NCBI GenBank assembly: GCA_022827835.1
Contig: JAJEIO010000032.1
Location: 117,748-181,747 of the forward strand
DNA length: 64,000 nucleotides
From: Candidatus Latescibacterota bacterium
Lineage (GTDB): Bacteria > Latescibacterota > UBA2968 > UBA8231
Direction of reading: 5' to 3'
In this document: positions 1-64,000 of the stretch, in pieces
Numbering within the stretch: position 1 is the first letter of the stretch
How the letters are laid out: every line of letters begins with the position of its first letter
Made by a program: the position numbers and the translations under genes
Notes under the pieces: generated by a model
What the model was told of the DNA's origin: nothing
The model's database searches: none
What the model saw: only the letters and a program-made list of their open reading frames with translations

Positions 1-543
1 TTGGGTAATCTCGGCTTGGGTGAAGAGCCGCAACACGGCGATGTGCTGGCAGCCCCCGCCGGAAATCTCGCCGCCCCAGCCGTGGACGCTAGCTCCGCGC
101 AAGGGGCCGTACTCGCCGGCGCGCAGCCAGCCGGCTGCTTCTTGTACCTCGCTCATAGCCCGTTGCAGGTTGCCGCCGGCAAAGACCACGCCGCGCGCTT
201 CGCATTCTTCGACCATGGCATCGACATCCGACAGGCGGGCCTCAATGGGCTTGTCAGTGGAGACGCCCTTGACGCCAGCTTGGGCCGCGGCGATGACGGC
301 CTCCTTGATGTACTTGCCGGGCAACACGACTACGGCAATGTCGGGGACGACGTGCCGGAAGAGGTCTTGCGCGTCTTGGTAGAGGGCGCGAACGCCGAAG
401 CGCTCGCCGACGGCTTGGCGGCGCTCGGGGTTGTATTCGGCGATGGCGACTAGCTCCGTGTTGGGCAGGGTTTGATAGACTTCGGCGTAGTGCTGGCCGA
501 GGCGGCCGCAGCCGATGATGGCGACCGTGTATTTTTCGTCCAT
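1..543 (-). CDS. Gfo/Idh/MocA family oxidoreductase, N-terminal part (3' end lies beyond window start)
   Basis: Hand translation of the minus strand from ATG 543-541 gives MDEKYTVAIIGCGRLGQHYAEVYQTLPNTELVAIAEYNPERRQAVGERFG... This is the Rossmann GxGxxG N-terminus typical of the family. AAGGAG lies 7 nt upstream, directly after the TAA of the upstream gene. It is absent from the ORF track because it is open at the window edge. The 1..453 + ORF is its antisense shadow. Confidence 0.8.
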   Translation of the reverse strand, partial: MDEKYTVAIIGCGRLGQHYAEVYQTLPNTELVAIAEYNPERRQAVGERFGVRALYQDAQDLFRHVVPDIAVVVLPGKYIKEAVIAAAQAGVKGVSTDKPIEARLSDVDAMVEECEARGVVFAGGNLQRAMSEVQEAAGWLRAGEYGPLRGASVHGWGGEISGGGCQHIAVLRLFTQAEITQ

Positions 544-556
544 GGAGAAGCTCCTT

Positions 557-2245
557 TTAGGTTGGCGCGCCCGCGCGGTAAGTTGCTGCAACCCAAGCGG
601 TGCCTTGAGCGACAGGCGCTAGATACACTTCGGCGATGGTGCCTTGGAAGCGGGCGCTGCCTCCAGCGATATGGCCGATGGTTACGGGGATGTCTGTCTG
701 TTGCAAGGGACGGTCGCAAGCTGAGCGCGAGGCTGCGAGCACGCCGTCGATGTAGAGTTGGATACGCTCGCCGTCGTACACTCCGGCGAGGTGATGGACG
801 CCGGGGGCTAGGGTTTGGTGAGTGGCAATGCTGACTGCGCCGCTGGTGGTGTTGACGATGAAACTGGGGCCGGGCACGGCTGCGCAGAGTCCGCCGTTGT
901 GGCCTACATCGCCGTAGCGCAGGGAGAACGCGCCATCTGTCCCGAGGGTGTCGTAGCGTTGTACGCGGCCGTGGGCGTGGCTACCGTCGCGGTCGCCGCG
1001 CCAGGGGGCGGTGTAGAAATAGCGTCCGTCGAATGCGCCGGCGTTGTACGCGGTGGTGTGCAGGCCGTCGGTATAGCTGGCGTCGTGCGTGTCCCAAGCG
1101 GCTGGGTCGTCGAACGGTGCGGCCGTGTCGTAGCGCAGCCAGGAGCCGTGGAAGACGCTCTCGCCGGGTGCGGCGGCGCGGGTGAAGGGCACGTAGTATA
1201 TGTAGCGTCCGTCGAAGAAGCCGCCGTCAAAGCCGCTGTTCTCCACGGGAACGTGGGTGTCCCAGCTTTGTGGATCGGCAAATGGCGCGGCCGTGTCGTA
1301 GCGCAGCATTGTGCTGTTGCCGTAAGAGCAAAAATAGATGTGCCGCCCGTCGAACACGGCACCGACATTCATCTGCATTCCCAAGGGACGGGCGTCGTAC
1401 AGGTCCCAGCTTTGCGGGTCGGCAAAATCCTCGGCGACTGCGTAGCGGAGGACGTGGCCGCTGCTGAGCGGCGCGAAGTAGATATGGCGTCCGTCGAATG
1501 CGGCACCGTCGAAACAGGCCGCCTCCGGGTGGAGTTGTTGGGCATTGAAGACGGCGTAGCTCGCGGAATCCTTCAGGGGGGAGCGGGTGTCGTAGCGGAG
1601 GATGTGGCCGCTGTTCTCGTCGTCCAAACCGCCGGTTGACGACCGGGTGTAGCCTGGGCAGAAGTAGAGGTACTGTCCGTCAAAGGCGAGGCCCTGTCCC
1701 GAGTGGGGGAGTTGGGCGTCGTAGGCTTCCCAAGCGGCTGGGTCTTTGAAGGCGGCTTGGGTGTCGTAGCGCAAGAGCCGCGAGTGGTGGACGGTGCCGT
1801 CATCGCGGGGATTGAAGTACACGTAGCGCCCGTCAAAGGCTCCGCCGTAGAAGCCCGAGGTGTGCAGGCCGTCGGTGTAGCTGGCGTCGTAGGCGGCCCA
1901 AGCGCTTGGGTCTTTGAAATCGGCTTGGGTGTCGAGGCGGAGGACGCGGCCGTGGACGGACGTGCGCTCATTCTGGTCGCGGATGGGGCAGAAGTATGTG
2001 TAGCGCCCGTCGAATACCGCGCCGAAGTAGCCTTGGGTCACTAAGCCGTCGGTGTGGCCGGCGTCATAGGCGGCGAAGGCGTCGAGTGCGGCGCGGGGCT
2101 GCCACTGCGAGACCAGCGGCTGCATGGCTTCGGCGCGGGCAGAGGGGCTTTCGACCCAAGCGGCGACCGTCAGCGTTTTGTCGAGGGAACAGTCGAGCGC
2201 GAAGGGGGCGTTGGAGCGGGTGCGGTATTCGGGGGTTGCGGACAT
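557..2245 (-). CDS. LamG/concanavalin-like protein with a nested seven-fold ~50-aa repeat (putative beta-propeller), function unknown
   Basis: 562-aa ORF. The N-terminal piece (FALDCSLDKTLTVAAWV) and C-terminal piece (HHLAGVYDGERIQLYIDGVLAA...ARFQGTIAEVYLAP) look like two halves of a LamG jelly roll. Between them are seven repeats with the pattern YDA..TDG...G.FDGR(Y/H)(I/V)YF...LRYDT..F.DP..W. No signal peptide. Confidence 0.7.
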   Translation of the reverse strand: MSATPEYRTRSNAPFALDCSLDKTLTVAAWVESPSARAEAMQPLVSQWQPRAALDAFAAYDAGHTDGLVTQGYFGAVFDGRYTYFCPIRDQNERTSVHGRVLRLDTQADFKDPSAWAAYDASYTDGLHTSGFYGGAFDGRYVYFNPRDDGTVHHSRLLRYDTQAAFKDPAAWEAYDAQLPHSGQGLAFDGQYLYFCPGYTRSSTGGLDDENSGHILRYDTRSPLKDSASYAVFNAQQLHPEAACFDGAAFDGRHIYFAPLSSGHVLRYAVAEDFADPQSWDLYDARPLGMQMNVGAVFDGRHIYFCSYGNSTMLRYDTAAPFADPQSWDTHVPVENSGFDGGFFDGRYIYYVPFTRAAAPGESVFHGSWLRYDTAAPFDDPAAWDTHDASYTDGLHTTAYNAGAFDGRYFYTAPWRGDRDGSHAHGRVQRYDTLGTDGAFSLRYGDVGHNGGLCAAVPGPSFIVNTTSGAVSIATHQTLAPGVHHLAGVYDGERIQLYIDGVLAASRSACDRPLQQTDIPVTIGHIAGGSARFQGTIAEVYLAPVAQGTAWVAATYRAGAPT

Positions 2246-2260
2246 GGCGTTGTAAGAGTC

Positions 2261-3352
2261 CTAAGGGAAAACGTGGCGTTCTACTAAGTAGCGCTCGACG
2301 CCGTCGCAGTCGAGGGTGTAGCCCAAGCCCGGTCGGTCGGAGACTAGGAAGCTGCCCTCTTCGAGGACGAATTCTTCGTTGACCAAGGAGTGCTGCCAGG
2401 CAATGGGGCCGACCATGTCGTAGGGCTGGGTCAAATGGGGCATGCAGGCGGCCACGTGTAGGCCCATAGCAGCTCCTGGTCCATAGGCTACAGTCTGCGA
2501 CCAGCCGCCCAGCCCCAGCGCGTGCGCGAAGTGCGAGCGGTGCAGGGTTTCAAAGTGGCTGGCTCCGCCGACGATGACGTAGTCGAGGGCCTCGGCCTGA
2601 AAGCGGTGCAACATATCGGCCGCGTCGCCGACGTGGTCGCCAATAGGCAGGTCGATGGTGTGGCGCAGGCGGCGCCATTCGGAAAACGTGCCGCCGTACG
2701 CGCCTTTGGCGATGGGGCTTTCGAGCGAGTCCATGCGGTGGCCCTGTAGGCGGCGGGCCAGTTCTTGGGCCACCCAGACTTCTTCTAAGCGCCAGCGGAT
2801 ATCCGGGCGCACTACCATGTCGGGAACCACTCGGTGAATGGCCTCGATCCGGTCGGTGACGTAGCGGATGCGCTCTTCGGGGGTTTGCTCGCGGCTGGTG
2901 ATGCACTTCATCTTGTATGCGCGGAAACCCTGCTCCCAGCCCCATTGGGCATCTTCTGCGGTGTGTTCGGGCGTTTTGTATCCGGTGCATTGGGTGACTG
3001 GGATGCGGTCGCGCAACCGTCCGCCCAGTAATTGCCAGATAGGCACGCCCAGGGCTTGGCCGCGCAGGTCGAGCACGGCCTGCTCGAAAGCGCCCTGCAT
3101 GGGGTCGTTGCCCTGCGCCAAGTTGACTTGGAGGACGTCCTGCCCCAGCCAGGCCTCAAACTGCTGGCGCATGGTGTCTAGGGCGGTAGAGCGCCCGACT
3201 AGCGTCAGGCCGGTCAAGCCCTGATCGGTCTCGACTTCGGCGACGCCGTGCTCGTCACGCTGGTGCGAGGGCTGGCCGTACACGTCGTCCGACCACCACC
3301 AGTGGCGCTCGGGCACGTTGACGATGTGGAGAATGATGCGAGTGATTTTCAC
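2261..3352 (-). CDS. Enolase-superfamily enzyme (mandelate racemase/muconate lactonizing enzyme family)
   Basis: ORF 2261..3373. I prefer the GTG at 3352, which has AGGAGG 6 nt upstream, just after the TAG of the upstream gene. VKITRIILHIVNVP..., LDLRGQALGVPIWQLLGG, and a capping domain plus barrel layout typical of MR/MLE. Confidence 0.75.
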   Translation of the reverse strand: MKITRIILHIVNVPERHWWWSDDVYGQPSHQRDEHGVAEVETDQGLTGLTLVGRSTALDTMRQQFEAWLGQDVLQVNLAQGNDPMQGAFEQAVLDLRGQALGVPIWQLLGGRLRDRIPVTQCTGYKTPEHTAEDAQWGWEQGFRAYKMKCITSREQTPEERIRYVTDRIEAIHRVVPDMVVRPDIRWRLEEVWVAQELARRLQGHRMDSLESPIAKGAYGGTFSEWRRLRHTIDLPIGDHVGDAADMLHRFQAEALDYVIVGGASHFETLHRSHFAHALGLGGWSQTVAYGPGAAMGLHVAACMPHLTQPYDMVGPIAWQHSLVNEEFVLEEGSFLVSDRPGLGYTLDCDGVERYLVERHVFP

Positions 3353-3363
3353 GGGAGCCTCCT

Positions 3364-4620
3364 CTAGACCCAAATGGGCCAGTCGCGTTCTTGGAGTTTG
3401 CGCCAGAGTTCATCGAAGTCTGCGCTGCCGTCGTCTTCGCGCTCGGTGAGGCAGATACCGGGGGCGAAGGCTTCGTCAACGCCTTGTTTCATCAGGCGCT
3501 CGGCCTGGCGCAGGTTGCAGTAGTAGTGTTCGAGGCCGCCGGGCAGGGTTACGACGGAGAAGTGGCGCGGCCATTGCGGCGCGGGCACATCGCGGTAGCG
3601 CTCGACTGCATCCTCGTCTAGTTCTACTCCTAAACCGGGGCCTGTGGGTACCTGCATAAAGCCGCGTTGGACTTGATGCGGCTCGACGATTAGGTCGTCT
3701 TCGTACGTGTGATGAGCGGTTACGCCCGGTAGGGTAGCCGTGTGCATGACCGCGCCGAGGTGGCAGGCGAAGGCCGCGGTGATGCCGGTGCCGACGTATT
3801 GCAAGAGGATCGGGGTATTGGCCGCGGCAAAGGCCCAAGAAGCGGCCAGCGCATTGCGTATGGTCTCGTGGCTGCAGAGCGCGCCGTCGAAATCGCCAGC
3901 GCGCAGCCCAAGCCAGGGGCCGGAAGGCTGGCGCGAAGGGCCGTCGAAGATGGTGCTGACGCCGTGGAGGTAGAAGGGAATGCGGATTTCTTGGTGCAAG
4001 CGCCGCCAGCCCTCGATGTCATAGGCGAAGATCGGCTCTTCGATTCCTTTGATTATGGGAATTTGTTCCAACTGGCGCAGGATGGGCAAAGCTTTTTCCA
4101 CGTTGACGAGTGCGCCGTTGAAGTCGAATTCAATGCGGAAGTCGGGCGGGGCGGCCTCCTGCATAGCTTGGGCTTGCTCGACCACGTCGTAGAAGGCGCG
4201 GGCTTTGCATTTTAACCCGCGATAGCCGCGGGCGGCGGCTTCTTGCACCTCGGCGGCCGAGTCCTCGGGCGACATGCTGGGCATCCACCAACCCATGCTC
4301 ACCCATTCCCGCACCTGTTGGCCCATTAGCTTCCAAGCCGGCAGCCCGAGGTGTTTGCCCATTAGGTCATAACAGGCCATGTCGAGGTTGAAGCGTCCGG
4401 TGCCCATGACGTGGTCGAAAGGATTGGTGCCGAGGTAGGGGTCAAGCAAGGTCTGCTCAAAGGGCGGGCCGGGGTTTTCGCCCAAGCCTACTAGGCCGGT
4501 ATCGGTGTGGAATTTGTACACGGTTACCTCTTCGTTCATGCCGAAGTGGTAGAACGCCTTGCGGATGCGATCCTCGTAGGGAAGGCGCAGGGGGATGACT
4601 TCGATGGTGGTGATTTGCAC
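3364..4620 (-). CDS. Enolase-superfamily enzyme (MR/MLE family), divergent paralogue
   Basis: ORF 3364..4674. Preferred start is the GTG at 4620 (AGGAG 7 nt upstream). VQITTIEVIPLRLPY, HLGLPAWKLMGQ, and metal-ligand-like FDFNGA and IEEPIF. Confidence 0.75.
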   Translation of the reverse strand: MQITTIEVIPLRLPYEDRIRKAFYHFGMNEEVTVYKFHTDTGLVGLGENPGPPFEQTLLDPYLGTNPFDHVMGTGRFNLDMACYDLMGKHLGLPAWKLMGQQVREWVSMGWWMPSMSPEDSAAEVQEAAARGYRGLKCKARAFYDVVEQAQAMQEAAPPDFRIEFDFNGALVNVEKALPILRQLEQIPIIKGIEEPIFAYDIEGWRRLHQEIRIPFYLHGVSTIFDGPSRQPSGPWLGLRAGDFDGALCSHETIRNALAASWAFAAANTPILLQYVGTGITAAFACHLGAVMHTATLPGVTAHHTYEDDLIVEPHQVQRGFMQVPTGPGLGVELDEDAVERYRDVPAPQWPRHFSVVTLPGGLEHYYCNLRQAERLMKQGVDEAFAPGICLTEREDDGSADFDELWRKLQERDWPIWV

Positions 4621-4756
4621 GGCGTGGCTCCTGTGGGGCTTGGGACGCGATTTTGTGGCCAGAGATATAGGCAATTCAGGCGAGGAATGAAAGCCTCTAA
4701 TTTTCCTCCATGCCGTGCGCGTTGCTTGGAAGCGGTGGTGATTCTACTTTCCTGCC

Positions 4757-6721
4757 ATGTTAAAATCAAAAGCAACCAGTCTCTGGCTCCTGTTGGTGTG
4801 CGCCGTCGCCGCGTGGGGTACCGAAGCTCCGTTTAGCCGGGGCGTCAACCTGACCAATTGGCTGCAAGCGTCCAGTGCGCAGAACGTGCACTTTGCCAAG
4901 TTTGGCCGGACCGATTTCGCGCAGATCCAACAGCTTGGCTGCGATGTGGTGCGCCTGCCAATTAATCTGCACGCCATGACGAGCGGTCCGCCGTCCTACC
5001 GCATCGACCCCTTGCTCTACGACTTTCTCGATCAAATCGCGGATTGGGCCGACGAGTTGGGGCTGCATCTGATTTTGGACAACCACTCGTTTGATCCGGC
5101 GGTGAGTACGTCGCCGGACATTGGCGACGTACTGGTGCCGGTGTGGACCCAACTCGCCGCGCATTTTGCCGCGCATCCGGCCCAACTCTACTACGAGATC
5201 CTCAACGAGCCGCACGGCATTAACGACGCGGCTTGGAACGCAATTCAGCAGCAGGTGATCGACGCGATTAGGCAGGTGGATCAGCAGCACGCGATAGTGG
5301 TTGGCCCGGCCAACTGGAACAGCTTCCGCAACCTGCAGCGGATGCCGGTTTTTGCCGACGACAACCTCGTGTACACGTTTCACTTCTACGAGCCTTTTGT
5401 CTTTACCCACCAAGGTGCTAGCTGGACCAATCCCTCCTTGGTGCCGCTGCGCGGCGTGCCCTTTCCCTACGAGCGGGCGCGGATGCCGGCGTTGCCCTCG
5501 TCCTTGCAGGGCACGTGGGTCGGCACGGCGCTGGGCAATTACAGTCAAGAGGGCACTATCACGCAGATGCGCATACTGATTGACGAGGCTGCGGCCTTTC
5601 AGAAGGATCGCGGCGTGCCGCTGTTCTGTGGGGAGTTTGGGGTGTACAGTCCCAACAGCGACAACAGCGACCGCGTCTTGTGGTACGAGGTGGTGCGGCA
5701 GCACTTGGAGGAACGGGGTATTGCGTGGACGATTTGGGACTATCGCGGTGGTTTTGGGCTGTTTGAGCGCGGGTCGGACGAGTTGTTCGAGTTTGACCTG
5801 AACGTGCCGCTGTTGGAGGCGCTGGGGCTAAACGTGCCGCCGCAGCGGGATTTTGTCGCCGAGCCGGACCAACAGGGGTTTGTGCTCTACGAGGACTCCC
5901 TCGGCCCGCACATGGCCGAGTCCAACCACCTCAGTGCGGGCACGGTTGATTACTATGATGAGGCGGACCCAGCGGTGGGCCGCTACTGCATGCGCTGGAC
6001 CGGGGTGCCGCTCTACGGGTTTATTGGCTTCGACTTCAAGCCCTTCAAGGATCTGTCCGCGTTGGCCGCGACGGGCTACGCGGTCGAGTTCTGGGTGCGG
6101 GGGGATACTCCAGGGTCGTCGTTTGACATTCGCTTGGTCGATACGGATACCGAAGATCCGGACGACCACCCTTGGCGCATGCGCTATACGATAGATGAGC
6201 AGGTGGCCGCTTGGGATGGTGCATGGCACAAGGTGCATATTCCCTTGCGCGACTTTGCCGAGCACGGGGCTTGGGAGAATGAGTGGTTCAATCCGGTCGG
6301 CGCGTTCGACTGGCAGGCCATTGATCGCTTCGACATCGTGGCCGAGCACCATGCCTTAGATGGGATTCAGTTCTGGTTCGACGAACTGCGGATTGTGGGA
6401 CCGGAGTTGACTGCCGTGCTCGGCGAGGCTGCGTCGCAGCCAGCCGCCTTAGCGTTGGCCGCGAATTATCCCAACCCGTTCAATGCGACGACTGCGATCC
6501 GCTATGCACTGCCGACCGCTGGGTCGGTGCATCTGGCGGTCTATGCGCTGAACGGCCAGCAGGTAAGGACGCTGGTGCAGGGCGTGACGGCTCCGGGGCG
6601 GTACTTGGCGCATTGGGATGGGCACGACGATGCGGGGCGGGCGGTGGCCAGCGGCGTGTACCTGTATCGCTTGGCCGCTGTGGGTGGGGTGCGGACCGGG
6701 AAGATGACGTTGGTGCGCTGA
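4757..6721 (+). CDS. Secreted glycoside hydrolase family 5 (cellulase/mannanase-like) with CBM-like module and T9SS-type C-terminal sorting domain
   Basis: Signal peptide MLKSKATSLWLLLVCAVAAWG. GH5 motifs: ILDNHSF, the acid/base YYEILNEPHG, FHFYEP, and the nucleophile LFCGEFGV. The last ~80 aa (NYPNPFNATTAIRYALP...GVYLYRL...KMTLVR) match the Por_Secre_tail/FlgD-Ig-like CTD. Confidence 0.88.
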   Translation: MLKSKATSLWLLLVCAVAAWGTEAPFSRGVNLTNWLQASSAQNVHFAKFGRTDFAQIQQLGCDVVRLPINLHAMTSGPPSYRIDPLLYDFLDQIADWADELGLHLILDNHSFDPAVSTSPDIGDVLVPVWTQLAAHFAAHPAQLYYEILNEPHGINDAAWNAIQQQVIDAIRQVDQQHAIVVGPANWNSFRNLQRMPVFADDNLVYTFHFYEPFVFTHQGASWTNPSLVPLRGVPFPYERARMPALPSSLQGTWVGTALGNYSQEGTITQMRILIDEAAAFQKDRGVPLFCGEFGVYSPNSDNSDRVLWYEVVRQHLEERGIAWTIWDYRGGFGLFERGSDELFEFDLNVPLLEALGLNVPPQRDFVAEPDQQGFVLYEDSLGPHMAESNHLSAGTVDYYDEADPAVGRYCMRWTGVPLYGFIGFDFKPFKDLSALAATGYAVEFWVRGDTPGSSFDIRLVDTDTEDPDDHPWRMRYTIDEQVAAWDGAWHKVHIPLRDFAEHGAWENEWFNPVGAFDWQAIDRFDIVAEHHALDGIQFWFDELRIVGPELTAVLGEAASQPAALALAANYPNPFNATTAIRYALPTAGSVHLAVYALNGQQVRTLVQGVTAPGRYLAHWDGHDDAGRAVASGVYLYRLAAVGGVRTGKMTLVR

Positions 6722-6819
6722 CGCTAGTGCTTCTGGTCCGCGTTTTGCTTTTGCCGAATAGCAAGGTGCTCTATTGAACGGGTGCCCGATGGTTAGTACA
6801 TTGACCTATCAAGAAGGAG

Positions 6820-7170
6820 ATGGCAGGCGTGGCAGAACATTCCCCTCTCGACTACGGCGACCGCCTTGGTCGCCTCGAAGGCATCATTGAGCAGATCAAC
6901 GACCGCTTAGGCAGCTTGGAGCGTCGCATGAGCAGCTTAGAGGCCCAGATGGGCAGCTTGAAGAGCGATTTAGAGAGCCGCATGAGCAGCTTAGAGATCA
7001 AGTTAGAGGCTCGTATGAACAGTTTGAAGAGCGATTTAGAGGGGCGCATGAACAGCTTGGAGAATAGCCACCGCCGGGACTTTCGCTGGCTGATTGGCAC
7101 GATGATCGGCATGTGGGCGACGATGATGGGCTTGCTCGTGACGGTGACCGTTAAGGTCTTTTCGGGCTAG
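6820..7170 (+). CDS. Small coiled-coil protein with C-terminal membrane anchor (DUF1640/Bdr-like architecture)
   Basis: 116 aa. Degenerate repeats RM(S/N)SL(E/K)...SLKSDLE, followed by RRDFRWLIGTMIGMWATMMGLLVTVTV (a TM helix). GGAG lies just upstream, so the start is either ATG 6820 or GTG 6829. Confidence 0.6.
   Translation: MAGVAEHSPLDYGDRLGRLEGIIEQINDRLGSLERRMSSLEAQMGSLKSDLESRMSSLEIKLEARMNSLKSDLEGRMNSLENSHRRDFRWLIGTMIGMWATMMGLLVTVTVKVFSG
6904..7068 (+). repeat. In-frame degenerate tandem repeats (11/18-residue spacing) inside the coiled-coil gene
   Basis: cgcatgagcagcttagag occurs twice. ag(c/t)ttgaagagcgatttagag occurs twice. RM(S/N)SL recurs at residues 36, 54, 65 and 76. Confidence 0.8.
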
Positions 7171-7326
7171 CTGAAACTGTTACCGTATAGAAGCAAGTGT
7201 TACCGTACTTCCACAAATCCACCCCTACGAATTCCTAGTACTTAAAAAGCAGGTCAAGGCACATAGCGGCAGCGGGGAAGCCGCGCTATCGGTGTTGTGC
7301 AGCCGTGGGCACGAGGTCGCCGACTC

Positions 7327-8784
7327 CTATTCAACGCGCCGGTCTTCCAGCCAATAGGCGTATAGCCGCGCTTGGTGCAAGTAGAACTTCAGGCGCACTG
7401 GTTTTTCAAATACCAGATCGTGCGGGTGTTTCCACGCGTATTTGGCGCACAGACTGTCGCCGGTAAAGGGCGGCGGTTCCTCTCCGGGTACCCAGAAGTT
7501 AGGAAGGGGCCTACCGGTCTCGGCGTCTTGGATCTCGGCGTAGATTTCGCCCCAGCGGGCGTCGGCGTTGAGGTAGAGGTCTTGGCCGCGCCAGTGGAAG
7601 GGTTGGGTGACGAGGGTGGCGATTTCGTCGCCGTCGATGGAGACGAAGCGGTCGGGCGGCAGCTTGGCCAAGCAGAGCGCACCCGGGTCGGCGAAGTGGC
7701 GCTCTTCTACTCCGAGTCGGAACAGTTCCTTGCAGCGGTTGAAGCGCTGGTACATTTCCACGCTGCCCGGTATGCGGAGGGCGTTGTAGTAAGCCCAAAT
7801 CTCGCCGTCTTCGCGCACCAGCGGCGCGCCGGCCATGAGGAGCTGGCTGGTGCCGTAGTTTTCCCCGTCCCAAGGTTCGATACCGATAAAGGGCGTGCGG
7901 TCGGCCACGCGGTCCCAGGTGTGCAGGTCGCGCGAGACGGCCATTTCGATCTGGTTGATGCGGGTGAAATTGGTGGCTGGCGGCGGGATGGCACCGATGG
8001 GGTTGAAGACGGTGGGGAAGCCGATGTACAGCCCCTGATAGGGCATGACGGCCATGTTGTAGATTTCGGCGTGGTAGTCTTCGTCATCGACGATTGGTGG
8101 GGTGATGTACGCGGGATCGTCGACGATGGTGCGGACGCGTTGGCGGCAGTTTTCCCAATCGCTTTCGTCGGCGTGGAAGATGAGTTCGGGCTCGGTGAAG
8201 TGGTCGAAGTCGCGGCTGGTCGCCAGCCAGACCGAGCGACCCCATTCGGTGGGCTGCTTGACCATGGCGAGGAATTGCTCGGTATAGGGGTCGTACACAA
8301 ACTGGGACTCGTCTTGGCTGGGGATGAAGGAGCTGGGGAGCGGGGTCCAAGCAAAGCCGTCGGGCGAGACGGCACCGTCGCGGCCACTGCTGCCGAACAG
8401 GGCCTTGTAGCGGCGGTTCGGGTCTGGGTCGTGCTCGTCGCGGACGATGTGGTACAGGCCTGGGCCGTTGGGGTCGCAGGCGATGTTGTTGTCTTTGCTG
8501 CCGTTTGACTCGTATAGCCCAAGGGAGGGTTTTTCCCAGTGCTCGCCGTCGCGGGAGGTGGCAAAGCGGGCTTGCGGGCCGTTGTACCACCATTCGTAGC
8601 GTCCCTCGTCCGGGTTCCACAAGGGCGCGCTGCGGCTCTGGATGCCGCCGGCGATGAGGGGGCCGCACTTTTTGGGCGGGTGTAGGGTGCGGGTGGTGCC
8701 TTGCTCAGAGACTAAGGCGCGGTTGTCGAGGAAGAGTTGATGGTGCTTTTTGGGGTCGATGAGGTCGGTGGACATGGTTATCAC
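7327..8784 (-). CDS. Predicted glycoside-hydrolase-like beta-propeller protein (GH32/43/130-like fold), paralogue of 48076..49518
   Basis: 485 aa. LFLDNRAL..., RFATSRDGEHWEKPSLGLYESNGSKDNNI, AVSPDGFAWT. It shares these blocks with the 48076 gene (LFIDERLF, YAESADGLHWEKPVLGLVEFRGSRDNNI). The start is GTG 8784, abutting the upstream stop, or ATG 8775. Confidence 0.5.
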   Translation of the reverse strand: MITMSTDLIDPKKHHQLFLDNRALVSEQGTTRTLHPPKKCGPLIAGGIQSRSAPLWNPDEGRYEWWYNGPQARFATSRDGEHWEKPSLGLYESNGSKDNNIACDPNGPGLYHIVRDEHDPDPNRRYKALFGSSGRDGAVSPDGFAWTPLPSSFIPSQDESQFVYDPYTEQFLAMVKQPTEWGRSVWLATSRDFDHFTEPELIFHADESDWENCRQRVRTIVDDPAYITPPIVDDEDYHAEIYNMAVMPYQGLYIGFPTVFNPIGAIPPPATNFTRINQIEMAVSRDLHTWDRVADRTPFIGIEPWDGENYGTSQLLMAGAPLVREDGEIWAYYNALRIPGSVEMYQRFNRCKELFRLGVEERHFADPGALCLAKLPPDRFVSIDGDEIATLVTQPFHWRGQDLYLNADARWGEIYAEIQDAETGRPLPNFWVPGEEPPPFTGDSLCAKYAWKHPHDLVFEKPVRLKFYLHQARLYAYWLEDRRVE

Positions 8785-9786
8785 TCATAGCGCAAAGGGT
8801 GGAATGCGGAGGAACGCGCCCCCTTGCCGGGCGGACTCTTGGGCCAGCAGGCAGGCTTGGGCTGTGGCGAATACCGAGCGGGTGGGGATGAAGAGGTCGG
8901 TGCCGCGTTCAATGGCGTCGATCAGGTTGGCGACGAACGCGCCGCTTTGGTCTGCGGGGAGATCGGGTGCGTACGGTTCGCGTTCGTTGGTGGCGATGAG
9001 CAGGTGGTTGTCGGCATAGGCGCGTAGGTGTGCCGAGCCGGCCGTCCCCATGATGATGAAGCGAGTGTCGCCAAACGAGGGCGCGGCTTGGGGCGTAAGC
9101 CAGTCGGCGGTGAGGGTGGCCAACGCGCCGTCGGATAGCGCGAAGGAAGCCTGCACGTGGTCGTCTAGGCGCGGTTCCTCGGTAAACCGCTTGCAGGTGG
9201 TGAGGGCGTGGACGCCGACGCATTCGGCATTGGTGAGCCAGCGGATTTGATCGACGCCGTGGCAAGCGAGGTCGTGGAACGCGCCCGTGTACTGATTTGG
9301 ATCGAAATACCACGCTGGGGCTGTGTCACGGCGGATCTTGTGCGGGTGGGTGGAGATGAGGCTGGCGATGGTCCCAAGCGCGCCGTCGAGAATGGCTTGG
9401 CGCAGGGCGATAAACGGCGGATAGCTGCGCGAGGTGAACCACATGGATACGTGGATTGCGCTGGCGGCGACAGCGCGGCGCATGCGCTCCCAGTCGTAGA
9501 GCGAGTGGCACAGGGGTTTGTCGAGGAGCAGGTGAATGCCGGCACGGGCGCAGGTTTCTACGAGCGCGGTTTTCTCGTGGTGGATCAAGCCTTCGAGGAT
9601 TAGCTCGGGCCGGGCGCGGTCGATCATGTCCTCCAAGGTGGTAAAGCGGGGGATGGATGAATAGCGTTCGCAGAGTGCGTCGTCGTCTTCAACCAAGCCG
9701 ACGATCTGGCCGTTTGTTGCCTGTAAGGCGGATTGGATCATGCCGCCGATGTGGCCGTAGTGGACGCCCATGATGCCGATGCGCAT
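8785..9786 (-). CDS. Gfo/Idh/MocA family oxidoreductase
   Basis: MRIGIMGVHYGHIGGM..., LLLDKPLCHS (the EKP-type motif). The stop abuts the start of the 7327..8784 gene. Confidence 0.8.
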   Translation of the reverse strand: MRIGIMGVHYGHIGGMIQSALQATNGQIVGLVEDDDALCERYSSIPRFTTLEDMIDRARPELILEGLIHHEKTALVETCARAGIHLLLDKPLCHSLYDWERMRRAVAASAIHVSMWFTSRSYPPFIALRQAILDGALGTIASLISTHPHKIRRDTAPAWYFDPNQYTGAFHDLACHGVDQIRWLTNAECVGVHALTTCKRFTEEPRLDDHVQASFALSDGALATLTADWLTPQAAPSFGDTRFIIMGTAGSAHLRAYADNHLLIATNEREPYAPDLPADQSGAFVANLIDAIERGTDLFIPTRSVFATAQACLLAQESARQGGAFLRIPPFAL

Positions 9787-9889
9787 GATGAATACTCCGG
9801 GTGAGGTGTGCGCGGGAAGATAAGACGCAGCGGGTTAATGCGCTACGGCTATTGTAGCGTATATTCAGGCACGAGAAAGGATCCGAATC

Positions 9890-11410
9890 ATGTCTGATTG
9901 GCTTACCACAAGACAGTTGCAGCACTTGCAGCGCGGCTACCGCAAGCGGGTCGAGACGCCCATCCCGACCCAAGTCGTATCCAGCGGCGAGTGCTTCCCG
10001 CCGCCGCAGTCTCGTCGCCAAGCTCAGGCCGAGGCGCTGATGCGCGAAAAGGCCGATTTCTACGCGGGTCGCCAGGGGATGGCCCACCAGCGGTATCTCC
10101 GCTCACCCAGTGGGATGGCTGCGGCGTTTATGGCGATGAATCAAGTCTACGGCGACGTCTATCGCGTCGATCCGGCCGAGGCCGAAGACCCCGAGGCCGC
10201 GGCAGACCAGCGCAGCCAGACCCGCGACCAGTTTATCTTCGACGTCCACACCCACCACGTGCGCGAGGACTACACATGGGAAGGCCAGCTCTGGCTACGC
10301 GATGTGGCGCGGGGCAACAACCAAGCCCGCACCCCTTGGAATCCAGAGTTAGTCGAGCAGGAGTTAGACCTGAAGTACTACAAGTTCGATTACTACGTCA
10401 AAGACATGTTTTTCGACAGCGACACCACGCTCGCGCTGTTGAGCACCTCGCCTTCGGTCGATCCCGAAAAGACGCTGTTGTCCGATCGGCAGATGGTCGC
10501 CACGCGGGACCAAGTCAACGAGATCGCTGGCACGCGGCGGATGTTCGCCCACGGGGTTATCTGGCCGAGTGCGCCGGAATACTTGGAGCTAATGGAACCG
10601 GCGGCGACGGAATTGAAGGTGGATTCTTGGAAGGGCTACACCATCGGCGACGTGCTGGGTTTTCACCCTACCTTTGACCGGCCTTGGCGTCTCGACGACG
10701 AAGAACTAACGTGGCCTACCTACGAAAAGGCCCGCCAACTCGGCGTGCGCAACATCTGCATCCATAAGGGCGTTTTGCCGGTTGATTACGAGAGCATTCC
10801 CAACTGGCAATACGCCAGTGTGGAGGACGTGGGCGGTGCGGCGGCGGCGTGGCCCGACCTGAATTTTCACATCTACCACGCGGGCTTGAAGATGTGGCGG
10901 GACGCCGAATCGGTGAGCGAGGAGTTTGAGCGCACTGGGCGGCTGGCTTGGATCGACGAGTTGGCTGCCATCCCGGCTGAATACGGAGTGTCGAATGTGT
11001 ACGCGGATATTGGCCTGTCGTTTGGGGCACTGGCGATTACGCATCCGCGACTGGCCGCGGCTATGGTGGCCAAGTTGGTCAAGGGACTTGGCGTTGATCA
11101 CGTGTTGTGGGGGACGGATTCGATTTGGTTTGGTTCGCCGCAATGGCAGATTGAGGCCTTTCGCCGGATTGAGCTACCGCCCGACTTGCAGGACAAACTC
11201 GATTTAGCGCCGCTCGGCCCGGCCGACGGCCCGGTGAAAAACGCGATTTTTGGCATCAATGCTGCTGGGCAATATGGCCTCGTGCTGGACGAGCAGGGGC
11301 GACCTGTTACCGATTACGCTGGCGATGCGCTGTCGCAGCTCAAGGCTGCATACTTGGCGGCGGGGAATGAACGCGATAATCTGTTTTGGGGGTGGATTCA
11401 CAGGGAGTAG
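9890..11410 (+). CDS. Amidohydrolase_2-type metal-dependent hydrolase (TIM barrel) with long N-terminal extension
   Basis: FIFDVHTHHV (HxH), ICIHKG, FHIYHAG, VLWGTDS. The ~110-aa N-terminal region contains QRYLRSPSGMAAAFMAM (signal/Tat-like but imperfect). The true start is uncertain. Confidence 0.7.
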   Translation: MSDWLTTRQLQHLQRGYRKRVETPIPTQVVSSGECFPPPQSRRQAQAEALMREKADFYAGRQGMAHQRYLRSPSGMAAAFMAMNQVYGDVYRVDPAEAEDPEAAADQRSQTRDQFIFDVHTHHVREDYTWEGQLWLRDVARGNNQARTPWNPELVEQELDLKYYKFDYYVKDMFFDSDTTLALLSTSPSVDPEKTLLSDRQMVATRDQVNEIAGTRRMFAHGVIWPSAPEYLELMEPAATELKVDSWKGYTIGDVLGFHPTFDRPWRLDDEELTWPTYEKARQLGVRNICIHKGVLPVDYESIPNWQYASVEDVGGAAAAWPDLNFHIYHAGLKMWRDAESVSEEFERTGRLAWIDELAAIPAEYGVSNVYADIGLSFGALAITHPRLAAAMVAKLVKGLGVDHVLWGTDSIWFGSPQWQIEAFRRIELPPDLQDKLDLAPLGPADGPVKNAIFGINAAGQYGLVLDEQGRPVTDYAGDALSQLKAAYLAAGNERDNLFWGWIHRE

Positions 11411-11506
11411 GGGTTGTGGACAACTCACTGCGAGCTTTGCCCTTATTGGGGAAGGACGCGTTTTTATACACAAACTTTACTCTACTTGCAAGAAAGGTTG
11501 CCAACG

Positions 11507-13894
11507 ATGCGTTTGCTTATCGCCCTTTGCCTCCTCGTCAGCAGCGTCTATGCCCAAGCGCCCGGCGAGGTCTATCTGACGCCAAAAATCGACCTCCACC
11601 TCCAGCCGGCCGCCGTGGCCGGGATGGAGAATCGGACCTTGAACGTCCCTCCCGGTTTTATCGTCGAGTTGTTCGCCGAGGATGTCGGCAAGGGACGGCT
11701 GATGGCGTGGAGCCCGGATAGCGTGTTGCACGTGGCCGTCATGGGCACCCGAGGCAGCAGCGAGTGGCGCGCCGACCCCAACCGCACCGGGCGCGTTGTG
11801 GCGTTGCCCGACCGCGACCGCGATGGTCGGGCCGACGAGGTGCGGACGGTGGCCGACGATCTGCTGTGGCCCAATAGCGTGGCCTTTTATCAGGGGGCTA
11901 TGTACGTAGCCGATACCGACGAGGTCGTGCGCTTCAGGGACGGCGATGGCGACGGCTTTTACGAAGAGCGCGAGGTCTTTATCCCCGATTTGGCGACGTG
12001 GATCCCCGGTTTAGGCGGCGCTGAGCACGTTACGCACACCATCGTTTTTGATGAGGCTAATGAACGCATATACGTGCATCAAGGATCCTCCTGCGATCTG
12101 TGCCGCGAGCGCGATCCCGAGCGCGCTACGGTGCTGGCCTTTAACCTCGACGGCACGGGGCGGCGGATTTTCGCCAGCGGTTTGCGCAATTCCATAGGCT
12201 TGGCACTGCACCCGCTCACCGGCGAATTGTGGGCGACCAACAACGGCCACGACCGCGACCGCTTTCCCAACGGGCGGGACTTGCCCCCTGAGACCATTGT
12301 CATCGTGCGCGAGGGTGGGTTCTACGGCTGGCCACTGGCGCACGGTTACCAGGCGTGGGTTGATTTTGAGGTTGACGAGTACTTTCGCTCGATTGCGCCC
12401 TTTACGCGTGAGGACACGCTCGACGTGGAACGGATGGAGCGACCGGTTGCCACGGTCGCGGCCCACACAGCGCCGATGGCGATCCACTTTTACACTGGCG
12501 ACCAATTTCCCTCCGAATACCACAACCAAGCCTTTGTCGCGCTTCGCGCTGGTGTGCGAGGCAACGACTTAGGCTATAAGGTGATGGCGGTGTTTAGCGA
12601 CTCGGACGGACAAAATGCCCAAGTAGCCGATTTCCTCACCGGCTTTCGTCCCAATCCGGGTAGCAACAGAGTCTGGGGTAAGCCCGTGGGCTTGGAAAGC
12701 GACGCCGAGGGGGCGCTTTACGTCTCTAGCGATCACACGACCCAGGCGGTTTTCCGGGTGCGGGTTGGGCCGCTGATGGGGCAGTGGGAAGTTGAGCCGC
12801 CGGATACGGTCTTGGCCGGTCAGCCGCTCGATTTGTCGGCTGCGATCGCGCTGACGCGCTTTGACCGGGAAGCCGACGAGCCGATAGTGAGTGTCGATCT
12901 AAGTGCCTTGGGCGGCAGCGCCGAAACGCCGCTTACGGCCTTGGGCGATGGGCGCTATCGGCTGGAGGCCGCATTGGCGGGTGCGGAGACTAACGGTCGC
13001 GAGCAGATCGTGGTGGGCGTGGCGCAAAATACGGCGGAAGGTCCGTTTGAAATCGCGCTCTCGCGCACGCTGGTGGTGCTGCCGGCCGAGGACTTGGCGA
13101 TCGCCGATGACGAGTTGGCTGCGGGCTGGGCCGCAAAGGCTGGTTTGGGCTTGGACAGCTTTGAGTTCGACGGAAGCGGCCCGGTTTTTACTGGCACCGC
13201 GGCCGGCGTGCTGACGGCTGACCCCCTGACGCGGTTGTTGCCTTGGCAGTTGGACATGGAGCCGCCGGCACCTATCGAGACGGTGGGTTATCGGGCGCTG
13301 CGGTTGGCGATCCATCCGGGCGATGTGGTGCCAGCCGAAGACGATGTGGTGGAGGTGGTGTTGGAAAGCGGCGGCTTCCAGCGGGTCGTGCTTTTGGGCG
13401 AAGGAGCAGGGGATTACGGGCTGGATTTGGGGCGCAAGGAATGGCAGGTGATTGAAGTTCCTCTGAGCGCGTTCGGTACCCTCGACCGGCCGATAGAGAC
13501 CGTGCGTTTTGCTACCAACCTAGAGGGGCGCTTTTACATCGACGATCTGCGGCTGGTGCGCACGGAGTTTGCCGTACCCACTGTCGTCCGCGAGGTGCGC
13601 GAAGACGCGACGCCGCAGCACTTCGGCCTAGAGCAGAATTTCCCCAATCCGTTTAACGGCCAGACTGCTATCCGCTATACCCTCGATCGCGCCCAAGAAA
13701 TTGAGCTAAAAGTCTATACGCTCACAGGGCAGCATGTAGCGACTCTGATAAGTGGTCACCGGTCGGCCGGTCGGCACGTCCTGCATTGGGATGGCCGCGA
13801 CAAGCAAGGACGTCCGCTGGCTTCGGGGTTGTATTTGTACCAGCTACGGGCTGGAAGCGAGAGGCAGACGCGCAAGTTGCTGCTGGTGCGATAG
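11507..13894 (+). CDS. Secreted glucose/sorbosone dehydrogenase-like beta-propeller with CBM-like module and T9SS-type CTD
   Basis: ORF 11414..13894. I prefer ATG 11507, which gives the signal peptide MRLLIALCLLVSSVYAQAP. SGDH-like blocks: LWPNSVAFYQGAMYVAD, HVTHTIVF, GLRNSIGLALHPLTGELWATNNGHD, REGGFYGWP. The C-terminus (NFPNPFNGQTAIRYTL...GLYLYQL...KLLLVR) is homologous to the GH5 tail. Confidence 0.78.
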   Translation: MRLLIALCLLVSSVYAQAPGEVYLTPKIDLHLQPAAVAGMENRTLNVPPGFIVELFAEDVGKGRLMAWSPDSVLHVAVMGTRGSSEWRADPNRTGRVVALPDRDRDGRADEVRTVADDLLWPNSVAFYQGAMYVADTDEVVRFRDGDGDGFYEEREVFIPDLATWIPGLGGAEHVTHTIVFDEANERIYVHQGSSCDLCRERDPERATVLAFNLDGTGRRIFASGLRNSIGLALHPLTGELWATNNGHDRDRFPNGRDLPPETIVIVREGGFYGWPLAHGYQAWVDFEVDEYFRSIAPFTREDTLDVERMERPVATVAAHTAPMAIHFYTGDQFPSEYHNQAFVALRAGVRGNDLGYKVMAVFSDSDGQNAQVADFLTGFRPNPGSNRVWGKPVGLESDAEGALYVSSDHTTQAVFRVRVGPLMGQWEVEPPDTVLAGQPLDLSAAIALTRFDREADEPIVSVDLSALGGSAETPLTALGDGRYRLEAALAGAETNGREQIVVGVAQNTAEGPFEIALSRTLVVLPAEDLAIADDELAAGWAAKAGLGLDSFEFDGSGPVFTGTAAGVLTADPLTRLLPWQLDMEPPAPIETVGYRALRLAIHPGDVVPAEDDVVEVVLESGGFQRVVLLGEGAGDYGLDLGRKEWQVIEVPLSAFGTLDRPIETVRFATNLEGRFYIDDLRLVRTEFAVPTVVREVREDATPQHFGLEQNFPNPFNGQTAIRYTLDRAQEIELKVYTLTGQHVATLISGHRSAGRHVLHWDGRDKQGRPLASGLYLYQLRAGSERQTRKLLLVR

Positions 13895-13917
13895 GGGGTG
13901 AATCTGGACAATAGCGC

Positions 13918-15681
13918 CTAGTCCGACAACTTCCGCACGTACACATAATAAGGGGCGATGGTCCGCTCTATGCGATCGTAGAACGAGGCGTAGAGTCGGT
14001 CAAGGCCAGCGGCGAGCTCGATCTCAAAGCAGGCGCTCGTCGCGTCAGGATCGACTTCTTGCTGGAGATTTTGGCCGCCGATTGTTAGCTGTGCCCAGCC
14101 GAGGGCGAGAGCGACCCCACCCTCGTAGGCCGGAGCATTTTTCGGCTGGATGCCGGCGCGGTACCAGCCGCTGTCGTCGCCTTCGATCCCCGCAGCAAGC
14201 GCATAGCCGGTTTCCTCGGGCCAGCGCCGCAGTTCAATCCGGTAGCGGCCGGCCTCTTTGACATCAACGGCCCAAAAACCACTAGTGATCTGCCCGGTGC
14301 GGACCTGACGGTGATTCCAGACGGCGCTGCACGCCTCATTGCGGATGTCGTGGGTGGTGAGTTTGACGGGTTGGTCATCTCCGCCGAGGGCCATCGGCTC
14401 GTCGCGGTCGAATTGCTCGGACACGAGCTCCCACCAGTCATCGTACGCAGCGCGCAGGTCGGCGACGACGTCGGGATGCGCGTCGGCGATGTCCTGACGC
14501 TGGCCGGGGTCCGCGCCGAGGTCGTAGAGCGCGCGGCCGTCGATGAGCCGCCACTTACTTTTCATCACCGAGCTCTTGCGCCATTTGACCGGATTGGCCA
14601 CGCGCTGGGTGTCGCAGACGTTGACGCGGTCGGCCCGAGCTGAATCGTCTGCACCGCGCAGCAGCGGCACTAGGCTCTGGCCGTGGAAGGTGCGGCCGGC
14701 TGGGATTTCGACTTCGCACAAGTCGAGCAGGGTCGGCATGAAATCCACGTAGCTGGTCAGCGCGTCGATATCGCGGCCACCGGCTATTTGCCCGTTGGGG
14801 TAACGGATGAGGAAGGGGACGCGGTGGCCGCCTTCGTACTGGGAGCCTTTTTTGCCGCGCATTCCGGCGTTGTAGCTGCCTGGCCCTTCGCGGGGGAACT
14901 GATCGTCGTCTAGCTCGACGCCGGTGGCCGTGCCGTTGTCGGTCATAAAGATGAGGATGGTATTGTCGGCGATGCCCAGTTCGTCGAGCGTGGCCTGCAA
15001 GCGGCCGAAGTTTTCGTCGATATTGGTGATCATGCCGTAGAAGCGGGCGCGGTCTTCGTGCGGGGTGGCGTCGCGGTATTGCTCGACGTAGTGCGGCTCG
15101 ACGTTGAGCGGTCCGTGCGGCGCGTTGGTGGCGATGTAGCAGAAGAAGGGCCGGTCGGCGTTTTCTTTGATAAAGCGTTGCCCCTCGCGGAAGAACACGT
15201 CCGTGCAGTAGCCTTCGTACGGGGTGGGGACGCCGTTTTTGAAATAGGTGTCGTCAAAGTAGTCGTTGCCCCAAGGGTCGCCCGTGTTGCCGATGCCGCC
15301 GCCGGCGTGGTAGATGGATTCGGCAAAGCCGCGCTCGTGCGGTCGGTAGGGCGGGCTGTCGCCGAGATGCCACTTGCCGAAGTGGCCGGTGCGGTAGCCC
15401 GCGTTAGTGAGCGCGTCTGCGAGGGTCCACTCGTCGGCGCGCAACAGCGAGCGGCCGCCGATGGTGTGCCAGACACCGGCGCTGTTGCAGTAGTGGCCGG
15501 TGAGCAGGCCGGCGCGGGTGGGGGCGCAGGTGGAGCCGACGTGGTAGTCGGTGAAGCGCACGGCGTCTTGGTGGAAGCGGTCGAGGCAAGGCGTGCGGAT
15601 CGCGCTGTTGCCGTGACAGCCCAAGTCGCCGTAGCCTTGGTCGTCGGTGAGGACGAAGACGATGTTGGGGCGCGAGGTCAT
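13918..15681 (-). CDS. Arylsulfatase-family sulfatase (Cys-type), no signal peptide
   Basis: MTSRPNIVFVLTDDQGYGDLG and the formylglycine motif STCAPTRAGLLTG. 587 aa. Confidence 0.88.
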   Translation of the reverse strand: MTSRPNIVFVLTDDQGYGDLGCHGNSAIRTPCLDRFHQDAVRFTDYHVGSTCAPTRAGLLTGHYCNSAGVWHTIGGRSLLRADEWTLADALTNAGYRTGHFGKWHLGDSPPYRPHERGFAESIYHAGGGIGNTGDPWGNDYFDDTYFKNGVPTPYEGYCTDVFFREGQRFIKENADRPFFCYIATNAPHGPLNVEPHYVEQYRDATPHEDRARFYGMITNIDENFGRLQATLDELGIADNTILIFMTDNGTATGVELDDDQFPREGPGSYNAGMRGKKGSQYEGGHRVPFLIRYPNGQIAGGRDIDALTSYVDFMPTLLDLCEVEIPAGRTFHGQSLVPLLRGADDSARADRVNVCDTQRVANPVKWRKSSVMKSKWRLIDGRALYDLGADPGQRQDIADAHPDVVADLRAAYDDWWELVSEQFDRDEPMALGGDDQPVKLTTHDIRNEACSAVWNHRQVRTGQITSGFWAVDVKEAGRYRIELRRWPEETGYALAAGIEGDDSGWYRAGIQPKNAPAYEGGVALALGWAQLTIGGQNLQQEVDPDATSACFEIELAAGLDRLYASFYDRIERTIAPYYVYVRKLSD

Positions 15682-15684
15682 GGA

Positions 15685-16425
15685 CTATTGCTCCTGTTCG
15701 GCGCGCCAGGCTTCGTATTCGGCGCGAGCTTCTTCGCTGAGCGGGTAGTACTTGCGCAGGTGGCCGCCCTCGGCCAGCTTCATGCGGCTGAAGTCCTCCC
15801 ACTCGGCGTGCGCTTGGGCCTTTTCGGTTAGTTCGGGAGCGAGTTGGGCGGGGACGACGGTGGCTCCGTCGTCATCAGCGACGATGATGTCGCCGGGCAT
15901 GACGAGGGTGTCGCCGCAGGCGATGGGCACGTTGACTGCGAAGGGAAAGATGTTGGTTTGGGTGTGGAAGTTGGGGGTTGTGCCGCGCAGCCAAAGCCCG
16001 ATGTCGAGGTCTTCGAGCACCTTGGGGAAGTCGCGGATGCAGCCGTCGATGACAGCGCCGATGCCGCCCTGCCCCATGAAGAAGGTGAGCATCATCTCGC
16101 CGAAGACGCCGCTGTGCATGTCGCCGCGCGCATCGACGACGATGATGTCGCCGGGTTGGGTGTGGTACAGGGCGTGGCGATGGAGCTGTTTTTCCGGGTC
16201 GGCGTATTCATCAACCGAGTATTGGTCTTCGCGCTTGGGCATGAATTGCAAGGTCAGGGCCGGGCCGACGACGTGCTTGCCCGGAGTGCGGGAGACGGGG
16301 CCTTGGATGTGGGGATCGCGGATGCCCAAGCGGGCTAATTCACCGGCAGCGGTCGCGCTGGAAATAGGGGCGAGGGCGTCGATGAGGTCTTTGGGTGGGC
16401 GTTGGATGTCGTTAGTTTCGACCAT
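15685..16425 (-). CDS. RraA family protein (4-hydroxy-4-methyl-2-oxoglutarate aldolase / RNase E regulator-like)
   Basis: GDIIVVDARGDMHSGVFGEMMLTFFMGQGGIGAVIDGCIRD is the typical RraA core. The stop lies 3 nt upstream of the sulfatase start. Confidence 0.8.
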   Translation of the reverse strand: MVETNDIQRPPKDLIDALAPISSATAAGELARLGIRDPHIQGPVSRTPGKHVVGPALTLQFMPKREDQYSVDEYADPEKQLHRHALYHTQPGDIIVVDARGDMHSGVFGEMMLTFFMGQGGIGAVIDGCIRDFPKVLEDLDIGLWLRGTTPNFHTQTNIFPFAVNVPIACGDTLVMPGDIIVADDDGATVVPAQLAPELTEKAQAHAEWEDFSRMKLAEGGHLRKYYPLSEEARAEYEAWRAEQEQ

Positions 16426-16517
16426 GATATCTCCTGTCGTTAAGTACGGGTATTTATTTAAGCTAAGAACGAGGCGTTGGTAGGGCCAATGCCGAAGACT
16501 CGCAGGGGTTTAAGAGG

Positions 16518-16545
16518 TTGCCTATTATTGGATATCTGGTATAGT
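16518..16545 (+). promoter_or_regulatory. Sigma70-like promoter candidate upstream of the ATPase gene
   Basis: TTGCCT (16518-16523), a 16-nt spacer, then TATAGT (16540-16545), in an AT-rich 180-bp intergenic region. Promoter rules for this lineage are unknown. Confidence 0.3.
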
Positions 16546-16604
16546 GAGCGGTCGTGTAAGAATCAGGAGAAGAGATATAAGCCCTCCCAATGAGGAGATG
16601 ACCT

Positions 16605-18158
16605 ATGTTGACCAGACTGAAAGTCTCTAACTTCAAAAATTTGGCAGATGTGGACTTATACCTCGGTCCGTTTACCTGTGTGGTCGGGCCGAATGGGGTG
16701 GGTAAGTCGAACCTGTTCGACGCGATTCGGTTTCTGAGCGCACTGGCCAATCACACGCTCATGGAGGCTGCCGCCGCCGTGCGCGACCAAGACAGCCGCA
16801 CAGCACACGTGCGCGACCTTTTCCACCGCGTGGGCAATCACTATGCCGAGCGCATGACTTTTGAGGCAGAAATGATCGTGCCGCGGCGGGCCATCGACGA
16901 CTTGGGACAGGAGGCCGAGGCCAGTATTACATTTTTGCGCTATTCCCTAGAGCTTGCTTACCGAGAGACGGCCGACAATTTGGTGCGAGGTAATCTCGCT
17001 ATTGTCAAAGAGGAATTGGTCCACATCACCCACCGCGATGCCCCTCGACATCTTTTATTTCCTCACAGCGCAGGGGACTGGCGCGGATCCGCAATGTACG
17101 GCAAGCGCCGTGCACCCTATTTCATTTCAACCGAAGGCGAGGGTGAAAACAGAGTTATAAAACTACATCAGGATGGCGGCAGTAGTGGGCGTCCTTTGCC
17201 CCGATCAGCTGCTAACCTACCTCGCACGGTGCTTTCCATAGCCAATGCGGCGGAAAGCCCTACGGTATTGGCTGCTCGCCGAGAAATGCAATCTTGGCAA
17301 ATGTTGCAACTGGAACCTTCGGCACTAAGAAAACCCGATGAATTTGGTGCTCCTACTCACTTAAGGGCGGATGGACGCTATTTGGCGGCTACATTGTATC
17401 GCTTGGGTCGCCATGCAGGGCAACAGGTGAGTCAGGACACTGTCGAGAGTTGGGAGTCAGATAATCAAGACATCAGTCCGGAACGGCTTCAATACTTGGC
17501 GGACCAACTCGACATTCAAGCCTTGGCCCCCCAAAAAGTATATAGCCAGATCGCCAACCGCTTAGCCGAACTCATCGACGGTGTAAATGATATTCACATA
17601 GAGCGGGATGAGAAGCGGGAGCTACTGACATTATACGTAAAAAACGAGGAGGGAACCTTGCATCCAGCACGTGCCCTGTCGGATGGCACCTTACGCTTCC
17701 TCGCTCTAGCCGTCTTGGAAAGCGATCCACAGATGCAGGGAGTGATTTGTTTGGAAGAGCCGGAAAACGGTATTCATCCGGCGCGAGTTCCGGCTATACT
17801 GCAACTGCTCAGGGATATTGCGGTGGATACTCAAGAGCCTGTTGGGGAGGATAACCCACTACGCCAAGTGATCGTCAATACTCACTCGCCTTCAGTATTC
17901 CAACAAGTCCCAGATGATAGCGTAGTATTTGTAAAGACAAGAGAAGCCATAGACGAGGAAGGACGCCTCTGCAAAAAGGCCCATTTTCTCTGCCTATCCG
18001 ATACTTGGCGAGCCAAAGTGAGCGAAGATGCTGCTCGCGGCGACCTGCTCCCTTATCTGAATCCGGTGCTGCCTAAGAATTACATAGAGGTATCAAAGCA
18101 GAAGCGGGTAGTCGATAGGGAGGATATGCAGCAACTCCTTCTGTCTTTTTCTGGGTAA
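16605..18158 (+). CDS. AAA_15/AAA_21-type (SMC/ABC-like, COG4637-like) ATPase
   Basis: N-terminal head KVSNFKNLADVDLYLGPFTCVVGPNGVGKSNLFDAIRFL (Walker A). C-terminal LSDGTLRFLALAVL (signature-like), VICLEEPENGIHP (Walker B-like) and VNTHSP (H-loop-like). AGGAG lies 7 nt upstream. Lower GC than the flanks. Confidence 0.85.
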   Translation: MLTRLKVSNFKNLADVDLYLGPFTCVVGPNGVGKSNLFDAIRFLSALANHTLMEAAAAVRDQDSRTAHVRDLFHRVGNHYAERMTFEAEMIVPRRAIDDLGQEAEASITFLRYSLELAYRETADNLVRGNLAIVKEELVHITHRDAPRHLLFPHSAGDWRGSAMYGKRRAPYFISTEGEGENRVIKLHQDGGSSGRPLPRSAANLPRTVLSIANAAESPTVLAARREMQSWQMLQLEPSALRKPDEFGAPTHLRADGRYLAATLYRLGRHAGQQVSQDTVESWESDNQDISPERLQYLADQLDIQALAPQKVYSQIANRLAELIDGVNDIHIERDEKRELLTLYVKNEEGTLHPARALSDGTLRFLALAVLESDPQMQGVICLEEPENGIHPARVPAILQLLRDIAVDTQEPVGEDNPLRQVIVNTHSPSVFQQVPDDSVVFVKTREAIDEEGRLCKKAHFLCLSDTWRAKVSEDAARGDLLPYLNPVLPKNYIEVSKQKRVVDREDMQQLLLSFSG

Positions 18159-18170
18159 GTCTGGCATCGG

Positions 18171-18809
18171 ATGCAGGAATTGCGCTACACGCTGCTGGCG
18201 GATGGATCGTCTGATCGCGCCCTCCTACCGATTCTCACTTGGCTGTTGCGCCAGTCTTGCGGTGCGATTCCTATCGAGGCGGAGTTTGCCGACTTGCGTC
18301 GCCTGCCACATCCTCCCAAAAAACTTTCTGAGCGCATTAACTGGAGCGTTGAACTGTATCCATGCGATTTGCTCTTTGTGCATCGGGATGCAGAGAGTGC
18401 CCCAATCGAAGAACGCGAGGCAGAGATTCGCAAGGCCTTAAAGGAAAGCTCAGTGGAAGATTCGGTACGCGTTGTTTGCGTGGTGCCTGTGCGGATGCAG
18501 GAAGCTTGGTTGCTCATCGACGAGGCTGCGCTGAGAAGGGCTGCCGGCAATCCCAACGGCACTCAGCCACTAGCTATGCCGGATGTGAAAAAGCTTGAAA
18601 GGTTGGCCGATCCCAAACAACTCATCTGCGGTCTCCTACGTCAGGCAAGCGGGCTTCGAGGGCGTCGCCTAAAGCGTTTCAGTTGGCGGTCAAGCGCACA
18701 TCGAGTGGCGGAAATGATCGACGATTTTAGTGTTCTGTACAGATTGGCCGCATTCCAGCGGTTGGCAGCGGCGGTCGAGCAGGTCTCAACCGCAGCGGAA
18801 TGGCGTTAG
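18171..18809 (+). CDS. DUF4276-like / Toprim-like small partner protein of the ATPase
   Basis: 212 aa, starting 12 nt after the ATPase stop. Acidic blocks YTLLADGSSD, LLFVHRDAES and VVPVRMQEAWLLID match my recollection of DUF4276. Not verified by HMM. Confidence 0.6.
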   Translation: MQELRYTLLADGSSDRALLPILTWLLRQSCGAIPIEAEFADLRRLPHPPKKLSERINWSVELYPCDLLFVHRDAESAPIEEREAEIRKALKESSVEDSVRVVCVVPVRMQEAWLLIDEAALRRAAGNPNGTQPLAMPDVKKLERLADPKQLICGLLRQASGLRGRRLKRFSWRSSAHRVAEMIDDFSVLYRLAAFQRLAAAVEQVSTAAEWR

Positions 18810-18837
18810 AGTCAAACTTTAAACTAGGAGGAAGCAC

Positions 18838-19932
18838 ATGACAGTGGAAGATCGCGGCTCGGCCATTCGGGTCGAGCGCCTGACGGCCATTCCGGTGGGG
18901 GCCAAGGGCTACGTGAAGGTGGAGACGAATATGGGGGTGGTTGGCTGGGGTGAGATCAACAACATGGAGACCAAGGTCGCCTGCGCCTTGGCCGAATCGC
19001 TGGGTTCGCTCATCGTCGGGGAAAACCCGACCCGCATTGAGCACCACTGGCAGCGGATGTTCCGCGCCCATCGCAACCTGCGCGGCGGCGGGCTGATGGT
19101 GCACGTGATTTCGGCTATTGACATGGCGCTGTGGGACATTGCCGGCAAGCTCTATCAGGTGCCGGTGTATCGCCTGTTGGGTGGCCCCTGCCGCGACAAA
19201 GTGTGGATGTATCCCAGCCCCAAGGCGATCAAGGTCGGCCCTGGGGGCGCGCAATATCACGCGGGGACGCCGGCTGAGGTGGCGGAGTTGGTGCAGCGGG
19301 TGGCTGACGCGCGCGCCAAGGTGGGGCCGGACGGGGCGGTGATGTTCGATGCGCACAGTATGTTGCCGTTGCCGCTGGTCAAGCAGTTTGCCGGTTATCT
19401 CAAGCCGGACGATTTGCTCTTTTTGGAAGAGGCGTGGGTACCGGGCAACATCGAGGCCATGCAGAAGCTGCGCGCGGCCGTGCCCGTGCCGTTGGCGACT
19501 GGCGAGCGCGATCGCACCATTTGGGAGGTGCGCGAGATTTTGGAGGCCCAAGTAGTAGATATCCTGCAGCCCGACTGCGGCCACGGCGGCGGCATTAGCC
19601 AGATGCAGAAGGTCGCTGCGCTGTGCGAGGCGCATCACGTGCCGATTGCCCCGCATTGCACTATGTCGTTTTTGGGCCTGACGGCGAGCTTACACGTGGC
19701 GGCATCTGTGGCGTTTTTCCTCATCCACGAGGGCTACGATCACCAATTGCCCGAAGGCGTGGCGCACAAGACGTGGACTTTGGACGCGGAGGGGTATGCG
19801 TCGCTGCCGGAGGGGCCGGGGTTGGGTGTGGAGATCGACGAGGAAAAGGCCATTGCCGTGGGGCAGGAGAGCGGGCGGCAGTTTAAGTGGCCGGATAATC
19901 GATTGCGGGATGGGTCGGTGGCAGATTATTAA
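18838..19932 (+). CDS. Enolase-superfamily dehydratase (D-galactonate dehydratase/MR-like)
   Basis: AIDMALWDIAGKLYQVPVYRLLGG, with metal ligands in MFDAH, FLEEAW and ATGERD, and ILQPDCGHGGGIS. AGGAGG lies upstream. Confidence 0.85.
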   Translation: MTVEDRGSAIRVERLTAIPVGAKGYVKVETNMGVVGWGEINNMETKVACALAESLGSLIVGENPTRIEHHWQRMFRAHRNLRGGGLMVHVISAIDMALWDIAGKLYQVPVYRLLGGPCRDKVWMYPSPKAIKVGPGGAQYHAGTPAEVAELVQRVADARAKVGPDGAVMFDAHSMLPLPLVKQFAGYLKPDDLLFLEEAWVPGNIEAMQKLRAAVPVPLATGERDRTIWEVREILEAQVVDILQPDCGHGGGISQMQKVAALCEAHHVPIAPHCTMSFLGLTASLHVAASVAFFLIHEGYDHQLPEGVAHKTWTLDAEGYASLPEGPGLGVEIDEEKAIAVGQESGRQFKWPDNRLRDGSVADY

Positions 19933-19935
19933 AAA

Positions 19936-19975
19936 GGAGCCTTTATCTGCAAAAGAGATCGCAGATAAAGGCTCC
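19936..19975 (-). terminator. Intrinsic terminator-like hairpin between convergent genes
   Basis: Perfect 15-bp stem ggagcctttatctgc / gcagataaaggctcc with a 10-nt loop. On the minus strand it is followed by TTTTTAATAA, downstream of the 20039..22318 gene. An A-tract on the plus side could make it bidirectional. Confidence 0.7.
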
Positions 19976-20038
19976 ATACTCATAGCGGGAATTGAGAAGC
20001 TGTTGCAATTCCCGCGTTTTAACGGGGTGTATAGGAGG

Positions 20039-22318
20039 CTATTCTTCTTCTATTACTTCCTCTTCTACTACTTCCCCTGCTACTACTTCTATCTCAAGGA
20101 ATTGAATACCTTGGAGCAATAAATCTACGTCTTGCTGCGTAGAAATAGGCGCTGGGGGAGGGCCAGGAGGGCCAGGAGGAAAAGATTCGGGAGGTGGCAG
20201 TTCGTCAGAGCCGCCTTCGGGTTCGCCTTCTACATCTTCACCGTCGCCTTCATCTTCTTCACCTTCACCGCCTTCACCCTCTTCACCTTCACCACCTTCG
20301 GGTTTGCCTTCCCCTTCCGATTCGCCTTCCCCTTCACCACCTTCAAGCTCAGGCGGGAGCTCAGGCGGTGGCGGGGGAAGGGGTGGCGCGACAAACGCCA
20401 AGCGAGCTTTTAAGAGGACGTTCTCGTCGGGTTTATTCAGGCGGGCAAAAACATCATCGAGCGATTCCTCACTAGGAGGGCCAAACGGTGGTGGACCGAA
20501 TAGTAGCTCATCGGGTCCTAATATTGCGGCGGATCCCACTTCGAGTTGGTAAAAACCAGGGAGCAGCGTATCCGGCACGCTCAGGGATAGCGCGACTTCC
20601 CGGTCCTCGATCCGTCCCACGCGCAGCGAAGTAGTAATATCCAGCGTGCTCCCAAGACTGATAACCGTGTCGGCCGCAACCTTCGCCACAGTGGCAAAAC
20701 GAGTCTCGGGAATCACTTCGACCTGCACCTCGGCCTCGCGCACGTATACGGCGTAATCGTCCCGCGTCATAAGTTCCACGAGTGCGAATGACACATCGTC
20801 ATAGGCTTCGAAAATTGAAGCCAAAAGGCGTCCGCCTGGTGAGGAGTAGAGCCGGGAACGAGTGAGTGTTGAATCGGAACCGGCAAAGGCAATATCCGTC
20901 GTAACGCGGATACTGTGATTAGGATCGTTGTCGACCCGGTTGGCCAAGGGAGCAAGGAACGCATTGCCGACGAGATCGAGCGAGATATATGGGCTGATGC
21001 CGACGGCCATTCTGTGATTGAGTTCGAGTTCGCTCCCCGAGGGAAACGTATAGACGCTCTTAATGGGTACTAGGTCTGGTTCCTGCTCGAGTACGCCGCG
21101 CACTGCGGGCAGGCGGTCTTCGGTCAGGGTGCCGCGCACCGTTGGGTTTAGGGTTGTAAACTTGAACGGGGCGGACAAGTTGGAGATTTCGCCGAGTACT
21201 TTTGCTTCGATTATGGGAAGTTCTACCGGGCCAGAACTGTTCATTGGATGCCCAAATCCATAGACCCGGTTGCCATCGACGTACGATACGGTTCCCACTG
21301 CACCGAGCGTAAGCTCACCGAGCAGCAAGCCAACGGTCAGGGGTCTGCCGGCCTCAAAGCTCTCCTGCCGCTCTTGGGTTAGACCAGCGGCGCTGGCTCC
21401 GCTCAGGAGGGAAGAACGCCCTTCAGGCAGCGGATGCACTCCATTGAGTCCCGTGCTCAGCAAGGGGATATCCAAGGGAGTAATGCGGTTCCCTTCCCAG
21501 GTGGCTGTGGGTTTAGCCGCTGGCATAAGCCCCCGCGTGCCGATGACCCATTCTATGGGGGTGGCAAAAAAGTAGTACGGCGGGCTGTCCTGGGAATTAA
21601 ATCCATAAGCAATAGCGCCCCAGGTGCCTTGCTCCGTAAAAATGGGCGAACCGCTCATACCCTTAGCAATGCCCCCGAGCTGTATCAAAACAGGATCGGA
21701 GGATTCGACCATATAGATCGGCATGGGTGCCAAGAAATCATCGACCACCTGGACGAACGTCATTTCGAGATCGGCCAGTTCACCGTGGGCAAATTCAGTG
21801 CGCATGAATACGGTCGTACCAACGGGCATGGCACGAACCTCGTCAACCGAGACAATGGAAGAAAGATCCCAGGGCTTTAACTCCCCGGTTGGCCGGAGAA
21901 CCGCTGCTGGAGCCAGTAGTGAACCGGCAGCGGCCAGCATGGAATCAGCGGCGGCGATCATGGTGTTCGCAGCGGCTAGCATGGAAGCCGCATCGGCGGC
22001 TATGGTCGAATCGGCGTCCGCAGCGACCATTGCATTCGCAGCGGCGATCATCGAATTAGCGGTAGCCATCATGTCATTAGCAGCGGCCAGCATGGAATCG
22101 GCATCAGCGGCGATAGTGGAATCGGCGTCTGCGGCGATCATGGTATTGGCAGCGGTGATCATCGAATCGGCGGTGGCCAGCATGGTATTGGCGGCGACCA
22201 GCATGGAATCGGCCGTGGCGATCATCGAATCGACGGCAGCAGCCGTTGGTGCAGAATCGTCGTCTCCACAACTCCACAAAGCAACGGCGAGGGTGAATAG
22301 GGCTAAACGGATCGGCAT
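20039..22318 (-). CDS. Lipoprotein with peptidase S55 (SpoIVB-like) serine protease domain, Ala-rich heptad stalk and acidic/Pro-rich C-terminal tail
   Basis: Lipobox MPIRLALFTLAVALWSC. Residues 27-135 are A(A/T)(A/D)(D/N)(S/T)M(I/L) heptads. IAKGMSGSPIFTEQGTWGAIAYGF...ATPIEWV matches the SpoIVB catalytic-Ser block GMSGSPI...G.IGAV...IEW. The C-terminus is PPELPPELEGGEGEGESEGEG...EEEVIEEE. Confidence 0.75.
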   Translation of the reverse strand: MPIRLALFTLAVALWSCGDDDSAPTAAAVDSMIATADSMLVAANTMLATADSMITAANTMIAADADSTIAADADSMLAAANDMMATANSMIAAANAMVAADADSTIAADAASMLAAANTMIAAADSMLAAAGSLLAPAAVLRPTGELKPWDLSSIVSVDEVRAMPVGTTVFMRTEFAHGELADLEMTFVQVVDDFLAPMPIYMVESSDPVLIQLGGIAKGMSGSPIFTEQGTWGAIAYGFNSQDSPPYYFFATPIEWVIGTRGLMPAAKPTATWEGNRITPLDIPLLSTGLNGVHPLPEGRSSLLSGASAAGLTQERQESFEAGRPLTVGLLLGELTLGAVGTVSYVDGNRVYGFGHPMNSSGPVELPIIEAKVLGEISNLSAPFKFTTLNPTVRGTLTEDRLPAVRGVLEQEPDLVPIKSVYTFPSGSELELNHRMAVGISPYISLDLVGNAFLAPLANRVDNDPNHSIRVTTDIAFAGSDSTLTRSRLYSSPGGRLLASIFEAYDDVSFALVELMTRDDYAVYVREAEVQVEVIPETRFATVAKVAADTVISLGSTLDITTSLRVGRIEDREVALSLSVPDTLLPGFYQLEVGSAAILGPDELLFGPPPFGPPSEESLDDVFARLNKPDENVLLKARLAFVAPPLPPPPPELPPELEGGEGEGESEGEGKPEGGEGEEGEGGEGEEDEGDGEDVEGEPEGGSDELPPPESFPPGPPGPPPAPISTQQDVDLLLQGIQFLEIEVVAGEVVEEEVIEEE
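21914..22240 (-). repeat. About 15 tandem 21-bp (heptad) coding repeats
   Basis: Recurrent gcggcgatcatgg / gcggccagcatggaatc units encoding AADSMIA-like heptads, with a higher-order duplication (ANTMIAADADSTIAADADSMLAAAN versus ANAMVAADADSTIAADAASMLAAAN). Confidence 0.8.
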
Positions 22319-22574
22319 ATTACATGCTCTCCTACATAGGTTTAGAGTGTACGCAGCGTGCGCAGTTCAATCTTATCCGATTCCATCGAGAGATGGTCGG
22401 CCGAATCCTATCCTGCTTAGAATAGCGGGTGTGGATTAGGGAGAGGATTCTAAATGTACGCAGAGATTCCGTTTTGTAAAAGATTTGGGTAGAAGACGCT
22501 GATGGGTTGACGTCGCAGGAGAGTGGTAAGTTCCACCGCTTAGATTCGACGATGGCGAGACCGTGCTCGTCTCA

Positions 22575-23219
22575 CTACGCGCTTAAGGTGTCCATCAAAG
22601 CTTGGGCGATCACCAGATGTCCGGCTTGGTTAGGGTGGACCGGTTCTGGACAGAAGGTGTCGGCGTCGCGGTACTGGAGCTGCCGTTGGAAGATGTCGTG
22701 CAGGCGCACTAAGCGGGCGTCAAAGCGCTCGGCTAATTGCTCCACCACTTCGATGTACTGAGGCAAGAGTTCGAGCACCTGGCTGCGGAAGGTTTGGCCG
22801 TTGTGGTCGGTGGAGATGTAAAACGGGGTGAGCAAGACGAGGGGACAGCCCAGCTTGTTTTGGGTGATCTCTAATATCTGTTCATAGACAGCGGCGAAGC
22901 GGGCCGGATCGACGCTGTCTTCGGCTCCGCGCAAATGACTGTGCAGGTCGTTGATGCCGATTTTGACGGACAGCCGGTCCGGCCGGTGGTAGAGCACGTC
23001 GTCTTGCCAGCGGGCGGCTAGATCGGTGACGCGGTTGCCGCCGATGCCTTTGTTGATGTAGCGAACCTGCCGCTCGGGGAAGCGGGCCGTGGCCAACTCG
23101 GTGAACAGGCGCACGTACCCGTTGCCCAGCGGGGCCTCGGTACCGCGACGACCGCAGTCGGTGATGCTGTCGCCGATGAACAGCAGCGTTTGTCCGTCTT
23201 CAATCCAGTATTGGCTCAT
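22575..23219 (-). CDS. SGNH/GDSL-family hydrolase
   Basis: LLFIGDSITDCG (block I), NKGIGGNRV (block II), and the GINDL block. Confidence 0.8.
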   Translation of the reverse strand: MSQYWIEDGQTLLFIGDSITDCGRRGTEAPLGNGYVRLFTELATARFPERQVRYINKGIGGNRVTDLAARWQDDVLYHRPDRLSVKIGINDLHSHLRGAEDSVDPARFAAVYEQILEITQNKLGCPLVLLTPFYISTDHNGQTFRSQVLELLPQYIEVVEQLAERFDARLVRLHDIFQRQLQYRDADTFCPEPVHPNQAGHLVIAQALMDTLSA

Positions 23220-23240
23220 AGGTATTCCTCTTGGTTGGGA

Positions 23241-24149
23241 TTACTCGTCGGCGTCTAGCAGGTTCCTAAAGGCTTCGAGGCTGGGCACCTGTATGGAAGC
23301 CCGATGCAACTGCTTGAGACGCGGCACCTCGTCGATGGCCGCAATCTGGTCGGCTAAGCGGCGCACGGCCGGCGGCTGAAAGCGCAGTTCTAGCACTTCT
23401 TGGATGCTTTCGCGGATACCTTGCTCAATGCCTTGCTCAATGCCTTGCTCAATGCCCTCCTCGCGGGCTTGTTGGGTCAGGTATTGGGCAAACGAGGATT
23501 CGCGCATGAAGTCCATGAGATACTCCTTGGAAACGATGGCCGTGATCGTCTGAGGATTATACACTAAGCTGCTCAACAGCGTCAACCCGGTGAGCACATC
23601 GGCTTTGACCGACCGCGCCAGCGGCATGTCCCACGCCTTGGCCACACACTGCTCTAACCACGCGGCCTCAGCCTGTCCGGCTGGCGGCTGCATCAGGGGT
23701 GCAAACGGCAGCAAGCCCACCGATCCGCTGTCGAGCACGGCCTGACCGGGGAGCTGACTCAGACGGAGCACTTTGTAGCGGATCACGACTAGATGGTCGG
23801 GATGCTCTTGAATGTAGTAGCCCGGATCGCGTCGTCCGGCATCGGGGCGCAGGTAGAGGACATAGGAATGCACCGGCAGACCGTAGCGTTCGATCAGGCG
23901 GCCGATGTAGCTGGCCATGCGGAGGGGCATGGGGGGATCGGTGCTGTCGGTGGTTTGAAACTCGTGGTGGACCAACACCTCCTTGCCGCCGATGCACACG
24001 CGGAGGAGGCTGTCCGGGCGGCGGACGTTGGGTTGCTCGGTGTCGAGCACTTCAACGCCTTCGATGTCATCGCGCTGGAGGGTGAAGCGGGCGAAGTCGG
24101 CCGGGTAGGTTTGGATTAGGTGCTTGGAAACGATGTCGATTTCGGCCAT
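23241..24149 (-). CDS. Rpn-family recombination-promoting nuclease / putative transposase (PD-(D/E)xK, with DUF4351-like C-terminus)
   Basis: DIVSKHLIQTYPADFARF..., RRPDSLLRV...VLVHHEFQTTDSTDPPMPLRMASYIGRLIERYGLPVHSYVLYL, and the C-terminal EEGIEQGIEQGIEQGIRESIQEVLELRF...LKQLHRASIQVPSLEAF. Confidence 0.75.
   Translation of the reverse strand: MAEIDIVSKHLIQTYPADFARFTLQRDDIEGVEVLDTEQPNVRRPDSLLRVCIGGKEVLVHHEFQTTDSTDPPMPLRMASYIGRLIERYGLPVHSYVLYLRPDAGRRDPGYYIQEHPDHLVVIRYKVLRLSQLPGQAVLDSGSVGLLPFAPLMQPPAGQAEAAWLEQCVAKAWDMPLARSVKADVLTGLTLLSSLVYNPQTITAIVSKEYLMDFMRESSFAQYLTQQAREEGIEQGIEQGIEQGIRESIQEVLELRFQPPAVRRLADQIAAIDEVPRLKQLHRASIQVPSLEAFRNLLDADE
23419..23454. repeat. Perfect 3 x 12-bp tandem repeat (ccttgctcaatg) inside the Rpn-family gene
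   Basis: Read directly from the sequence. It encodes (EQGI)x3 on the minus strand. Confidence 0.95.
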
Positions 24150-24375
24150 GGCAATCGGTTAGTAATTAGGGCTTGGCAAGCTATCCGAACTGGATTGCGG
24201 GTGGGGTGGTATCCGCAATAGGCAAAAATCGTGCTAGGGCGGCGGCTCAGAGGGGAGGCGGGGGATAGGAGGTGCTGGAGTGTAGCGGAAAGGTTACAGG
24301 AATGGGAAAGTTGGGGACAAAAGCGGCGTAACGTCAGTTAATTAATCGGAATAAATTAAGTTATGGGCTTATCGT

Positions 24376-24669
24376 CTAATGTATGTGAAGTTTTCCAGGT
24401 TCGCGCGCAGGCTCCCCGTCTCTATAAGCACGTTTTCCAGCCAAGCGACTGCTATCGGGCACTTCTATCCAGCCCAGAAGAAGGGGCGTCCGCGTTCTGA
24501 TCAAATCCCTCTGGATTGATAGACTTTCATCAATAAGATCCCAATGGCCTTCACTTTCCTCGTAATAAGTGTGGAATACGTCGGGTATCAGATCTAGCTC
24601 AGTAAAGTCTGCATACACGACAATAACAGTGCCATCTTTGGGTGCGGTATCCATCGGCTTCCAACTCAT
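24376..24669 (-). CDS. Small hypothetical protein with N-terminal W.P..TAPKDGT motif (DUF551-like)
   Basis: MSWKPMDTAPKDGTVIVVY... AGGAG lies 8 nt upstream. The region is AT-rich. The C-terminal tail may be read-through. Confidence 0.45.
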   Translation of the reverse strand: MSWKPMDTAPKDGTVIVVYADFTELDLIPDVFHTYYEESEGHWDLIDESLSIQRDLIRTRTPLLLGWIEVPDSSRLAGKRAYRDGEPAREPGKLHIH

Positions 24670-24687
24670 AGAAAATCTCCTGTATGT

Positions 24688-25269
24688 TAAAAGATGAACT
24701 GCTGTTGGGCTTTCTGTTGGCGTCCCAGTACGGACGGTGTGTCAAACCGCTTGCCCTCCAATAGTTCCTCGACGGTCATAAGCTGCATCTTGGGGAAGTC
24801 GTGGCCCCGAATGGTTATATGACCGGCCCGCACCATCTCGCGCTTGAAGTTCCGTTCTTTCGTCGTTGAAGAATATATCGCCCTGCTTCTTGCGCTTGCC
24901 TACGTCGTCGCGTACTCGACGTAGGCTGTAGTCGTCATACGCGGCGTCTCGCACGGGCAGCGAGTCGCGGTCTTCGGCGTAGAGGATGAATACTAGGTGG
25001 TAGAATAGAGTTAGGGCGGCGTTGCGCACTTCGGACAATGACGCGGCGGGCGCGGCCTTGAAAATAGCATCAGCGAGTTGTAGGTCGTCCTCAGTTTGGG
25101 TTTTGTTGGGGCTACCGTCCGTGGGGAAGCGGTCGAAGAGCGACTGCACCTCGCTCTCGAATGTGGCGAGGTCGTGATCGTCATAAGCCTTCCACTCGGG
25201 AAATTCTGCAATGGAGCTGTCGAGGAGGTCTTGGGCGAATAGACTGCCTTGGAAGTAATTTTTGAACAT
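24688..25269 (-). pseudogene. Decayed restriction-modification (type IIG/BREX PglX-like or type III-like) DNA methyltransferase remnant
   Basis: The N-terminal-like piece is MFKNYFQGSLFAQDLLDSSIAEFPEWK...KTQTEDDL...LTLFYHLVFILYAEDRDSLPV...YSLRRVRDDV. It is then frameshifted onto a typical methylase C-terminus, which I translated by hand: FKREMVRAGHITIRGHDFPKMQLMTVEELLEGKRFDTPSVLGRQQ...*. No catalytic core lies in between. Confidence 0.6.
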
Positions 25270-25410
25270 AAATAATAGGCGAAGATGGATAAGTTACTGG
25301 AAGCTATCTTACAAAGAATCGTCCCCGCCACATCCCCTTCGCGTCGTCTCCTTGTCCGTCTTCAATCCAGCATTGGCTTATGGATATTCACTTCGGTCGG
25401 AGGAGGTGCT

Positions 25411-26175
25411 TCAGACGCAGCCCGCATGTTCCTGGCCGCGCAACAGGGGATATTCGGGCTTTTCTGCCGGGCGACCCGTCCAGCGCGAGCGGGCGCTCAT
25501 GTAATGGGTGGCCATGCCGCGGCGGCGCGTCGTCGTCTGGTTGGGGCCAGAGCGGTGCAGGAGCAGGCTGTGGTGGAAGGAGCAGTCGCCCGCCTGCAGC
25601 AGGATGGGCTGTTCGCGCTGATGGTCGATGGCTGCGTCGGGGACTTTCTTGTCTTGCCGCTCGCCGACCATCCACACCTCGCTGTGGTCAACCAGCCCCT
25701 CGCGGTGGCTGCCCGGTACGACCCACAGGCAGCCGTTTTCAAGGGTTACATCGTCTAGGGCGACCCAAGCGGTAGCGAGGTCCATCGGCTCGATGTGGAA
25801 GTACGCGGAGTCTTGATGATAGGTTTTTTCTATGCCGCCTGGCCCTTTGATAAAAACTTGGTCGCCGAAGAGCTTGAGGTCTGGACCGAGCAAGTCGGCG
25901 GCAGCAGTAAGGAGGGGCTCCCGCATTGCGTGATCGCGGAAGAATGGATCGCATTCGGACGGGCCGTTGATTTTGCGCAAGTGATCGATGTGGCGTTGCT
26001 GGGGCGCGTTGGGGTCGAATTCGATGTTCGCCTCTGGGAAGGGCCGTGTACCCGAGGCGATCCCTTCGAGGTGAGTGCGGAGCGCGCCCACCTCTTCTGC
26101 GGAGAGGGCGTTGCGCAAGATGGTGTACCCGTCTTGCTGGTACTGGGCGATTTGTTCGGGGCTGAGTACGGACAT
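25411..26175 (-). CDS. Phytanoyl-CoA dioxygenase (PhyH) family Fe(II)/2OG oxygenase
   Basis: ORF 25411..26274. Preferred start is ATG 26175 (GGAG 6 nt upstream, after the stop of the aminotransferase gene). MSVLSPEQIAQYQQDGYTILRN, TYHQDSAYF (HxD), VVPGSH. Confidence 0.8.
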   Translation of the reverse strand: MSVLSPEQIAQYQQDGYTILRNALSAEEVGALRTHLEGIASGTRPFPEANIEFDPNAPQQRHIDHLRKINGPSECDPFFRDHAMREPLLTAAADLLGPDLKLFGDQVFIKGPGGIEKTYHQDSAYFHIEPMDLATAWVALDDVTLENGCLWVVPGSHREGLVDHSEVWMVGERQDKKVPDAAIDHQREQPILLQAGDCSFHHSLLLHRSGPNQTTTRRRGMATHYMSARSRWTGRPAEKPEYPLLRGQEHAGCV

Positions 26176-26189
26176 GGTTTGCTCCAAAT

Positions 26190-27515
26190 TTAGACTATCT
26201 CCACCAGCGCATTCCCCACCGCGGCGACTAGGCCGTCGATGTGCCCAGCGTCCATGGGCGTGGAAAGCGCGCACATGCCTAGCCCTGGACCGAGGAAGTA
26301 CCCCTGTTCGATGAGCGAGAGAAAGAGCGGTTGAATGAGGGTTTTGTCGGTGGCGGCGAGGTCGCGGTAGTTGGCGATGGGGCCGCGGGCGAAGTAGATG
26401 CTGAAGACCGATCCCGTGCAGACTGCTTGAGCGGCGATGGCGTGGTCGGCAAAGAGCGCGTTGAGTTGGTCCTTTAGACGCGCTCCGAGTGCGTTCAAAT
26501 GGTCGATGGTTTGCGGCGTCAACTCGCTCAGGGTCGCCAAGCCTGCGGCCATGGCCACGGGATGCGCGCTAAAGGTGCCGCTCTGGAAAAAGCCGGTGGA
26601 TTGCTGCGAGTTGTCGAACAGGTCCATTAGGTCGGCCCGGCCGCCAAAGGCTCCCACCGGAAAGCCGCCGCCGACGATCTTGCCAAAGCAACTCAGGTCT
26701 GGGTCGATACCGTACAGGCCCTGCAAGCCGCCCGTGGCTGTGCGGAATCCAACGATTTCGTCGAAGATGAGCAATACTCTGTGGCGGCGGGTGATGTCGC
26801 GCACGGCGCGGGCAAAATCCGGCTGGATGTCGAGGACGCCGGCCTTGGGGTCGAAGAGGACGCAGGCGAGTTCGCTGGCGTGCGCAGCGACGAGTCGTTC
26901 GACGGCCTCTGGATCGCTGTAGGGGAGGATGACGGCTTCGGACGCGGCCGACGGGGACATGCCGCCGGCTGTTGGCACTGCGATGGGCGCGTGTGCGGGA
27001 CCTGCTTGGTCTAAGGACGGGGCCACGCTGACTTCCACGGCGTCGTGGCTGCCGTGGTACCCGCCCTCGAACTTGGCGATTTTGCCGCGCTGCGTGTAGC
27101 CCCGCGCCAAGCGAATCGCGTGCAGCGTGGCCTCGGTGCCGGAGTTGACAAAGCGAATCCGCTCCAGTGCATCCACTCGGTCGCACATTGCGCGGGCGAT
27201 TTCGCTTTCAATGCCGGTGGGCGCGCCCAAGGCAATGCCCTTTTGCATCTGCTCGCGCACGGCCGCTTCCACGCGCTCGTGCCCGTGTCCGAGGACTTGG
27301 GCCGTGTGGTGGTTGGCGCAATCGACGTAGTGCCGTCCATCCACATCCCACAGATAGCAGCCCTGGCCGCGAGCCATGGTGAGTGGATAGGGCGGGTAGT
27401 AATACGCGCCTTTGGCCGCACCGGCCGTGTAGGCGCGGCCCTGTTCAAAAAGGGCGCGGGAGCGCGGGCTGGCGTGGCGATAGCGCGCTTCGAGGTCGGC
27501 AAGTGATGTAAGCAT
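26190..27515 (-). CDS. Class-III PLP aminotransferase (glutamate-1-semialdehyde 2,1-aminomutase family)
   Basis: NSGTEATLHAIRLARGYTQRGKIAKFEGGYHGSHD and LIFDEIVGFRTATGGLQGLYGIDPDLSCFGKIVGGGFPVGAFGGR (Lys in GKIVGGG). Confidence 0.85.
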   Translation of the reverse strand: MLTSLADLEARYRHASPRSRALFEQGRAYTAGAAKGAYYYPPYPLTMARGQGCYLWDVDGRHYVDCANHHTAQVLGHGHERVEAAVREQMQKGIALGAPTGIESEIARAMCDRVDALERIRFVNSGTEATLHAIRLARGYTQRGKIAKFEGGYHGSHDAVEVSVAPSLDQAGPAHAPIAVPTAGGMSPSAASEAVILPYSDPEAVERLVAAHASELACVLFDPKAGVLDIQPDFARAVRDITRRHRVLLIFDEIVGFRTATGGLQGLYGIDPDLSCFGKIVGGGFPVGAFGGRADLMDLFDNSQQSTGFFQSGTFSAHPVAMAAGLATLSELTPQTIDHLNALGARLKDQLNALFADHAIAAQAVCTGSVFSIYFARGPIANYRDLAATDKTLIQPLFLSLIEQGYFLGPGLGMCALSTPMDAGHIDGLVAAVGNALVEIV

Positions 27516-27608
27516 AATGGGATATTATAACTAAACGAGGTTGGCGAACAAATTGGCTCCGCTCGCGCACGAGGAGTTGACGCAGCCCGTGTTCGCACCC
27601 TAGAGTAT

Positions 27609-27634
27609 AGGGCGTCCACAAGGGACGCCCCTAC
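27609..27634. repeat. 26-nt palindromic element, copy 1 (agggcgtccacaagggacgcccctac)
   Basis: 8-bp stem gggcgtcc/ggacgccc with a 5-nt loop. A near-identical copy (1 mismatch, in the loop) is at 29111-29136. This copy lies in a divergent promoter region. Confidence 0.85.
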
Positions 27635-27658
27635 AACCCTTTACCAGCAATAGTTGCC

Positions 27659-28753
27659 ATGTCCCAAACCGAATACGCCGTCGAAGTCGCGTCCTCGGCT
27701 GACGTTTCGCTGATCGACTGCGATGTCCACAATTACCCGAACTCCATCGACGATCTCATGCCCTATTTGTCGGCGCGCTGGCAGGCGTACGTGCGGCAAT
27801 CCGGGTTTAGCGGCCCGCCCGGGCCAACCTATCCCAAGGGTTTTGCGCAAGCGGCGCGGCGCGATGCTTGGCCGCCTTCGGGTTTAAGGCCGGGCGGCGA
27901 TCCCGATTTTGCGCGTACCCAATTGCTCGATGCTTGGGGCATTGACGTGGCCGTGCTCAATCCGCTCTACGGCATGACGTCCCTGCACAACCTCGACTTT
28001 GCCAATGCGCTGATGCGCGCGGTCAACGAGTGGACCGCGCACGCTTGGCTCGACCACGACCCGCGCTGGCGCGGCTCGATTGTGGTCAATGCCAACGACC
28101 CGGCCGAGGCGGCCGCGGAAATCAAACGGGCCGCGGCTGATCCGCGCTTTGTGCAGGTGTTGCTCTTAGTGCGGTCGAGCGCGCCGTATGGCAAGCGGCA
28201 GTTCCGGCCGATTTTTGCTGCGGCCTGCGAGGTCGGCCTGCCGGTGGGAATCCACTTTGGCGGCAGCGGCCAGCCGATCACGGCCTGCGGCTGGCCTTCC
28301 TATTACATCGAAGATCACACGGCCATGTCACAAGCCTTTGAGGCGCAGGTCATCAGCCTTGTTTGCGAAGGGGTGTTCTGCGAATTTCCGGAGCTGCGTG
28401 TCGCACTTGTCGAAGGGGGATTCGCGTGGTTGCCTGGGCTAATGTGGCGGCTGGATAAGAACTATCGGGGCTTGCGCAGCGAGGTGCCGTGGCTGAAGAA
28501 GCGGCCCAGCGAATACATCCGCGAGCACTGCCGCGCCACGACCCAACCCATGGAAGAGCCAGACGACCCCCAGCACTTGCTGCAGATCATCGACATGATC
28601 GGCGGCGAGGATTTCTTGATGTTCGCTACGGATTATCCGCATTGGGACTTTGACTCGCCGATCCGCGCCCTGCCGCCAGCGATTGACGGTGCGATGCGCC
28701 GGGGGATCATGGTTGATAATGCCGAGGCATTTTATGGCTTTGCGGCGCGTTGA
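27659..28753 (+). CDS. Amidohydrolase_2 family hydrolase/decarboxylase-like (ACMSD-like TIM barrel)
   Basis: [10 protein letters not shown] and a [11 protein letters not shown]-terminal block. 364 aa. Confidence 0.75.
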
Positions 28754-29099
28754 CGTAGGGCCGGTCGATGCCTTTGCCGACGGCGAGATCCGCCGGGTCG
28801 AGGTCGAGGGGCGAGGCTTGGCTATCGTGCGGCAGGGGGATGCTTGGTATGCGGTCCGCGATGTTTGTCCGCACCAAGGGGCGCGTCTGTCGGATGGCCG
28901 GGTTGGGGGCACGGCGTTGGCACGGCATCCGGGGGACGAGATTGTCTTGGGACGCGCGGGCGAGATCCTGAGTTGCCCGTGGCACGGCTGGGAATACGAC
29001 GTGCGCACGGGCCGCTCGCTTTGCGAGCCCGAGAAGGTGCGGGTGCGGACTTATTCGGTGCTCGTGGAGGATGGTCGGGTGCTCGTGGAGATGGATTAG
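28734..29099 (+). CDS. Rieske [2Fe-2S] domain protein
   Basis: ORF 28650..29099. Preferred start is ATG 28734, overlapping the upstream stop by 20 nt. CPHQG...(x)...CPWHGW are the Rieske ligand motifs. Confidence 0.85.
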
Positions 29100-29110
29100 A
29101 AAAATAAAAA

Positions 29111-29136
29111 AGGGCGTCCACGAGGGACGCCCCTAC
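29111..29136. repeat. 26-nt palindromic element, copy 2 (agggcgtccacgagggacgcccctac)
   Basis: Same sequence as 27609-27634 except for one loop base. Confidence 0.85.
29112..29132 (-). terminator. Intrinsic terminator-like hairpin between convergent genes
   Basis: GC-rich 8-bp stem. On the minus strand it is followed by TTTTTTATTTT, downstream of the 29148..30134 gene. Confidence 0.6.
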
Positions 29137-29147
29137 GGCGTTGGTGA

Positions 29148-30134
29148 TTATCTCGGCACCGGAATGGGCACCGGCACGTTGCCCTGTTTTTGCGATTCTA
29201 AAAATCCAATAATCAGCTCTACTACCGTGTGGCCCGCTCGGCCCGGCGACACTGACTCGACGCCTTGGTCCATAGCTGCGATTAGTTCGTGGATGCCGGC
29301 GGGAATGCCCTCGACTGGCCAAGTCGGCGGCGCGAGGGGTTCTGGCTCTTCGCCGCGATACAGGGTGCCGCCGTCGCTGACCATAATTAGGCGTCCGGTG
29401 GTGCCGACCACTTCGAGTTGCTGCTTGGGCGCTGGCGTGGTCTTAGAGCCGCCGATGTAGAAGCCCCGCACACCCCCAGCAAAGTGGATGTATCCGTTGG
29501 CCCCTGGCTCGGTGGCCGGCACGTGGCCGCCGTCGCCGCGGTACTCGGCGTAGTCCTCGTACCCGTCCTCCAGTTCGGCCACCACCCACTGGGGCTGCTC
29601 GCCTGCGTAGTAGCAGATAGCGTCGAGCGTGTGGGTGCCGTTGCGGAAGAGCATGGCGCGCGGGCCGGAGAGCGTGCCGATGACGTATTGCACTGGGCCG
29701 ATGACGCCTTGATCGACGATCTCTTCTTTGGCGTAGCGCCACAGGGGGATGAAGCGCCGGGTATGATCGACCGACAGGGTGGTGTTGTTGGCGTCGCAAG
29801 CGGCGATCATGCGGTCGGCGTCTGCAAGACTGGTGGCCAGCGGTTTCTCGCAGAAGATGCCCTTGGCCCCGGCGTTGGCCGCATCTACTACTAAGTCGGC
29901 GTGGCGGTGATCCGAGGTGGCGACGGTGACGATGTCCAGCGATTCGCGGTCGAGCATTTCGCGGTGATCGCGGTACAGAGTGAGGTTGGCGTCTGGCCAG
30001 CGTTGCTCGAACTCGCGGAGGGTTGCTTCGTCGAGGTCGCAAGCCGCCGCGAGGTTGGCGCGGTCTGAACTGATGATGCCGGTGGCGTGGGCTATGCCAA
30101 TGCCTCGGCAGCCGATGACTCCAGCTTTATACAT
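29148..30134 (-). CDS. Gfo/Idh/MocA family oxidoreductase
   Basis: MYKAGVIGCRGIGIAHA..., GIFCEKPLATS. Confidence 0.85.
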   Translation of the reverse strand: MYKAGVIGCRGIGIAHATGIISSDRANLAAACDLDEATLREFEQRWPDANLTLYRDHREMLDRESLDIVTVATSDHRHADLVVDAANAGAKGIFCEKPLATSLADADRMIAACDANNTTLSVDHTRRFIPLWRYAKEEIVDQGVIGPVQYVIGTLSGPRAMLFRNGTHTLDAICYYAGEQPQWVVAELEDGYEDYAEYRGDGGHVPATEPGANGYIHFAGGVRGFYIGGSKTTPAPKQQLEVVGTTGRLIMVSDGGTLYRGEEPEPLAPPTWPVEGIPAGIHELIAAMDQGVESVSPGRAGHTVVELIIGFLESQKQGNVPVPIPVPR

Positions 30135-30149
30135 GTCGTACTCCTTTGT

Positions 30150-31184
30150 TTAGGGATTCCACTGCTGGGCGCGCTCCGCGAAGATCGCTGGATTGGCGCG
30201 CCACTCTCCGTAGCCAATGCGCTGGCCATCGGTCAGATAGTTGATCTTGTCGTCGATGCAGGCCGCTAGGTCGGCGTCCTCCACGGCGAGCGAGAACCCA
30301 CCCCACTCGGTGGCCTCGTCGAGGGCCGCGACGACAAACTCGCCGTCGGAAGCGACGCTGGCGTCGCGGTTGCCGATTTCGCCGCGGGCAATGGAGTCGA
30401 TGGTGCCGGCTCGGAGGGCGTTGAGCAGGTCTAACTCGCTGGCTTCTTGCCCTTCTTGCCCGTTGAGGTAGATCACTTGCGGCATGTCGGCTGTGGGCGG
30501 CACTAGCCGCAGCCGGTCAGCCAGATGGTCCGACGCGCCGGCTGGGGTGATGGTGTAAGCGGCCGTGCCGTCGGCGAGAATCTCGCCTTCGGCTGTTTCA
30601 ATGCGCGTACCCGCGACGAGTGCGCCTTGGGCATCGACGAAGCCGGTCAGCTCCAGCAGGCGGAACTCGCCGGTGGTCAGCCGCAACACGCCCACCCGAT
30701 CTTCGCTCGTCAGGTCGCTGTGGCTGGCAAAGCGCTCGGCATCGGCAGCCCTAACCAGCAGCGATTGGCGGAAGGCTATGTGCCCGGAGGTAAAGGTCAC
30801 TACGCGCTCGCCGGCCGCATTGCGGGTGCGAGAGTCGAGGATGGTGATGCCGCCGCCGACCAAGTCGTAGTCTGGCCCGGCCGCTTGCAGCCATATATCG
30901 GCCCAGTCGGCGATGCCGCGGCGTGCAAAGGACAACTCCGGGCCGTCCATAGCCTCTAAGGCGGTCAGCAAATCCGCTTCGTACCCGAGATGTTCGTCGA
31001 ACCCGGCCGTGCCCGGAGTCGGGTCTGCACTGTAACTGACTGGCGCGAAAAAGGCGTAGAACCCGACTTGGAGTACCTGCCTGTCGCCGCAAGCTGCCGC
31101 AGGCGAGTCGCTGGGCGAGGACGAGCAGGCCGCTAAGAAGAGGACTGAGGCCGCGAAGGATGAGTAGAGGAAGGATGGGGACAT
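30150..31184 (-). CDS. Lipoprotein, periplasmic solute-binding protein family 3-like
   Basis: ORF 30150..31223. Preferred start is ATG 31184, which gives MSPSFLYSSFAASVLFLAAC (lipobox). LQVGFYAFFAPVSY and a two-lobe SBP-like layout. Confidence 0.55.
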   Translation of the reverse strand: MSPSFLYSSFAASVLFLAACSSSPSDSPAAACGDRQVLQVGFYAFFAPVSYSADPTPGTAGFDEHLGYEADLLTALEAMDGPELSFARRGIADWADIWLQAAGPDYDLVGGGITILDSRTRNAAGERVVTFTSGHIAFRQSLLVRAADAERFASHSDLTSEDRVGVLRLTTGEFRLLELTGFVDAQGALVAGTRIETAEGEILADGTAAYTITPAGASDHLADRLRLVPPTADMPQVIYLNGQEGQEASELDLLNALRAGTIDSIARGEIGNRDASVASDGEFVVAALDEATEWGGFSLAVEDADLAACIDDKINYLTDGQRIGYGEWRANPAIFAERAQQWNP

Positions 31185-31191
31185 ATTCAAT

Positions 31192-32529
31192 TTAGTTAGT
31201 ATAAGGCACGGTGCCTCGGGCATCTACTTGGTACCCCCAGCGTTCGAGGTAGGCTGGGCCGGGGAGGAAGGGGTCGTCGGCTGCGGCGAGGCGGCGCGTG
31301 AGGGCCGCGTCTAATTCGTCGAGCAAGTCCTGCTGGCCGGGCTGTCCGACGAGGTTGTCCTGTTGGAAGGGATCGGCCTCGTTGTCGTAGAGCAGCCACG
31401 GCCCTTCTAGGGCGCGGACGTACGTGTGGCGGCGGGTGCGCAGGCCCCGGTAGGATCGGCCGCCGACGCCGGTCCACCACTGCCCAAAGGGATGGGGACA
31501 CTGCAAGAGCGCGGTGCCGTCCGAGGGGTCTGGGCCGCCTTGTAGGTACGCGGAAAAGTCGATGCCCTCCACGGTGGAAGGAATCGGTAGGCCGCACAGG
31601 CCCAACAGGGTCGGCATGATGTCGGGTAGGTCAATCAGCGCGTCGAGTTCAGCGACACCCATCCTAGGATAGCGCAGCAGGAATGGGACGCGGATGGACT
31701 CTTCGTAGGGCTTTTGCTTTTTGTCCATGCCCTGCGAGCCGAGCATGTCGCCGTGATCCGAGAAGAACAGAAAGATCGTCTCTTGCTCCAGCCCCTCCTC
31801 CTGCAAGGTCTGGAGCAACATGCCGACGCAGTCGTCCAAGGCCGTGCAATGGGCGTAGTACCCGGCGAGCCACTGCCGCGCGTTTTCGGCCCAGTCGGGA
31901 GGCACGTTGGGCCGCAGGGAGATAGCGGCTGGATCGTACAGGGCTTGGTACGCTTCTGGAGCTGTGTGATAGGGGGCGTGCGGCGGCCCCCACGATAGGA
32001 CCAGCAAGAAGGGCTTGTCTCCGCGACCTCGCAGGTACGCTTGGGCGTCGCGGGTCTGGGCCAAGGCGTCGTAGCCCTCCCATACGAGTTGCTCGTCCGA
32101 GTCTCCCGCATAGTACGCGGAATGGTTGTAGTCGTGGGTGCATTCGAGCACCTTCCAGTACTCGAAGCCCTGCCGCCGCTCGGGCGGGATATAGCGGCCG
32201 CGGCCGCGGCCATTGACGTGCCACTTGCCGATATAGGCCGTGTCGTAGCCGCCGGCGCTGAAAGCCTGTGCGATGCTCGTGGCGTCTTGGCCCAGCTCTA
32301 CGTCGTTGACGAAGACGCCGTGTGTGAGGGGGTATTGACCGGTCAGAAGCGAGGCCCGCGCTGGCGAGCACACTGAGCAGCCGGACACCGCGTGGGTGCA
32401 GTTGACGCTGCGGCGCGCCAAGGCGTCCAGATTGGGGGTTTGCACATTGGGGTCGCCGGCGTACCCAAAGGCTTGGGCGCGCCATTGGTCGGCGAAGACG
32501 AGAACTATATTCGGCTTTTTGTTGGGCAC
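31192..32529 (-). CDS. Sulfatase-family enzyme (Cys-type), no signal peptide
   Basis: ORF 31192..32622. Preferred start is GTG 32529 (AGGAG 7 nt upstream). KPNIVLVFADQWR and the formylglycine motif CSVCSPARASLLTG. Confidence 0.85.
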   Translation of the reverse strand: MPNKKPNIVLVFADQWRAQAFGYAGDPNVQTPNLDALARRSVNCTHAVSGCSVCSPARASLLTGQYPLTHGVFVNDVELGQDATSIAQAFSAGGYDTAYIGKWHVNGRGRGRYIPPERRQGFEYWKVLECTHDYNHSAYYAGDSDEQLVWEGYDALAQTRDAQAYLRGRGDKPFLLVLSWGPPHAPYHTAPEAYQALYDPAAISLRPNVPPDWAENARQWLAGYYAHCTALDDCVGMLLQTLQEEGLEQETIFLFFSDHGDMLGSQGMDKKQKPYEESIRVPFLLRYPRMGVAELDALIDLPDIMPTLLGLCGLPIPSTVEGIDFSAYLQGGPDPSDGTALLQCPHPFGQWWTGVGGRSYRGLRTRRHTYVRALEGPWLLYDNEADPFQQDNLVGQPGQQDLLDELDAALTRRLAAADDPFLPGPAYLERWGYQVDARGTVPYTN

Positions 32530-32662
32530 TGCGCGTCTCCTAGGCTGGGGTGAGCAGCCTCCAATATCTTCGCGCTGGGGGGAGGCTGTCAACATTGACC
32601 GGGTTCGGCGTGCGCGGTACAATCGAATTCTGCCGAATTGAACTCACCCACAGGAGGAAATC

Positions 32663-33163
32663 ATGAGAAGTCGCAGCATTGCCGCAGCAGTAGTCGCAGG
32701 AATCGTCGTTGGCGTTAGCTCTATCGCCGGTGCTCACGAGGAACACGACAATGATTCCGGGCCCACGGCGTTCACCTCGATGACGCCGATCCTTAACGTC
32801 GCAAGCGTCGAGGCGAGCATTGAGCACTACACCTCGGTGCTCGGTTTCAACAAGGACTGGGACTGGCCCGCCGAGGAGGACAACAAGACCTTTGCCTCCA
32901 TATCCAATGGCGAGGTACACGTCTTTCTCGCTGAGAATTCGCAGGGTGCCCGGCCAGTGTGGATTTACTACAACGTCGGCGATGTTGACAAGCTGCACGA
33001 GGAGTACGCGGCGGCGGGGGCAAACATAACGCAGGTGCCTGCTGATAAGCCTTGGGGAGCGAGGGAAATGCTAGTTGAGGACTTGGATGGGCATGTTTTG
33101 CGGATTGGCGGGCCGCCTAGTGAGGAGGAGCATAGTGAGGAAGGGCATCATGAGAGTGAATAA
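32663..33163 (+). CDS. Secreted VOC/glyoxalase-bleomycin-resistance family protein with His/Glu-rich tail
   Basis: Signal-like MRSRSIAAAVVAGIVVGVSSIAGA. PILNVASVEASIEHYTSVLGF and VEDLDGHVLRIG. Tail EEEHSEEGHHESE. Confidence 0.7.
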   Translation: MRSRSIAAAVVAGIVVGVSSIAGAHEEHDNDSGPTAFTSMTPILNVASVEASIEHYTSVLGFNKDWDWPAEEDNKTFASISNGEVHVFLAENSQGARPVWIYYNVGDVDKLHEEYAAAGANITQVPADKPWGAREMLVEDLDGHVLRIGGPPSEEEHSEEGHHESE

Positions 33164-33307
33164 GGCACCATTAAAGTGAGAAGTAGGCGCACACTGTCTT
33201 AGAAAAGGTGCTGAAATCCCGGCCTCATTGAAGCATGAGGTAGGTCTGGCTATATTGGAGGCCGTTGATACAATTTTCGGGATTTCACCGTCTCCGCCTC
33301 ATTAGCC

Positions 33308-34099
33308 ATGAACGACCTCGAAACACTGCAATACCTATTCGACGTGCAGGGCTATTTGGTGCTCGAAAACGTCCTCGACGCCGAGCAAGTGGCCGCTCTC
33401 AACCACTTGCTCGACGCGCACCTGCCGCCGGCAAAGGGCAGCCGCTTTGGTTCCGCGCCCGCTGGCTCGGGCTTTTTGGACTGGGGCCAGCCCTTTATCG
33501 ACCTGCTCGACCATCCCCAGATCATGCCCGTGCTGCGCTTCCGCTTGGGCGATTGCTTCCGCCTCGACCGGATCTATGGATTGTGTTTGCGCCACGGCAT
33601 GGCCAGAGGAGCCTTGCACAGCGACTACGGTGCTACGTCGCCGACCTCTGGGGCGCAGCCGGGCCAGTACCATCCTCTGCGCGACAATCAGATACTCAAC
33701 GGCTTTGTCGTGGCGACTTGGAACTTGACCGACGCTGGGCCGGACTACGGCGGCTTTTGCTGCATTCCCGGCAGTCACAAGAGCAATTTCAAACTGCCGC
33801 AACCGATTGCCGACGTGCCCGAACAGGCCCCCTGTGTGATTATTCCCTCGGCCCCGGCTGGCTCTGTCACTTTGTTCACCGAGGCTCTGACTCACGGGAC
33901 GGCCGCTTGGCACGGGCATCATCAGCGGCGCGCCTTGCTCTACAAATACTGCGTCTCGCAGATGGCCTGGACCAACAGGCGCGTGCAACCGCCGGCCGAC
34001 CTGACCCGGCGGCAGCAGATCCTCTTTGGCGAGCCGGCCGATCCGCATCGCTTTTTCCCTTCGCTCTTTGAGGGCGTTGACGAGGGGACGAGTTCGTGA
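33308..34099 (+). CDS. PhyH family Fe(II)/2OG dioxygenase
   Basis: LFDVQGYLVLENVL, ALHSDYG (HxD), CIPGSHKSNF, LTHGT. Confidence 0.8.
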   Translation: MNDLETLQYLFDVQGYLVLENVLDAEQVAALNHLLDAHLPPAKGSRFGSAPAGSGFLDWGQPFIDLLDHPQIMPVLRFRLGDCFRLDRIYGLCLRHGMARGALHSDYGATSPTSGAQPGQYHPLRDNQILNGFVVATWNLTDAGPDYGGFCCIPGSHKSNFKLPQPIADVPEQAPCVIIPSAPAGSVTLFTEALTHGTAAWHGHHQRRALLYKYCVSQMAWTNRRVQPPADLTRRQQILFGEPADPHRFFPSLFEGVDEGTSS

Positions 34100-35295
34100 T
34101 GTCAATGCCTCCCAATCCTTTGCTAGAAGACCAATTGGACGATCCGTTGTGGGAGCGCTTTCTACACTGTTCCACCAGCGATTTGGTTCGGGCGAGTCGG
34201 CCGGAGTTCCTAGGCGACGAGCCGACGCCTCTACAATGGGCGGCAGAAGACTGGGATCGCTTGGAGGCTGAGCGCCGCGATATTTTTGACTTGGACAAGT
34301 TGGAGGCCCAATTCGACCGCGATGTCTATTTGCGCGATGGATACGCCGTCCTGCGAGGCATCGTGCCCCCGTCCGTCATTGAGACTTGGACTGAGGCGCT
34401 GCAGCACGGCCAACAGCGCAACGATGCCCTTTTGCAGGCGGACTGGAGCCAAATAGACTGGCCCCGCTTGGGCCGCCGACCGCCCGAATGTCAACTGAGC
34501 GCCGAGGCTATTGCCGGTGCCTTGGGCGGCAGCCAGAAAGCGCCGCAAAGAACCGACGAAGCCGGCGTACTGACCCTGCGGCGGCACAGCGTTTTTACCG
34601 AGTATTTCCCCGCTGGCCACGTCCCGTTCCTCATGGACGTGCTAACCCATCCGCAGATGTTGCACCTGCAGAAGCTGTGCTTGGGCACGGAGGCCGTGTA
34701 TTTCGATCACAACCAGCTCCTCACGCGGCCGCCGGGTTACGCTGGCGGCGGTTGGCACAGTCACAAGATCGGTGCTGGTCGCGACTGTGGCCCCGTCCGC
34801 GATTTGGCTGAGTACCATGCCCAGCCCAATACCAACCTCACCCTGTGCTATCCCGAGGGATTTAGCGCCGCTGCCGATGGCGGCCTCAAGCTCATTCGCG
34901 GCAGCCACCTGTTCCGCGACCCGGACAACTGCCGAGCGGCCACTGACGAGGAGATCGAAGCTGGTTGGCTCAAGGGACGCGTCCATCCCATCACGGGGAA
35001 GCCGCTGGCCATCGAACATCTCGAACTGCCCCCCGGCTCGGTCGTCTGCTGCTTGTCGCACGGAGCACACGGCGTGGCTCCGAAGGGAGCGGACAAAGAG
35101 ACCCGTTGGTGTACCCTGTATGCGTACAAAAAAGCCGACGATCGCACCGGCTTGGTACAGCCGCCTCACGCCGTGCCGCCGCTGTGGGCACTCAAAGCGC
35201 AGCGGGGTGAGCTACCGCCCGTTTTAACCGAACTGATGCGTCCCAGCTTTAACCGCGCCTTGACCGGAGGCCGCACCGAGCCTTATCAAAATTGA
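34099..35295 (+). CDS. PhyH-like oxygenase, divergent (H-S-H in place of HxD)
   Basis: ATG 34099 overlaps the upstream TGA (GTGATG). YLRDGYAVLRGIV, GGGWHSHK, LIRGSHLFRD, LSHGAHG. It has a ~75-aa N-terminal extension. Confidence 0.65.
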   Translation: MSMPPNPLLEDQLDDPLWERFLHCSTSDLVRASRPEFLGDEPTPLQWAAEDWDRLEAERRDIFDLDKLEAQFDRDVYLRDGYAVLRGIVPPSVIETWTEALQHGQQRNDALLQADWSQIDWPRLGRRPPECQLSAEAIAGALGGSQKAPQRTDEAGVLTLRRHSVFTEYFPAGHVPFLMDVLTHPQMLHLQKLCLGTEAVYFDHNQLLTRPPGYAGGGWHSHKIGAGRDCGPVRDLAEYHAQPNTNLTLCYPEGFSAAADGGLKLIRGSHLFRDPDNCRAATDEEIEAGWLKGRVHPITGKPLAIEHLELPPGSVVCCLSHGAHGVAPKGADKETRWCTLYAYKKADDRTGLVQPPHAVPPLWALKAQRGELPPVLTELMRPSFNRALTGGRTEPYQN

Positions 35296-35329
35296 AGTAC
35301 TGATCGCACATCTTTCGACGAGGTTTTCG

Positions 35330-36115
35330 ATGACTCCTGAAGAAGCTGTAGAAAAACGCCAACAGTTGTTGCGCGATGGATTCTGCGTCGTTGATAACAT
35401 TCTCAGCGACGAATTCTTACGGGAATTGCGCGATGAGACCGAGCGCATGATGGAGGACTGGGTGCCGCCGCCCGACTTCAAATACCAGGGTCAGCACGTC
35501 ACCGCGCGCGGGGAGGACAATCCGACCATCCAGAAGCTGCTCGACTGGCCTCCTACGCGCCGTGCCCTCGAACAAATGGGTTTGGGCGACTTTGCCAGCA
35601 CAGGTGGCATTATCCTCTTGACCAAAGATCCCGACGAGCCGGCCCTGTACTGGCACCAAGACTGGATGCAGTGGAACGATCCTTTGAGCTGTTCGCCGTG
35701 GCCGCAGATCATTTTTGTGTCCTACTACTTGAGCGATACCTCACGGGAAAACGGCTGTCTCAAAGTTATCCCCGGCACGCATCACAAGCGCATCCCCCTG
35801 CACGACGATATGGTGCCGGCCCATGAGCAAGGGGCGCGTTTTATAGAAGAAGACCACCCGACCATGTTCAGCGACCACCCCGATCAAGTCGATGTCTGTG
35901 TCAAGGCTGGCGACTTGGTGCTGGCCGATGCCCGCGTGTTGCACTCGGCGTATCGCAATCAGACCGACGAACGCCGCACGTTGGTGTTGGCTTGGCACCG
36001 GCGTCCGGAGACTGTGCCTGCCTATTGGACAGATGAAGTGCCGGCCATCATTGCCGAGCGCGACCCAGAAAAAGAATATCCCGGCTCGCGCATCCCCGGC
36101 GAGTTGCTGCAATAG
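35330..36115 (+). CDS. PhyH family Fe(II)/2OG dioxygenase
   Basis: LLRDGFCVVDNIL, YWHQDWM (HxD), VIPGTHHK, VLHSAYRN. Confidence 0.8.
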   Translation: MTPEEAVEKRQQLLRDGFCVVDNILSDEFLRELRDETERMMEDWVPPPDFKYQGQHVTARGEDNPTIQKLLDWPPTRRALEQMGLGDFASTGGIILLTKDPDEPALYWHQDWMQWNDPLSCSPWPQIIFVSYYLSDTSRENGCLKVIPGTHHKRIPLHDDMVPAHEQGARFIEEDHPTMFSDHPDQVDVCVKAGDLVLADARVLHSAYRNQTDERRTLVLAWHRRPETVPAYWTDEVPAIIAERDPEKEYPGSRIPGELLQ

Positions 36116-36186
36116 GATTTTTTGACGATCTGAGCGTCCAATGACCCCATAGATACAAAAACCTTCTACGCAGACGGATGTAGGTT

Positions 36187-37056
36187 ATGACCAGCTTTCA
36201 ATACATTGGGAGTTTGAGGATCGCAACCGTCCTCTGTTTTTCGTTACTACCGGATCAATTGGTAGGTGTAGAAGGAGACTATAATGTGTTGGATCGGTCG
36301 GAGGTGTTGGCGGCGATGCGGGAGCATTATGGTAATTATGAAGAACTAACATCGACGACCAATGGCGCGTGGTTGGCGGATGTGGTGCTTTCTCTTGCGC
36401 GGCAAGCTCGGGAGCGCGATCCGGACGGCCCGCCCCTGTTTATCGGGCACGAGGAGTGGTTCCGGTCGTTTTTGGCGGTGACCGGGCATACAGAGCATAC
36501 GGCACCGCGGTACGCCCTGCTAAACTATCGCTACGAACAGAATATGGAAGTGGACTATCGGCTGGATCGAGTCATCCGCGAGGTGGTGGAAGGGCCGATG
36601 CCGGAACTGGCCTTGAATGTGCGGATTAGCTGGGAGGACGGGCCGGGTAGGCCAGACCGGTATTCGTACATAGATACGCTTTCGACGCCGACTGTTAGGG
36701 TGACTAATCGGCAGATGATTACCTATCGCTTGCTGGATTTTGGCGATTGGATTGTTTACGACGAGATCGAGGGGATTACAGTGCGTCCAGAGTCCGGCGT
36801 ATTAGCTCTTCTTTTTCAGCTTATTGGCGAGGGACATATGACACATTCCCGCATAGCCGTTGCAAAGGACGGCATTCAGGTGGCGCGGACGAGGGCAGAG
36901 AAGGCGTATATGAAAGTGATGATCACGGTGGCGATCTATCCAGATGGGACTGTAGAGAGGGATTTGCCGGAGGGCCGAACAGACCTGCTGGAACTGGAGG
37001 AGCGGCTCAAGCAGCCGATGGAAATTGATTATGTGGAATTCCCGAGCGATAGGTAA
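36187..37056 (+). CDS. Secreted hypothetical protein, tandem paralogue A
   Basis: 289 aa. Signal-like LRIATVLCFSLLP. No recognisable domain. About 75% identical by eye to the next gene. Confidence 0.65.
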   Translation: MTSFQYIGSLRIATVLCFSLLPDQLVGVEGDYNVLDRSEVLAAMREHYGNYEELTSTTNGAWLADVVLSLARQARERDPDGPPLFIGHEEWFRSFLAVTGHTEHTAPRYALLNYRYEQNMEVDYRLDRVIREVVEGPMPELALNVRISWEDGPGRPDRYSYIDTLSTPTVRVTNRQMITYRLLDFGDWIVYDEIEGITVRPESGVLALLFQLIGEGHMTHSRIAVAKDGIQVARTRAEKAYMKVMITVAIYPDGTVERDLPEGRTDLLELEERLKQPMEIDYVEFPSDR

Positions 37057-37909
37057 TGTCGGCAGGAGGTTGAGGATTGTAACCGTCCTCTGTTTTTTGC
37101 TACTGCCCGGTTCGCTGGCGGGTGCAGAGGAAGCGTATAATGTGGTGGATCGGTCGGAGGTGCTGGCGGCGATGCGGCAGCATGGTGATTACGATCCGAC
37201 CGCGACGACTAATGGTGCGCGGTTTCAGGCGGAAGCGGTGTTTTATCTTGCGCGGCAAGCTAGGGAGCGCAATCCGGACGGTCCGCCACTGTTTATAGGG
37301 TATGAGGATTGGTTTAGAGCTTTTTTGGAGGTGACTGGGCGGACGGAGCATACAGCGCCTCAGTTTGCGCTGCTGAGCTATCAACACCGACAGAATATGG
37401 AAGTGGACTATCGGCTAGATCGGGTCATTCGGGAGATAAAGGAAGGGCCGATGCCGGAACTGGCCGTGAATGTGCGGATCAGTTGGGAGGATGAGCCGGG
37501 TAAGCCAGACCGGTATTCGTACTTAGATACGCTTTCGACGCCGCGTTTTAAGGTCACTAATTGGCAGGTAATGACCTATCGCTTGCTGGATTTTGGGGAT
37601 TGGGCTGTGTACGATGAGATTGAGGGGATTACAGGGCGTCCAATGTCCGGCGTGTTGGCTCTTCTCTTTCGGGTTATTGGCGAGGGACGTATTGCACACT
37701 CTCGCATGGCCATTTCAGAGGACGGCATTCAGGTGTCGCGGACGGCGGCAGAGAAGGCATTTATGGGAGTGACGACTACGGTGACGGTGCATCCTGATGG
37801 GATTATGGAGAAGGATGTGCCGGAGGGGAGATCGGATCTGTTGGAACTAGAGAAGCGGCTCAAGCAGCCAATGGAAATTGATTATGTGGAGTTCTTGGAC
37901 GGTAGATAG
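36217..37909 (+). repeat. Tandem duplication of a whole gene (period about 843-856 bp)
   Basis: Anchors: ggatcggtcggaggtg at 36291 and 37147; gcagcc(g/a)atggaaattgattatgtgga at 37021 and 37864. Confidence 0.85.
37025..37909 (+). CDS. Secreted hypothetical protein, tandem paralogue B
   Basis: 294 aa. RRLRIVTVLCFLLLPGSLAGA. Colinear with paralogue A through the shared C-terminus KQPMEIDYVEF. The exact start is uncertain; the ORF overlaps A by 32 nt. Confidence 0.65.
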   Translation: MIMWNSRAIGNVGRRLRIVTVLCFLLLPGSLAGAEEAYNVVDRSEVLAAMRQHGDYDPTATTNGARFQAEAVFYLARQARERNPDGPPLFIGYEDWFRAFLEVTGRTEHTAPQFALLSYQHRQNMEVDYRLDRVIREIKEGPMPELAVNVRISWEDEPGKPDRYSYLDTLSTPRFKVTNWQVMTYRLLDFGDWAVYDEIEGITGRPMSGVLALLFRVIGEGRIAHSRMAISEDGIQVSRTAAEKAFMGVTTTVTVHPDGIMEKDVPEGRSDLLELEKRLKQPMEIDYVEFLDGR

Positions 37910-37951
37910 TATTCAGTCGAGAAGCATAGATTTGTTGAGAAAAAAATCAAG

Positions 37952-38719
37952 GTGAGCGAATCCGTCGAACGCTTTTACGATGATCTAGCTGCTGAGTACC
38001 ATCACGTTTACGCCGACTGGGAATCGGGAATCGAACGGCAGGCATCCGTGCTAGATCAGTTGATCCAATGTGAGTCTTCAGCGGGTAAGTCGGTTGTTCT
38101 AGACTGTTCCTGCGGAATAGGCACCCAGGCAATTGGCCTAGCGCAGCGAGGATACAAAGTCTTCGCGTCCGATCTCAGTCCGAAGGCGGTCGCACGGGCA
38201 GAAGCAGAAGCAGCCAAGCGAGAGCTAAATGTGCGATTCGCGGTTGCCGATGTTCGCGAGTTGGAATGTGCGTTTGACCAGAAGTTCGACGTAGTGATCA
38301 GCTGTGACAATTCCCTGCCGCATCTTTTAACTGACGAGGATTTAACGCTTGCTCTGCGAAATATCCGGCGCGTACTGACGGACAAAGGATTGTTTGTTGC
38401 CAGTATTCGCGATTACGATCGGTTACTCGCGGAAAAACCATCGTTTGTAGCTATGAATCCTGGCGGTACACATGAGGAAGAAGTAATAGTGTTTCAGATC
38501 TGGGACTGGTCCAAGGAATCAGATACCTATCTATTGCGGCTTTTTATAATGAGTCGGGCGGCGAGTGACTGGCGGGTGAAGGAGATCAAGACTCGTTACA
38601 GAGCAATAAGACGCAACGAGCTTACTGCGGCCTTGGAGTCAGCCGGATTTGCAAAAGTCGCTTGGCATAAGCCTGAGCAATCTGGCTATTTTCAACCTAT
38701 TGTGACGGCGCGGGCCTAA
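37952..38719 (+). CDS. Class I SAM-dependent methyltransferase (glycine/sarcosine N-methyltransferase-like)
   Basis: GTG start. FYDDLAAEYHHVYADW, VLDCSCGIGTQAIGLAQRGYKVFASDLS (motif I), SIRDYDRLL (GNMT-like). Confidence 0.65.
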   Translation: MSESVERFYDDLAAEYHHVYADWESGIERQASVLDQLIQCESSAGKSVVLDCSCGIGTQAIGLAQRGYKVFASDLSPKAVARAEAEAAKRELNVRFAVADVRELECAFDQKFDVVISCDNSLPHLLTDEDLTLALRNIRRVLTDKGLFVASIRDYDRLLAEKPSFVAMNPGGTHEEEVIVFQIWDWSKESDTYLLRLFIMSRAASDWRVKEIKTRYRAIRRNELTAALESAGFAKVAWHKPEQSGYFQPIVTARA

Positions 38720-38766
38720 ACGAGTAGCAAATTCTTAGACTTCGACAAAGAGTTAGGAGATAAACT

Positions 38767-39465
38767 ATGGTTGACAAATCAATTCTGCAGGAACAAGTCG
38801 CCTATTACCGGGCGCGCGCTGATGAGTATGACGAGTGGCATTCGCGCCAAGGACGATACGACCGGGGCGACGAGCACAACCTTCAGTGGCATGCAGAATT
38901 GGATGCTGTGCGATCGGCACTTGAGCGGGAGAGGCCGTTCGGCAAGTGTCTTGAGCTCGCTTGCGGCACGGGATTGTGGACGGCATGTCTGGTACAGGGT
39001 ACTGATGACCTGACGGCCATAGATTCTTCTCCCGAGACGATTGGGATCAATCGCACTAAGATTGGTAATGCTCCGGTGCAGTATGTGGTGGCAGATCTTT
39101 TCGAGTGGTGGCCAACCGAAACGTATGATTTCGTCTTTTTTGGTTTCTGGTTGTCGCACGTTCCAGCACAACAATTCAATCGGTTATGGGAGATGGTTCG
39201 CGTCGCTCTAAAGCCGGGGGGTAGAGCTTTTTTTGTTGACGGTCTGGCGACTCAGGAATCAACCGCACGGGATCACGCTGCAATCGACGATTCGGGCGTA
39301 ATGGAACGGAAGCTGAACGATGGCCGGACATTTAATATCGTAAAAGTATTCTACGACCCGAATCAGTTGGAACGGCAATTGCGCGATCTTGGCTGGAATG
39401 GCTCAGTTGGAACAACCGGAGAGTTTTTTTACTACGGTTGCATGGTGCCGACAGAAATTGGCTGA
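38767..39465 (+). CDS. Class I SAM-dependent methyltransferase
   Basis: CLELACGTGLWTACL (motif I), AIDSSPE, LKPGGRAFFVD. Confidence 0.7.
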   Translation: MVDKSILQEQVAYYRARADEYDEWHSRQGRYDRGDEHNLQWHAELDAVRSALERERPFGKCLELACGTGLWTACLVQGTDDLTAIDSSPETIGINRTKIGNAPVQYVVADLFEWWPTETYDFVFFGFWLSHVPAQQFNRLWEMVRVALKPGGRAFFVDGLATQESTARDHAAIDDSGVMERKLNDGRTFNIVKVFYDPNQLERQLRDLGWNGSVGTTGEFFYYGCMVPTEIG

Positions 39466-39551
39466 CGAGCGGATACGTATAACTAGCGCCGCAATTTCCT
39501 ATAGTGGATTTACTTGGGCGACGATCACTAATTTTCGACTCTACTATCGCG

Positions 39552-40421
39552 TCATATCAGATTGCCTTCGACGTGGACGGGACGGAAGAGCGTGCGGCGC
39601 TTGGGCGGCATGGCTTCGAGCGCTTCGGGGTGAGGTTGCCACTTGTGCCATTTGCTATCGACGTAATTGTAGCGGCTGAAGATGGCGCAGCGCTCGTGGT
39701 TGGTGCTGCCCCACGGAGAAGCGGTATGGGTGGTGCTCTCTGCGAAAATGAGTAGGGAGCCGGCCGGACACGTGTAGCGAGTCCAAAGGTCCGAATCGAG
39801 GTTTTGGGCTCCAGCGGGCAGGGGAAAGGCGGCCTTGTGGCTGCCATTGATAAACAGAGTGCCGCCGCTGGCTTCGACCTCGTTCAATTCCCACACCACG
39901 CAGGTCAAGCTACTGCGCGCCTTGCCGGGCACGCAGCGGTAGTTGTGTCCGTCGCCGGGCAGGCGCCACAGGCCATTGCCGTTGTGGGGTCCAAAGCCCC
40001 CTTCTCCGGTCTGGCGCATAGCTAGGCTGGTCGATTCCATGCGAAAACCGTAGCAGTCTTGGCTCGACAGGTCGGGATTGGCGAGGAATTCGTTCATAAA
40101 ACCGACGATGAAGGGGTGGTCGGTCAGTTCTTCCAAAGGGCCGCCAATAGGGCTGCGCTGCGGCTCTGGCAGCGATTCAGGCTCTTGGTGCAAGCGGTAG
40201 CAAAAGGCCCGCATCTCCTCCACTTCGTCTTCGCTGAGCAGACCGGGTATCAATAGCCAACCCTGGGTATCGAACAAGTACCTCTGTTCTGGCGTCGGAT
40301 CAATTACCGGCTTGCTAGCGGCATTGGTTCGAGGTAGGTCAACCTCGTCTATTTCGACGTAGCCGACGCGGCTCTGTTGAAAGAGGAGGGGCTTGGCAGT
40401 GCTGGGGTCAGGTGCGGACAT
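39552..40421 (-). CDS. PhyH-like oxygenase, divergent (H-N-G in place of HxD)
   Basis: ORF 39552..40457. ATG 40421 preferred. YLFDTQGWLLIPGLL, GFGPHNGNG, FINGSHKAAF, STTHTASPW. Confidence 0.65.
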   Translation of the reverse strand: MSAPDPSTAKPLLFQQSRVGYVEIDEVDLPRTNAASKPVIDPTPEQRYLFDTQGWLLIPGLLSEDEVEEMRAFCYRLHQEPESLPEPQRSPIGGPLEELTDHPFIVGFMNEFLANPDLSSQDCYGFRMESTSLAMRQTGEGGFGPHNGNGLWRLPGDGHNYRCVPGKARSSLTCVVWELNEVEASGGTLFINGSHKAAFPLPAGAQNLDSDLWTRYTCPAGSLLIFAESTTHTASPWGSTNHERCAIFSRYNYVDSKWHKWQPHPEALEAMPPKRRTLFRPVHVEGNLI

Positions 40422-40509
40422 GGCTATTCCTTTCTCTGCTTTGGCTGGTGGGCCCAACGAAGATAAGGCAATGAAGTTAGTCGCGCACGGACAGGGAGGG
40501 AATACTACA

Positions 40510-41328
40510 TCAGCTAGCCGCGATCACTTCGCGCAGATGGGCTACGGCCAAGCGCATGCATTCTTCGTGGCTGCAACTATTGAACTCGCCTAGTTCGAAG
40601 ACCAAGCCAATTGTGCCGTTGAAATCCACCCCGCGCAGAATTTCTAATACGCGCCTGTAGTCGATAAACTCCTCAACGCCGCTGTCGATCTTGTAGATTT
40701 TGGCCCGCACGTACGTGGCAAAAGGCGCAGTCGGCTCCAGATAGTCTTTGTACAAATCGACATTCGGATCGAACTCGCCGCGCGGATGCGAGCCAATGGC
40801 CCCCAGCCACTGTCCGGTATCCAATAGGAAACTGAAATTGTCGCGCTCGGTCTCGCGCAGAATGCGCAACACTTGATCCTCGGTCATGGCAAAACTGCCG
40901 TTGTCGTGGTTTTGCAGGGCGACCATGACCCCGCGTTGGGCCGCGTAGTCGGCAATCGCTTGGAAATCCTCGATCATCGGACGCCACAGGGCCTCTTGTT
41001 CCTCGACGGTACTCGGCCACTTGTGGCGCGCGAAAACGCGCAGTATCTGCGCTCCTAGCAAAGCTGCGGCATCGACGTCGGCGCGGCCCTGCTCCATCCG
41101 CTTGGCCCGATCCTTGGGCGGCCCTACAAAGCTGCCGGCTCCGGCATAGCCAATGTTTAACCCGCTTTTGAGACAGAGGCTCTTGACGTGGTTGATGTAC
41201 TGGACGCTGCGGTCCATGCCCGACAAATGGAAATCGACGCCGTCTAGCTGCAACTGGCGGGCTTGTTCGACGACCTGGTCAATGGTGGTAGTGGGTGTCT
41301 CGCGGGCCATTGTGCTCAATTTGATCAC
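40510..41328 (-). CDS. Sugar phosphate isomerase/epimerase (xylose isomerase-like TIM barrel)
   Basis: GVDFHLSG, LGAQILRVFA, GVMVALQNHD. Follows the epimerase gene by 3 nt. Confidence 0.75.
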   Translation of the reverse strand: MIKLSTMARETPTTTIDQVVEQARQLQLDGVDFHLSGMDRSVQYINHVKSLCLKSGLNIGYAGAGSFVGPPKDRAKRMEQGRADVDAAALLGAQILRVFARHKWPSTVEEQEALWRPMIEDFQAIADYAAQRGVMVALQNHDNGSFAMTEDQVLRILRETERDNFSFLLDTGQWLGAIGSHPRGEFDPNVDLYKDYLEPTAPFATYVRAKIYKIDSGVEEFIDYRRVLEILRGVDFNGTIGLVFELGEFNSCSHEECMRLAVAHLREVIAAS

Positions 41329-41331
41329 AGC

Positions 41332-42018
41332 TTATTCCTCCTCGGGCTGCCAGTCCGATTTATCCTGCGGATAGTAGCCAATGGCGCGCCGCCCGTGGTC
41401 GAGGTCGTAGCGCGGCCAAGTACTGTCCGACACTCCGTACACGATCTCGTAGCGCACCCCGGGGTGTACCACGGCCTGCTCAAAGACTCGCACGGCATCG
41501 CCGTGGCTGAGATGGTGCGGATGCTCGGGCTGATCGCGCTTGAGGCTAAAATTGCCTATGCGCACTGCGACGAACTCCAAGTCGTGCCTCTGGGAGTAGG
41601 AATACCCCATGTGCTCGCCGAATAGCTTGCTGATCGTATAGTAGCCCAGTGGCTGGGGAGGTATATCAACGCGGCGCATAACGTCTTCAGGCAGGGGTCC
41701 GTGTACTCCGGCGCGACTGGCGTACGCCACCCGACGCACTCCTTGGATGCGGGCTGCCTCCAACATATTGTACGTGCCGATAAAGTTGCTGGACAGGGCC
41801 TTTTCCCACTCGCTATCGACGCCCGTCAAATGGATGATGGCCTCCATGCCCTTGGCGGCTGCCAACAAAGCATCGTAATCGGCCACATCGCCCACTTGGC
41901 TGTCTGCTAGGTCGGGCATTTCCACGCGGTCAAAACCGCGCAATTGGTGGCGCTGTCCCATCCCCTTGACGAGCGTGGAGCCGACCGCTCCGGCGGCACC
42001 GGTAATGAGTATTTTCAT
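41332..42018 (-). CDS. NAD-dependent epimerase/dehydratase (short SDR)
   Basis: ORF 41332..42072. ATG 42018 gives MKILITGAAGAVGSTLV (Rossmann). Confidence 0.8.
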   Translation of the reverse strand: MKILITGAAGAVGSTLVKGMGQRHQLRGFDRVEMPDLADSQVGDVADYDALLAAAKGMEAIIHLTGVDSEWEKALSSNFIGTYNMLEAARIQGVRRVAYASRAGVHGPLPEDVMRRVDIPPQPLGYYTISKLFGEHMGYSYSQRHDLEFVAVRIGNFSLKRDQPEHPHHLSHGDAVRVFEQAVVHPGVRYEIVYGVSDSTWPRYDLDHGRRAIGYYPQDKSDWQPEEE

Positions 42019-42113
42019 GGCTTCCCCTTCTGCTGTTGCGTTATTTGACGAGCATTTGGGCCTTGCATACACTCAAATCCAAGCCCTTGAAACAAAATAC
42101 TTTGAGTCCTCTT

Positions 42114-43079
42114 ATGCAATCCATTATTCCCAAGGACATCCGCCCGGCCTATCCCGCTGCGATCCCCGCCTCGGCTGTGCGCTCGAAGCTGGTGGAATTG
42201 CTCGGCCTAGAAGAGATTCCCGCTGCGATCGACTACACCACAGAGAGCCGGCAAGAAGAGGACGGCCTTTGTACTACGCGGATAAGGTACGAGAATTCGC
42301 TGGGCGAGACCGTGCCGGGAATTCTCATGGTAGCGCAGGAAAAATCGGCGTGCATACGGCCTGGTATTGTCTGCGTTCCCGGCACCGGGGGGACGGCCGA
42401 CGAGATCGCCCACCCGCACTTTTTTATGCAACGGAAGCTAATGGGTTGGGCGCGCGAATTGGCGCGCCGAGGCTTTGCAACGCTGGCCATTTCTCCCAAA
42501 GGATGCGAGATGCGGCGCAGCAGCCTTGAAGAATGGGCGACCGAAAACAAGCTACTGGCACCGTACGGTCGCACGCAGATGGGTGTACTGGTCGAGGAAA
42601 CCCTCAAAGGGGCGCGGCTTTTGGCCGCTATCCCGGGGGTGGATGCCAACCGGATCGGGCTGACCGGGATGTCGCTGGGTGGCAATGCGACTTGGTATGC
42701 GATGGCGTGCGCCCCGTGGATCTGGGCTGGGGTGCCCATCTGCGGCGGGGTGGGCAGCATGGCGCGAGTAATCCACCACACTGCCGCAGACCGCCACAGC
42801 GCCTATTACTTTATACCCCATCTACTACGGCATTTCGATCACGCCGCAATCGTCGCGGCCTGTATGCCGCCGCGCCCCTTTATGATGATCGCCCCGACCG
42901 AGGATGAAGATATGCCCCGCGAGGGCGTTGATGGGCTGATCCCGGTCGTCTCCCGGGCGTATGCAGAGGCGGGCTGTCCAGAGCACTTCCAAGTTCGCCA
43001 GCCAGAAGGCAACCACGCCTTCCTCGTCGAGTATTTTGAATGGATGGCCGACTGGTTCGCCGAGGCTATCAGAGCTTGA
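42114..43079 (+). CDS. Alpha/beta hydrolase (acetyl-xylan-esterase/dienelactone-hydrolase-like)
   Basis: ORF 42036..43079. ATG 42114 preferred. The nucleophile elbow is IGLTGMSLGGN. Confidence 0.7.
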   Translation: MQSIIPKDIRPAYPAAIPASAVRSKLVELLGLEEIPAAIDYTTESRQEEDGLCTTRIRYENSLGETVPGILMVAQEKSACIRPGIVCVPGTGGTADEIAHPHFFMQRKLMGWARELARRGFATLAISPKGCEMRRSSLEEWATENKLLAPYGRTQMGVLVEETLKGARLLAAIPGVDANRIGLTGMSLGGNATWYAMACAPWIWAGVPICGGVGSMARVIHHTAADRHSAYYFIPHLLRHFDHAAIVAACMPPRPFMMIAPTEDEDMPREGVDGLIPVVSRAYAEAGCPEHFQVRQPEGNHAFLVEYFEWMADWFAEAIRA

Positions 43080-43080
43080 T

Positions 43081-43671
43081 TTACTCTGCGTTGGCCTCGA
43101 TCAATACCTGAATTTTTACTTCGTCTCCGAGCACGGCGCTGAAGCGTTCCCAGCTATTGACTCCGTAATCGGAGCAGAGGATGGAAAAATTAGTTTCTAG
43201 GCCGATCTGCGCCTTGCCACCCCTCGGATTGATGCCGGTGCCGAGGATCTCGATGGGCAGGGTGACCTCTTTGGTGGTGCCGTGCATGGTCAGTTTGCCC
43301 TTGACGTTGAGGGTGTTTTCGCCCGCGCTGGTCACCTCGGTAGATTCGAAGGTGATCGTGGGATACTCTTCGGCAGCGAAGAAGTCAGGGCTTTGCAGGT
43401 GGCCATCGCGGCGCTCGTTGCCGGTGTCGATGCTCTTGACCTGAATGGTGCCGGAGAAGCTGGCGGAGTCAGGCTTGGCAGCGTCGTAGCTGATGGTGCC
43501 GCTGAAGTCTCCGAAGCGGCCCTTGGTGCGGCCGACGAGGTGGCGAATGCTGAAATCGACCGAAGAGTGCGAAGCATCGACTACGTAGGTTTCCGCCAAA
43601 GTTGTCTCGGCGGTCAGGGCGAACGTCAGAGCGGCAATCCATGCGAAGCGGAGTGCATTGGGGCGAGTCAT
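43081..43671 (-). CDS. YceI family periplasmic protein
   Basis: Signal peptide MTRPNALRFAWIAALTFALTAETTLA. YVVDASHSSVDFSIRHL, VKSIDTGNERRDGHLQSPDFF, TMHGTTKEVTLP. Confidence 0.9.
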   Translation of the reverse strand: MTRPNALRFAWIAALTFALTAETTLAETYVVDASHSSVDFSIRHLVGRTKGRFGDFSGTISYDAAKPDSASFSGTIQVKSIDTGNERRDGHLQSPDFFAAEEYPTITFESTEVTSAGENTLNVKGKLTMHGTTKEVTLPIEILGTGINPRGGKAQIGLETNFSILCSDYGVNSWERFSAVLGDEVKIQVLIEANAE

Positions 43672-43802
43672 GGAAATCTCCTTGGCTATTGATGTGAGAG
43701 TGAATCAGGTATTTTTACCTAAAGATGTCATTTACTATACTACAAAATCTGGCGCTGTAAAATGTGAACCCATAGCAGCCGGGGCAAGTTCCCCGGCAGG
43801 AG

Positions 43803-44657
43803 ATGGCGATGATTAATTTTCCCCGTTCGTCCTTTACTTGGAAGGCCCATCCCTGGAAGCCCGACCCTTATTACAAGTGGCCCGGCGGTTTCGTCGGCGA
43901 GCACGGTCAGGTCTATCACGTGCGTTTTACCTTGGAGGCGCGTTGCGTTTTGCGCGACAGTAGCGGGGCCGAGCTGGCTGAACTCTTTTTGGGCGCGCCC
44001 TGCCGCAGCGAATACACCATTGCCAGCGAAAACCTGTTCCAGATCCCCAGCGGCGAGTGGCGGATGCCCTTTAGCCGCTCCTCAATTCCGGCGATTGCCC
44101 AGCGGCCGAGTACGGAGTCCGAGGCGGTCAGTGCTCGCTCGCTGGCGGAGGCGTACCAGGATTACACCATAGACATTCGCTCCTATCCCGCATCCGAGGC
44201 GCTGGAGGAAGCCGATGCCATTGTGGCCTCGACCTTTGCTGGCGACGCGCAGAACGCCCGCTCGATTTACCAAGATGAGGCGAGTGGTATTGAAGTTGAG
44301 CTTGAATATCCGATCAATGTTATGAACCTCAACGCTGACGATGGTCAGTTCCAGATCTGTACTGGCCCGGTACTCTTGCCGGATCTGGCGACTTGGGATG
44401 GACGCGACGTGCATCGGGTTTTCGTCGCCCATGCGGCCTTCTCGCGCCGAGATCGGGTGGAGTTTATTTTGCGGCGTCCGGTACAAGCCGCGCCCGAGGA
44501 GCGGGTGTGGCTCGACAAGCCCCGAGGCCGCGATCGGCTGGAGTTGCTCGATCCCAATAATCCGCCCCCCGGCTATCCGCCCGAACGTGCCCAGCCGCTG
44601 GTGTACAACGAGATTTGGGATCTGGCCGCGCACAACGCAGTGTTGCGGGCCGATTGA
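43803..44657 (+). CDS. Hypothetical protein
   Basis: 284-aa ORF with coding-like composition, followed 24 nt later by an oxidoreductase gene. No domain recognised. Confidence 0.5.
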   Translation: MAMINFPRSSFTWKAHPWKPDPYYKWPGGFVGEHGQVYHVRFTLEARCVLRDSSGAELAELFLGAPCRSEYTIASENLFQIPSGEWRMPFSRSSIPAIAQRPSTESEAVSARSLAEAYQDYTIDIRSYPASEALEEADAIVASTFAGDAQNARSIYQDEASGIEVELEYPINVMNLNADDGQFQICTGPVLLPDLATWDGRDVHRVFVAHAAFSRRDRVEFILRRPVQAAPEERVWLDKPRGRDRLELLDPNNPPPGYPPERAQPLVYNEIWDLAAHNAVLRAD

Positions 44658-44681
44658 TTTCGATCACAAAGGAGATTGCTC

Positions 44682-45773
44682 ATGTATCGCGCCGCAGTTA
44701 TCGGTTTAGGCTGGATGGGCCTGCTCTACGATTTGGCCGCCCGGATCGGAGATCGTTTTGAAATCGACGATATCGACCGGCCCACGCCGCCGTTGGACAT
44801 CCATCGCAAATTTCACCACTACGACCACCCCGGCGACGAGGGCAATCCCACATCGTATGCTGAGGCGCTGTGGGATCGGCCCGAGGTAGAGACGGTCATC
44901 GCTGCCGACCGCGATCCCAAGCGGCTGAAAGTCTATGGCGAGCGCTATGGGATCGAGACGCTCTACGAGGATGCCGAGGCCATGCTGAGAAAGGAGCGGC
45001 CAGAGATTGTCGCGGTGTGTACCAATACCAAATATCGCGCGCATTTTACCTGTCTGGCCGTCGAGTGCGGGGCCAAGGGCATCGTCACGGAAAAGCCGAT
45101 GGTGCATACGCTAGAGGAAGTGGACCGGATGGTGGGTGTCTGCGCCGAGGCGGGGGTGCCTCTGTGTTGCGGGGCGATTACCACGACCCATCCTTCGTTT
45201 GCGCGGGCCAAGGCGCTGCTTGCAGAAGGGGTGATCGGCGAACTGGTGTCGATCGAGGCTCCGGGCGCAGGGGCGCAGCATCAGAACTGGTCTTATTTCC
45301 TCGACGCGCCTCCGGCGTGGGGGGTCGGCACGGGGGATCAGCCGCGGCGGGAGTCGGGCAGCGACGAGTTCGCCGGTCAGGGGATGTTGGTGGCTGCGGA
45401 CGGGACGGTGGTGCATTTCCGCAAGGGAGCACCGGGGGTGCGGTTGTGTGGAGCGCGCGGGGAGATGACTTTCGACTACGGCAAGGGATGGCGGTTGTGG
45501 CAGCAGGTGGAAGGGCCACAGGGGCCGGTAGTGGCGGAGTTGGATTGGCCGCAGCCGCAGTTCAATGTGCCGTATGGGGCGGTGTATTGCGTGGATGATG
45601 TGATGCGGTGTTTGGCCGGGGAGATGGAGGAGCCGAAGAATTCGGGGCGGCGCGTGGGCGTGGCGTTAGAGGTAGAGGTCGCGTTGAAGGTTTCCTCGGC
45701 GCAGGGTGGGGAGCGGGTGGAGTTGCCGTTGCAGGATCGGTCGTTGGGGTTGCATTACGACTGGTTTCGCTAG
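44682..45773 (+). CDS. Gfo/Idh/MocA family oxidoreductase
   Basis: AAGGAG lies 7 nt upstream of ATG 44682. MYRAAVIGLGWMG, GIVTEKPMVHT. Confidence 0.8.
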   Translation: MYRAAVIGLGWMGLLYDLAARIGDRFEIDDIDRPTPPLDIHRKFHHYDHPGDEGNPTSYAEALWDRPEVETVIAADRDPKRLKVYGERYGIETLYEDAEAMLRKERPEIVAVCTNTKYRAHFTCLAVECGAKGIVTEKPMVHTLEEVDRMVGVCAEAGVPLCCGAITTTHPSFARAKALLAEGVIGELVSIEAPGAGAQHQNWSYFLDAPPAWGVGTGDQPRRESGSDEFAGQGMLVAADGTVVHFRKGAPGVRLCGARGEMTFDYGKGWRLWQQVEGPQGPVVAELDWPQPQFNVPYGAVYCVDDVMRCLAGEMEEPKNSGRRVGVALEVEVALKVSSAQGGERVELPLQDRSLGLHYDWFR

Positions 45774-46333
45774 CAGAGGCGCTTGATCTGGAAGTCCTGA
45801 AAGCGGATCCAGTGCTCGGCGTCTTCGGGACCGTTGTAGCACTGGATGCTGACTTGATCGTCGCCGGGCGGAGGCAACTCGCCCCGATCCGCGGTGTGGA
45901 ATTGGTCCTCGCCCTCGGGTCGGTACTGGGCTTCCCAAGAGTCGGCGGTGACGACGAGGCGCAGGCGCACGCTCTGGGTGGGCATGGGTTTGCGGCCGGG
46001 AATAATGTAGAGATCGCCGTCGATCAATTCCTTGACTTGCTTGAAGACAGGTTTGCCGTTTTGGTACCAAGTGATACCAGCCTGTTCGTACTGCTGGATG
46101 GGATGGGTGTGGTTGTACACTGTTACTTCTATGGCCCAAGTTCCTGCGCTGCGATCTGGGGCTGGACGCAAAAGTGCGTTTTGCACGGTAGGGGCCACGC
46201 CCGGTTCGACGCGGATTTCTAGGCCGTCCTGTAAACGCCAGAAGCCGGGATGTTCGCGTAGCCAAGTCCACTCGGGATCGAGGACACCGTCGAAAGTATC
46301 GGAAAAGACGAGTTCTTCACGGGTTGTAGTCAT
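45770..46333 (-). CDS. Concanavalin A-like lectin/glucanase-fold protein (DUF1349-like)
   Basis: FSDTFDGVLDPEWTWLRE...WRLQDGLEI..., YEQAGITWY. 187 aa. Confidence 0.5.
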   Translation of the reverse strand: MTTTREELVFSDTFDGVLDPEWTWLREHPGFWRLQDGLEIRVEPGVAPTVQNALLRPAPDRSAGTWAIEVTVYNHTHPIQQYEQAGITWYQNGKPVFKQVKELIDGDLYIIPGRKPMPTQSVRLRLVVTADSWEAQYRPEGEDQFHTADRGELPPPGDDQVSIQCYNGPEDAEHWIRFQDFQIKRLC

Positions 46334-46595
46334 GTTTACTCCTTCGGTTTTCGCTTGTGTAATCCAGAAAATTGGGGGCCGTAACGGCCTTATTATCTAT
46401 GGAGCCTGACGCGCGGTGTCAATAAGGGTTTGGATGATCCTTGCTCTAGCTCCATTGGCGGGATACAGTATAGGCGCAAACTTTACCACGAGGTGTCCCG
46501 TGACCGATGGAGGGAAATTCCGCTTTGATCGGACCGGCTTTTAGCGCGGCCATTGGGATGTTTCTTGTAATAAAAAAGAGTTGAGCGAGGTATTT

Positions 46596-48026
46596 ATGGA
46601 TGCACTAAAGGCGAATGCGGCGCGAGTCGAGATCACCCCTGATCGGGATATATCCCTCGCGGGCGAAGTAGGTTGGTTCCGACCCGGCAAGTACGTGGAT
46701 TCCCCGTTGTATGCGCGCGCGTTGGTGCTAGCCAGCGGCGACACCAAGCTGTGTTTCATCAGCTTGGACGTTACTATTGTTACCGAAGCGGTGTCGGCGC
46801 GTATCCGGGAGGCAATCGCGCGCGATCAGGGCATTCCACCCGAGGCGGTGATGGTACATGCCACGCAGGTACACGCGGCTCCTGCGCTTGGTGTCTTCAT
46901 GTTCGACCGCGATTTCCCGCCGGTGACGGACGAACTTGAGTGGCTGGCGGGGGGCGTGCGTGCCTATGAAGACTACGCCGTTGACAAGATTCTCACCGCC
47001 GTGCGGGAGGCTGCCGCAGATCTTCAGCCTGCGCGGCTGCGAGCCGGTAGTGGGATCGAGGGGCGCATCCAGTTCAACCGCAGGGCCATTACGGACGATG
47101 GCACGGCGCGTATGCCCGGTCCTTCCTGGCCGCAGCCTCTGGGGCCTACCTACATCCGCTATCTCGAAGGCCCGACCGATCCCGAAGTAGGTGTTCTCTG
47201 CGTGCAGAGTCTCTCCGCACGACCGATTGCGCTGATTCTGCACCATACAGGGCATCCGGTAAACGTGTTTCCACAGGCCGTCATCTCAGCGGACTGGCCC
47301 GGTGCTTGGGCAGAGGAAGTGGAGCGGCTGTTCCCAGGTTGCGTGGCGCTGGTGGCGAACGGATGCTGTGGCAATATCAATCCCTGGAATCCCTTCGACC
47401 CCGACTACCGGCCCGATCATCGCCGCATGGGCCGCATGCTGGCCGAGGTTACCCGGCGCGTGCTGGAACACAGCGACCTAGACGAATCGAGTGAACTCAA
47501 TGTGGTGGGGACGCGGCTGCCCATACCCATTCGCGCGGTTGAAACCGAAACCTTGAGAAAAGCGCAGCAGGTGCTGGAGGAGAACCCGCAACCGGTGTGG
47601 AACGAAAGCAGGGCCTATCGGGGCTACGAGGGCGGCTCACCCGTCTCGCCGGGGACGAAAGTAGTGGACAGCGAGTGGATTCAGTCGGCCTCCATCATCA
47701 GCGTTGATCTCCAGCGCCGCCGCGAGCGGGATCTGAGCTATGAGATTCAGTTAATGCGCCTAGGCAGCACCGCTCTGGTGGGGCTCGCCGGGGAACCCTT
47801 CGTCGAGGGGCAACTGCAGATCAAGATGGCATCTCCGGCCGCGACGACCTTAGTGGCCCACTGCTGTAACATGTACTGCGGTTACTTGCCGATACCGGAC
47901 GCCTTTCAGCGCGGGGGGCACGAGGTGGAGACCCGCTACTGGACCAAGCTCGTACCGGAAGCTCTTGGGATGGTGGTTGGGGAGACCGGCCGACTGTTGG
48001 ACCGGGCCTTTGTAAGGCGCTCATAG
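46596..48026 (+). CDS. Neutral/alkaline ceramidase-like N-terminal domain protein (hydrolase, uncertain)
   Basis: ORF 46581..48026. ATG 46596 has GAGG 6 nt upstream. ARVEITPDRDISLAG...SPLYARALVL. Confidence 0.45.
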   Translation: MDALKANAARVEITPDRDISLAGEVGWFRPGKYVDSPLYARALVLASGDTKLCFISLDVTIVTEAVSARIREAIARDQGIPPEAVMVHATQVHAAPALGVFMFDRDFPPVTDELEWLAGGVRAYEDYAVDKILTAVREAAADLQPARLRAGSGIEGRIQFNRRAITDDGTARMPGPSWPQPLGPTYIRYLEGPTDPEVGVLCVQSLSARPIALILHHTGHPVNVFPQAVISADWPGAWAEEVERLFPGCVALVANGCCGNINPWNPFDPDYRPDHRRMGRMLAEVTRRVLEHSDLDESSELNVVGTRLPIPIRAVETETLRKAQQVLEENPQPVWNESRAYRGYEGGSPVSPGTKVVDSEWIQSASIISVDLQRRRERDLSYEIQLMRLGSTALVGLAGEPFVEGQLQIKMASPAATTLVAHCCNMYCGYLPIPDAFQRGGHEVETRYWTKLVPEALGMVVGETGRLLDRAFVRRS

Positions 48027-48075
48027 ACACCTCAACAATAGGTGTCGTATTCGTTTCCCACCAAGGAGTAACTCC

Positions 48076-49518
48076 ATGTTAGATATAGGCGACAGGAAGC
48101 AGCTTTTTATCGACGAGCGGTTATTTGCCGAGTGCGAGGGGATCGCGCTGCAAATGGGGACGCCGGTGCAGCACTTAGAGCCGGTGTTACAGCCGGATCG
48201 GGCGTGGGAGGAGTGGGGTATTGGGGCGTACAACACGGTGTGGCGGGAGGCGGATGGTCAGTGGCGGATGTGGTACGACGCGACTATGGAGACGGGGTTG
48301 CCGATGGAGGGGGCGCGGCGGCTGGGATACGCAGAATCCGCGGATGGGTTGCACTGGGAAAAGCCAGTGCTGGGCCTAGTGGAATTTCGCGGCAGCCGGG
48401 ACAACAATATCGTCGCGCCGTTGGTCGAGCAGCAGAGCATGCAGGGGGCGACTGTGTTGCGCGACGAGCGGGCGGCAGCCGAGGAACGCTACAAGTTGTG
48501 GACCAAGTTCCAGCCGACCGATGAGGAGCGGGCGCAGGGCGTCGAGCCGGGGCTATGGGCGATGCACTCGACCGATGGGCTGCACTGGCAGTACTATCCA
48601 GACCAGCCGAATCCGCCGCGGACGATGTGCGACACGCAGAATATGTTTTTCTGGGACGACCGGCTTGAACTGTACGTGGGCTATACGCGGGTTAGGGAGA
48701 CCCAGCACTTGTCCGAAGCAGCCGAGGGCAAGGGCTCGTACCGCTGCGTTGGGCGGATAACTTCGCCCGATTTTAGGCATTGGTCCGCCCAGGAGATCGT
48801 CTTTGAGGCAGATGAGGAGGATTTGCAGATCCCGGTGCCGTTCCAGCGCGACGATCCTCGGCCCAATATTGACTTCTACACCAGTTGTGCTACCAAGTAC
48901 GATGCGGCGCAGGATGCCTATTTCATGCTTCCGGCGGCGTATTATCACTGGGGCGAGGACGACTTTCCGGCGACCATGGACGTGCAGTTACTCAGCAGCC
49001 GCGACGGGATTAGCTGGCAGCGGCAGGGGGAGCGCCGGGCCTTTTTGCGCCAGGGCTGGGACGGCGGATTGTTGAGCGGGATGCTGTTTGCCAATCCGTG
49101 GTTTATTCCGGTGGGAGACGAGCTGTGGCTCTATTACAATGGCACGGCGCGGCGGCACGGCGGTAGGGAGGACCAGCAGCAAGCGCGAGCGAGCGGGATT
49201 TTTCGCGCCTCGTTGCGGCTAGATGGGTTTGTGGCGGCGGAGGCGGGCTATGGCGGTGGGGCTTTTACGACGCCGCTGTTGCAGTTTGCCGGCGAGCGGT
49301 TGGTGCTGAACTTTGATGGCGGGGCCGGAGGGTGGCTGCGGGTGGAAGTGCTCGATGAAAGCGGGCAAGTGGTGCAAGCGTCTGAGGCGGTGATGGGCAA
49401 TGGGGTGTGCAAGGAGGTGAGTTGGCAAGAGCCTATTGGGAAGCTAGCGGGCACGCCGATGCGGCTGCGCTTTGAGATGCGAGACGCGCGGCTCTACGCA
49501 TTGCAGTTTTTGCGTTGA
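48076..49518 (+). CDS. Predicted glycoside-hydrolase-like beta-propeller protein, paralogue of 7327..8784
   Basis: See 7327..8784. LFIDERLF, YAESADGLHWEKPVLGLVEFRGSRDNNI, SRDGISWQR. Confidence 0.5.
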   Translation: MLDIGDRKQLFIDERLFAECEGIALQMGTPVQHLEPVLQPDRAWEEWGIGAYNTVWREADGQWRMWYDATMETGLPMEGARRLGYAESADGLHWEKPVLGLVEFRGSRDNNIVAPLVEQQSMQGATVLRDERAAAEERYKLWTKFQPTDEERAQGVEPGLWAMHSTDGLHWQYYPDQPNPPRTMCDTQNMFFWDDRLELYVGYTRVRETQHLSEAAEGKGSYRCVGRITSPDFRHWSAQEIVFEADEEDLQIPVPFQRDDPRPNIDFYTSCATKYDAAQDAYFMLPAAYYHWGEDDFPATMDVQLLSSRDGISWQRQGERRAFLRQGWDGGLLSGMLFANPWFIPVGDELWLYYNGTARRHGGREDQQQARASGIFRASLRLDGFVAAEAGYGGGAFTTPLLQFAGERLVLNFDGGAGGWLRVEVLDESGQVVQASEAVMGNGVCKEVSWQEPIGKLAGTPMRLRFEMRDARLYALQFLR

Positions 49519-49564
49519 CCGGGGAGACCTTATTGGGGTTATTTAAGTGACAGAGGAGACTATC

Positions 49565-49795
49565 ATGCAGATCATTCGCGTAAAGACCAAAAGGGAAGCA
49601 CTTCGTGAAGTTCAGCGGCGCAGGAGTACGCCGGAAGGAGCGGGATTGATTTATAAAATTGTCGAATCGCGCTTTGGCAACGGGTTTAAAATCGTGGCCA
49701 TGGATCCGGATATGTACGTGGATATGCTGACGGGCGAGTTGCCGACCATTCCCCAACTCAGAGGCCGCTCCCCGATGGGCAGAGTGGGGACCTGA
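49565..49795 (+). CDS. Small hypothetical protein (76 aa)
   Basis: GAGGAG lies 6 nt upstream of ATG 49565 (the track ORF starts at GTG 49547). Its stop overlaps the next start (TGATG). The region is AT-richer. Confidence 0.5.
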   Translation: MQIIRVKTKREALREVQRRRSTPEGAGLIYKIVESRFGNGFKIVAMDPDMYVDMLTGELPTIPQLRGRSPMGRVGT

Positions 49796-50229
49796 TGGTT
49801 TCGCAACCTGACGAGACTGGCGACGATGGCAAGAAGCAAGAGGTCGTTTCTGCCGATGACAGACAACATGAGATTGCTGGCGAACTGATTGAACTCCAGC
49901 GCGAACGGAACGAACTCCAGCGCGAACGGAACGAGCTTGCTAGAGGTTATTTGGAACTTAGCCAACAAGAGACCCAACTTGATTACGATTTGGCCGTCAA
50001 AGAGCTAGAGATAGAAGACGAACAGAACAAGAGAGCACACCGACTGATGTGGTTGATCGGCGGCGGTTTTGCGCTCGTATTATTTCTGCTGCTGTACATG
50101 GTGTTCTATGGAAGCGAGGCCCAAGCTGGTAAGGCTGAGAAACTACTAATCGGGATAATTTTATTACTGGGTGGTGCCTCTTTGCGTGATTTGATGGGTA
50201 GAGTTCAAAAACGCCTCAGCAATCGCTAA
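49795..50229 (+). CDS. Coiled-coil protein with two C-terminal TM helices
   Basis: ELIELQRERNELQRERNELARGYLELSQQE..., followed by LMWLIGGGFALVLFLLLYMVFYG and LLIGIILLLGGASL. Confidence 0.55.
   Translation: MVSQPDETGDDGKKQEVVSADDRQHEIAGELIELQRERNELQRERNELARGYLELSQQETQLDYDLAVKELEIEDEQNKRAHRLMWLIGGGFALVLFLLLYMVFYGSEAQAGKAEKLLIGIILLLGGASLRDLMGRVQKRLSNR
49891..49932 (+). repeat. Perfect 2 x 21-bp tandem repeat (gaactccagcgcgaacggaac)
   Basis: Read directly from the sequence. It encodes ELQRERN twice. Confidence 0.95.
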
Positions 50230-50332
50230 TTCCCGAAAATTTTTATTCCCCCCATTGGCGTCCGTTTCTCATGGAGCGGGCTGCCGCTGGGGGTTATTTT
50301 TTGTCAGCGCACCTACGAGAAAGGGACGCAAA

Positions 50333-51157
50333 ATGAAGCTAGGGATTTTCCACAAGGTTTTTGAGCGGCCGACGCTGGAGGAGAGCCTCGATGGGGTGCA
50401 GGCCGCTAGTTTGGAGGCCGTGCAGCTCGATTTGACGGCTGCGGGCATTGATCCGGCGGCGATGACGGACGCCGATTGCGAGCGGATTCGCGCTGCACAC
50501 GCAACGCGCGGCATTGAGATTGCCGCGCTGTCGGGGACTTTCAACATCATTGACCCCGACTTGGAAAAGCGCCGTGCTGGAATGCAATGGCTCGCCGCTC
50601 TAGCTGCTGCGAGCGGCAAGTTGGGGATGGAACTGATCACTTCCTGCACGGGGACACGCAATCCCGACTGGCTGTGGGGCGGGCATCCAGACAACAGCAC
50701 GCCGGCTGCATGGGCCGAGATGGTCGCGGCTATGGGAGAAGCTGTGGAGATTGCCGAGGCGCGAGGTGCGACTTTGGTCTTTGAGCCGGAGGTCAACAAT
50801 GTGGTGGATTCGGCGCAGAAGGCGCGGCGCTTGCTCGACGAGGTGCAGTCTAAGCATTTGCAGGTGGTTATCGACGGAGCCAACCTGTTCCACGCTGGTC
50901 AGCTACCGAGGATGCGCGAGGTCTTAGACGAGGCATTCGATCTGCTCGGGGATTCGATTCGGCTGGCTCACGCCAAGGACTTGGAACAGGACGGCGACGT
51001 CGGGCACCAAGCCGCGGGCACAGGGCTGCTCGACTACGATCACTACTTGGCGTGCTTGCGGCAGATAGGTTTTGACGGTTCGTTGATATTGCACAGCCTA
51101 GAGGAAGAACAGGTAGCGGCGTCAGCGGCTTTTGTGCGCGGGCGCATGAATACTTGA
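50333..51157 (+). CDS. Sugar phosphate isomerase/epimerase (xylose isomerase-like TIM barrel)
   Basis: ORF 50255..51157. ATG 50333 gives MKLGIFHKVF... LVFEPEVNNV, IRLAHAKD. Confidence 0.75.
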   Translation: MKLGIFHKVFERPTLEESLDGVQAASLEAVQLDLTAAGIDPAAMTDADCERIRAAHATRGIEIAALSGTFNIIDPDLEKRRAGMQWLAALAAASGKLGMELITSCTGTRNPDWLWGGHPDNSTPAAWAEMVAAMGEAVEIAEARGATLVFEPEVNNVVDSAQKARRLLDEVQSKHLQVVIDGANLFHAGQLPRMREVLDEAFDLLGDSIRLAHAKDLEQDGDVGHQAAGTGLLDYDHYLACLRQIGFDGSLILHSLEEEQVAASAAFVRGRMNT

Positions 51158-51171
51158 GAAAGGAACGAGAG

Positions 51172-52200
51172 ATGTCTGAAGGCAAGTTGCGCGCGGCCGT
51201 TATTGGCGCTGGCGTGGGTGGAGGGCATGGATACGCATACGCCCGCGCCCCGGAATACGAATTCGCGGCGGTCTGCGACATAAACCCGGAGGTGTGGGCG
51301 CGCTTTTACGAGCGGGCTGAGATTGAGCGAGGATTCGTCGCCGAATACGCGGATTATCGCGAGATGTTGGCGCAGGAGCGCCTCGACGTGGTGAGCGTGG
51401 CCACCCCAGATCACCTCCACGCAGACCCGGTTTGCGATGCGGTGGCCGCAGGTGTGCGCGGCATTTTCTGCGAGAAGCCGCTGGCGACCACTGCGGAGGA
51501 TGCCGATCGCATCATCGACGCGCTCGCCCGCCACAACGCGGTGTTGTCGGTAGATCACACGCGCAGTTGGCTGCCTTCCTATCAGGCTGTGCGTACAGCC
51601 ATTCGCAGCGGTGAGATCGGCAGCCTGACGAGGATTGTGGCCCACTTAGGCGGTCGTCGCGCCATGCTCTTTCGCAATGGGACGCACTTGGTGGATGCGG
51701 TGTGCTTTTTTGCGGACGCCGAGCCGGTGTGGGTGATCGCCGCGCACGAGCGCGGGTTTGAAGACTACGGCCCGGTGTACGATGGCCGGGGCGGCAGGGA
51801 TCCACAATTCGATCCTGGATCGACGATCATCGTGGAGTTTGCCAATGGGGTGCGCGGGCTGATCAATTGCGCCAAGCGGACGCCGCAGATGTTCGAGTTG
51901 GACCTACAGGGCACGGACGGTCGCTTCTGGGTGACCGATCAGCAGTGCATGGCTTGGAAGACCGACACCTCTGAGGGGACGCCCGAGGCGGTGTCGCCGC
52001 CGCCGGGCCGGGGATATGCCAGTCCGTTTGGTGCGAACTTGATTCCGGCTGTGCAGGAGCTGGCGCAAGCGATACAGGGCGAGGCAGTTAGCTCGTCACC
52101 GGCGGTGCGCGGCCGCCACGTGCTGGAGATTATGGTAGCTGCGCTGTGGTCGCAGGCTGAGGGGAGTGCGAAGGTGGAACTGCCGCTGCCGAGGGGTTGA
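51172..52200 (+). CDS. Gfo/Idh/MocA family oxidoreductase
   Basis: ORF 51154..52200. ATG 51172 preferred. LRAAVIGAGVGGGHG, GIFCEKPLATT. Close paralogue of the 29148..30134 gene. Confidence 0.85.
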   Translation: MSEGKLRAAVIGAGVGGGHGYAYARAPEYEFAAVCDINPEVWARFYERAEIERGFVAEYADYREMLAQERLDVVSVATPDHLHADPVCDAVAAGVRGIFCEKPLATTAEDADRIIDALARHNAVLSVDHTRSWLPSYQAVRTAIRSGEIGSLTRIVAHLGGRRAMLFRNGTHLVDAVCFFADAEPVWVIAAHERGFEDYGPVYDGRGGRDPQFDPGSTIIVEFANGVRGLINCAKRTPQMFELDLQGTDGRFWVTDQQCMAWKTDTSEGTPEAVSPPPGRGYASPFGANLIPAVQELAQAIQGEAVSSSPAVRGRHVLEIMVAALWSQAEGSAKVELPLPRG

Positions 52201-52304
52201 CGAACGCTACGCAACCTCGCAGTGGGAAACATAAAAAACAGGGGTTATTGGCGGGTGTGGCAGGCGGAGCAATCCGCTGGATCGCGGTAATTATGCAATA
52301 AAAA

Positions 52305-52331
52305 GCTCCGCCGAGTAACTCTCGACGGAGC
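52305..52331 (-). terminator. Intrinsic terminator-like hairpin downstream of the GYD gene
   Basis: gctccgccgag / ctcgacggagc (11-bp stem, 1 mismatch, 5-nt loop). On the minus strand it is followed by TTTTTATTGC. Confidence 0.55.
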
Positions 52332-52369
52332 CTGCGCATTACACGGCACGAGCCGGAGGGACCGGCGTA

Positions 52370-52690
52370 TCAAGCTCCCGGGGGCCGGTAGGGCACGCTT
52401 TTCCCGATGGCCTCGTCTATGGTTTCCGGCGTGACCAGTACGGTAACGCTAATGTCTAGCGCGCCGGCGTTGCCGATGACCATGGACACGGCTGCGGCCG
52501 TAGCGTCGTCGGGAAGATCGGCAATTATGTAGAGATCCGGATCTCCGAAGGCGTAGTAAAGCGCTTCCACACTGCCACCCATTCCCTCAATGGTCTGAGT
52601 TAATGCCTCCCGTCGCCGCGTGCCGCCTTCTTTCAGCAGACCAGCAAGCCCAGCTTGCGTGTACGTCGAGCGAAACATGTACTTACCCAT
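52370..52690 (-). CDS. GYD domain protein
   Basis: MGKYMFRSTYTQAGLAGLLKEGG..., GDPDLYIIADLPDD. 106 aa. Confidence 0.8.
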   Translation of the reverse strand: MGKYMFRSTYTQAGLAGLLKEGGTRRREALTQTIEGMGGSVEALYYAFGDPDLYIIADLPDDATAAAVSMVIGNAGALDISVTVLVTPETIDEAIGKSVPYRPPGA

Positions 52691-52836
52691 TAGCTTCCAT
52701 CCTTTCTATTGAAAAGTGGACTAGGAATGTAAATGGCTATTCAACAGTACGCAGCATTGGAACTTGGGGCAAACTAAAACGACGACCTTTTTGCCGTGTC
52801 CTGTGCTATGGCAGAGTGAGGGAGCTAGAGTAGCCT

Positions 52837-54777
52837 TCACTCCGGCAGCGCCAGCGCCAAAAGCTGCGGCACCCAGTTGTCGCTGTTGATTGGAAATACG
52901 ATATACTGACGCCCTTCGGCCATATAGCTGATGGGACTGCCGTTGGGGTTGCCGGGGAATTCCATCTCGGCCAGCACTGCGCCTGTATCTAGATCGAAGG
53001 CGCGCAGGTAAGGACCATTCTCGACAAAGGCGTCGCCGCTGACGTCTCCCCACCATCCGGGCCGTTGCGAGACCACCACCAGCACGGTCTCGGTGGCGAG
53101 TATGAAGTTGTAGTGGAACCAGCCCATAGCGGGCAGGTCGAGGTCGCGCAGGGTTTTGTGGTTGATGGGTCCTTTGCCCACCGGATTCATCCAGACGTGC
53201 TCGCCAGTGTCCAAGTCGATGGCGGTGATCCGGCCGTAGGGAGGTTTGGTCAGCGGTAGGCCATCGACGTGTTCGGAGTCGTCCTTAAAGAAGGCGTAGT
53301 CCGAAAAGGTGCGCAGGCCCTCCACTTTTTCCAGCCGCACGATGTCGGGACGGGTGCGCGAGGGGACGTAGAGTACGTTCTTTTTTGGCACTAGCGCCGC
53401 GCCGCTCCAATCCGAGCCGCCCAAGCCTCCAGGCAATACCAGTGTGCCCTTTTCGCTAGGTGGGGTGAACAGCGGGCCGTGCTCGTATTTTTGCAGGATC
53501 GCCAGCGCCTTTTCTCGCAGCTCGGGCGTAAAGTCGATCAGGTCGTCTTCTTGTAGCCCCTGGCGGTCGTAGGGCGCGGGCTTGCTGGGGAAGGGCTGGG
53601 TCGGCCAGCTCTGCTCGCCTGGAGTTTGCGACTGGGGCACCTCGCGCTCTTGGATGGGCCAGACTGGCTCGCCGGTCGTGCGGTCTAAGACGTAGCAGAA
53701 GGCCTGTTTGCTCACTAGGGCCAGGGCCTTGATCGCTTTGCCTTGTACCTCGATATCGGCCAAGACCGGCGGTGCTGGCGGGTCGTAGTTCCACAGGCCG
53801 TGGTGGATGAGTTGGTAGTGCCAGACGCGCTCGCCGGTTGCCGCCTTGAGGCAGACCAGCGTCTGGCTGAAGAGGTTGGCACCGGGGCGCTCGCCGCCGT
53901 AGTGGTTGTGGGTGGTGCTGCTGACGGGCAGGTACACGTAGCCTAACTCGTCGTCGGCGCTCATTGCGGACCACACATTGGCTTGGCCATAGGTCTGATA
54001 GGCGTCGTTTTCCCAAGTGTCGTTGCCGTACTCGCCCTCCTGCGGCACCGTCTGGAAGATCCACACCTGTTCGCCGGTGTGGGCGTCGAAGCCGCGCACG
54101 TCGCCGGGGGTGGAGTACTTGGCGGGAGGCCGGTCGTGCCAGTCGGTGATGCCTGAACCCACTACTACCACGTCGCGGCAGATGATCGGTGGTGCGGTGA
54201 TGCAGTAGCGGCTGCGGTCGATGCGGCGGCGCAGCCCCTTGCCTAGATCGACGAAGCCGCCCGCACCGAACTCTGGGTCGGGCTGGCCGGTCTTGATGTC
54301 GATTGAGTAGAGGCGGTCGGAAGCCGTGCCGTAGAAGATGCGCTTCTTGTCGCCGCTTTCCCAGTAGGCGATGCCGCGCGCAAAGCCCCAGAAATCGCCT
54401 CGATCCTTCCACGACTGCGGATCGAAGGTCCACAGTTCCTCGCCGCTTGTCGGGTCGATGGCGCTGAGGATGTTGAACGGCGATCCATAGTAGAGCACGC
54501 CGTCGATGACCAGCGGTGTGCCCTTGTTCCACCAATTCCACAAATCCTCGGCCGCGGCGATTGCGCTGTCCGGGACTGTGTAGCGCCAAACCTCCTGCAA
54601 CTGGGCGAAGTTGTCGCCGTCAATCTGGGACAGGGGTGCGTATTTGCTGCTGTTGGCGTCGGCCGCGTAATAGGGCCATTCCTCGCCTCGGGTTGCTCCG
54701 GCGGCAAGGATCAGCAACGCGCCGACGAACAATCGTGTCTGGTGCATGGGTTGGGTCTTTCTCGCTGTAAAGTTCAT
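52837..54777 (-). CDS. PQQ-dependent dehydrogenase (quinoprotein glucose/alcohol dehydrogenase family beta-propeller)
   Basis: EWPYYAADANSSKYAPLSQIDGDNFAQLQEVWRY, FDAHTGEQVWIF, repeated W-containing blades. The start overlaps the upstream stop (ATGA). Confidence 0.8.
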   Translation of the reverse strand: MNFTARKTQPMHQTRLFVGALLILAAGATRGEEWPYYAADANSSKYAPLSQIDGDNFAQLQEVWRYTVPDSAIAAAEDLWNWWNKGTPLVIDGVLYYGSPFNILSAIDPTSGEELWTFDPQSWKDRGDFWGFARGIAYWESGDKKRIFYGTASDRLYSIDIKTGQPDPEFGAGGFVDLGKGLRRRIDRSRYCITAPPIICRDVVVVGSGITDWHDRPPAKYSTPGDVRGFDAHTGEQVWIFQTVPQEGEYGNDTWENDAYQTYGQANVWSAMSADDELGYVYLPVSSTTHNHYGGERPGANLFSQTLVCLKAATGERVWHYQLIHHGLWNYDPPAPPVLADIEVQGKAIKALALVSKQAFCYVLDRTTGEPVWPIQEREVPQSQTPGEQSWPTQPFPSKPAPYDRQGLQEDDLIDFTPELREKALAILQKYEHGPLFTPPSEKGTLVLPGGLGGSDWSGAALVPKKNVLYVPSRTRPDIVRLEKVEGLRTFSDYAFFKDDSEHVDGLPLTKPPYGRITAIDLDTGEHVWMNPVGKGPINHKTLRDLDLPAMGWFHYNFILATETVLVVVSQRPGWWGDVSGDAFVENGPYLRAFDLDTGAVLAEMEFPGNPNGSPISYMAEGRQYIVFPINSDNWVPQLLALALPE

Positions 54778-56333
54778 TCGGCCAAGCCCTGATAGAGGGC
54801 ACTAATTTCCGCGGTGGTTAGTACGCGGTCGTAGAGCCGCGCGTCGTCTAAGGTCCCGGTGAAGAAGAAGTCCGTTTCGTCGAGGTTTTTCGCACCAATG
54901 TAGATGGGCTGATCGGGCGAGATTTTGACCGCGCTCTGCTTCTGCTCTTGCAATACGCCATTGACGAAGAGCCGGTGATAATCTCCGTCGAAGACGGCTG
55001 CGAAATGGTACCAGTGCCCTTGGCGCAAAAGGAGCTTGGCGTGGAGGTCGTCGTCGCGCATCCGGTGCCAGGTGACTCGCCGTCCTCGGGTACTGAGTTG
55101 GAACACGCGCACTCCGCCGCCGTCGTCCTGCGCCCAGATGCAATTGTTCCACCAGTAAGGGCGCGTTTCGATCTCGTCGTACTTGGCCCAGATTGAGACG
55201 CTGAAGGGGCCATCGAGCAAAAAGCCTTCGATATCGACGACGGCTTTGCCGTCGAAGTAACCGGCACCGTCTTTGTCGCCGGCGCGGTCCTCGGTGAAGA
55301 CTACTTTGACGTTTTTGAGCGGGCGCTGATGCGGGCTGGTGTCGCGAATCTCGCCGTCGAATAGGACTTCAAGGAGTAAGTCCTCGCGGCCCGGCGGGTT
55401 TGGCTCGGGCAGCCCTGCACCGGGATCGGCTGCCTCATCTCCCCAGCGCACCTCCACGTCATACCAGTCGGCCCCGCTGTCCTGGTCGGCGAAGACGATG
55501 CTTAGGGTGTCGCCGGGCGCTTGGGGTTCCCGCTCTAACTGCGCGACATCGCGCGCATTGTGTTTGACTAGGTGGTACTGCGCGTCGGAAGGCCATGCGA
55601 CCTTGTCAGCAAAATACACCTTGCGGGTCTTGTCGCCCTGCCAGATGGGTTGCCAGCGCACTCCATTGACCTCGACGGGCGAAAAGCCGTCGCCGTCCTC
55701 GTGCCGCCCGGGCAGGGCACCGTAGCTGTGCTCGACCCACAGCCCTTCGCTGTCTGCAAATACCTCGTCGCCGCCATCGACGAAGATGCGGACGCGAAGC
55801 TGCTCGCCGCGTGGTTCGACGGAGACTGTCTTGTATTCCTCGGCAGGTACTTGGTGGAGGACGCCGGCGATTTTCCAGCCGTCGTCCGTCCGGTCGAGCA
55901 AATAGGCGTTGTATTGCTCGTCGCCGACGGGGCCGGACACTCCCACCAAGTGCTCCTGCGTGATGGCCATCGCTCGGTTGCCCCACAGGAGGATGTCGAA
56001 AAACTCGGCCTTTTTGATGTACTGGTGGATTTCCGGGTCGTAGTCCCAGGCGTCGCCGCCGGTCCACTCGACGACGATCCCGTCGAGGAACTCCTCGCGG
56101 GACTGGACCTTGCGCAAAAGCCAGGTCTGCGGCTCTTGGCGACTGCGCATGTCGAGCTCGACGACGCTCTCGCCGATCAGGTCTTCGGCGACGACGAAGT
56201 CCTGCTGGTTCCACGCCTCGTAGAAGCGCTGTACTACATCTTGTATCTGCTGGATGTCAGGGCGTTCGTCGCCAAAGGCGAGGGCCGGATGCAACAGGCA
56301 CAGAGCTAGTAAGACATTTGCTACAGAGTTCAT
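54774..56333 (-). CDS. Secreted protein with NTF2/SnoaL-like N-terminal domain and C-terminal LamG domain
   Basis: Signal MNSVANVLLALCLLHPALAFG. VVQRFYEAWNQQDF (SnoaL-like). C-terminal FSVSIWAKY...GHWYHFAAVFDGDYHRLFVNGVL...FTGTLDDARLYDRVLT (LamG). Confidence 0.65.
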   Translation of the reverse strand: MNSVANVLLALCLLHPALAFGDERPDIQQIQDVVQRFYEAWNQQDFVVAEDLIGESVVELDMRSRQEPQTWLLRKVQSREEFLDGIVVEWTGGDAWDYDPEIHQYIKKAEFFDILLWGNRAMAITQEHLVGVSGPVGDEQYNAYLLDRTDDGWKIAGVLHQVPAEEYKTVSVEPRGEQLRVRIFVDGGDEVFADSEGLWVEHSYGALPGRHEDGDGFSPVEVNGVRWQPIWQGDKTRKVYFADKVAWPSDAQYHLVKHNARDVAQLEREPQAPGDTLSIVFADQDSGADWYDVEVRWGDEAADPGAGLPEPNPPGREDLLLEVLFDGEIRDTSPHQRPLKNVKVVFTEDRAGDKDGAGYFDGKAVVDIEGFLLDGPFSVSIWAKYDEIETRPYWWNNCIWAQDDGGGVRVFQLSTRGRRVTWHRMRDDDLHAKLLLRQGHWYHFAAVFDGDYHRLFVNGVLQEQKQSAVKISPDQPIYIGAKNLDETDFFFTGTLDDARLYDRVLTTAEISALYQGLAE

Positions 56334-56441
56334 ATTTCCCCTCGAAGACTGAACGGTTGTTCACTACAGAACTAAAGCACGAGGGGCAATTGAACAGTGT
56401 CAATGCGCTTAATTGTCTGGGTGCGGGACTAGGCACTCTGT

Positions 56442-56505
56442 CCGCGTATCATCGCCAAGAACCGCTGGGCATTCCCGGCAAAGTGATCTTCAATTTCCGC
56501 GGGCG
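56442..56505. repeat. Direct repeat, distal copy (pseudo 3' end of the amidohydrolase gene)
   Basis: ccgcgtatcatcgccaagaaccgctgggcattcccggcaaagtgatcttcaatttccgcgggcg. The minus-strand translation is PAEIEDHFAGNAQRFLAMIRGQSA*. Confidence 0.9.
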
Positions 56506-56527
56506 GATGGGGACTAGGGCAATCCCT

Positions 56528-57772
56528 CTACGGCTTGCCGATCAGGACGATCCGATTGGTGTTGGTGCCTTTTTTGCGGTTGTCCACGCCCCAGCAGTTT
56601 GCGGTCTTGGTGAACATTTGATCGTTGACCAAGACCATCAGCGGCTTGAGGCCAGCCTCCGTGGCCGCGGGCACGACGAGGGTTTCCAGTAGGATTTTGC
56701 CATTGCGGACCTCGCCCACCTCAAAGGCAACAAAGCCCCCGCTTGCGAGGATCCGGTGCAACTCTCGGAAGGTGCAGGTCATCGCTGCTTGCCAGTCCGC
56801 TGGTTTTTTTAATTGCCATATAGCCACCTCTTTGGCATCGATGCCGTTAAACCAGCAGCGCAGCCAGTTGTCTGCTTGGTAGTTGACGATGTCCAAAAAG
56901 GGCGGCGAGGTAACGGCGAGTTGGATGGATTCGCTGACGATGGCGGAGGTATTGTCAGACGAGCCGGTTACGAGCAGGGGGGTATTCGCCGTCAGCGTTT
57001 CCAGCTCGCGTGCTTGCAGCTTGCTCAGTAAGGATTTCGTCTTGCGGAGGATGATGGCCTTTATGTCGCGTTCAGGCGGTACTTGAGCGCGTTTTTGGTT
57101 GATGCGTTTTTGCGACTCAATGGACACCGCCTGATTAGGCGGCAGCGTATATACGGAGAAAAATCCCGGCGAGTGCCCGGTCAGGCGGTTGGTCGCCACC
57201 ATCTGAATCCACGCATCAACGCGGTCGAGTGGCCCTTCTTGGCGGCGTGTGAGGAGGTAGGAGCGCAGGTTGACGATTTGGCGAAGCGTATTGGGGTGAT
57301 AAAAGACGAGGAGATCGTCCCAGACCTCGCTCGATTTGTCGAGGTCCAGCGCCGTCAAGCGCGTTTCTACTTCGTTCCATGTGGGTGGATCTAGGCGAGG
57401 GCGGACTAGGCGCTCGCTGAGGGGGTTTATGTCGCAGCCGATGGGGCGGCGGCCTAACAGCGCTGCTTCGAGGACCGTGGTGCCGCGCCCCATGAACGGG
57501 TCGTACACTGCGTCGCCGGGTTGCGTCAGGCGGCTGATGAAAAACCTCGGCAATTGCGGCTTGAAACAGGCGCGATAGGAGACCTCGTGGAGCGAGTGGG
57601 CGGCGCGCTGCTTGGCGGTCCAAAACTCGTTGACGTACACCGGAATGGAAACGGTCGGATCGGGAAAGTCGAGGATGTTTGTCTCTTTGCCAAAATCCAC
57701 AAAGGCTTGGATTTCGTCGGCGAATTCGCTGGCGTTTAGAGGTTTATTCCTCGCCAACGCACTAGCTCCCAC
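56528..57772 (-). CDS. Site-specific DNA methyltransferase (N4-C or N6-A; motif I before motif IV), apparently orphan
   Basis: AVYDPFMGRGTTVLEAALLGRRPIGCDINP (AdoMet motif I) at about residue 90 and VTSPPFLDIVNY (catalytic SPPF) at about residue 293. GTG start at 57772 overlaps the amidohydrolase stop. The exact start is uncertain. Confidence 0.8.
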   Translation of the reverse strand: MGASALARNKPLNASEFADEIQAFVDFGKETNILDFPDPTVSIPVYVNEFWTAKQRAAHSLHEVSYRACFKPQLPRFFISRLTQPGDAVYDPFMGRGTTVLEAALLGRRPIGCDINPLSERLVRPRLDPPTWNEVETRLTALDLDKSSEVWDDLLVFYHPNTLRQIVNLRSYLLTRRQEGPLDRVDAWIQMVATNRLTGHSPGFFSVYTLPPNQAVSIESQKRINQKRAQVPPERDIKAIILRKTKSLLSKLQARELETLTANTPLLVTGSSDNTSAIVSESIQLAVTSPPFLDIVNYQADNWLRCWFNGIDAKEVAIWQLKKPADWQAAMTCTFRELHRILASGGFVAFEVGEVRNGKILLETLVVPAATEAGLKPLMVLVNDQMFTKTANCWGVDNRKKGTNTNRIVLIGKP

Positions 57773-58754
57773 CGCGCATCATCGCCAAAAACCGCTGGGC
57801 ATTTCCGGCAAAGTGATCTTCGATTTCCGCAGGCGTTAGTTGTAGCATCTCGGCTACTTGCCGCTCTTGGCGCAGTTGCTCGTAGATGACGAGCGTGGCC
57901 CGGGAATCGCAGTGCGGCGTGCCGGCCTCGTCACCAGGATAAAACAGCCAGGCGCGGCCATAGGTGATGTACTTGCCGCGTGCACAGCCGGCGACCACGT
58001 TGTCCGACCCGAACATCACCCGCTTGCGGTCTTCGTGTTTCATCAGCAGGTAGTGCGCATATAAGTCGTTCACTGCCGAGGTGTCGTACCATATATTCGG
58101 CAGGTCGCACAGGAAGTGGACGGCTTCTTCCATCATAAAGGAATTGAACGAGCGGGCGCAGTGGGCCAAAATCCACTGTGCGTTGGGGTATTCGCGGGTG
58201 TAGCGCGCTAAGTCGCGCTGGTTATCTGGGTCGGCGGGGCCGGTGGGTTTGGCGAGGTGCATGGTGATGGCCAGCTTCTTGTGGTGGGCGACTTCGATGA
58301 GGGATTCCGGGAGGAAGTCGCAGATGCGGGCGCCGACCGGGTCTGGGGCAAAGGTGCGGTAGGGTTTGAGGCCGAGGAAGCCGTACTCATCGACTTGGGC
58401 CGCTACGTATTCGGGCGTCATGTCCGGGGTGACCATCATGTTGATCGCGGATTCGGGGTCGGCGGCAAGTTCGGCCGCCATCCAGGCGTTGTGTCCGGCG
58501 GCGTCCATGCCCGGCATTGGAGTGCCCAAGACCAGCATGTGGAAGGCGCGGCCCGGGTAGAGTTTGGCCGCCCAGTCGAGGTGGTCCTGGTAGTCGATCT
58601 CCTCGCGCAGGCCGGTAGGCGCGCCCGTGAGGGAGCCTCGGTGGGCCTCAGACCACATGTGCGTGTGCATGTCGTAAACCGTGGCGGGGACGAAGTCTTC
58701 GAGTTCTCGTTCCCAGAGTTGGCGGTCGAAGTCTTCATAGGTGAAAGTAGTCAT
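57762..58754 (-). CDS. Amidohydrolase_2 family metal-dependent hydrolase
   Basis: VYDMHTHMW (HxH), ITMHLAKP, ILAHCARSF, MFGSDN. Confidence 0.75.
   Translation of the reverse strand: MTTFTYEDFDRQLWERELEDFVPATVYDMHTHMWSEAHRGSLTGAPTGLREEIDYQDHLDWAAKLYPGRAFHMLVLGTPMPGMDAAGHNAWMAAELAADPESAINMMVTPDMTPEYVAAQVDEYGFLGLKPYRTFAPDPVGARICDFLPESLIEVAHHKKLAITMHLAKPTGPADPDNQRDLARYTREYPNAQWILAHCARSFNSFMMEEAVHFLCDLPNIWYDTSAVNDLYAHYLLMKHEDRKRVMFGSDNVVAGCARGKYITYGRAWLFYPGDEAGTPHCDSRATLVIYEQLRQERQVAEMLQLTPAEIEDHFAGNAQRFLAMMRGGS
57772..57835. repeat. Direct repeat, proximal copy (true 3' end of the amidohydrolase gene)
   Basis: ccgcgcatcatcgccaaaaaccgctgggcatttccggcaaagtgatcttcgatttccgcaggcg. It encodes PAEIEDHFAGNAQRFLAMMRGGS*. 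Confidence 0.9.
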
Positions 58755-58832
58755 GGCGTTGTGCTCCCAAGCGGCGCGTTTGACAGAAAATGGCAGGCAA
58801 CCTAGTGTTGCCCCAAAAGGAGGAAATCCGAG

Positions 58833-59720
58833 ATGAACAAGGAAAAGATAGTACCCGAACTAGTCGTGGAAAAGGACGCGCTCATCGGCGAAGGGGCCGT
58901 TTGGGATGCGGACGACGAGTTGTTGTACTGGGTCGATATCCTCGGCCACGAGGTCTATGTGTACGATCCGGTGAGCGGAATCAACCGCACTATCCCCACG
59001 TGCCAAGCCGTGGGCACGGTGGTCAAGCGGCAAAGCGGCGGCCTCGTCGTGGCCCTGCACAATGGCTTTGCCCACATCGACTTGCGGACGGAGCGCATGG
59101 TGCCCCTCGGCGAAGACCCGGAGTGTGAGGTCCCCGCCAACCGCTTCAACGACGGCAAGTGTGACCCGGCTGGGCGGCTGTGGGCGGGGACGATGGAGTT
59201 TGGGGGTGCCCGGGATCAAGGCGCGCTCTACTGTCTCGATGTGGATCACTCCGTCAGTAGGAAGGTAGAGTCGGTCAGCGTGTCCAACGGCATCGTCTGG
59301 AGCTCCGATCAGCGGACTATGTACTTCATTGATTCTGGCTTGAACAACGTGCGTGCGTACGATTACTGCCGCGACAGTGGGGACATCAGTAACGAGCGCG
59401 TGGTGGTGGAGTACGGAGGACCGGGGGTGTTAGACGGCATGGCCATCGACGAGGAAGACGCTTTGTGGATCGCCGTGTTCGGAGGGTGGTGCGTCCTGTG
59501 TTACGACCCCCGCTCTGGGGAGTTGCTGCGCCACTTGGAACTGCCCATGTCCAATGTGACCTCGTGTGCCTTTGGCGGCGCGGAGCTGGACCAGCTTTAC
59601 ATCACTTCGGCTTGTCGGGGTTTGGATGCTGAGGCGCGGCAGGCTCAGCCTTTGGCCGGTTCGCTAGTGCGGGTTGATCCGGGCGTGCGCGGCGTACCCT
59701 CGGATGCGTTTGCCGGCTAG
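58833..59720 (+). CDS. SMP-30/gluconolactonase/LRE-like (regucalcin family) lactonase
   Basis: GEGAVWDADDELLYWVDI, RFNDGKCDPAGRLWAGTM, SNGIVWSSDQRTMYFIDS, DGMAIDEEDALWIA, LYITSA. Confidence 0.88.
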   Translation: MNKEKIVPELVVEKDALIGEGAVWDADDELLYWVDILGHEVYVYDPVSGINRTIPTCQAVGTVVKRQSGGLVVALHNGFAHIDLRTERMVPLGEDPECEVPANRFNDGKCDPAGRLWAGTMEFGGARDQGALYCLDVDHSVSRKVESVSVSNGIVWSSDQRTMYFIDSGLNNVRAYDYCRDSGDISNERVVVEYGGPGVLDGMAIDEEDALWIAVFGGWCVLCYDPRSGELLRHLELPMSNVTSCAFGGAELDQLYITSACRGLDAEARQAQPLAGSLVRVDPGVRGVPSDAFAG

Positions 59721-60505
59721 ATGGCGATGGCGCGCATCTCGTCCGACCAGTCGCGCCACATGTCTTTTTGCGGTGGCTCCTGCTGAGTCTGTTCGATGTC
59801 CTTTTTGAGAAAATCGTAGAGCACGGCTTGGCGCAGTTGGCGCGAGGTGTTCGGGCTGGCCATGTGGCCGAGACGGTGGTGCCAGAAGACGATGTCGCCG
59901 GCTTGGCCGTGGGTATCGACGGGCGTGCGCTGGTTGAACTCGGTGCGCACTTTTTCGTAGGCGGCTTCGTCTTGGTCGCGGAGGTACTGCGAGGTGAAAG
60001 TCGGGTAGAAGGAACGGTGGCTTTCGGGCCAGACCATGAAGCTGCCGCCGTTGGGCGGCACGTCGTCGATGTAGCCGACTACGCCGAGGTGGAAGGGGTG
60101 GCCGTCGGTGTGGCAGCCTAGGGTTTGGGGCGGGTGATCGCCGTAGGGCAGGGTGCAGTAGATGCCGCGAATGCGCTCGGGCTGGACGAGCTGGCCCTTG
60201 CCGAGCATTTGTTCAGCCATGGCCCACACCTTGGGATCGGTGGCCAGCAGGCGCACCATCCACTCCTCGCCGCCCGGCTCGCGGAAGTTCCAGCGAAAGC
60301 CGCGGCGGTGGTTGGCACCGTCGGGGTTTTCTTCGTCTTCGCGGAAGGGACCAACCCAAGTGTCGGGGTCGTTGCGGTGGCGGCTCGGGGGTGCGCCGTC
60401 CCACAGCCGAGTGCGGGCGCGCTCCATGAGCGCGGGGTCGAGTACGCCTCGTTTGATGAGGTAGCCGTTGCGCTTGAAGAAGCGCATTTCGTCGGTCGTC
60501 AGCAT
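59717..60505 (-). CDS. PhyH family Fe(II)/2OG dioxygenase
   Basis: FFKRNGYLIKRGVL, GCHTDGHPF (HxD), VWPESHRSF, WHHRLGHM. Confidence 0.75.
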   Translation of the reverse strand: MLTTDEMRFFKRNGYLIKRGVLDPALMERARTRLWDGAPPSRHRNDPDTWVGPFREDEENPDGANHRRGFRWNFREPGGEEWMVRLLATDPKVWAMAEQMLGKGQLVQPERIRGIYCTLPYGDHPPQTLGCHTDGHPFHLGVVGYIDDVPPNGGSFMVWPESHRSFYPTFTSQYLRDQDEAAYEKVRTEFNQRTPVDTHGQAGDIVFWHHRLGHMASPNTSRQLRQAVLYDFLKKDIEQTQQEPPQKDMWRDWSDEMRAIAI

Positions 60506-60720
60506 GTTTTACCTGTTAAAGTTTGCTTGAGCAGGATAGGCAAAGAGCGCGTTCTATGTCGAGTATATCTCTTCTAATATCTTCCCTCAAGCTCGCCAGA
60601 CAAAGGGGCTTGATCATGCCCGCCAGAGTAGCCTGCAATTTTCTTCCAGCCGATAGCCCTGCTTATCTTGCATCAACAGCGTATATTTTTGTTTCCTAAA
60701 GCAAGGAGAGCACGCCACCC

Positions 60721-61602
60721 GTGATCTTAACCCTGCCAACAGATAAGCTGACGCCGCGCACAGCCGATGAATTCCTCGTAGAATTTCTCGACTACGCGCA
60801 CGGAGCCGTGCCGGGGCAACCCTTGGAGGTTGATCTACGGCCCCTGCACTTTATTGATCCCTACGGCTTGGTGGCCTTGTGCTTGCTGGCGCGCTACGGG
60901 GACGCGCTCTCGTCGCGGGTCGTCTTTCACCTGCCTCATGCCTTTGCATTGCGGACCTATCTGGGACGGGTGCGGTTCGCCGCGGCCGTGGAGGGGGTTG
61001 AACTGGTTGGGCCGGCGCTCATCGTGGATCAGGAGCGGGAAAAGGAAGAGAGCGAGGCCCTGCTGGAAATCACGCGGATTGAGGAGCGGGCGGATATTGA
61101 GACCGTGTTGGGCAAGATCGGTCAGCGCGTCGAGGCGATTCTGGCCGAGGAATTGCGCTACACCGAGGTGGAGATCAATCAGTTTAAAAACGTCGTCGCC
61201 GAATTGTGCCATAACATTCTCGACCACAGCGAGAATTGGGGCTACCTCACGGCCCAGCGCTACTTGGACTCGCGGGCGGGGAAAAAATACGTGGTCATCG
61301 GCGTGGGGGATCTCGGCATCGGGATCAAAAAGAGTCTATCGGTGCGCTATGACGCGGCGGACTGGTCGCATGGCACGGCTATCCTCAACTCGTTGCAGAA
61401 GCACTTTTCCCGCGACGCCACGCGCGGTCTCGGGCTGTACATCGTCAACCAGATTTGCAATCGCTATAATGGCTCGTTGCACATCCGCTCGGGAGATACG
61501 CGGGTCTATATTCGCGGCCAGCGGCACTGGGAACACGCTTCGGTCCACTTTCCCGGCACCCAAATTGCCATTGCGCTCTATCAGCGCGAAGGAGGCGAGT
61601 AG
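60721..61602 (+). CDS. GHKL-fold (HATPase_c, SpoIIAB/RsbW-like) ATP-binding protein with N-terminal STAS-like segment
   Basis: GTG start with AAGGAG upstream. LEVDLRPLHFIDPYGLVALCLLARYG at the N-terminus. N-box VAELCHNILDHS, G1 GVGDLGIGI, G2 TRGLGLYIVNQI. Confidence 0.7.
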   Translation: MILTLPTDKLTPRTADEFLVEFLDYAHGAVPGQPLEVDLRPLHFIDPYGLVALCLLARYGDALSSRVVFHLPHAFALRTYLGRVRFAAAVEGVELVGPALIVDQEREKEESEALLEITRIEERADIETVLGKIGQRVEAILAEELRYTEVEINQFKNVVAELCHNILDHSENWGYLTAQRYLDSRAGKKYVVIGVGDLGIGIKKSLSVRYDAADWSHGTAILNSLQKHFSRDATRGLGLYIVNQICNRYNGSLHIRSGDTRVYIRGQRHWEHASVHFPGTQIAIALYQREGGE

Positions 61603-61605
61603 GCG

Positions 61606-61740
61606 ATGTTCGGTCAGCATCACAGGCCCCCCAAACCGCCCCGCTACGAGCCTTGGTTGCTGTTGGCCCTAGCGGTGGTCATTGCCGGCCTCGGCGTGGT
61701 CGCATACGTAGCCGTGAGCTTCTTATTTCCCGGCCTCTAG
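61606..61740 (+). CDS. Possible 44-aa single-pass membrane micro-protein
   Basis: Hand-translated: MFGQHHRPPKPPRYEPWLLLALAVVIAGLGVVAYVAVSFLFPGL*. It starts 4 nt after the upstream stop, with GGAGG 10 nt upstream. Below the ORF-track size cutoff. Confidence 0.35.
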   Translation: MFGQHHRPPKPPRYEPWLLLALAVVIAGLGVVAYVAVSFLFPGL

Positions 61741-61797
61741 CCCCATCATATTGGTATTCGTCTAATTCCGCATCGCTCATTTTGTGGTAGAAATTGC

Positions 61798-61826
61798 TTG
61801 ACAGTCGGGAAATCTCCGCGTAAGTT
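61798..61826 (+). promoter_or_regulatory. Sigma70-like promoter candidate upstream of the DUF4325-wHTH gene
   Basis: TTGACA, 17 nt, then TAAGTT. It is followed by the TTAA-rich inverted repeat AGTTAA-N8-TTAACT (61842-61861). Confidence 0.25.
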
Positions 61827-61879
61827 TCCTTAATTGAATACAGTTAAGCTATTTTTTAACTACAGGAAAGGCGCGGCTC

Positions 61880-62470
61880 ATGGATACAGCCGTTGAAGAG
61901 CACGTACAGCAGCAGGCCATACACCAAGCCCCCGCATACCTGTTTTCCGGCGAACAGGGCATCCTCAGCGGACGGCCCCGAGGGGCCGAGTTGCTTGAAG
62001 AATTGATGCAGCACCTGCTCAGCGGTCCAACCGACGCGGCCACACCGCTCGACTTCTCCCGCGTTTCGTTCATGGATGTCTCGTGCGCCGATGAGATGCT
62101 CAACAAGCTGCTCTTGCGCCTGACCAGTGGTGAGATAGGGCATCGCTACGTCTATATCGCTGAGGCCAATATCTCGGTGCGCGAGACTATCGCGGCCGTG
62201 CTGCAACTGCGCGAGTTGGCCGCGCTGTACAAAGACGGTGATCGCGTCGAGGTGCTCGGGGTACTCAAGACGCCGATGCGCGAGGCGCTCGACGTGCTGC
62301 TGGCGCATAAGTGCGCGACCTCGGCCGAGATTTCCGACGCGCTTGGCAAAAACATCAACATCGTCTGCAATCGCCTCAACGCCCTGCAACGCCTCGGGTT
62401 GGTGTGCCGCCTGCGCGATGGGTCGGTCGTCGGTGGTGGGCGGCAATTCTACTATGTCTCGATTGTCTAA
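61880..62470 (+). CDS. STAS-like (DUF4325) domain protein with C-terminal winged-helix DNA-binding domain
   Basis: PLDFSRVSFMDVSCADEMLNKLLLRL (the DUF4325 hallmark). C-terminal CATSAEISDALGKNINIVCNRLNALQRLGLVCR (wHTH). Confidence 0.65.
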   Translation: MDTAVEEHVQQQAIHQAPAYLFSGEQGILSGRPRGAELLEELMQHLLSGPTDAATPLDFSRVSFMDVSCADEMLNKLLLRLTSGEIGHRYVYIAEANISVRETIAAVLQLRELAALYKDGDRVEVLGVLKTPMREALDVLLAHKCATSAEISDALGKNINIVCNRLNALQRLGLVCRLRDGSVVGGGRQFYYVSIV

Positions 62471-63125
62471 ATACTCCCTAGCATCGGCCTTAGCCGCTGC
62501 CTTGGCCTTGGGAGCCGTGGCGGCCAAGCTGCGTAGCGACCACACCTTCGTCGTCGAGGCCAGCGTGGAGAACTTTCGCGATGCGCCTAACGGCACCAAG
62601 CTGGGCACTTTGCTGGCTGGTACGGAGATCGAGTCCATTGGCGAGGAGGGCCGATGGGTGCGCTTCCGCGTCGAAGGCTGGGTCTGGGGGCCTTCCTTAG
62701 AAGGCTATGTCTCCGAGGAGGAGCGCGATGAGCTGGAGGAGGAGCCGATCCCGCCGCTCCAAGACGAGCGACCCCGGATCAAGGAACTGGTCAACGACCG
62801 CTATGGGGTGTTCTATGGGGTTGGGTTGGACGAGGATATTGGCCGGCTGTGGCTGCGGTTCCGCGTCCGCGACATCGAGCGCGAGGCGTGGGAGCGGCGC
62901 GCATTTGCCGTACAGCGCGGCGCGTTTGAGCTGTTGCAGGGCCGCGTCGAGTTCAGCGAAATCCGCATTGAGACCAACCGGCCCGACGGCAGCGGCGAGG
63001 TAGGCCAGTACATCGCCGCGACCGCGGCTGCCGACTTGGCTGATGCCGGTGAGGATTGGGCAGTGTGGCGGCAGCATACGCGCTTTTCGATTGATGGGGG
63101 CGAAACGTGGGAAGAGGCCGAATAA
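62454..63125 (+). CDS. Signal-anchored/exported protein with SH3b-like domain
   Basis: ATG 62454 lies within ORF 62238..63125 and gives MSRLSKYSLASALAAALALGAVAA. VEASVENFRDAPNGTKLGTLLAGTEIESIGEEGRWVRFRVEGWVW is SH3b-like. Overlaps the upstream gene by 17 nt. Confidence 0.55.
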   Translation: MSRLSKYSLASALAAALALGAVAAKLRSDHTFVVEASVENFRDAPNGTKLGTLLAGTEIESIGEEGRWVRFRVEGWVWGPSLEGYVSEEERDELEEEPIPPLQDERPRIKELVNDRYGVFYGVGLDEDIGRLWLRFRVRDIEREAWERRAFAVQRGAFELLQGRVEFSEIRIETNRPDGSGEVGQYIAATAAADLADAGEDWAVWRQHTRFSIDGGETWEEAE

Positions 63126-64000
63126 ATGCGCGCATCGCGACGGGGCCGATCCAGAGCGGCCCGCAAGGCTAATGCCATGTTGGATTTGTATGCGGTAAAG
63201 ACCCAAATAGACAGCATGGTGGCCGACGAGCGCCGCGTCCAAGAAGACTTTCGCGCCAAGCTCGAATTGGCGTTGGCCGAATACCGGCGCTGGCTGCCCG
63301 AGTGGGAGCGCTTGGCTCGCAAGATCAACGACAGCCGCACCTCTTGGCTGTTGCCCGGCTTGGGTGAGGGCCTCGGCGGCGGAATCGACGCGCCCGACCG
63401 CCCGAGCACCATCAGCATCGCCGCCACGGACGGCTCGCAGATTTTTCCCGACCGCCACGAAATCTCGGCCTGTTTTCTGATCAATATCGGCTACATCCTG
63501 CTGCACTACGGCACGGGCGAGAAGCCGCTGATGAGCAGCAAGCCGCGGCTCTATTACCGCGAGGAGGAAATCTACGAGGAATGGGGTGGGGCGCGGGTCT
63601 TCGTCAATCGCGAGCTCGTCGGCTTCAAGCGCGGCCTCATGGAGTTCACCGAGTTGGCCGATTTGGCGTTGGCAGCCCACGCCGAGGGGCACCGGACGCT
63701 GGCGCTTGCCGATGGCACGCTGATTCTGTGGAACTTGGAGGGCAAGCCGCAGGACTTCCGCGCTGCGCACCTAGAGGCCACCATAGCGGCGATGGATGAA
63801 TTGCGCGAGGCGCGGGTGCCGGTGGCTGGGTACATCAGCCAGCCGGGGAGCCAAGAATTGATCAACGCCCTCAAGCTGGGACTGTGTCCACTGGCCGCGG
63901 CCGACTGCGACCGCTGCCCCTATCAGGAAGAAAACCAGCTCCACTTCAGCCGCGAAGAGGTTGATGCCTTGAACGGGGATTTGTGGCAGGGGCGTGGCTT
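63126..64000 (+). CDS. NurA-like 5'-3' nuclease domain protein (3' end beyond window)
   Basis: Hand translation, open to the window end: MRASRRGRS...ISIAATDGSQIFPDRHEISACFLINIGYILLHYG...TLALADGTLILWNLEG...VAGYISQPGS. The DGSQ and DGTL Asp motifs are typical of NurA. ATG follows directly after the TAA of the upstream gene. Not in the ORF track (no stop). Confidence 0.6.
   Translation, partial: MRASRRGRSRAARKANAMLDLYAVKTQIDSMVADERRVQEDFRAKLELALAEYRRWLPEWERLARKINDSRTSWLLPGLGEGLGGGIDAPDRPSTISIAATDGSQIFPDRHEISACFLINIGYILLHYGTGEKPLMSSKPRLYYREEEIYEEWGGARVFVNRELVGFKRGLMEFTELADLALAAHAEGHRTLALADGTLILWNLEGKPQDFRAAHLEATIAAMDELREARVPVAGYISQPGSQELINALKLGLCPLAAADCDRCPYQEENQLHFSREEVDALNGDLWQGRG

Follow-up and report, generated by a model that had tools for sequence, protein, structure and literature searches.

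The two adjacent genes at positions 16605–18158 and 18171–18809 of the window (the whole stretch of 64,000 nucleotides analysed here) are a chromosomal copy of the PADLOC candidate system HEC-01. The best explanation for this pair, to which we give a probability of about 0.6, is a defence module of the HEC-01 type, in which an ATPase is associated with a nuclease-like partner. Gene 1 was matched by the PADLOC HEC-01A model PDLC04184 with an E-value of 6.8e-101 (336.5 bits), the best of its 138 PADLOC matches and far better than those to the AriA, mad3, GajA and PtuA models. All nine PADLOC matches of gene 2 were HEC-01B models, and PDLC04210 covered nearly the full length of the protein (E = 5e-27, residues 1–204 aligned to positions 1–207 of the 217 of the model). 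Since HEC-01 is already catalogued as a candidate anti-phage system, the pair is one more ordinary member of a family that is known but poorly understood, and it does not represent a new type of system. The earlier note on this DNA had proposed a candidate defence module, a reading which the PADLOC matches make reasonable. It had also called the pair uncharacterised, and this has to be corrected, since the pair is HEC-01, two published activity tests exist and the related MAD3–MAD4 pair belongs to the validated MADS system.

HEC-01 stands for Hma-embedded candidate 01 (PADLOC v2), and its discoverers saw no protection against any tested phage in E. coli (Payne et al., bioRxiv 10.1101/2024.01.29.577857). 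The same work called HEC-01B structurally similar to Toprim proteins and found that HEC-01 conserves the metal-binding site of OLD. In a later study, E. coli was protected by one HEC-01 representative from a cold seep against one or more of the phages T4, T5 and T7, in a report giving neither a fold-reduction nor mutants for HEC-01. The ATPase–DUF4276 family is very large: gene 2 alone is represented by over 5,900 clusters when grouped at 90% identity and by 1,681 at 50%. The evidence on the function of the family comes from two phage tests, of which one was negative and the other positive but thinly documented. The present pair shares with HEC-01 the order of an ABC ATPase gene followed by an adjacent and co-directional gene for a small Toprim-like protein. 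It differs in lying outside any Hma system, alone within a string of metabolic genes, and in being probably co-transcribed with an enolase-family gene.

The ATPase and its Toprim-like partner

Both genes and all the motifs described below are on the plus strand. The open reading frames, of 517 and 212 aa, are separated by 12 nt in the window, so the co-directional arrangement described in the earlier note was confirmed, and the motifs that it cited were all found in the two translations. Gene 1 encodes an ABC ATPase of the AAA_15/AAA_21 type, as had been claimed: the Pfam search returned AAA_21 (E = 5.7e-29, 102.6 bits for a cutoff of 27), AAA_15 (E = 3.2e-16, 60.4 bits for a cutoff of 32.1) and SMC_N (E = 2.5e-11). 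The motifs of the ATPase were conserved among 61 homologues. In the Walker A motif or P-loop GPNGVGKSN (residues 28–36, positions 16686–16712), G28, N30, G33, K34, S35 and N36 were invariant. The segment LSDGTLRFLALAV (residues 358–370) begins with the ABC signature LSDGT (residues 358–362, positions 17676–17690), of which L358, S359, D360 and G361 were invariant. The Walker B region VICLEEPE (residues 380–387, positions 17742–17765) lies at the start of VICLEEPENGIHP (residues 380–392), with C382, E384, E385, P386, E387 and N388 invariant; the glutamate E384 occupies the usual position of the aspartate and E385 is presumed to be the catalytic glutamate. The H-loop or switch NTHSP (residues 425–429, positions 17877–17891) showed invariant N425, T426, H427 and P429.

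The large insert of the ATPase contains a hypervariable loop, at residues ~267–312 (positions 17403–17540), with zero conserved columns among 70 homologues. Close relatives differ there by indels of approximately 8–34 aa, and the length of the close homologues ranged from 473 to 522 aa. We propose that this loop may be a sensor or specificity surface. An AlphaFold2 model of gene 1 computed from 54 close homologues had a pLDDT of 41.3, too low for use. When solved structures were searched by sequence, the P-loop head and the C-lobe alone were aligned, to OLD, SMC, Rad50 and PtuA. The N-terminus resembles the heads of RecF, SMC and Rad50, which would fit a non-immune housekeeping role in nucleic-acid maintenance (DNA repair, recombination or RNA processing), comparable to that of the ABC ATPase RecF with the Toprim protein RecR. 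We consider such a role unlikely: the RecF similarity was confined to the first ~67 residues, with 38.9 bits for a cutoff of 172, and membership of RecFR was rejected.

Gene 2 is HEC-01B-like and belongs to a divergent DUF4276 clade. The assignment to DUF4276 made in the earlier note stands at the level of the family, as 51 of 73 diverse members matched PF14103 (E ≤ 0.01, best value 5e-7) and some clusters of the family carry a precomputed PF14103 match. Gene 2 taken alone remained under the gathering threshold of Pfam (18.1 bits for a cutoff of 30.2, E = 0.0033, residues 78–126 only). The AlphaFold2 model of gene 2 had a pLDDT of 95.5 and showed a Toprim-like N-terminal half made of four beta-alpha units and a helical C-terminal half; the positions of the beta-strands given here are taken from this model. 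The acidic loop DGSSD (residues 11–15, positions 18201–18215), included in the block YTLLADGSSD (residues 6–15), follows strand beta1 at the position of the catalytic glutamate of Toprim. Residue 11 was D or E in 73 of the 73 sequences, G12 was invariant and D15 was present in 72. After strand beta3, the motif HRDAE (residues 71–75, positions 18381–18395) of the block FVHRDAES (residues 69–76) corresponds to the DxD of Toprim, here in the form D-x-E/D, with H71, R72 and D73 invariant in all 73 sequences and E or D at position 75 in 72 of them. The third block, PVRMQEAW (residues 106–113, positions 18486–18509), follows strand beta4 within PVRMQEAWLLID (residues 106–117) and contains the invariant residues P106, M109, E111 and W113. 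The gene 2 family displays the Toprim-type pattern, in which beta1 is followed by an acidic residue and beta3 by a motif of the DxD type, and the acidic residues conserved across the 73 sequences are located where the catalytic residues of Toprim would be expected.

DUF4276 is placed in the Toprim superfamily by the literature. In our own tests the Toprim assignment of gene 2 was weak. A Foldseek search with the model gave zero matches at E ≤ 0.001, and no significant match among viral structures. The best full-length structural match was the Toprim-containing C-terminal region of BpOLD (6nk8_A), which ranked third with an E-value of 0.017, a probability of 0.96 and TM scores of 0.41/0.43. The search of solved structures by sequence produced nothing meaningful for gene 2. 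An hhalign comparison of the gene 2 family profile with the OLD-like_TOPRIM protein of one locus (L095) detected no similarity (probability 0.3), in a test of low sensitivity because the target side consisted of a single sequence.

Comparison with known ATPase–Toprim systems

Several established systems have a similar organization. MADS, whose MAD3–MAD4 pair is listed in the literature among the ABC ATPase + TOPRIM systems, also combines an AAA_15/21 ABC ATPase with a DUF4276 protein. The NCBIfam MAD3 model matched gene 1 with 144.7 bits (E = 4.3e-42) for a cutoff of 420, whereas gene 2 reached 13 bits for a MAD4 cutoff of 160. No other mad gene adjoins the pair, the only mad2-like matches being generic SAM methyltransferases approximately 19 kb away; the low scores and the absent mad genes rule out membership of MADS. 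It is improbable that the pair is a sub-module left orphaned from a larger system linked to methylation, such as MADS or Hma, and inactive here on its own. The match of the ATPase to MAD3 and the weak one of gene 2 to MAD4 would agree with such an origin, as would the first discovery of HEC-01 embedded in Hma systems and the negative outcome for stand-alone HEC-01 in the first test. Both scores are nevertheless far under the MADS cutoffs, and a methyltransferase or helicase partner adjoins the pair neither in the window nor at most other loci. Moreover, in 79 or more genomes at the species level, the stand-alone pair retains intact motifs and is subject to purifying selection, and protection has been reported for a representative that carries the HEC-01 annotation.

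PARIS resembles the present pair by its adjacent genes for a separate AAA_15/21 ABC ATPase (AriA) and a small Toprim-family effector (AriB), and its sensor, which releases a nuclease, offers a mechanistic template. AriB is a DUF4435 protein. Gene 2 had no match to DUF4435, AriB or RloB (Pfam for all three, PADLOC also for DUF4435 and AriB), which rules out membership of PARIS, and the AriA models scored far below HEC-01A on gene 1. The PARIS paper describes PARIS as often encoded in viral genomes, whereas the clade of gene 2 has no phage matches. AbiL (AbiLi/AbiLii) and RloA/RloB are similarly made of two genes, for an ABC ATPase and a small Toprim-superfamily partner, and the AbiLi model matched gene 1 at 6e-22. 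Their partner is RloB (PF13707), a family by which gene 2 is not matched, so that AbiL was ruled out.

OLD and Gabija (GajA/GajB) share the ABC ATPase head and the Toprim nuclease chemistry. Among solved structures, the best matches were the N-terminus of an OLD-family ATPase (6p74) for gene 1 and the C-terminal region of BpOLD (6nk8) for gene 2. The ATPase and the Toprim domain form a single polypeptide in OLD and GajA, with a UvrD helicase as a further component of Gabija, whereas two separate proteins are encoded here. Pfam detected no Toprim domain in gene 1 and no helicase gene is adjacent to the pair; membership of Gabija or OLD was excluded accordingly. In Menshen, a DUF4276 Toprim-like domain is the predicted effector beside an ABC ATPase (NsnB). 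Menshen differs by its three genes and by the location of DUF4276 as the C-terminal domain of NsnC variants, compared to the free-standing 212 aa protein of this two-gene locus.

Genomic setting and evolution in the lineage

The pair is flanked on the left by an RraA-like gene (minus strand) and on the right by an MR_MLE gene of the enolase superfamily (positions 18838–19932, plus strand, MR_MLE_N and MR_MLE_C), in agreement with the flanks named in the earlier note and with precomputed Pfam matches; a sulfatase and a GDSL lipase are also encoded nearby. The surrounding string, which had been described as purely catabolic, is mostly metabolic. The word purely goes too far, as several open reading frames (759, 302 and 175 aa) have no family. 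The intergenic region from which the RraA-like gene and gene 1 diverge (positions 16426–16604) contains a promoter-like site and a GAGGAG ribosome-binding site (~16592–16598, 5' of gene 1), and was 85% identical among nine relatives. An AT-rich leader proper to the pair, with the sequence TTGCCT-16-TATAGT, had been proposed. This sequence is present, at positions 16518–16545. An own leader is doubtful, as the match is at the level expected by chance (two such sites counted for 1.7 expected) and no terminator precedes the downstream enolase-family gene. TTGCCT was conserved in eight of the nine relatives, whereas the -10 hexamer was changed in most of them and deleted in two (L011 and L012), and a sigma-70-type promoter was rejected. 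A search of Rfam at the locus gave no credible family, the sole match being far below the gathering score.

A spacer of 28 nt with an AGGAGG ribosome-binding site separates gene 2 from the MR_MLE gene. No terminator-like site was found in this interval, and gene 1, gene 2 and the enolase-family gene are therefore probably carried by one transcript. A 17-bp hairpin located 3' of the enolase-family gene (positions 19936–19975) is likely to be the end of the transcription unit, common to the convergent 759-aa gene. This arrangement, which is kept within the lineage, raises the question of whether the pair is a functional part of the catabolic operon, for instance a regulator or accessory factor of the enolase-family enzyme. 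Homologues of Spirochaetia are likewise located upstream of, and co-directional with, an MR_MLE gene, although a different one. We regard such a function as highly improbable. An MR_MLE gene was near the pair only in the Latescibacterota and Spirochaetia groups, plus one weak match at 22% identity, and the neighbours were heterogeneous in 29 other diverse loci, without a recurrent partner. Two relatives (L011 and L015) retain the pair in the absence of the enolase-family gene. The codon usage is sharply unlike that of the operon, and an SMC-like ATPase with a nuclease-like fold has no evident catabolic role. There is also a small chance that the HEC-01 pair was co-opted in the Latescibacterota and Spirochaetia MAG lineages, being fixed in the lineage, located on the chromosome and expressed from a catabolic operon, either for a non-immune nucleic-acid role or for nutrient-linked immunity. 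In that case, HEC-01, a widespread family, could not be described simply as a phage-defence system.

The GC content was 0.528 for gene 1 and 0.563 for gene 2, compared to 0.63–0.645 in the neighbours. At third codon positions the values were 0.542 and 0.582, compared to 0.80–0.82 in the flanking genes and a window mean of 0.711 (standard deviation 0.087, 57 open reading frames). The dip is real and located at third codon positions; the pair is more AT-rich than its flanks, as the earlier note had seen, and its composition is atypical for the window. The suggestion that the pair was wedged in by a recent insertion did not survive the comparison with relatives. All the close relatives sampled carry the pair at this site, and its dS was within the range of the neighbours or somewhat above, indicating a long vertical inheritance at a fixed site. 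Neither flanking direct or inverted repeats nor mobility genes were observed around it. Metagenome contigs scanned with the RraA-like protein revealed no empty site: the single close relative recovered carries the pair, and the remaining contigs say nothing on insertion because synteny is altogether absent from them. The pair is thus an old, fixed resident of the Candidatus Latescibacterota lineage, between the RraA-like and enolase-family genes. The dN/dS ratios (0.08–0.24 for gene 1 and 0.11–0.23 for gene 2) indicate that both genes are under purifying selection. The dN of the pair exceeded that of three nearby genes (RraA-like, enolase-family and GDSL lipase) and overlapped that of the sulfatase gene. 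Fixation in the lineage and a probable shared transcript with a catabolic gene are unusual for an accessory defence gene, and count against the defence reading.

Pairing, proposed mechanism and distribution

In all 79 testable loci, which belong to many phyla, a gene 1 homologue was located immediately upstream of the gene 2 homologue and in the same orientation. The pairing, on which the earlier note had made its proposal depend, is therefore strictly conserved. The gap between the two genes had a median of -4 nt (range -20 to +20 nt), and the identities of the two proteins were correlated (r = 0.93). No third gene is conserved: 159 Pfam families were counted among the 116 neighbour proteins of 29 diverse loci, with no recurrent family.

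Gene 2 is translationally coupled to gene 1. By analogy with PARIS, the most likely function of the pair is that of a metal-dependent nuclease effector under the control of an ATPase sensor. In this model, for which Gabija and OLD are further analogies, an oligomer of the ATPase would hold or gate the nuclease-like partner. The variable insert of the ATPase might sense a cue derived from the invader, and the binding or hydrolysis of ATP would then free or activate the partner. Its residues D/E11, D15, D73, E/D75 and E111 would bind metal and cut nucleic acid, and this cutting would stop the invader or the infected cell. Complex formation, the nuclease activity and its substrate, the trigger and the protection of this organism are all elements that we infer. 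For work on HEC-01, the invariant residues K34 and E385 of the ATPase and D11, D73, E75 and E111 of the partner are convenient targets for mutation, and the hypervariable, indel-rich loop is a natural candidate for a specificity determinant. The constant co-occurrence and co-evolution of the two genes, and the frequent location of the module outside defence islands and off mobile elements, are additional handles.

The tight coupling and frequent overlap of the genes, together with their strict co-evolution, could also be expected from a selfish addiction module resembling toxin-antitoxin systems, in which a nuclease-like toxin is restrained by the ATPase and the module is kept mainly because its loss is harmful. 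The two genes also occur as isolated insertions in unrelated surroundings, in many cases close to small PIN/RHH or HepT/MNT modules, which would suit this possibility, and the Pfam label of AAA_21 names a type IV toxin-antitoxin system. Addiction modules thrive on plasmids. Only two homologues were found in 72,556 plasmid records, and the lack of mobility genes and flanking repeats at this locus, as well as the long vertical inheritance indicated by dS, make a module of this kind quite unlikely. It is not fully exclusive of the HEC-01-type defence module, because its mechanism overlaps with that of abortive-infection defence.

The search of 50,697 phage records gave zero homologues. This absence, and the near-absence from plasmids, differ from the situation of the mobile PARIS and count against a defence function. 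They would be more in line with the housekeeping role in nucleic-acid maintenance mentioned above, as would the single chromosomal site occupied under purifying selection in all sampled members of the lineage and the first HEC-01 test without a phage phenotype. Most of the contexts inspected were also metabolic or housekeeping, not defence islands. Against such a role, the best 80 loci were scattered over many phyla in unrelated neighbourhoods, with no lineage-wide synteny beyond this clade. The codon usage of the pair is atypical for the genome, the pair evolves faster than most of its neighbours (RraA-like, enolase-family, GDSL lipase) and has a hypervariable, indel-rich loop in its ATPase, and one published representative was protective. 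In addition, some homologues are inside restriction-like or Hma/DISARM-like loci. Some adjoin a Gabija-like pair accompanied by DUF1156 and an SNF2 helicase, and others a type III restriction enzyme together with DrmD, HmaA/B and a DUF1156 methyltransferase. In a crude control, in which overlapping HMM families were counted and the samples were of different types, 74 PADLOC families were matched among 116 neighbours of the pair compared to nine for an unrelated metabolic gene, of which 72 neighbours were examined.

Assignment of the gene pair to the HEC-01 family

The two co-directional ORFs, gene 1 (16605–18158, plus strand, 517 aa) and gene 2 (18171–18809, plus strand, 212 aa), were separated by 12 nt, and all the peptide motifs quoted in the earlier note were found in their translations. 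In the PADLOC search, gene 1 matched HEC-01A at 6.8e-101 and gene 2 matched HEC-01B over its full length at 5e-27. The HEC-01 models outscored every other model by far for both proteins; the AriA, mad3, GajA and PtuA models reached approximately 1e-29 to 1e-13 with gene 1. The idea of a candidate defence module was thus borne out, and its description as uncharacterised has to be dropped: judged by these profile scores, the pair is a further member of the already catalogued candidate family HEC-01 (Hma-embedded candidate 01), for which phage tests have been published. HEC-01 as defined by Payne et al. pairs an ABC ATPase with a TOPRIM-like protein and was found embedded in Hma systems; they reported that the OLD-type metal site is conserved and obtained protection against none of the tested phages (bioRxiv 10.1101/2024.01.29.577857). 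In the portion of a cold-seep study considered here, one HEC-01 representative is stated, with no fold-reduction given, to be protective in E. coli B against at least one of T4, T5 and T7 (bioRxiv 10.1101/2024.09.26.614923). A PADLOC run alone suffices to label the pair, and the mechanism of HEC-01 is no easier to tackle at this locus than at thousands of others.

The PARIS paper classes "MADS3-4", the ATPase–DUF4276 pair of the methylation-associated defence system (MADS), among the ABC ATPase plus TOPRIM systems. MADS was rejected for this locus: the NCBIfam cutoffs for MAD3 and MAD4 were missed widely and no other mad genes were present nearby, so the locus is HEC-01-like.

Conserved residues and proposed mechanism

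By analogy with PARIS, OLD or Gabija, we propose, with a probability of approximately 60%, that the ABC ATPase of gene 1 serves as the sensor and controller of gene 2, a putative metal-dependent effector nuclease of the Toprim-like kind. Of the known systems, PARIS, in which AriA frees AriB and AriB cuts tRNA, comes closest, along with OLD and Gabija. In this model the two proteins would form a physical complex, gene 2 would cleave some kind of nucleic acid, and immunity would presumably be the outcome. The HMM memberships are demonstrated, and the catalytic-type residues of both proteins are intact and conserved.

Gene 1 encodes an AAA_15/AAA_21-type ABC ATPase, the architecture recognised in the earlier note, with Pfam matches to AAA_21 (5.7e-29), AAA_15 (3.2e-16) and SMC_N (2.5e-11). 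Among 61–70 homologues of 48–93% identity, the Walker A (G28-x-N-G-x-G-K-S-N36), LSDG (358–361) and Walker B (C382-L-E-E-P-E-N388) motifs and H427 were invariant or nearly so. A hypervariable, indel-rich loop at residues ~267–312 (17403–17540) showed zero conserved columns in the homologue alignment and indels of 8–34 residues even among close relatives. In the relatives L003 and L012, gene 1 was 81–91% identical outside the loop; the loop segment was almost wholly substituted in L003, and L012 lacked a 34-residue stretch of it that the window has. This loop might form the sensing surface. No solved structure aligned with gene 1 past the P-loop head or the C-lobe, and its AlphaFold2 model (pLDDT 41) was too poor for use.

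The gene 2 family consisted of uniform single-domain proteins of 205–220 aa; clustering at 90% identity gave at least 5,932 clusters, and at 50% identity there were 1,681 (E ≤ 0.001). The link to DUF4276 proposed earlier is recognisable at the level of the family: the score of gene 2 against PF14103 was sub-threshold (18.1 bits, cutoff 30.2), whereas 51 of 73 diverse family members matched (E ≤ 0.01), so the family is a divergent DUF4276 clade. The confident AlphaFold2 model (pLDDT 95.5) showed four beta-alpha units, with strands at 4–9, 35–39, 67–71 and 100–104, followed by a helical half. D/E11 (73/73 sequences) and the conserved D15 lie after beta1, the conserved H71-R72-D73-x-E/D75 just after beta3 and the conserved E111 just after beta4; E143 was invariant. 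This acidic layout agrees with the published description of Toprim domains, a Glu after beta1 and DxD after beta3 (PMC12065111). The structural test was only suggestive. Foldseek gave no match at E ≤ 0.001; the third-ranked hit was 6nk8_A, the B. pseudomallei OLD C-terminal region with Toprim (probability 0.96, E = 0.017, TM 0.41/0.43), and the gene 2 profile showed no similarity to the one OLD-like Toprim protein compared. The Toprim assignment therefore leans mainly on the literature and the motif pattern.

Conservation, transcription and history at the site

The conserved neighbourhood of the two genes was evident across 80 genome loci collected via the gene 2 motif, from Latescibacterota, Spirochaetia, Acidobacteriota, Cyanobacteria, Chloroflexota, Planctomycetota, Desulfobacterota, Poribacteria, Entotheonella and others. 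A gene 1 homologue, full or truncated by the contig, was directly upstream on the same strand in 79; in the sole exception gene 2 begins 20 nt from the contig end. The spacing ranged from −20 to +20 nt (median −4), which indicates translational coupling, and the identities of the two genes to the window copies were correlated (r = 0.93, n = 72). Across these sequences the co-occurrence is obligate, with coupling and co-evolution.

The left neighbour is an RraA-like gene (15685–16425, minus strand) and the right one an MR_MLE gene of the enolase superfamily (18838–19932), both from precomputed Pfam matches on the identical contig. The pair was clearly more AT-rich than its flanks, as had been noticed: GC3 was 0.542 in gene 1 and 0.582 in gene 2, versus 0.806 (RraA-like), 0.823 (sulfatase) and 0.803 (enolase-family), with a window mean of 0.711 (sd 0.087, 57 ORFs). 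The dip was confined to third codon positions, GC1 and GC2 being ordinary. That GC3 has stayed so low suggests that the pair came from a foreign source long ago. A recent insertion, as implied by a pair "wedged in", was not supported: the window belongs to a Candidatus Latescibacterota genome, and all close relatives found have the pair beside the same RraA-like gene, and usually, not universally, the same enolase-family gene on the other side. No empty site was found among the relatives searched, nor any bracketing repeats around the pair or mobility genes in the locus. Pairwise dN/dS between the window and eight relatives was 0.08–0.24 for gene 1 and 0.11–0.23 for gene 2, compared with 0.04–0.13 (RraA-like), 0.04–0.08 (enolase-family) and 0.12–0.16 (sulfatase); the pair evolves faster than most neighbours, the sulfatase excepted. 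The dS of the pair was in the range of the flanks or somewhat above. Both genes are therefore functional, under purifying selection and vertically inherited at the site since the clade diverged. That they are an orphaned, inactive sub-module of a methylation-associated system is very unlikely.

The promoter-like site TTGCCT-16-TATAGT is present at 16518–16545, but its standing as the pair's own promoter is weakened by a count near expectation (two sites of this type versus 1.7 expected) and by a −10 hexamer altered or lost in nine relatives. No terminator-like site was found 3′ of gene 2. The 28 nt spacer to the enolase-family gene (18810–18837) contains an AGGAGG ribosome-binding site, and a 17 bp hairpin lies directly 3′ of that gene (within 18810–19975). 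The pair and the enolase-family gene are probably a single transcription unit, so a candidate for defence seems to be transcribed together with a gene of catabolism. A role of the pair within the catabolic operon is nevertheless hardly credible.

Genomic company and variable surroundings

Among 116 neighbours from 29 diverse loci, 159 different Pfam families were found, each in at most three proteins, and no recurrent third gene emerged. Several annotated contexts were metabolic or housekeeping, some with small toxin-antitoxin-like genes. As readings of the pair, a housekeeping repair or RNA role is unlikely, and an addiction-type module quite improbable. Elsewhere the pair clearly sat in defence loci: one had a Gabija-like OLD-Toprim ATPase and UvrD helicase together with DUF1156 and an SNF2/NOV_C helicase, and others carried a type III restriction enzyme, DUF1156 methyltransferase, PLD helicase, DrmD, HmaA/B or a reverse transcriptase of the defence type. 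PADLOC families (E ≤ 1e-10) numbered 74 among the 116 neighbours; in the control, an unrelated metabolic gene, the figure was 9 for 72 neighbours, with much weaker matches. This is no proper statistic, since the HMM families are not independent of each other and the control was drawn from another type of sample. The crude comparison suggests that pair neighbourhoods are somewhat enriched in defence genes. Most of the candidates of Payne et al. were unenriched near other systems (bioRxiv 10.1101/2024.01.29.577857). Gene 2 homologues occurred in 0 of 50,697 phage records and 2 of 72,556 plasmid records.

In Spirochaetia MAGs (L091 8481–12615, L092 8487–12850, and L093) the homologous pair likewise preceded, on the same strand, an MR_MLE gene, but a distinct one with 38% identity to that of the window, and was approximately 9 kb from an RraA-like gene 74–75% identical to the window's. 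Gene exchange between the two lineages could account for this likeness, as could coincidence in genomes rich in catabolic genes.

The surroundings in the window were mostly metabolic, not purely catabolic as had been stated. Sister Latescibacterota genomes showed two variable spots ~3–6 kb from the pair with differing cargo; the neighbourhood therefore behaves as a hotspot of accessory genes, some of them resembling defence genes. The first held DUF4160/DUF2442/DUF4238 genes in L003 (4295–5711) and three dynamin-like GTPases in L004 and L005 (1–4215); the second, a SIR2_2-DUF4020 protein and an Eco57I-type enzyme in L010 (16118–20639) and a weak ApeA_NTD1-like gene in L007 (9083–9493). Synteny between the window and L010 stops at ~24346. 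The next kilobase (24346–25400) has the lowest GC of the region (0.48–0.51) and small ORFs with no Pfam family; one, of 175 aa (24742–25269), weakly matched DrmMI/type IIG methyltransferase model fragments (6.6e-07). It may be what is left of the L010 cargo.

An isolated 144-aa ORF (49795–50229; GC 0.49, GC3 0.51, far under the window mean) had no Pfam or PADLOC match. A second low-GC3 block (36187–39465, 0.52–0.62) comprised four co-directional genes, two with no family and two SAM-dependent methyltransferases (Methyltransf_25), whose matches to the PADLOC mad2 model look generic. A 759-aa protein (20039–22318, minus strand) has an N-terminus like that of lipoproteins, contains ADSM/AANTM-type repeats and ends in a tail rich in acidic residues and proline. 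A weak Peptidase_S55 match was its sole family match; its GC3 (0.57) was atypical to the same degree as that of the pair, and its identity among relatives was 68–91%, compared to 90–99% for the flanking enzymes. The 302-aa ORF at 23241–24149 (minus strand) matched no Pfam family and bears an (E/Q)GI repeat close to the C-terminus; some sister genomes conserve it at 88–97%, and in L004 a fragment of 35 residues is left.

Follow-up and report, generated by a model that had tools for sequence, protein, structure and literature searches.

A solitary methyltransferase gene between duplicated ends of an amidohydrolase gene as the probable remnant of a restriction-modification system in Latescibacterota

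We found that a solitary DNA methyltransferase (MTase) gene of an uncultured Latescibacterota bacterium lies between two copies of the 3' end of its upstream neighbour, an amidohydrolase gene, and we consider it quite probable that this MTase is the remnant of a two-gene restriction-modification (R-M) system that inserted at the end of the host gene, duplicated its target and then lost its restriction endonuclease (REase, R; the MTase being M). The locus was studied in the window, by which we mean the whole 64-kb stretch of DNA analysed, and in related genomes, and it comprises the following features:

57762..58754, minus strand: host amidohydrolase (Amidohydro_2, 330 aa), an ORF matching PF04909 with E 1.3e-15
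57772..57835, minus strand: proximal target copy, in which the amidohydrolase has its functional 3' end (59/64 repeat and 8-genome comparison)
57742..57771, minus strand: putative deletion junction, a 30-nt filler TGGGAGCTAGTGCGTTGGCGAGGAATAAAC, with an identical junction in relatives
56528..57772, minus strand: solitary Type II DNA MTase, 414 aa from GTG 57772 or, more likely, 409 aa from TTG 57757
56506..56527, minus strand: right end of the inserted DNA, 22 nt from the MTase stop to the distal repeat, conserved wherever the distal copy is retained (right-junction alignment)
56429..56505 (repeat 56442-56505), minus strand: distal target copy, a relic of the amidohydrolase 3' end in displaced position, with an ancestral-type tail ending in RGQSA and a stop at 56429-56431
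54774..56333, minus strand: LamG-domain gene (PF13385), the current downstream neighbour

Computed alignment confirmed the direct repeats that the initial annotation had described, with 59/64 identical bases between 56442-56505 and 57772-57835 at a spacing of 1330 (blastn E-value ~1e-19 to 1e-20); no third copy was found in the 64-kb window by blastn. All genes around the pair are on the minus strand, and between the copies there is one intact MTase ORF, just as claimed, the remaining ORFs being only antisense or overlapping frames. The proximal copy is indeed the genuine end of the host gene: the amidohydrolase terminates in PAEIEDHFAGNAQRFLAMMRGGS followed by its stop, and the last 64 nt before the junction are the proximal repeat. 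The distal copy, translated as PAEIEDHFAGNAQRFLAMIRGQSA and a stop at 56429-56431, does have a stop of its own. Four of the five differences between the copies are synonymous, and the fifth changes M to I.

The MTase matches the PADLOC MTase_II model PDLC03325 over its full length (E 8e-198) and carries both motifs first noted in it, the AdoMet motif DPFMGRGTT (residues 91-99, 57476-57502) and the catalytic motif SPPF (residues 289-292, 56897-56908), the latter of which suggests N4-cytosine specificity. PF01555 (N6_N4_Mtase) scores 67.9 bits against a cut-off of 26.7, with only profile positions 140-213 aligned; this profile is built mostly on the beta-class order, and the order in the MTase here, motif I and then IV, is a different one. 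Its GC content is only slightly lower than that of its neighbours (58.0% vs. 61-62%), and composition therefore gives no strong foreign-DNA signal. The core ORF is intact in 22 genomes, and dN/dS is 0.15 in genomes without R and 0.17 in genomes with it (R- and R+, respectively), so that the solitary MTase is under purifying selection. The solitary state itself is stated for the window: an intact MTase with a dN/dS of 0.15 and no partner within 64 kb, where tblastn with the family's REase gave no match better than E 0.085. We likewise found no integrase or transposase within ~10 kb of the MTase and no tRNA gene in the 64-kb window, which bears out the initial statement that no restriction enzyme, integrase or transposase is adjacent. 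There is no intrinsic terminator-like site between the amidohydrolase and the MTase and no promoter-like site on the minus strand of the scanned region, and the MTase is probably co-transcribed with the amidohydrolase, in line with the proposal that it is solitary in this genome and positioned for expression with the host gene. The start was initially placed at a GTG overlapping the amidohydrolase stop; the overlap is real (the ORF from GTG 57772 runs across the stop at 57762-57764), but TTG 57757 appears the more likely start, because GGGAG at 57766-57770 precedes it with an 8-nt spacer, and gene callers chose the TTG at the identical junction of L005, giving 409 aa.

The arrangement PhyH-SGL-amidohydrolase-x-MTase, in which x is a segment of variable length, is orthologous in ~24 Latescibacterota genomes or contigs, with all proteins ~90-99% identical (the amidohydrolase orthologues are 92-99% identical at ~20 Latescibacterota loci). 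In about seven of the ~24 relatives, among them the R+ loci L007, L010, L014, L016, L022 and L086, an REase gene lies directly upstream of the MTase, overlaps its start and sits inside the same repeats; the repeats enclose R plus M in both L007 and L016. L016 is OZ253462.1, and the R- genome L006 is OZ220690.1. The idea of a single-gene cargo thus had to be given up: an overlapping cognate endonuclease had been named beforehand as the finding that would speak against it, and its presence in relatives marks the window as a deletion derivative. The relatives form a series in which x measures 2.3 kb in L007, L010, L014, L022 and L086 (a Schlafen-like ORF, a 276-aa ORF and R), 1.1 kb in L016 (an 81-aa ORF and an intact 245-aa R ORF), 0.65 kb in L001 (the 81-aa ORF and the N-terminal 94 aa of the R-fusion ORF), 0.4 kb in L018 (an REase fragment), 0.1 kb in L015 and L060, and 0 kb in the window and ~10 others; the insert, 1.27 kb long in the window, reaches 3.6 kb in L007. 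The largest cassette forms carry two extra genes. The window allele appears to be the end state of this series, with the endonuclease and the first ~13-16 MTase codons deleted. The same R-M lineage also occurs in L019 (87% identity) with a truncated R at a different locus, which points to mobility and repeated loss of R, and R, which has ~1100 homologues, directly precedes or overlaps M in other phyla too.

The R ORF matches the PADLOC REase_II model PDLC03550 (E 4e-48), has invariant residues D62, D65, K70, E72 and R74, and in an AF2 model (pLDDT 88) comes closest to R.PvuII (PDB 1f0o and 1pvu; Foldseek probability 1.0, TM ~0.45). It is predicted to be a small (~157-160 aa) Type II endonuclease of the PD-(D/E)XK type with a PvuII-like fold, although it shares no detectable sequence similarity with R.PvuII and the fold match is modest; sequence searches gave only spurious SH3 matches in the PDB, no match in Pfam and, by tblastn, none in plasmids. 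The MTase resembles M.PvuII (PDB 1boo) in being an amino-MTase with an SPP[FY] motif and in a weak sequence similarity in the AdoMet region, but its AdoMet motif (residue 91) stands ~190 residues ahead of its catalytic motif (residue 289), whereas M.PvuII is reportedly beta-class in Malone's 1995 classification, with the reverse motif order. Unlike the PvuII system, the locus has no evident controller (C) protein gene.

The trace of the deletion is probably the 30-nt filler, which seems to stand in place of the REase gene and the upstream cassette genes, with the ancestral tail of the amidohydrolase before them and the first ~13-16 codons of the MTase after them, and which holds the new amidohydrolase stop (57762-57764), the SD-like GGGAG (57766-57770) and the candidate TTG start (57755-57757). 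The junction is identical in L005, L006, L008, L009, L013, L021 and L023, and longer forms are present in L001, L007, L010, L014-L016, L018 and L022; as to its source, the filler itself matched the 81-aa ORF tentatively at the 3' end, without significance (shuffle fraction 0.06-0.24). The window is closest overall to L007, which is R+, yet it has its deletion junction in common with more distant genomes. This discordance between R+/R- junction and genome similarity requires allele exchange by recombination or incomplete lineage sorting.

The distal copy is kept in eight genomes, and 8/8 of them agree in its left boundary and in the 22-nt insert end, which points to a single event. It is lost in about half or more of the genomes (at least 11, with the MTase intact in these), in some of which an unrelated palindrome stands in place of the relic; this palindromic element is not present in the window. 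The predominance of synonymous differences (4/5) had been read as a sign that the distal copy is a spare gene end under selection, and while the count is correct, selection was rejected by the 8-genome comparison. The window's five differences resolve into two derived in the proximal copy, one polymorphism common to other genomes and two that arose in the distal copy, one synonymous and one nonsynonymous, and the distal-only variants of the eight genomes number 4 synonymous to 5 nonsynonymous. It is highly unlikely that the distal copy is functional and selected, whether as an exchangeable gene end, as a regulatory element or terminator for the MTase or the LamG gene, or as a read-through extension of the MTase. 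The MTase stop codon and the relic share a reading frame, and in L063, a member of the Verrucomicrobiia, the homologous MTase ORF reads into a duplicated gene end, both of which, like the synonymous differences, would suit such a function; against it, the distal copy diverges 1.7 times faster than the proximal one (6.2 vs. 3.6 differences per 63 nt), shows the 4:5 ratio, has premature stops in L001 and L005 and a 23-bp insertion in L011, is absent or replaced by the palindrome in the 11 or more genomes above, and contains no terminator-like site. The copy therefore appears to be a decaying, non-functional relic. When genomes are compared, some variants occur in proximal as well as distal copies, which shows that the repeats undergo recombination.

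The relic would also be accounted for if an amidohydrolase tandem duplicate or neighbouring paralogue, with the MTase between the two genes, had decayed to its last ~77 nt, and the orientation of the distal piece and its reading frame with its own stop agree with this. We nevertheless regard such decay as scarcely credible, since the left boundary is the same in 8/8 genomes with a distal copy and none extends beyond ~85 bp, no second amidohydrolase (and no full-length paralogue at the distal repeat, the arrangement proposed initially as a test) occurs in the window or the 17-kb related loci, and L063 shows the same geometry with an unrelated gene. In L063, homologous R plus M lie between repeats of 72 bp (range 68-72 bp) that duplicate the 3' end of a MoxR AAA_3 gene; as this is a different host gene, the repeat is target-derived and not carried by the element. 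Repeats measure 64 bp in the window and 79-82 bp in L001 and L016. In L008, L015, L016 and L022, a convergent GFO_IDH_MocA gene takes the place of the LamG gene, its stop abutting the relic, and the LamG gene is thus probably not the original neighbour of the target site.

A strict empty site, with the amidohydrolase followed by its pre-insertion neighbour, was not found: all ingroup genomes carry the insert, and a gapped DNA pattern (amidohydrolase end, 6 nt, GFO_IDH end) had no match in JGI metagenome contigs. A scan of amidohydrolase relatives yielded one more filled site (L086) and outgroups (amidohydrolase 80-86% identical) that have one gene end, no R-M and another neighbour gene; L002-L004 (84% identity) are not syntenic downstream. 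That the target was once single-copy, and in which direction the locus changed (insertion vs. ancestral presence), is thus inferred. Long flanking repeats accompany only two of ~12 independent R+M contexts, and apart from a marginal 21-nt repeat in L024 there were none in the ~10 other R+M contexts or in ~50 solitary-MTase contexts of other phyla; thus, members of this R-M family do not always have the long duplication.

Integrative elements typically enter at the 3' end of a gene and regenerate it. A circular element with R-M genes and an amidohydrolase 3' end of its own (attP-like) could have entered by an integrase or by a single homologous crossover (site-specific or Campbell-type integration), leaving repeats that are attL and attR and differed from the start; 3'-end targeting of this kind (discussed in PMC2853133), the 8% divergence of the copies and the recombination acting on the repeats would all be compatible with that. 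We hold this route to be improbable. Across ~24 related genomes the cassette and its surroundings contain no integrase or recombinase, nor do those in L063 or L057, and in neither the window nor the ~24 related loci is the insert bordered by a gene for a tyrosine or serine recombinase; the L063 repeat derives from MoxR, hence from the target and not the element; and a homologous crossover presupposes an earlier copy of the structure and cannot explain the first event. The locus does resemble tRNA- and tmRNA-type islands in that direct repeats duplicating a gene 3' end flank foreign DNA and leave the target gene intact, but it differs from them in lacking an integrase in ~24 genomes, in an insert of only 1.3-3.6 kb, and in its cargo, which in another phylum duplicates the end of an unrelated gene. 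The earlier suggestion of a scar duplicating the end of the host gene is accordingly supported, while its att-like character is not, given that no integrase or att-type machinery occurs in ~24 genomes and that the Verrucomicrobia case duplicates a different host gene.

An insertion of an R-M system as such fits a published class. Furuta, Abe and Kobayashi 2010 (NAR 38:2428, PMC2853133) described R-M genes with target duplications longer than 30 bp (46-423 bp for the long duplications), without mobility genes and in some cases overlapping gene 3' ends, and cite Nobusato et al. 2000 for R-M insertion with long target duplication. Their criteria were homologues of R and M, an insert of <20 kb without mobility genes, a repeat of >30 bp and an empty site in a related genome. 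The window has an insert of <20 kb without mobility genes and a repeat of >30 bp; it retains only M, and both R and M are present at L007, L010, L014, L016, L022, L086 and L063. The locus matches the class "R-M insertion with long target duplication" and is a clean example of an event kind already described: no integrase or transposase, long direct repeats (64-85 bp here and 68-72 bp in L063) that come from the local target and overlap the host gene 3' end, and an insert of a few kb. It differs in that only M survives in the window, in that the published three-way comparison used an empty-site genome, in its host (an uncultured member of Latescibacterota, a phylum not among the cases of PMC2853133) and in its age, being an old insertion with copies 8% diverged and common to many species rather than a strain polymorphism.

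From these comparisons we infer the following order of events. A compact Type II R-M operon, consisting of a ~160-aa PvuII-like endonuclease gene and, directly after it, a ~420-aa MTase gene, would have inserted at the amidohydrolase 3' end in an ancestor of the Latescibacterota clade without integrase or transposase. The insertion would have duplicated ~82-85 bp (about 80 bp) of target, namely the final ~74 coding nt of the amidohydrolase together with its stop codon, a 6-nt spacer and, beyond this, the stop codon of GFO_IDH_MocA, the convergent gene, and since the duplicated target spans both gene ends, both flanking genes would have stayed intact. The endonuclease gene would later have been lost by deletion in several steps until, in the window allele, all between the amidohydrolase tail and MTase codon ~14-16 was gone, the amidohydrolase having acquired a new 3-residue tail and stop, and the MTase a new start that either follows this stop closely (TTG 57757) or overlaps it (GTG 57772). 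The MTase would now be solitary, constitutively co-transcribed and kept by purifying selection, and the distal 64-bp copy would decay slowly and occasionally be homogenised with the proximal one by gene conversion or recombination.

What drove the insertion may be asked of the R-M pair itself. It is possible, but we think unlikely, that the compact PvuII-like pair is autonomously mobile and drives insertion itself, for example through breaks staggered by ~70-85 nt at gene 3' ends, with the repeats then serving excision, amplification and allele exchange. Two independent events in two phyla have the same geometry, with duplications of 72 and ~85 bp that end at or just past the host stop and inserts that end within a few nt of the M gene stop; this shared geometry and the discordant R+/R- alleles are compatible with such autonomy. 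A search for a viral vehicle in IMG/VR gave only two distant MTase relatives (51-57%). An autonomous unit of this kind resembles the virus-like life cycle proposed, never demonstrated, by Kobayashi's group.

Taken as the remnant of an inserted R-M system, the locus offers a well-resolved natural history of one such system in an uncultured phylum. Oliveira, Touchon and Rocha 2014 (NAR 42:10618, PMC4176335) argued that solitary MTases arising by REase loss from R-M systems are uncommon, and found the two states together in only 9-13% of pan-genome families. The window MTase is like R-M-derived solitary MTases in its homology to R-M MTases, the loss of the REase and the retention of the MTase; unlike their general picture, a series of deletions at a single orthologous locus, R+ in some close relatives and R- in others, here documents the in-situ route directly, and the locus is a concrete counter-example to the view that in-situ decay of R-M systems seldom gives rise to solitary MTases (PMC4176335). 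The two cases, in Latescibacterota and Verrucomicrobiota, add to the insertions with long target duplication, a class still mechanistically unexplained in the literature, and for annotation they imply that short duplicated gene ends beside solitary MTases can mark former R-M insertions.

We found that the direct repeat duplicating the 3′ end of the amidohydrolase gene (56442–56505 and 57772–57835; 59/64 bases identical, blastn E ~1e-20) is real, and that the initial annotation had described its structure accurately; its repeat, gene order, DNA methyltransferase (MTase) motifs and synonymous counts (4/5 repeat differences) were all confirmed. There is no third copy in the 64-kb window, and the genes of the region lie on the minus strand.

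Features of the repeat region in the window, in gene order
58754 to 57762, − strand, Amidohydro_2 (amidohydrolase) gene
57772 to 56528, − strand, MTase ORF of 414 codons
between the MTase ORF and the relic, − strand, spacer of 22 nt
56505 to 56429, − strand, relic of the amidohydrolase 3′ end, 77 nt, with its own TAG
56333 to 54774, − strand, LamG-domain gene

The longest perfectly identical run between the two copies is 17 nt, which is short for efficient homologous excision given the substrate requirements of RecA.

A scan of species-representative genomes recovered the MTase at 83–97% identity in ~22 Latescibacterota MAGs and at ~58–70% identity in many other phyla. Within the Latescibacterota the MTase sits in an orthologous neighbourhood throughout (PhyH, SGL, amidohydrolase, MTase, then LamG/PQQ or GFO_IDH), with all proteins ~90–99% identical; it has therefore been passed down vertically in this clade. 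The loci differ in the DNA that separates the MTase from the amidohydrolase stop.

DNA between amidohydrolase and MTase (L numbers denote loci in related genomes)
nothing: window and ~10 other genomes
0.1 kb: L015, L060
0.4 kb: L018
0.65 kb: L001
1.1 kb: L016
2.3 kb: L007, L010, L014, L022, L086

The longer forms carry a 244–245-aa ORF whose end meets or overlaps the start of the MTase and whose C-terminal ~155 residues match the restriction endonuclease model REase_II (PADLOC PDLC03550, E 4e-48). A stand-alone form of this predicted endonuclease (R; ~158–160 aa) has ~1100 homologues, all unnamed in their sources, and is found directly upstream of the MTase in several phyla; the AlphaFold model of R (44 homologues, mean pLDDT 88) is most similar to R.PvuII and the PvuII-like NhoI and Eco15I domains (Foldseek probability 1.0, TM ~0.45). 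Since the R ORF of the relatives matches an endonuclease model, has a PvuII-like fold and directly precedes the methyltransferase (M), the window MTase represents the M gene of a compact Type II operon in which R came first. The initial annotation had suggested a single-gene, att-type cassette; we rejected this reading, as relatives have a cognate endonuclease overlapping the MTase, a finding that the annotation itself had named as refuting. The locus is instead most probably the decayed remnant of an R-M operon that was inserted with a long target duplication, and its MTase would have been domesticated once the endonuclease was gone.

L001 has kept no more of the R-fusion ORF than its N-terminal 94 codons, and C-terminal R fragments are left in L018 and L019; with the window, these make up a deletion series. 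L019 (7678–9239), from another Latescibacterota species, holds the same R-M lineage elsewhere on the chromosome (MTase 87% identical), with the REase gene internally deleted (99 aa) and the MTase intact (420 aa); here R was lost and M kept independently. In the more divergent Latescibacterota L020 and L027 (~7100–8000), R (or its N-terminal fragment) and M directly follow the SGL gene. There is no amidohydrolase gene at all there, which means that the host target gene, too, has been lost from the locus. The Latescibacterota REase has an N-terminal extension of ~90 aa (MELITSEVL...; L016 7210–7485, L001 4007–4291) that has no Pfam match and that the ~158-aa REases in other phyla lack; it is the sole survivor of R in L001, as a 94-aa ORF. 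The largest cassettes (L007 5670–6284 and 6383–7213; also L010, L014, L022 and L086) hold two extra genes between the amidohydrolase and R, encoding a 204-aa Schlafen/AlbA_2 protein (PF04326) and a 276-aa protein with no family match, the C-terminal remnant of which is an 81-aa ORF in L001 and L016. These may be defence genes joined to the R-M system in a mini defence island.

The same repeats bracket the whole cassette, R included, in L007 and L016, and the distal copy has the same start nucleotide, with the same 22-nt insert end ahead of it, in 8/8 genomes that keep it, which points to a long target duplication that arose in a single old event. In the loci with the ancestral amidohydrolase tail (L001, L016, L018), the two copies are homologous up to and including the stop codon plus 9 nt (~82–85 bp in total). 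In L008, L015 and L016 a convergent GFO_IDH_MocA gene ends right at the distal copy, and the last three duplicated bases (TCA) would, on our reading of the sequences, be the stop codon of that gene. In the most parsimonious reconstruction, insertion would have occurred between two convergent genes with stops 6 nt apart, and the duplication would have left both intact. No integrase, transposase or tRNA was found in or near the cassette in any genome examined. In L001, PhyH, which lies two genes upstream of the amidohydrolase, is interrupted by a Y1 transposase gene of IS200-like type (PF01797; L001 425–1734) that has no counterpart in the window. A ~4.2-kb block (window 52201–56428; GYD, PQQ dehydrogenase, LamG) separates the relic from the GFO_IDH_MocA gene (51154–52200); L008, L015, L016 and L022 lack this block and have the relic directly next to the GFO_IDH stop, and L001 has PQQ and lacks LamG. 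The block is therefore a second insertion/deletion polymorphism at the same intergenic spot.

A Verrucomicrobiia MAG (L063) carries a homologous R and M (identity to those of Latescibacterota 60% for the MTase and 65% for the REase) between direct repeats of 68–72 bp. These repeats are 93% identical and are copies of the 3′ end of a gene for a MoxR AAA_3 ATPase. Because the duplicated host gene is a different one, the repeat is part of the target rather than of the element. The L063 MTase ORF (7938–9284) has no stop of its own and runs into the duplicated MoxR end, so that 23 host-derived residues are added at its C terminus; the next gene has its ATG overlapping the duplicated stop (CCATGA). 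L057, a relative, shares the insertion site but no longer has the distal copy. Around ~10 other R+M contexts no long repeats were found; either they decay or this insertion mode is occasional. In another Latescibacterota (L024), a 21-nt direct repeat (7278–7298 and 9275–9295; score 18.5, shuffled maximum 13) lies on either side of a degraded REase and an MTase (70% identical), and may be a decayed or shorter target duplication.

The distal copy had been proposed to be a spare gene end maintained under selection. Comparison of the copies in 8 genomes (63 aligned positions) argues against this; distal copies diverge more (mean differences at 6.2 vs. 3.6 positions for proximal copies), and have a premature stop in L001 and L005 and a 23-bp insertion in L011. 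The palindrome TAGGGGGCGGTTTGCAAACCGCCCCCTA stands in place of the relic in 8 genomes, and several more lack the relic. Distal-only variants are 4 synonymous and 5 nonsynonymous (random expectation ~21% synonymous). As for the window’s five differences, two are derived in the proximal copy and are necessarily silent because that copy is functional, one is a polymorphism shared among copies, and two are in the distal lineage (one silent, one M to I). We read the distal copy as a relic, not a selected spare end. The GC-rich TAGGGGGCGGTTTGCAAACCGCCCCCTA lies at ~9230–9265 in L006, L009, L010, L012, L014, L017 and L023, with the MTase one codon shorter (ending in IGK vs. IGKP); its repetition in L013 (9240–9330) suggests that this small palindrome is mobile, in the manner of REP or MITE elements. 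The window lacks it.

Over its full length the MTase fits a Type II MTase model derived from REBASE (PADLOC PDLC03325, E 8e-198), with the AdoMet motif DPFMGRGTT at residues 91–99 and the catalytic SPPF at 289–292. Because GGGAG precedes it at 8-nt spacing, TTG at 57757 is a better start candidate than GTG at 57772; in L005, which has an identical junction, gene callers picked this TTG. The 30-nt junction of the window allele (57742–57771) is identical in at least 8 species and replaces both the ancestral amidohydrolase tail (ending in RGGS in the window vs. RG(Q/P)xA in L001, L016, L018 and the distal copy) and the native first ~13–16 MTase codons. The enzyme is probably unimpaired by this replacement, as the conserved core begins only at ~residue 14 of the family profile alignment. 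Between the two genes there is no terminator-like site, and the scanned region yielded no promoter-like site on their strand; the MTase is thus most likely co-transcribed with the amidohydrolase and translationally coupled or re-initiated. Its 400-codon core is intact in 22/22 genomes examined, with dN/dS of 0.15 among R-less genomes and the same among R+ genomes. Candidate reasons for this retention, both drawn from established R-M biology, could be protection against re-invasion by the same R-M or against R-carrying neighbours, and epigenetic regulation.

Occasional gene conversion or recombination is indicated by private variants that the two copies of L008 have in common, and by variants that occur in the proximal copies of one genome and again in the distal copies of another. 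Across 52837–60505 (amidohydrolase, MTase, relic (99.5%), LamG, PQQ), the window is closest overall to L007, which is R+, yet its R-less junction is common to more distant genomes (L005, L006, L008 and others). R+ and R− alleles therefore seem to have been exchanged or sorted independently of genomic background, and recombination among these lineages seems likely.

R-M insertion with long target duplication is an already known class (Furuta 2010, PMC2853133). Its criteria are R and M in an insert of <20 kb, a repeat of >30 bp and no other mobile element; the duplications (46–423 bp) involve all R-M types, some overlapping gene 3′ ends. That study credits the first description to its authors’ earlier H. 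pylori work and, as to mechanism, suggests double-strand breakage and a virus-like life cycle. The present locus fits the class, although no empty site was found among the relatives searched and the window retains only M. Since the in-situ route from a complete system to a solitary MTase was found to be uncommon (Oliveira et al., 2014, PMC4176335), the well-documented deletion series has some illustrative value for this route.

Follow-up and report, generated by a model that had tools for sequence, protein, structure and literature searches.

A CapK/CapS-type phospho-switch responding to DNA damage probably controls a chromosomal NurA-HerA DNA-end-resection operon in the Latescibacterota, as represented in a 64,000-nt stretch of contig JAJEIO010000032.1 (the window). 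Its kinase and its STAS-winged-helix (wHTH) protein are homologous to CapK and CapS, and conservation extends to the phospho-acceptor serine, the catalytic residues of the kinase and the GG of the wing; the promoter/operator footprint is phylum-wide, and the gene order capS-nurA-HAS-herA is strict. In the mechanism we propose, a dimer of the CapS-like 196-aa protein would bind a TTAA-N10-TTAA operator directly past the -10 element of the capS promoter and repress a single unit made up of capS, an SH3b-like gene, nurA, a HAS-barrel gene and herA. Single-stranded DNA (ssDNA) arising from DNA damage would activate the CapK-like 293-aa STAS-GHKL kinase, which would phosphorylate Ser68, where STAS helix alpha-2 begins; the CapS-like dimer would then dissociate and quit the DNA, inducing NurA-HerA along with further repressor. 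That the repressor binds DNA, that it is phosphorylated, that ssDNA activates the kinase and that the operon is inducible are inferred by analogy with the Enterobacter roggenkampii system, which has been characterised by experiment.

A preprint on CapK/CapS, the "controller of adjacent pathways", appeared in February 2026, and the EMBO J article followed in June (Chambers, Rani, Min, Villa, Corbett, EMBO J 2026; PMC13373217; PDB: 9Z71–9Z73). Once switched on by ssDNA, CapK phosphorylates a STAS-domain serine of the repressor CapS, and phosphorylated CapS departs from its TTAA-palindrome operators; all 443 capK genes have capS immediately 3' (PMC13373217). A preliminary description of the present DNA had proposed a sigma-less module in which a GHKL kinase acts on a STAS domain with its own DNA-binding output, and knew of no description of such a combination. 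The first idea holds in its essentials, having been demonstrated for the homologous CapK/CapS pair (PMC13373217), and the second has been overtaken by the same publication. The gene layout of the preliminary description (STAS-GHKL, micro-ORF, STAS-wHTH, SH3b-like, NurA-like) was confirmed ORF by ORF, coordinates included:

60721–61602, + strand: capK-like ORF, GTG start, 293 aa
61606–61740, + strand: micro-ORF, ATG start, 44 aa, 3 nt past the capK-like stop
61741–61879: spacer, 139 nt, 41.7% GC versus 60.1% for the window
61798–61826, + strand: promoter of the capS-nurA-herA operon, read off the sequence (-35 TTGACA, 61798–61803; 17-nt spacer; -10 TAAGTT, 61821–61826)
61830–61847, no strand assigned: predicted CapS operator TTAATTGAATACAGTTAA, TTAA-N10-TTAA; family consensus TTAATTGAATTCAATTAA
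61856–61859, no strand assigned: third TTAA, 8 nt past the operator, right arm of AGTTAA-N8-TTAACT
61880–62470, + strand: capS-like ORF, 196 aa
62454–63125, + strand: SH3b-like ORF, 223 aa, 17-nt overlap with the capS-like gene
63126–64000, + strand: 5' part of nurA, ATG abutting the preceding TAA, 291 of 428 codons, exits the window

Genes past the window edge were taken from a near-identical related locus, L001 (97.8% identical). For the NurA domain the score rose from 66.6 bits with the window fragment to 141.6 bits with the complete L001 orthologue, which bears out the earlier NurA-like call. The search for HerA downstream, suggested at the same time, was successful in L001 and the related loci: nurA is followed in L001 by genes for a HAS-barrel protein of 218 aa and for HerA (560 aa), which combines HAS-barrel and DUF87 domains. 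The joints of the operon are the overlap and the abutting TAA-ATG listed above and, in L001, gaps of 11 nt and 2 nt; the gene after herA lies on the opposite strand. Wherever the contig extends that far, the order capS-nurA-HAS-herA is found in all 80 related loci, and HerA is 66–100% identical. An ordinary NurA-HerA repair operon unrelated to the genes upstream had been named as the outcome that would speak against the module; NurA-HerA is indeed what lies downstream, but it is not unrelated, since a capS-like gene is invariably its first gene (80/80). Archaeal and Deinococcus-Thermus NurA-HerA systems likewise encode a NurA nuclease domain together with a HerA composed of a HAS-barrel and a DUF87 ATPase, whereas the operon here has an additional stand-alone HAS-barrel gene between nurA and herA, lacks mre11/rad50 genes and starts with the gene of a dedicated, predicted phospho-switch repressor.

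The 223-aa protein combines an N-terminal hydrophobic signal/anchor with a weak SH3b-like segment, and its C-terminal part contains the Asp-box SIDGGETW (63087–63110; BNR, E = 0.03). The SH3b-like domain called earlier is visible as that segment, but SH3_3 scored 22 bits, under the cut-off of 27. The gene sits between capS and nurA in the closer clade only (43–99% identity) and is probably a clade-specific passenger of the operon.

The same switch could instead serve an anti-phage effector: NurA-HerA, once induced, would break down invading or damaged DNA in the manner of other defence systems that are under CapKS control or pair HerA with a nuclease. As many as 348 of the 443 capKS pairs have a known or predicted immune operon after them (PMC13373217), and the closest such pair found beyond the Latescibacterota family, in locus L092, has the canonical CapKS setting: a restriction-modification system, then adjacent capK and capS (44% and 38% identical to the present kinase and CapS-like protein), then a CBASS operon (SAVED and SMODS). 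HerA ATPases also pair with Sir2 or DUF4297 effectors in defence, the HerA here matches PDB entries of that kind, and the clade-2 locus L088 has a SEFIR/TIR gene inserted between its nurA and herA. The distribution of the operon argues the other way. It occurs once per species-representative locus, is apparently single-copy and chromosomal, and has been passed on vertically in 88 species, nearly all of them labelled Latescibacterota; all the related Latescibacterota genomes are metagenome-assembled. This is a core-gene pattern, unlike that of patchy defence islands. The neighboring genes upstream in the window are metabolic, and PADLOC models matched none of the five proteins, save for weak wHTH matches. 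An anti-phage role has some chance of being correct but is unlikely.

In the switch reading that we prefer, the 293-aa protein is a predicted serine kinase and, judged by its sequence, a distant CapK homologue. HATPase_c scored 36.1 bits (cut-off 26.4) and STAS_2 22.3 bits, below its cut-off of 29.2; together with the motifs these matches uphold the STAS-GHKL fusion claimed earlier. The key residues of the N-box (AELCHNILDHS, 160–170), G1 (DLGIGI, 197–202) and G2 (GLGLYIV, 236–242) are invariant among 25 homologues. The AF2 model (pLDDT 88.7) matched histidine-kinase CA domains, RsbW and UsfX in Foldseek, as well as the STAS folds 4hyl and 2q3l. Alignment to E. roggenkampii CapK with hhalign (probability 94%, E = 1.4e-7) placed N165 on the catalytic residue N218 and the basic patch R186/K189/K190 on the K237/K239 region. 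The N-terminal HTH of canonical CapK is absent, which counts against the homology-based reading; deletion of this HTH from CapK had no effect (PMC13373217). The apparent equivalent of the ssDNA-stacking W68 of CapK is Leu or Phe in this kinase family rather than a conserved aromatic, at a place where the N-terminal alignment is unreliable, so ssDNA sensing by the 293-aa kinase is only putative.

Co-conservation across related genomes, which the preliminary description had put forward for checking, was complete for capS with nurA-HAS-herA, but only about half of the loci have a capK-like gene linked to the operon. A large clade has the gene elsewhere in the genome, behind TPR genes in another operon, and the co-occurrence of kinase and operon in one genome was seen directly only on a single 491-kb contig. 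The kinase might be a mere neighbor, the GHKL protein having another substrate or being an ATPase while the repressor answers a different signal. The unlinked clade speaks for this possibility, as do the proline that replaces the phospho-serine in the kinase's own STAS domain (FIDPYG) and the CapS-like genes of L094 and L096, which no kinase gene adjoins. We nevertheless regard it as quite improbable. Both proteins jointly resemble the adjacent L092 pair, in which the kinase is also HTH-less; adjacency looks ancestral because it is present in the most divergent Latescibacterota branches (L075–L082); the catalytic motifs do not vary; and the unlinked clade has retained its kinase gene.

The 44-aa micro-ORF encodes a Pro/Lys-rich N terminus (FGxxHxPPKPPxYEP) followed by a single hydrophobic helix. 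It is kept wherever capK is adjacent, with identity ranging from 100% down to approximately 40%, and is absent behind capK in the clade with unlinked capK. Its offset from the capK stop is 3 nt in close relatives and differs in more distant loci, and its start codon is ATG, GTG or TTG. The separation of capK from capS by this ORF and a promoter, like the unlinking of capK in the large clade, runs counter to the switch model.

The 196-aa protein is, from its sequence, a distant CapS homologue and a predicted phospho-regulated repressor. In its AF2 model (pLDDT 88.6) an alpha/beta domain of STAS type precedes a winged helix; the latter matched many solved structures at 1.3–2.5 Å rmsd, and the search also matched the STAS domain of RsbS. 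Pfam-type searches gave only weak STAS_2 and wHTH matches. The DUF4325-wHTH assignment made previously is right as to a STAS domain plus winged helix, but PF14213 (DUF4325) is borne only by relatives at 25–40% identity and did not match the protein itself at E ≤ 1. The family profile matched CapS from Vibrio cholerae (PDB: 9Z72) at E = 7.4e-8 and from E. roggenkampii (PDB: 9Z71) at E = 0.0023 (PDB identities from PMC13373217). Alignments by hhalign were nearly full length, with probabilities of 95.8% for Vibrio CapS (E = 7e-9, 157 columns) and 82.6% for the E. roggenkampii protein, at 20–24% sequence identity to canonical CapS. S68, aligned to the CapS phospho-serine S54/S58, is close to invariant among 28 diverse family members, and the wing residues G186-G187 align to G169-G170. 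The CapS DNA-contact residue N145 is not kept (I161 here), which weighs against the assignment. The protein is 55–99% identical across the phylum with 53 invariant columns; phylum-wide identity of about 60% or more is unusually high for a simple repressor and also sits awkwardly with our model.

The TTGACA-17-TAAGTT promoter noted previously is present. Its cTTGAC lies 32–39 nt 5' of the operator in every distinct orthologous sequence and is followed by a -10-like hexamer; a generic promoter scan did not flag the capS promoter because TAAGTT agrees at just three of six positions. The predicted operator begins 3 nt past the -10 and spans the likely transcription start. Its consensus (≤3 mismatches) occurs in 81 of 82 loci, always 5' of the capS-like gene, with both TTAA half-sites essentially invariant, and nowhere else in 1.43 Mb. 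This single operator per locus in the sampled DNA gives no sign of a wider regulon. Within the window, TTAA-N10-TTAA matched twice (0.21 expected by chance) and the consensus palindrome, at ≤3 mismatches, once (0.00 expected). Half-site and 10-bp spacing are those of the experimentally defined CapS "wide palindrome", which is bound in vitro and in ChIP-seq (PMC13373217) and was recovered in L090 at 6341; the "narrow" TTAAnTTAA site is absent here. The inverted repeat AGTTAA-N8-TTAACT reported earlier does exist at 61842–61861, overlapping this palindrome, but it is not the conserved operator: its right arm, the third TTAA, is found in most close relatives, is missing from L007, L011, L016–L018 and L022, and is not phylum-wide. 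This third TTAA may be an auxiliary half-site.

Conservation of the STAS-wHTH protein, and the constant first place of its gene in the nurA-herA unit, would also fit a mainly structural or DNA-loading subunit of NurA-HerA whose phosphorylation gates the enzyme. VapKSC provides a precedent, in that a CapS-like STAS protein directly inhibits a nuclease (PMC13373217). The CapK-like kinase of that system is described by STAS and GHKL alone, with no HTH mentioned, which matches the kinase here; it acts through a conserved Ser/Thr on a STAS protein, as predicted for the present pair, and the system is likewise linked to a nuclease (PMC13373217). However, VapS has a short C-terminal helix in place of a wHTH and binds and inhibits a PIN nuclease (PMC13373217), whereas the protein here keeps a full wHTH with its GG wing, and the nuclease is NurA with the HerA ATPase rather than VapC. 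The wHTH and the operator, conserved and perfectly placed at the protein's own promoter with CapS half-site and spacing, point to transcriptional control; subunit and transcription-factor roles would be compatible, and we consider a mainly structural role improbable. Classical partner switching, with a sigma factor and PP2C phosphatase encoded elsewhere, is very improbable: the GHKL serine kinase and STAS substrate folds and the phospho-serine position are shared with SpoIIAB/SpoIIAA and RsbW/RsbV, and there are weak sequence or fold matches to SpoIIAA, RsbV, RsbS, RsbW and UsfX, but no sigma factor or PP2C gene was called within approximately 10 kb in L001, as the preliminary description had held for the module, the STAS domain shares its polypeptide with a DNA-binding domain, a conserved operator is present and the protein is a predicted repressor, and CapS is a much closer match than any anti-anti-sigma factor, with no STAS antagonist among the profile matches at E ≤ 10.

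As a predicted autoregulating repressor removed upon ssDNA or DNA damage, the CapS-like protein resembles LexA/SOS, CapW/BrxR and CapH with CapP, but those proteins are unrelated to the ones here, and its inactivation would be by phosphorylation rather than RecA-stimulated autocleavage (LexA), proteolysis (CapP) or ligand binding (CapW). The closest parallel is CapK/CapS itself. In both, a GHKL kinase that itself contains a STAS domain goes with a STAS-wHTH partner of ~185–196 aa that has a phospho-acceptor serine where STAS helix alpha-2 begins, as well as a wing GG motif, the kinase gene is 5' of the repressor gene where the two are linked, and a TTAA-N10-TTAA palindrome marks the repressor promoter, with the regulated operon 3' on the same strand. 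The present system differs in its kinase without an N-terminal HTH, in the membrane micro-ORF and promoter between capK and capS, in the unlinked capK of one clade, and in an operator 5' of capS, the cargo operon here beginning with capS itself. CapK/CapS is carried on plasmids and in defence islands, whereas inheritance here is chromosomal and phylum-wide. A cargo of NurA, HAS-barrel protein and HerA falls outside the classes of the CapK/CapS paper and is mentioned in neither its text nor its 69 supplement files (PMC13373217). By its sequence, the kinase and STAS-wHTH pair is distantly related to the CapK/CapS DNA-damage switch, and what is new in the Latescibacterota is its NurA-HerA cargo, its vertical, phylum-wide conservation, its HTH-less kinase and a conserved 44-aa membrane micro-protein.

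ORF reading and Pfam searches bore out the coordinates, motifs and overlaps given in the preliminary description of the right-hand end of the window, where the following features are arranged.

Features of the capK-like/capS-like module (window coordinates)
60721-61602, + strand: capK-like ORF, GTG start, 293 aa
61606-61740, + strand: micro-ORF, ATG start, 44 aa, beginning 3 nt past the capK-like stop
61741-61879: spacer, 139 nt, 41.7% GC compared with 60.1% for the whole window
61880-62470, + strand: capS-like ORF, 196 aa
62454-63125, + strand: SH3b-like ORF, 223 aa, overlapping the capS-like gene by 17 nt
from 63126, + strand: nurA ORF, partial, abutting the TAA of the 223-aa ORF and continuing past the window edge

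Pfam confirmed two of the domains originally called by eye, HATPase_c in the 293-aa protein (36.1 bits, above the cut-off) and NurA in the partial protein at the window edge (66.6 bits), and placed two others, STAS_2 at the N terminus of the 293-aa protein (22.3 bits) and SH3_3 in the 223-aa protein (22 bits), below threshold. The 196-aa protein had been described as DUF4325-type; it gave weak STAS_2 and winged-helix matches and no match to DUF4325 (PF14213) at E≤1. Homologues at 25–40% identity, several intermediate members, do carry PF14213, so the DUF4325 label holds only at the superfamily level. NCBIfam returned only sub-threshold histidine-kinase and winged helix-turn-helix (wHTH) matches, and the PADLOC models returned weak wHTH matches for the 196-aa protein and nothing for the kinase, micro-ORF, SH3b-like protein or NurA. 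The 223-aa protein begins with a hydrophobic signal or anchor and contains, besides the SH3b segment that scored below threshold, a perfect Asp-box, SIDGGETW (63087-63110); it is apparently an exported protein within a DNA-repair operon.

A search for herA downstream had been proposed, and the gene was found past nurA in locus L001 (GCA_022819745.1), which encodes an identical 196-aa protein and is 97.8% identical to the window from 60681 on. In L001, nurA (428 codons; NurA, 141.6 bits) is followed after 11 nt by a gene for a 218-aa protein with a HAS-barrel as its sole domain (28.6 bits) and, 2 nt further on, by herA (560 aa; DUF87, 99.8 bits; HAS-barrel, 27.5 bits); the gene after herA is on the opposite strand. 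The locus therefore combines a NurA nuclease domain with an adjoining HerA that has both a HAS-barrel and an FtsK-like ATPase (DUF87). HerA matched the solved HerA structures 8wiv, 9x1l and 4d2i, and no PDB entry matched NurA by sequence at E≤0.01. Since the genes between 61880 and the end of herA overlap or are separated by only a few nucleotides, the capS-like gene through herA appear to form a single transcription unit.

The stand-alone HAS-barrel protein (~195–220 aa) lies between nurA and herA at L001 12545-13201 and at the equivalent position in all 80 loci compared. It has no BLASTP similarity to the HerA N terminus, which carries HerA's own HAS-barrel, and as an additional subunit it is unusual among NurA-HerA systems.

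The genes upstream of the module in the window encode a PhyH dioxygenase, an SMP-30/gluconolactonase, an amidohydrolase and a DNA methylase. The last is an N6_N4 DNA methyltransferase (56531-57772, − strand, 67.9 bits) that sits ~3 kb upstream amid metabolic genes, and no restriction endonuclease was recognised beside it. Synteny breaks recurrently at 60679-60681, ~40 nt before the capK-like gene begins. Upstream of this point, a TPR gene (1040 aa) and a gene for a 253-aa protein are present in some close relatives, and the PhyH dioxygenase gene, on the opposite strand, in others, among them the window, L003, L006 and L025. An assembly chimera was considered for the break against L001 at 60681 and rejected, since the window's upstream arrangement recurs in L003, L006 and L025, and also in L016 and L070.

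A GHKL kinase acting on a STAS protein with its own DNA-binding output, the mechanism predicted in the preliminary description, matches the published CapKS system (Chambers et al., EMBO J 2026; PMC13373217; preprint February 2026). According to that paper, CapK is an HTH-STAS-GHKL kinase and CapS a STAS-wHTH repressor of ~185 aa. CapK is activated by ssDNA and phosphorylates a conserved serine on helix alpha-2 of the CapS STAS domain; phosphorylation breaks the CapS dimer, which is then released from palindromes with TTAA half-sites, either "narrow" (TTAAnTTAA) or "wide" (TTAA-N10-TTAA), and capS and the adjacent operon are de-repressed.

The AF2 model of the 196-aa protein (pLDDT 88.6) has a STAS-type alpha/beta domain of beta-alpha topology followed by a winged helix, and Foldseek matched it to many wHTH regulators (probability 1.0, 1.3–2.5 Å rmsd) and to the STAS protein RsbS. 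In a search of the family profile against all PDB sequences, the CapKS entries 9Z72/9Z73 (E=7.4e-8) and 9Z71 (E=0.0023) were recovered, and hhalign aligned the family over nearly its full length with CapS from the Vibrio plasmid reference locus L091 (probability 95.8%, E=7e-9) and from the E. roggenkampii plasmid reference locus L090 (82.6%). A phosphorylatable serine had been suggested as a check on the STAS domain, and S68 is the candidate: the residue aligns with the phospho-serines S54 of E. roggenkampii CapS and S58 of V. cholerae CapS, is invariant in 18/18 family members, is kept in at least 90% of 28 diverse members including canonical CapS and has invariant acidic neighbours on both sides (D66, D71 and E72). 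Wing residues G186-G187, equivalent to CapS G169-G170, are as conserved as S68 in both sets; the position equivalent to the DNA-contact residue N145 is not conserved.

The top Foldseek match of the 196-aa model was Csa3 (CARF plus wHTH). Csa3 is a known regulator of nurA/herA in Sulfolobus. The match was rejected because it reflects a two-domain outline only (TM-score 0.26, rmsd 13 Å).

The spacer before the capS-like gene contains, in order, TTGACA (61798-61803), 17 nt, TAAGTT (61821-61826), 3 nt and TTAATTGAATACAGTTAA (61830-61847), a TTAA-N10-TTAA palindrome. With up to three mismatches, the family consensus TTAATTGAATTCAATTAA has a chance expectation of 0.00 in the window and occurred 81 times in 81/82 loci (1.43 Mb), always upstream of the capS-like gene; no second operator was found in these flanks. 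Both TTAA half-sites are essentially invariant, and every locus has a cTTGAC −35 element 32–39 nt upstream of the palindrome and then a −10-like hexamer; in 81/82 loci the palindrome begins 3–9 nt past the −10 element. Half-site and 10-bp spacing are those of the experimentally bound wide CapS palindrome, which we re-found at L090:6341; the narrow site was also re-found in L090, between capK and capS. The inverted repeat AGTTAA-N8-TTAACT, picked out earlier in this spacer, overlaps the palindrome, but its right arm is not conserved. A generic promoter scan did not flag the conserved promoter, so that its support is wholly phylogenetic. At the sequence level, the element is a predicted CapS-type operator overlapping the promoter. 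In the search for a wider CapS regulon, an exact-palindrome scan of metagenomes returned at least 120 loci; among the matches listed, 19 adjoin a capS-like gene, and the remainder are mostly AT-rich chance occurrences, plus a few GC-rich extras that have no cTTGACA promoter and form no coherent gene set.

The window has one other TTAA-N10-TTAA, TTAATCGGAATAAATTAA at 24342-24359, within the AT-rich interval that separates two minus-strand ORFs; it fits the operator consensus poorly and is probably a chance occurrence. In L043, L044 and L046, the 5' leader that runs from the operator to the capS-like start codon is filled, ~100–700 nt upstream of that codon, with tandem repeats, among them the heptamers (ACTGACC)n and (CCGTCTT)n.

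It is possible that the STAS-wHTH protein gates NurA-HerA directly, as VapS does VapC. In VapKSC, the STAS protein has a short C-terminal helix and is paired with the VapC PIN toxin, whereas here a full wHTH is present and is followed by the SH3b-like gene and nurA. The unusually strong conservation of the repressor would be compatible with an additional structural function, but the presence of the operator speaks for repression; the two activities could coexist. We retain transcriptional repression of the capS-like operon as the preferred reading.

The 196-aa protein has 166 database relatives, and the best 120 of the 166 are at least 58% identical to it and have no Pfam annotation. A relative is encoded by 88 of 185,579 species-representative genomes, almost all labelled Latescibacterota, with a few binned as Gemmatimonadota; the closest are sponge-associated metagenome-assembled genomes (MAGs), and all genomes of this comparison are MAGs. 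A tblastn matrix of 80 loci showed the capS-like gene, nurA, the HAS-barrel gene and herA in this order on the same strand wherever the contig reaches; the SH3b-like gene lies between capS and nurA in the closer clade only. NurA-HerA might serve as an immune effector here, as most CapKS cargo is immune and one clade-2 locus has an inserted TIR gene. Speaking against this are an inheritance that is vertical, apparently single-copy and phylum-wide, a HerA identity of 66–100% and the lack of PADLOC matches.

In the clade where capK is unlinked from capS, the operon is an insertion hotspot (L088 10684-16379, and between nurA and the HAS-barrel gene in L043-L046). Genes inserted between nurA and the HAS-barrel gene or herA encode SEFIR/TIR_2, oxidoreductase and AP-endonuclease-fold proteins, and capS is separated from nurA by an SdiA-regulated/phytase-like gene.

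The AF2 model of the kinase (pLDDT 88.7) resembles histidine-kinase CA domains, RsbW and UsfX, and its N terminus resembles SpoIIAA-like folds. By hhalign, the kinase matched CapK from the two reference loci with probabilities of 94% (E=1.4e-7) and 87%, over the GHKL domain and the end of the STAS domain (residues 68–287 against CapK 125–364). N165 aligns with the CapK catalytic N218, and E161, N165, D197, G199, G201, G236 and G238, in the N, G1 and G2 boxes, are invariant across 25 homologues. At 293 aa compared with 368 aa for CapK, the protein starts at the STAS domain and has no HTH. Chambers et al. (PMC13373217) report no phenotype for deletion of the CapK HTH and describe activation by ssDNA through an aromatic side chain, W68 in CapK and F54 in VapK, together with a basic groove (K237, K239). 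A basic patch, R186/K189/K190, aligns with the K237/K239 region. The apparent W68 equivalent is L10, Leu or Phe in homologues, at an N-terminal position where the alignment is unreliable. The weak points of a CapKS-type mechanism are the absent HTH, Leu/Phe at the apparent W68 position, the non-conserved N145, the unlinking of the kinase in one clade and the unusually strong conservation of the repressor.

Co-conservation of the genes, which had been named as a test, held for the capS-like gene, nurA, the HAS-barrel gene and herA in the 80 loci wherever the contig reaches and extended to capK in only part of them: the capK-like gene and micro-ORF are directly upstream of the capS-like gene in ~45 fetched loci, including the most divergent branches (L075-L082), and capK is elsewhere in the genome in ~35/80. 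In the unlinked clade, the capK orthologue (44–53% identity) lies behind TPR genes without the micro-ORF, and no predicted operator was found near these unlinked genes.

A profile search of 1.84 billion representative proteins yielded 755 CapS-like clusters at E≤1e-3. Among the members examined from outside the Latescibacterota family, P0244 is the closest, with 38% identity to the 196-aa protein, and directly upstream of it is a 297-aa HTH-less kinase sharing 44% identity with the window kinase. This pair (locus L092) lies between a restriction-modification (R-M) system and a CBASS operon (SAVED, SMODS), which is a textbook CapKS context. The kinase could be a mere neighbour of the capS-like gene, separated from it by the micro-ORF and unlinked in one clade, but both partners are jointly similar to the adjacent pair in L092, and adjacency persists in the most divergent branches. 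It is therefore very likely, judging from these sequence relationships, that the window's capK-like and capS-like genes are a functional pair.

[quoted passage not shown] In another group of loci (L093-L096), 186-aa CapS-like proteins are encoded upstream of rmuC (L094 8001-13381, L096 8001-10215, L093 and L095), on contigs two of which are labelled Nitrospirae and Scalinduaceae (Planctomycetota); a DinG-like helicase gene also adjoins the CapS-like gene and rmuC in L094. In this group, R-M systems have inserted immediately upstream, with a HATPase_c gene several kb away. These loci may represent a second link of CapS-like regulators to chromosomal recombination and repair genes.

In the micro-ORF product, a single hydrophobic helix comes after the motif FGxxHxPPKPPxYEP. 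The micro-ORF is present at 61606-61740 and at equivalent positions in L001-L037, L041, L075, L077, L078 and L082, begins 3 nt past the capK-like stop in close relatives and at other offsets farther out, and uses ATG, GTG or TTG. Its amino acid conservation reaches down to ~40% identity, and it is missing wherever capK is unlinked. The accessible text of PMC13373217 mentions no such counterpart for CapK.

Classical sigma partner switching is very unlikely: SpoIIAB-SpoIIAA and RsbW-RsbV come with a cognate sigma factor and a PP2C phosphatase, whereas, in agreement with the preliminary description, the module has neither, no sigma factor or PP2C/SpoIIE Pfam family occurs among the called genes within ~10 kb in L001, and the pair is far closer to CapS/CapK.

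The window pair is a member of the CapK/CapS family in the broad sense, for which two published descriptors do not hold. Shared features are the STAS plus winged-helix layout of CapS, the phospho-acceptor serine, and the asparagine and ATP-binding G boxes of the kinase. The published CapK is HTH-STAS-GHKL, whereas the kinase here is STAS-GHKL; capS immediately follows capK in the published systems, whereas a 44-aa ORF and a 139-nt promoter region intervene here. The adjacent downstream operon, an immune or stress operon in CapKS, is here nurA/HAS-barrel/herA, a class not listed in that paper. Until now CapK/CapS had been described only as regulating anti-phage or ubiquitin-like (Bub) stress operons, chiefly those of proteobacterial plasmids and islands. 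NurA, HerA and Latescibacteria are not mentioned in the text of PMC13373217 or its 69 supplement files, and literature searches found no link between CapK/CapS and HerA or between Latescibacteria and NurA. The cargo and the mode of inheritance also differ from those of published CapKS.

Observed here are the homology to CapK/CapS, the conserved catalytic and acceptor residues, the footprint of operator and promoter, and the layout of the operon. By analogy with the E. roggenkampii experiments, the proteins would also share DNA binding, phosphotransfer, ssDNA sensing and inducibility, and we infer that the CapS-like protein controls the nurA/HAS-barrel/herA operon. A CapS-like dimer on the operator, across the transcription start, would repress capS, the SH3b-like gene, nurA, the HAS-barrel gene and herA; DNA damage would generate ssDNA and activate the CapK-like kinase, and phosphorylation of S68 would dissolve the dimer and induce the resection machinery. 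A wider reading, which we put forward tentatively and would not favour over its negation, is that Latescibacterota CapK/CapS is a vertically inherited, LexA-like damage sensor of a core double-strand-break resection machine rather than a mobile-element accessory, that this circuit and the CapKS of proteobacterial defence islands have a common origin, with regulators exchanged between repair and immunity, and that the membrane micro-protein, made directly after the kinase, is a further, previously undescribed part of the circuit and tethers or modulates CapK.

The authors of the CapKS study left open whether the system serves immunity or a more general stress role (PMC13373217). The locus described here is a conserved chromosomal version of CapKS tied to a recognised DNA-repair machine across a whole uncultured phylum, with the TTAA-N10-TTAA geometry kept even though the proteins are only ~20–24% identical, and it offers a concrete case in which CapKS logic appears to drive an SOS-type DNA-damage response. 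It extends the CapK family to kinases that lack the HTH, and it brings in two further conserved partners: the membrane peptide of 44 aa and the separately encoded HAS-barrel protein. To our knowledge, the regulation of bacterial NurA-HerA is essentially unknown, and the locus hints at how it may be switched on. For the Latescibacterota, of which we know of no cultured members and no genetics, it provides a testable operator/repressor pair.
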